From a virus (taxonomy: Duplodnaviria > Heunggongvirae > Uroviricota > Caudoviricetes), in the IMG/VR virus record IMGVR_UViG_638341084_000029: DNA of 23,374 nucleotides. The stretch is one strand, 5' to 3'. Positions 1-23,374 of the stretch are shown here, in pieces. Both the position numbers and the translations under genes were made by a program. Positions within the stretch are counted from its first letter, which is position 1, and every line of letters starts with the position of its first letter. The notes below the pieces were generated by a model. It saw only the letters and a list, made by a program, of their open reading frames with translations, was not told the origin of the DNA and made no database searches.

Positions 1-516
1 GAGCAGGACCGTGATACGTTTGATCCGACGCATGATATTGACCTCTACTGCGATCAGGCCAGCGGTCTTGTGAATATTGCCATTATGGACGGTACTGTCT
101 GGCGTCTGCTGAATGGTTTTAAGCTGTTCCGCGAAAAACTGGATACCCGTCGCGGCTCAAATTCACAACTCGAAACGGCAGTGAAAGACCTGGGGGCGGT
201 GGTGTCTTTCAAAGGGTATTACGGCGATCTGGCCATTGTGGTGGCGAAAACGTCTTATGTGGCAGAGGACGGTACCGAAAAACGTTATCTGCCGGAGGGC
301 ACGCTGGTCCTGGGAAATACGGCTGCAGATGGGATCCGTTGTTACGGTGCCATTCAGGATGCGCAGGCGTTGTCCGAAGGTGTGGTGGCTTCTTCCCGTT
401 ACCCGAAACACTGGCTGACCGTGGGCGATCCGGCCCGTGAATTTACCATGACGCAGTCCGCACCGCTGATGGTGCTGCCGGATCCGGATGAGTTTGTGGT
501 GGTGCAGGTGAAATAA
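1..516 (+). CDS. E: major capsid protein (lambda gpE-like), C-terminal part; 5' end outside window
   Basis: Frame 1 is open from base 1 to TAA at 514-516. Assignment rests mainly on position directly upstream of the FI-FII-Z-U-V block; product ends ..VLPDPDEFVVVQVK. Confidence 0.8.
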   Translation, partial: EQDRDTFDPTHDIDLYCDQASGLVNIAIMDGTVWRLLNGFKLFREKLDTRRGSNSQLETAVKDLGAVVSFKGYYGDLAIVVAKTSYVAEDGTEKRYLPEGTLVLGNTAADGIRCYGAIQDAQALSEGVVASSRYPKHWLTVGDPAREFTMTQSAPLMVLPDPDEFVVVQVK

Positions 517-523
517 TCCGTGA

Positions 524-553
524 GCGGGGGCGAAATGCCCCCGTGTCTTTTTT
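524..553 (+). terminator. GC-rich hairpin plus T6 tract between E and FI (possible partial intrinsic terminator or attenuator)
   Basis: GCGGGGGC (524-531), loop GAAAT, GCCCCCG (537-543), then T-run 548-553. Confidence 0.4.
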
Positions 554-567
554 CACAGGGGGCTGAT

Positions 568-951
568 ATGGCAACAAAAGAAGAAAATCAGAAACGTCTT
601 CGTCAACTGGCTGGCCTGCTGGGGCGCGAGGCGGATATGTCGGGGAGTGCTGCGGATATTGCGCAACGTGTGTCTGAGTGGGAAGAGGAGCTTGCTGCTT
701 CCCGGGAGGGCATTATGCCTGGTGATGAGAGCGGGCCTGAGCAAAATCACACAGACGATGGTGAGCAGTTGCACAACACTGATGCTACGGATGATGTTAA
801 AGCGGTCCGTGTGCGGNAATGCCTGCATGTGATGGGGTATTGCCCGGAGACAGGCCGTCCCGTTGAACTGACGTACCGGGGCATGCGTGTTCTGGTGCCA
901 TCACCACTGGCGACAGCCATGATACAGCACGGAACGGCTGAGCATGCGTGA
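568..951 (+). CDS. FI: FI-like head assembly / DNA packaging accessory protein
   Basis: ATG at 568 preceded by a G-rich RBS. Acidic ~127-aa product in the FI position between E and FII; 3' end overlaps the FII start by 8 nt. Confidence 0.6.
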   Translation: MATKEENQKRLRQLAGLLGREADMSGSAADIAQRVSEWEEELAASREGIMPGDESGPEQNHTDDGEQLHNTDATDDVKAVRVRXCLHVMGYCPETGRPVELTYRGMRVLVPSPLATAMIQHGTAEHA

Positions 952-1297
952 TTTTCAGAATGCCTTTGATGCNGCCCTTGCCGGGGTGGACAGCACGATT
1001 GTTGAAGTGATGGGGCTCTGTGCGCAGTTCACCTCGGGGGCACAGTGTGGCAGCGAAGTTCAGGGGGTTTTTGACGATCCGGAGTCGCTGGGGTTTGCCG
1101 GTAGCGGGGTCCGTATTGAAGGAAGCTGCCCGTCATTATTTGTACGGACGGATACGGTTCGTGCTGTGCGGCGTGGTGACACGCTGACCATTAATGGTGA
1201 GACATTCTGGGTGGATCGTGTTTCTCCGGATGACGGGGGCAGTTGTTATCTCTGGCTCAACCGTGGGCAACCACCGGCAGTTAACCGGCGACGATAA
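944..1297 (+). CDS. FII: head-tail joining (head completion) protein FII
   Basis: 117-aa product, the same length as lambda FII, with recognisable motifs (GVFDDPE, SPSLFVRTD, RRGDTLTI, FWVDRVSPDDGGSC, PPAVNRRR). Contains one N at 973. Confidence 0.8.
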   Translation: MRDFQNAFDXALAGVDSTIVEVMGLCAQFTSGAQCGSEVQGVFDDPESLGFAGSGVRIEGSCPSLFVRTDTVRAVRRGDTLTINGETFWVDRVSPDDGGSCYLWLNRGQPPAVNRRR

Positions 1298-1311
1298 ACG
1301 CAGGGTGAATT

Positions 1312-1845
1312 ATGGCGATAAAAGGGCTTGATCAGGCGATTGAAAATCTGAGCCGGGTTCGTAAAAACGCCATTCCGGCGGCTTCAGCAATGGCCATTAA
1401 CCGCGTGGCCACAACGGCGATTAATCAGTCTTCGTCACAGGTTGCCCGGGAGACCAGGGTGAGCCGGAAACTGGTAAAGGAACGGTCCAGACTGAAACGG
1501 GCCACGGTCAGAAATCCGAATGCCAGAATTATCGTTAACCGCGGTGATCTCCCGGTGATTAAGCTGGGGATCAGGATGCCGGGGCGTCGTCCGGACAGCA
1601 TACTCAAAGCCGGTCAGCATCGTTATCAGCGGGCATTTATTCAGCGATTAAAAAATGGTCGCTGGCATGTCATGCAGCGTGTGGCCGGGAAAAACCGTTA
1701 CCCCATTGATGTGGTGAAAATCCCGATGGCGGCCCCACTGAAACAGGCGTTTGATGAAAACGTTGACCGTATCCGGCGTGAACGCCTGCCCGGAGAACTG
1801 GCATATGCGCTGAAACAACAACTGAGGATTGCGATAAAACGATGA
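1312..1845 (+). CDS. Z: tail completion protein Z
   Basis: 177-aa basic protein in the Z position. Its stop overlaps the U start (ATGA at 1842-1845), suggesting translational coupling. Confidence 0.75.
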   Translation: MAIKGLDQAIENLSRVRKNAIPAASAMAINRVATTAINQSSSQVARETRVSRKLVKERSRLKRATVRNPNARIIVNRGDLPVIKLGIRMPGRRPDSILKAGQHRYQRAFIQRLKNGRWHVMQRVAGKNRYPIDVVKIPMAAPLKQAFDENVDRIRRERLPGELAYALKQQLRIAIKR

Positions 1846-2237
1846 AACATACTGATATCCGTGCTGCAGTGCTGGATGCACTGGAGCTGCATGAACACGG
1901 GGCGACGCTGTTTGATGGTCGCCCCGTTGTTTTTGACGAAGAGGATTTTCCCGCGGTCGCGGTTTATCTGACGGATGCAGAGTATACCGGTGAAGAGCTG
2001 GATGCGGATACCTGGCGGGCCACACTGCATATTGAAGTTTTCCTGCCTGCTCAGGTGCCGGATTCAGAGCTGGATTCGTGGATGGAGTCCCGGATTTATC
2101 CGGCGATGTCCGCGATCCCTGCACTGGCAGGGATGATTACCACGATGGTTCAGCAGGGCTATGACTATCGTCGTGATGACGATATGGCGTTATGGAGCTC
2201 TGCAGATTTGACTTATTCCATTACATACGAGATGTGA
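1842..2237 (+). CDS. U: tail terminator protein U
   Basis: 131-aa product, lambda gpU length, starting [15 protein letters not shown] and ending [11 protein letters not shown]; lies directly upstream of V. Confidence 0.85.
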
Positions 2238-2244
2238 GGACGAT

Positions 2245-2998
2245 ATGCCAACACCAAATCCCCTGGCGCCGGTAAAAGGTGCCGGTACCACTCTGTGGGT
2301 TTACACCGGCAAGGGTGATGCTTATGCAAACCCGTTGTCAGATGATGACTGGCAGCGACTGGCCTAAGGTGAAGGATCTGACGCCGGGCGAGATGACGGC
2401 AGAATCCTACGATGATAACTACCTGGATGATGAAGACGCGGACTGGAGCGCGACCGGGCAGGGGCAGAAGTCTGCAGGAGATACCAGTTTTACGCTGGCC
2501 TGGAAACCGGGAGAAGAAGGTCAGAAAGGGCTTATAGGCTGGTTTGAAAGCGGGGATGTGCGGGCCTATAAAATCCGTTTCCCGAACGGCACGGTGGATG
2601 TGTTCCGTGGCTGGGTCAGCAGTATCGGTAAGGCCGTAACGGCGAAGGAAGTGATCACCCGTACGGTGAAAGTGACCAACGTGGGTAAACCTTCCGTGGC
2701 GGAAGAACGCAGCGAAATTACGCCGGTCACTGCGATTAAGGTGACGCCGACATCTGGTACGGTGGCAAAAGGGAAAACAACAACCCTGACGGTTTCTTTT
2801 GAGCCGGAAAGTGCAACCGACAAAACGTTCAGAGCGGTTTCCGCCGATCCGTCAACGGGAACCATTGCTGTGAAAGATATGGCGATCACTGTGACGGGGG
2901 TTAAGGCTGGAAAAGTGAGTATCCCCGTGATTTCCGGTAATGGTCAGTTTGCCACGGTAGCTGAAGTCACCGTTACTGAAGCGGGCGCTGCAGGGTAA
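2245..2998 (+). pseudogene. V: major tail protein V with C-terminal Ig-like domain; frame broken by one extra base near codon 41 (real frameshift or assembly error)
   Basis: ATG at 2245 gives [40 protein letters not shown] then TAA at 2365-2367. The next frame continues (W)[18 protein letters not shown]... to 2998. Removing one base around 2363-2366 restores a single ~250-aa lambda V-like ORF. Confidence 0.75.
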
Positions 2999-3011
2999 AC
3001 GGAGGTAATAC

Positions 3012-3443
3012 ATGTTTCTGAAAACCGAACAATTTGAATATAACGGTGTGTCCGTCACGCTTTCCGAGCTGTCTGCGCTGCAGCGTATCGAGCATCTTGC
3101 CCTGCTGAAACGACGGGCAGAACAGGCTGAAGCCAGCGGTAACCTGCAGGTGAGCGTGGAAGACCTTGTCAGAACCGGCGCGTTTCTGGTGGCGATGTCC
3201 CTGTGGCATAACCATCCACAGAAAACGGAGTCACCATCAATGAATGAGGCTGTGATGCAGATCGAACAGGAGGTGCTCACCACCTGGCCTGCTGATGCCA
3301 TTGCCCGGGCGGAAGACGTGGTGTTGCGTCTGTCCGGGATGAGCGGGGCTGTTCATGTGGATACGGATATCACCGAAGTGGCGAAAAATAACGCGCTTAC
3401 TGATGATGATTTTTCTGCGGGAAAGTCTTCGACGGCGAGCTGA
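3012..3443 (+). CDS. G: tail assembly chaperone G
   Basis: 143-aa product beginning MFLKTEQFEYNGVSVTLSELSALQRIEHLALL, preceded by GGAGGT RBS; ends with the slippery heptamer just before its stop. Confidence 0.85.
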   Translation: MFLKTEQFEYNGVSVTLSELSALQRIEHLALLKRRAEQAEASGNLQVSVEDLVRTGAFLVAMSLWHNHPQKTESPSMNEAVMQIEQEVLTTWPADAIARAEDVVLRLSGMSGAVHVDTDITEVAKNNALTDDDFSAGKSSTAS

Positions 3444-3883
3444 ATTTTGCCCTCAGACTGGCGCGAGAGATGGGGAGGCCTGACTGGCGCGCCATGCTTG
3501 CCGGGATGACATCCACCGAATATGCCGACTGGCGACATTTTTACCGCACGCATTATTTTCACGATACCCAGCTGGATATGCATTTTTCCGGGCTGACGTA
3601 CGCTGTACTCAGCCTGTTTTTTTGCGATCCGGATATGCATCCCTCTGATTTCAGTCTGCTTGTCCCCCGGCATGAGGAAGAGCAGGTGGAGAGGCCGGAT
3701 GAGGACAAAATGCTGATGCAGAAAGCGGCAGGACTTGCCGGAGGCGTCCGGTTCGGTGGGGACGGAGGGCGCGATATTTTATCGTCTGCGGATGTGGCGG
3801 ATGTCATGGTGGATGATGCCGCATTAATGATGGCTTCAGCGGGGATTTCCGGAGGTGTGAGATATGTCCCAGCCGGTTGGTGA
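3012..3883 (+). CDS. GT: G-T fusion tail assembly chaperone made by programmed -1 ribosomal frameshift
   Basis: Slippery heptamer G GGA AAG at 3419-3425 lies 5 codons before the G stop. The -1 frame is open from there to TGA at 3881-3883 (..GRPDWRAMLAGMTSTEYADWRHFY..), the arrangement known for lambda G/GT. Confidence 0.8.
3419..3425 (+). promoter_or_regulatory. -1 programmed frameshift slippery site GGGAAAG (G/GT)
   Basis: Exact heptamer in the G frame as G GGA AAG, identical to the lambda G-T slip site. Confidence 0.75.
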
Positions 3884-6443
3884 TCTTGTTATTGACCTTA
3901 GTCTGGATGCGGTCCGTTTCGATGAGCAGATGAGCCGGGTAAGGCGTCATTTTTCAGGNCTGGATACNGACGCCAGAAAAACCGCCAGTGCTGTTGAACA
4001 GGGCCTGAGCCGCCAGGCGCTGGCTGCACAAAAAGCCGGGATTTCCGTCGGGCAGTATAAAGCGGCCATGCGAACCCTGCCCGCACAGTTTACGGATATC
4101 GCCACGCAGCTTGCCGGTGGTCAGAATCCCTGGCNGATCCTGCTGCAACAGGGCGGTCAGGTGAAGGACTCCTTCGGCGGGATGATCCCCATGNTCAGGG
4201 GGCTTGCCGGTGCGATCACCCTGCCGATGGTCGGGGTCACCTCGCTGGCGGTGGCGACAGGTGCGCTGGCGTACGCCTGGTACCAGGGGGATTCCACGCT
4301 TTCAGCGTTTAATAAAACCCTGGTTCTTTCCGGTAATCAGTCCGGACTGACTGCCGATCGCATGCTGACGCTCTCCAGAGCCGGACAGGCCGCGGGGCTG
4401 ACGTTTAACCAGGCGAGAGAGTCACTGGCAGCCATGGTGAATGCCGGTGTGCGTGGTGGTGAACAGTTTGATGCCATCAACCAGAGTGTCGCGCGTTTTG
4501 CTTCTGCATCCGACGTGGAGGTGGACAAGGTTGCAGAGGCTTTCGGAAAACTGACCACCGACCCGACGTCGGGGCTGATGGCGATGGCGCGCCAGTTCCG
4601 TAACGTGACGGCAGAGCAGATTGCGTATGTTGCGCAGCTGCAGCGTTCCGGTGATGAGGCCGGGGCCTTACAGGCGGCGAACGATATCGCCACGAAAGGC
4701 TTTGATGAGCAGACCCGTCGCCTGAAAGAAAACATGGGGACACTGGAGACCTGGGCGGATAAAACCGGGAAGGCGTTCAAATCGATGTGGGATGCCATCC
4801 TGGATATCGGTCGTCCGGAATCCTCAGCGGATATGCTCGCCAGTGCGCAGAAGGCATTTGATGAGGCGGATAAAAAATGGCAGTGGTACCAGAGCCGGAG
4901 CCAGCGCCGCGGTAAAACCTCCTCTTTCCGGGCCAACCTTCAGGGCGCATGGGATGACCGGGAAAATGCCCGTCTGGGTCTGGCAGCGGCAACGCTGCAG
5001 TCGGATATGGAAAAAGCCGGTGAACTGGCGGCAAGGGACAGGGCTGAGCGTGAGTCGTCACAGCTGAAGTATACCGGAGAGGCGCAGAAGGCGTATGAGC
5101 GCCTGCTGACGCCACTGGAGAAATATACCGCCCGTCAGGAAGAACTGAATAAGGCCCTGAAAGACGGGAAAATCCTGCAGGCGGATTACAACACGCTGAT
5201 GGCGGCGGCGAAAAAGGATTATGAATCGACGCTGAAAAAGCCGAAGTCGTCAGGAGTCAAAGTGTCAGCCGGTGAGCGTCAGGAAGACCAGGCGCATGCT
5301 GCCCTGCTGGCGCTTGAAACCGAGCTCCGGACGCTGGAAAAACACAGCGGTGCGAATGAGAAAATCAGCCAGCAGCGTCGCGATTTATGGAAAGCGGAAA
5401 ATCAGTATGCGGTCCTGAAAGAGGCAGCCACGAAACGGCAGTTATCTGAGCAGGAAAAATCCCTGCTGACCCATGAGAAAGAGACGCTGGAGTACAAACG
5501 CCAGCTGGCTGAGCTGGGAGACAAAGTTGAACACCAGAAACGGCTGAATGAGCTGGCACAGCAGGCTGCGCGGTTTGAGCAGCAGCAGGGCGCGAAGCAG
5601 GCGGCAATCAGTGCCCAGGCGCGGGGCCTCACCGACCGTCAGGCGCAGCGGGAGTCGGAAGAGCAGCACCTTCGTGACGTGTACGGTGATAATCCGGATG
5701 CGCTGGCGAAGGCCACATCTGCACTGAAGAACACCTGGTCTGCGGAGGAGCAGCTTCGTGGAAGCTGGATGGCCGGTCTGAAGTCCGGCTGGGGCGAGTG
5801 GGCAGAAAGTGCGACGGACAGTTTTTCGCAGGTTAAAAGCGTGGCCACGCAGACCTTTGACGGTATTGCACAGAATATGGCAGCGATGCTGACCGGCAGT
5901 GAGCAGAACTGGCGCAGCTTCACCCGTTCCGTGCTGTCCATGATGACAGAAATTCTGCTTAAGCAGGCAATGGTGGGGATTGTCGGGAGTATCGGTAGCG
6001 CCATTGGCGGGGCTGTTGGTGGCGGCGCATCCGCATCAGGCGGTACAGCCATTCAGGCAGCTGCGGCGAAATTCCATTTTGCGACCGGAGGATTTACGGG
6101 AACCGGCGGCAAATATGAGCCAGCGGGGATTGTTCACCGTGGTGAGTTTGTCTTCACGAAGGAGGCAACCAGCCGGATTGGCGTGGGGAATCTTTACCGG
6201 CTTATGCGCGGCTATGCCACCGGCGGTTATGTCGGTACACCGGGCAGTCTGGCGGACAGCCGGTCGCAGGCGTCCGGGAAGTTTGAGCAGAATAACCATG
6301 TGGTGATTAACAACGACGGCACGAACGGGCAGATTGGACCACAGGCGCTGAAGGCTGTGTATGACATGGCCCGCAAGGGTGCCCGTGATGAAATTCAGGC
6401 ACAGATGCGTGATGGTGGCTTGTTCTCCGGAGGTGGACGATGA
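3864..6443 (+). CDS. H: tail tape measure protein H
   Basis: 859-aa ORF with near-identity to lambda gpH along its length ([15 protein letters not shown].., ..GGLFSGGGR). Starts 20 nt inside the T frame. Contains four N bases. Confidence 0.95.
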
Positions 6444-6769
6444 AAACCTTCCGCTGGAAAGTGAAACCCGGGATGGATGTGACATCGGCTCCTTCCGTCA
6501 GGGAGGTGCGCTTTGGTGATGGCTATTCCCAGCGTGCGCCTGCCGGGCTGAATGCTGACCTGAAAACGTACAGCGTGACGCTTTCTGTCTCCCGCGAGGA
6601 GGCCAGGGCGCTGGAGTCGTTTCTGGCTGAGCACGGGGGCTGGAAAGCCTTTCTGTGGACGCCGCCTTATGGCTGGCGGCAGATCAGGGTGACCTGCGCA
6701 AAATGGACATCGCGGGTCAGTATGTTACGTGTTGAGTTCAGCGCAGAGTTTGAACAGGTGGTGAACTGA
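6440..6769 (+). CDS. M: minor tail protein M
   Basis: 109-aa product ([14 protein letters not shown].., ..EFSAEFEQVVN); ATGA overlap with the H stop. Confidence 0.9.
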   Translation: MKTFRWKVKPGMDVTSAPSVREVRFGDGYSQRAPAGLNADLKTYSVTLSVSREEARALESFLAEHGGWKAFLWTPPYGWRQIRVTCAKWTSRVSMLRVEFSAEFEQVVN

Positions 6770-7467
6770 TGCAGGATATCCGGCAGGAAACACTGAATGA
6801 ATGCACCCGTGCGGAGCAGTCGGCCAGCGTGGTGCTCTGGGAAATCGACCTGACAGAGGTCGGTGGAGAACGTTATTTTTTCTGTAATGAGCAGAACGAA
6901 AAAGGTGAGCCGGTCACCTGGCAGGGGCGACAGTATCAGCCGTATCCCATTCAGGGGAGTGGTTTTGAACTGAATGGCAAAGGCACCAGTACGCGCCCCA
7001 CGCTGACGGTTTCTAACCTGTACGGTATGGTCACCGGCATGGCGGAAGATATGCAGAGTCTGGTCGGCGGAACGGTGGTCAGGCGTAAGGTTTACGCCCG
7101 TTTTCTGGATGCGGTGAATTTCGTCAACGGAAACAGCGACGCCGATCCGGAGCAGGAGGTGATCAGCCGCTGGCGCATCGAGCAGTGCAGCGAACTGAGC
7201 GCGGTCAGTGCCTCCTTTGTACTGTCCACGCCGACGGAAACGGACGGCGCTGTTTTTCCGGGACGTATCATGCTGGCCAACACCTGCACCTGGACCTATC
7301 GCGGCGATGAGTGCGGTTATCACGGTCCGGCGGTCGCGGATGAATATGACCAGCCAACGTCCGATATCACGAAGGATAAATGCAGCAAATGCCTGAGCGG
7401 TTGTAAGTTTCGCAATAACGTCGGCAACTTTGGCGGCTTCCTTTCCATTAACAAACTTTCGCAGTAA
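6769..7467 (+). CDS. L: minor tail protein L
   Basis: 232-aa product; TGATG overlap with M; Cys-rich C-terminal region (CTWTYRGDECGY..CSKCLSGCKF). Confidence 0.9.
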   Translation: MQDIRQETLNECTRAEQSASVVLWEIDLTEVGGERYFFCNEQNEKGEPVTWQGRQYQPYPIQGSGFELNGKGTSTRPTLTVSNLYGMVTGMAEDMQSLVGGTVVRRKVYARFLDAVNFVNGNSDADPEQEVISRWRIEQCSELSAVSASFVLSTPTETDGAVFPGRIMLANTCTWTYRGDECGYHGPAVADEYDQPTSDITKDKCSKCLSGCKFRNNVGNFGGFLSINKLSQ

Positions 7468-7471
7468 TCCC

Positions 7472-8215
7472 ATGACAGAGACAGAATCAGCGATTCTGGC
7501 GCACGCCCGGCGATGTGCGCCAGCGGAGTCGTGCGGCTTCGTGGTGAGAACGCCGGAGGGGGAAAGCTATTTTCCCTGCGTGAATATTTCCGGTGAGCCG
7601 GAGGATTATTTCCGGATGGCTCCGGAGGACTGGCTGCAGGCAGAAATGCAGGGTGAGATTGTGGCGCTGGTCCACAGCCACCCCAGTGGTCTGCCCTGGC
7701 TGAGTGAGGCTGACCGGCGGCTGCAGGTGCAGAGTGATTTGCCGTGGTGGCTGGTCTGCCGGGGGGCGATTCATAAGTTCCGCTGTGTGCCGCATCTCAC
7801 CGGGCGGCGCTTTGAGCACGGGGTGACGGACTGTTACGCGCTGTTCCGGGACGCTTATCATCTGGCGGGGACTGAACTGCCGGATTTTCACCGGGAGGAT
7901 GACTGGTGGCGTCACGGTCAGAATCTCTATCTTGACAATATGGAGGCGACGGGTTTTTACCGTGTCGCACTGACAGAGGCGCAGCCTGGCGATGTGCTGC
8001 TGTGCTGTTTTGGTTCATCGGTGCCGAATCATGCCGCCATTTACTGTGGTGACGGCGAGCTGCTGCACCATATTCCTGAACAACTGAGCAAACGAGAGAG
8101 GTATACCGACAAATGGCAGCGACGCACACACTCCCTCTGGCGTCACCGGGCATGGCGCGCATCTGCCTTTACGGGGATTTGCAACGATTTGGCCGCCGCA
8201 TCGACCTTCGTGTGA
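7472..8215 (+). CDS. K: tail tip assembly protein K (JAMM/MPN plus NlpC/P60 domains)
   Basis: ATG at 7472 in frame with the longer listed ORF. JAMM-type motif HSHPSGLPWLSEAD at about 7673-7714, followed by an NlpC/P60-like Cys/His region (GVTDCY.., NHAAIY). Confidence 0.85.
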   Translation: MTETESAILAHARRCAPAESCGFVVRTPEGESYFPCVNISGEPEDYFRMAPEDWLQAEMQGEIVALVHSHPSGLPWLSEADRRLQVQSDLPWWLVCRGAIHKFRCVPHLTGRRFEHGVTDCYALFRDAYHLAGTELPDFHREDDWWRHGQNLYLDNMEATGFYRVALTEAQPGDVLLCCFGSSVPNHAAIYCGDGELLHHIPEQLSKRERYTDKWQRRTHSLWRHRAWRASAFTGICNDLAAASTFV

Positions 8216-8754
8216 AAACGGGGGCTGAAGCCATCCGCGCACTGGCCACACAGCTCCCGGTGTTTCGTCAGAAACTGAGCGACGGCTGGTATCAGGTACG
8301 GATTGCCGGGCGTGATGCAGGCGAAACCGAATTATCATCCCGTCTTAATGAGCCGCTGGCAAATGGTGCAGTGATCCACATCGTGCCGCGTCTTGCGGGA
8401 GCAAAAAGTGGCGGTGTGTTTCAGGCGGTGCTGGGTGCGGCGTTGATTGCTACGGCAATCTGGATGCCGGGGATCAGTATCGCTTTCAGTGACATTCTCT
8501 TTTCAATGGGTGCGGCGATGACGCTTGGCGGTGTTGCACAGATGCTGGCACCGAAAGCGAGTACCGCAACAACGACCAGCACGGATAACGGTAAGCAGAA
8601 CACGTATTTCTCATCACTGGATAACATGGTTGCCCAGGGCAATGTTCTGCCTGTTCTGTACGGTGAAATGCGTGTGGGGTCACGGGTAATTTCGCAGGAA
8701 ATCAGCACGGCAGACGAAGGGGATGGTGGTGAAATCGTGGTGATTGGTCGCTGA
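8113..8754 (+). CDS. I: tail tip assembly protein I
   Basis: 213-aa product starting MAATHTLPLASPGMARICLYGDLQRFGRRIDLRVKTGAEAIRALATQLP, ending ..STADEGDGGEIVVIGR; overlaps the 3' end of K by 103 nt. Confidence 0.85.
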   Translation: MAATHTLPLASPGMARICLYGDLQRFGRRIDLRVKTGAEAIRALATQLPVFRQKLSDGWYQVRIAGRDAGETELSSRLNEPLANGAVIHIVPRLAGAKSGGVFQAVLGAALIATAIWMPGISIAFSDILFSMGAAMTLGGVAQMLAPKASTATTTSTDNGKQNTYFSSLDNMVAQGNVLPVLYGEMRVGSRVISQEISTADEGDGGEIVVIGR

Positions 8755-8772
8755 TGCAGAATGTTTTATGTG

Positions 8773-8795
8773 AAACCGCCTCCGGGCGGTTTTGT
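8773..8795 (+). terminator. short hairpin with T-tract between I and J (weak terminator or attenuator candidate)
   Basis: AAACCGCC (8773-8780), loop TCCG, GGCGGTTT (8785-8792), then TG..TTT; 20 nt upstream of the J RBS. Confidence 0.3.
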
Positions 8796-8814
8796 CGTTT
8801 ATGGAGCGTGAGGA

Positions 8815-23374: not shown

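Follow-up and report, generated by a model that had tools for sequence, protein, structure and literature searches.

The question raised by this locus is whether the major tail protein gene V of a lambdoid prophage is truly split by a single base, or whether the split belongs to the assembled sequence and not to the DNA of the organism. The window, by which we mean the whole stretch of 23,374 nucleotides that was analysed, covers the late (head–tail) half of the prophage, followed by effector cargo and then by the chromosomal gene ybhB. At its head end, 5' of Z, lie the end of the capsid gene, FI and FII, and these are followed on the plus strand by the tail genes Z (1312–1845) and U (1842–2237), both intact as judged from open reading frames and orthologue annotation. 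V comes next, and is succeeded by the tail assembly chaperone genes G (3012–3443) and T (3470–3883), recognised on the plus strand from their reading frames and a lambda-type −1 slippery site, and by further tail genes (H, 3864–6443; M, L, K and I; J, 8815–12210; lom; and tail-fibre genes). As written, V opens on the plus strand with an ATG and runs for 40 codons (2245–2367) before reaching a TAA at 2365–2367, and the remainder of the protein, residues 41–250, is found in the +1 frame of the same strand (2366–2998), where the V-homologous reading begins with AAG at 2366–2368, carries the rest of the tube domain and a Big_2 domain, and ends with TAA at 2996–2998. The GTG start at 2279 assigned mechanically to this +1 frame is meaningless. 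Both halves described in a preliminary description of the sequence were recovered in this way, and an uninterrupted V reading frame of about 245–250 codons is absent from the window sequence as given.

The nature of the interrupted gene is easily established. Deletion of one C from V yields a single open reading frame of 250 codons, as had been predicted for a sequence with one base fewer, and the product of this repaired frame is matched exactly by a public protein (P0031). In Pfam it contains a Phage_TTP_12 domain (PF16461) at residues 18–152, covering the full profile from 1 to 135 with an E value of 2.4e-69, and a Big_2 Ig-like domain (PF02368) at residues 160–241 (E 2.3e-16). Residues 1–245 also align with the solved gpV chains 9mfe, 6p3e and 8iyk at E values of about 1e-124 (best 4e-124), there is a further match to PDB entry 2k4q, and the Ig-like domain matches 2l04. 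These matches bear out the proposed lambda V-like identity with a C-terminal Ig-like domain in the +1 frame. The position of the gene, between U and the G–T–H block with its slippery site, is that of V in a lambda-type tail module according to reading frames and orthologue annotation. By its predicted product the gene is thus an ordinary tail tube gene of the lambda gpV type, a resemblance that is due to homology and not to chance. Taken separately, the two fragments match Phage_TTP_12 profile positions 1–23 (residues 18–40) and 23–135, so that the break, at position 23 of 135, interrupts the fold that forms the tube.

The lesion itself can be located to the base. When the window is aligned with two intact V genes of 753 nt, those of E. 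coli O103:H2 12009 and phage PhiR12_2, one gap column appears, and the identical single gap is seen against the prophage of FDAARGOS_1059 (L003 below). V therefore shows, relative to its intact orthologues, the single-base indel of a frameshifted pseudogene, and the one extra base that had been suspected around 2363–2366 is an additional C at 2363/2364 (plus strand), the window having CC and each of its relatives one C. The change is from GCT to GCCT (CTGGCTAAG becoming CTGGCCTAAG), the local context being CTGGCTAAGGTG in the relatives and CTGGCCTAAGGTG in the window. This C is the sole lesion in V.

Public sequence was searched for the same allele. With a query of 61 nt that has the break at its centre, 3,531 homologous sites were matched in 1,594 complete E. 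coli genomes (1,601 records); the best identity among them was 60/61, and the extra C occurs at none. An exact 37-mer containing the extra C gave no match in the GTDB representatives (one genome per species), in the JGI metagenomes (241 million records) or in IMG/VR, and a 36-mer lacking it, used as a positive control, gave at least 120 matches in each of IMG/VR and the metagenomes. The extra-C allele is private to this record. Among the control matches listed, 203 of the 209 complete V genes are open reading frames of 245–253 codons, and five or six copies (about 3 %) are disrupted, in each case by other lesions; a broken V is an unremarkable minority state in public assemblies.

Two kinds of protein record that might be taken for further examples of a split V were considered and set aside. 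The 40-aa stub occurs in the protein collection, and might be thought an independent case of the frameshift, but the contigs that encode it (JHMH01000125, JHGY01000114, JHLL01000098 and JADDSO010000115, our L005–L008) do not have the extra C. In these scaffolds V is interrupted by runs of N that begin directly 3' of CTGGC(T) and affect codons ~40–107. The protein cluster to which the stub belongs consists of partial V products of 30–54 aa, and the match is a matter of ascertainment, since contig breaks are spread across this zone of V and leave partial products of just those lengths. V codons 30–54 are a habitual zone of contig breaks in draft assemblies with several lambdoid prophages, and databases commonly hold truncated V products of this size. 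An exact 201-aa product starting at the ATG at 2393 is likewise uninformative on whether V is split, as the two short contigs concerned merely begin there.

How far the remainder of the window can be trusted was judged against its nearest relatives. Among complete genomes, FDAARGOS_1059 and the O111:H2 strain 12A match the full window best, with 99.6 % identity over 95 % of the length, the unmatched 5 % being an IS3 element present in the window. Closer matches exist among draft assemblies: GCA_015160795.1 (L015) equals window positions 1–4360 base for base except for the extra C and six Ns, and the Logan assembly of SRR1931189 (L017) equals positions 1–3067 exactly except for the extra C and two Ns, both having been found among contigs that encode the exact repaired V protein; GCA_002466105.1 (L020) is 100 % identical over 17573–23374. 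On these alignments, independent assemblies carry identical copies of two parts of the prophage, and V is intact wherever it is covered. Zero substitutions separate the window from its closest assemblies over ~10 kb, and within V nothing but the extra C differs from L015. Downstream of the break there is no secondary decay, so that a real lesion would have to be very recent.

A generally poor assembly was rejected, for outside the zone of Ns there are no unexplained indels relative to the relatives, and in the 23 kb as a whole there is none besides the extra C. The sole other single-base indel relative to the FDAARGOS_1059 prophage is an extra A at 19502 in the A-run of cif, and this is confirmed by eight independent contigs and gives the canonical Cif of 282 aa (PMC3202828). 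In that gene (18691–19539), whose A7 run lies at ~19496–19502, the run in the two closest complete genomes (L003, L004) is shorter by one A and their product has 275 aa; the cif frameshift belongs to them and not to the window. The assembly is accurate elsewhere and is not ridden with indels, a point that speaks against an artefact in V and in favour of a real extra C, which is after all present in the sequence as given.

The immediate surroundings of V are another matter. Six single Ns stand at 817, 973, 3959, 3968, 4135 and 4194; the preliminary description had seen them and took them for a mark of imperfect assembly elsewhere, and they are indeed real, but they delimit a mixed-copy zone that contains the frameshift. 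Within positions 1–4360 the L015 type and the L003 type differ at 47 sites, 41 of which fall in a patch at 2727–3549, and the remaining six are exactly the six N positions, where the alternatives are, in position order, A/C, T/A, A/T, T/C, G/T and C/T. The chance of such a coincidence is 1/C(3537,6), or ~4e-19. Because Ns occupy all of these copy-distinguishing sites, they mark unresolved conflicts between two versions of the prophage and not random low-quality bases; their appearance is that of ambiguity calls once made where two copies had been merged. In the flanks, which are 0.17 % divergent, each distinguishing site is written as N, and in the patch, which is 5 % divergent, none is, a pattern from which we infer that the assembler probably kept two copies apart at 5 % divergence and collapsed them at 0.17 %. 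An identical pattern of Ns would be expected from a mixed template or from a consensus guided by a reference. The merged, ambiguous consensus, defined by these six non-patch differences, extends from 817 to 4194 and includes the extra C, the nearest Ns being ~1.4–1.6 kb from the break.

The patch was characterised by a three-way comparison of the window with the orthologous prophage of FDAARGOS_1059 (L003) and a paralogous prophage of the same genome (L011). The window tracks the orthologue up to 2695, follows the paralogue throughout 2727–3549 (41 of 41 variable sites; plus strand, comprising the 3' part of V, G and the 5' part of T, and free of Ns), and from 3562 onwards agrees with the orthologue again. 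Both independent draft contigs, L015 and L017, share this mosaic, which no complete E. coli genome has (best match over 2100–3100, 98.1 %); it could be a real gene conversion between prophages or a recurrent assembly chimera. Two other segments, 4394–4514 and 6960–7437, also differ from the FDAARGOS_1059 prophage, and there the paralogue is followed at some sites only.

Taken together, the private allele, the otherwise identical assemblies, the compromised local consensus and the lack of secondary decay tilt the balance, on sequence comparison, towards an artefact: the extra C is probably an error of consensus or assembly that the DNA of the organism does not contain. The allele is found nowhere else and sits in a stretch that bears independent signs of an unreliable consensus. 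Reads from two near-identical lambdoid prophage copies would have been merged, and the additional base would have arisen as the consensus was built, either from a base-versus-gap conflict or from a context-specific miscall at GGC(C)T. The true V would then be a single reading frame of 250 codons, and V would set no limit on tail production. The choice between a real lesion and an error, previously left undecided, thus now leans to error on the uniqueness of the allele, the identical assemblies and the N zone.

One route to such an error was rejected. If the extra C were a C/T polymorphism between paralogues that had been written twice, a GCC-AAG version of the site should exist, and it is absent from complete E. 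coli genomes, in which a query for it finds 59/60 at best. The break column is moreover invariant in L003, L011 and L015, which counts against an artefact, and, as this column does not vary and GCC-AAG is nonexistent in the complete genomes, a simple mixture of C and T cannot explain the extra base.

That the extra C is instead a genuine, very recent and private insertion, inactivating V either in the prophage as such or in one copy of a collapsed pair, we consider rather unlikely, if well within the range of serious alternatives. Decay is common among prophages, this element already has IS3 in a tail-fibre gene, and ~3 % of V copies among the public contigs listed are disrupted. A conflict between base and gap is written out as a base, and a true lesion in one of two merged copies would for that reason be indistinguishable from an error; related genomes hold 5–8 prophages that carry V, and experiments with O157 Sakai have led to the proposal that defective lambdoid prophages complement one another (PMC2669165). 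Against a genuine insertion stands the fact that no other assembly has the allele, including the two with identical flanks (L015 and L017). An indel in a gene of 753 nt is unlikely a priori given zero substitutions relative to those assemblies over ~10 kb, an expansion from one C to two is not a typical slippage hotspot, and the allele lies in demonstrably ambiguous consensus.

A third reading takes the break as real and bypassed by design, through a +1 shift at GCC-UAA-G or through re-initiation at a downstream GTG. Its appeal is that an in-frame GTG (2369–2371) begins 1 nt past the TAA and that the ancestral protein is regained exactly if one base is skipped. The context of the break, CUG GCC UAA G, offers no slippery P-site codon, however. 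The P-site GCC re-pairs poorly on CCU, with what base-pairing rules indicate to be a mismatch at the first codon position. UAA followed by G is an efficient context for termination. None of eight motifs resembling a Shine–Dalgarno sequence (GGAGG, AGGAG, GAGG, AGGA, GGAG, AGGG, GGGG and GGGGG) occurs upstream of the break within 2336–2367. The shifted arrangement is conserved in none of thousands of copies, with no instance in complete E. coli genomes, GTDB representatives, metagenomes or IMG/VR, where the unshifted one is abundant, and the split falls inside the fold of the tube domain. What a conserved signal looks like can be seen nearby, in the genuine G–T site, where the −1 slippery heptamer G GGA AAG is intact at 3419–3425 and a simulated shift produces an open G–T fusion. 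A designed bypass is accordingly very improbable, and programmed frameshifting at V, lacking slippery codon, SD-like stimulator and conservation alike, is rejected as excluded in practice; the earlier proposal that production of the tail tube would depend on rare frameshifting is too strong and finds no support in these signals. Exceedingly improbable, too, is a real extra C with the split V still expressed, whether by a low-level +1 shift or as a re-initiated tube protein in two pieces, an arrangement that, if true, would throttle tail production in an effector-carrying prophage.

The state of the rest of the element bears on what a broken V would mean. An IS3 of 1258 bp lies on the minus strand at 14393–15650, flanked by a 3-bp target duplication (TTA at 14390–14392 and 15651–15653), and interrupts a small 89-codon gene for a tail-fibre C-terminal domain (14257–15787). 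Its identity to other IS3 copies is 99 % or more, the orthologous prophages L003 and L004 lack the insertion, and it is undoubtedly a genuine structural lesion of this prophage, in which real decay has thus begun. Beyond it, the right end of the prophage by ybhB–bioA holds the effector cargo (15964–22219), which comprises nleB2 (15964–16944), an nleC remnant (16978–17268), a tail-fibre-assembly remnant, nleH (~17586–18467), cif, an integrase fragment (~19649–19918, minus strand), an nleG-like DUF1076 gene (20066–20641) and nleA (20981–22219, minus strand). In strain 12A, IS2 and IS679 have inserted in the effector-cargo region as well.

If the extra C is an error, as we favour, V is intact and annotation as a pseudogene is unwarranted. 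Were it real, V would encode a stub of 40 residues, the prophage would have no tube protein of its own and would alone make no tails, and the lesion would be one more private knockout in an element already hit by IS3. Even so, to call the prophage tail-defective and hence cryptic is too strong. Related genomes contain 5–8 sites per genome that match V or the tail module, and one of these modules matches the window at 99.5 % identity in G, T and the 3' part of V; co-resident lambdoid prophages with a near-identical V could probably supply gpV in trans. In O157 Sakai many defective lambdoid prophages were still released and transferred, which the authors of that work explained by complementation of morphogenetic defects together with recombination within the prophage pool (PMC2669165), and the cryptic state does not follow automatically where related prophages with near-identical V may complement in the same manner. 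The matter is of little biological weight, the finding being ordinary whether the extra C is an artefact, a real mutation or a site of recoding, and not novel on either of the two likely readings. Its use is as a practical warning about data quality: in the N zone, neither a single-base lesion nor a mosaic junction should be read as biology without read-level confirmation, nor, short of that confirmation, is either fit for judging the inducibility of a phage that carries the effectors cif, nleA and nleH.

Several known systems provide a measure for these readings. Lambda gpV shares with the repaired V its two-domain layout (PF16461 and PF02368; PDB 2K4Q, 2L04, 6P3E, 8IYK and 9MFE), and the lambda tail module shares the order Z–U–V–G–T–H and the G–T slippery site; the window differs in that its V frame is broken after codon 40 by one C and in that the sequence of its Ig-like domain is a mosaic derived from the paralogous prophage type. 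The +1 frameshifting of prfB (RF2) has the same outward form as the window, with a stop in the zero frame and the protein continued in +1, but V has no slippery codon of the CUU-U type, no upstream SD-like stimulator and no conservation. The defective lambdoid prophages of EHEC and EPEC, such as those of the Sakai pool, have point lesions in morphogenesis genes, where the window has an IS and, if real, a frameshift; like them, the window carries nleB2, nleH, cif and nleA and has relatives whose genomes hold several near-identical tail modules, and unlike theirs its frameshift is common to no relative and may be absent from the actual DNA. Lastly, although the rest of the window is without further errors, comparison of the sequences gives it a likeness to the collapsed-repeat artefacts of multi-prophage drafts, in which, as here, Ns fall on the sites that distinguish the copies and a private indel lies within the collapsed zone.
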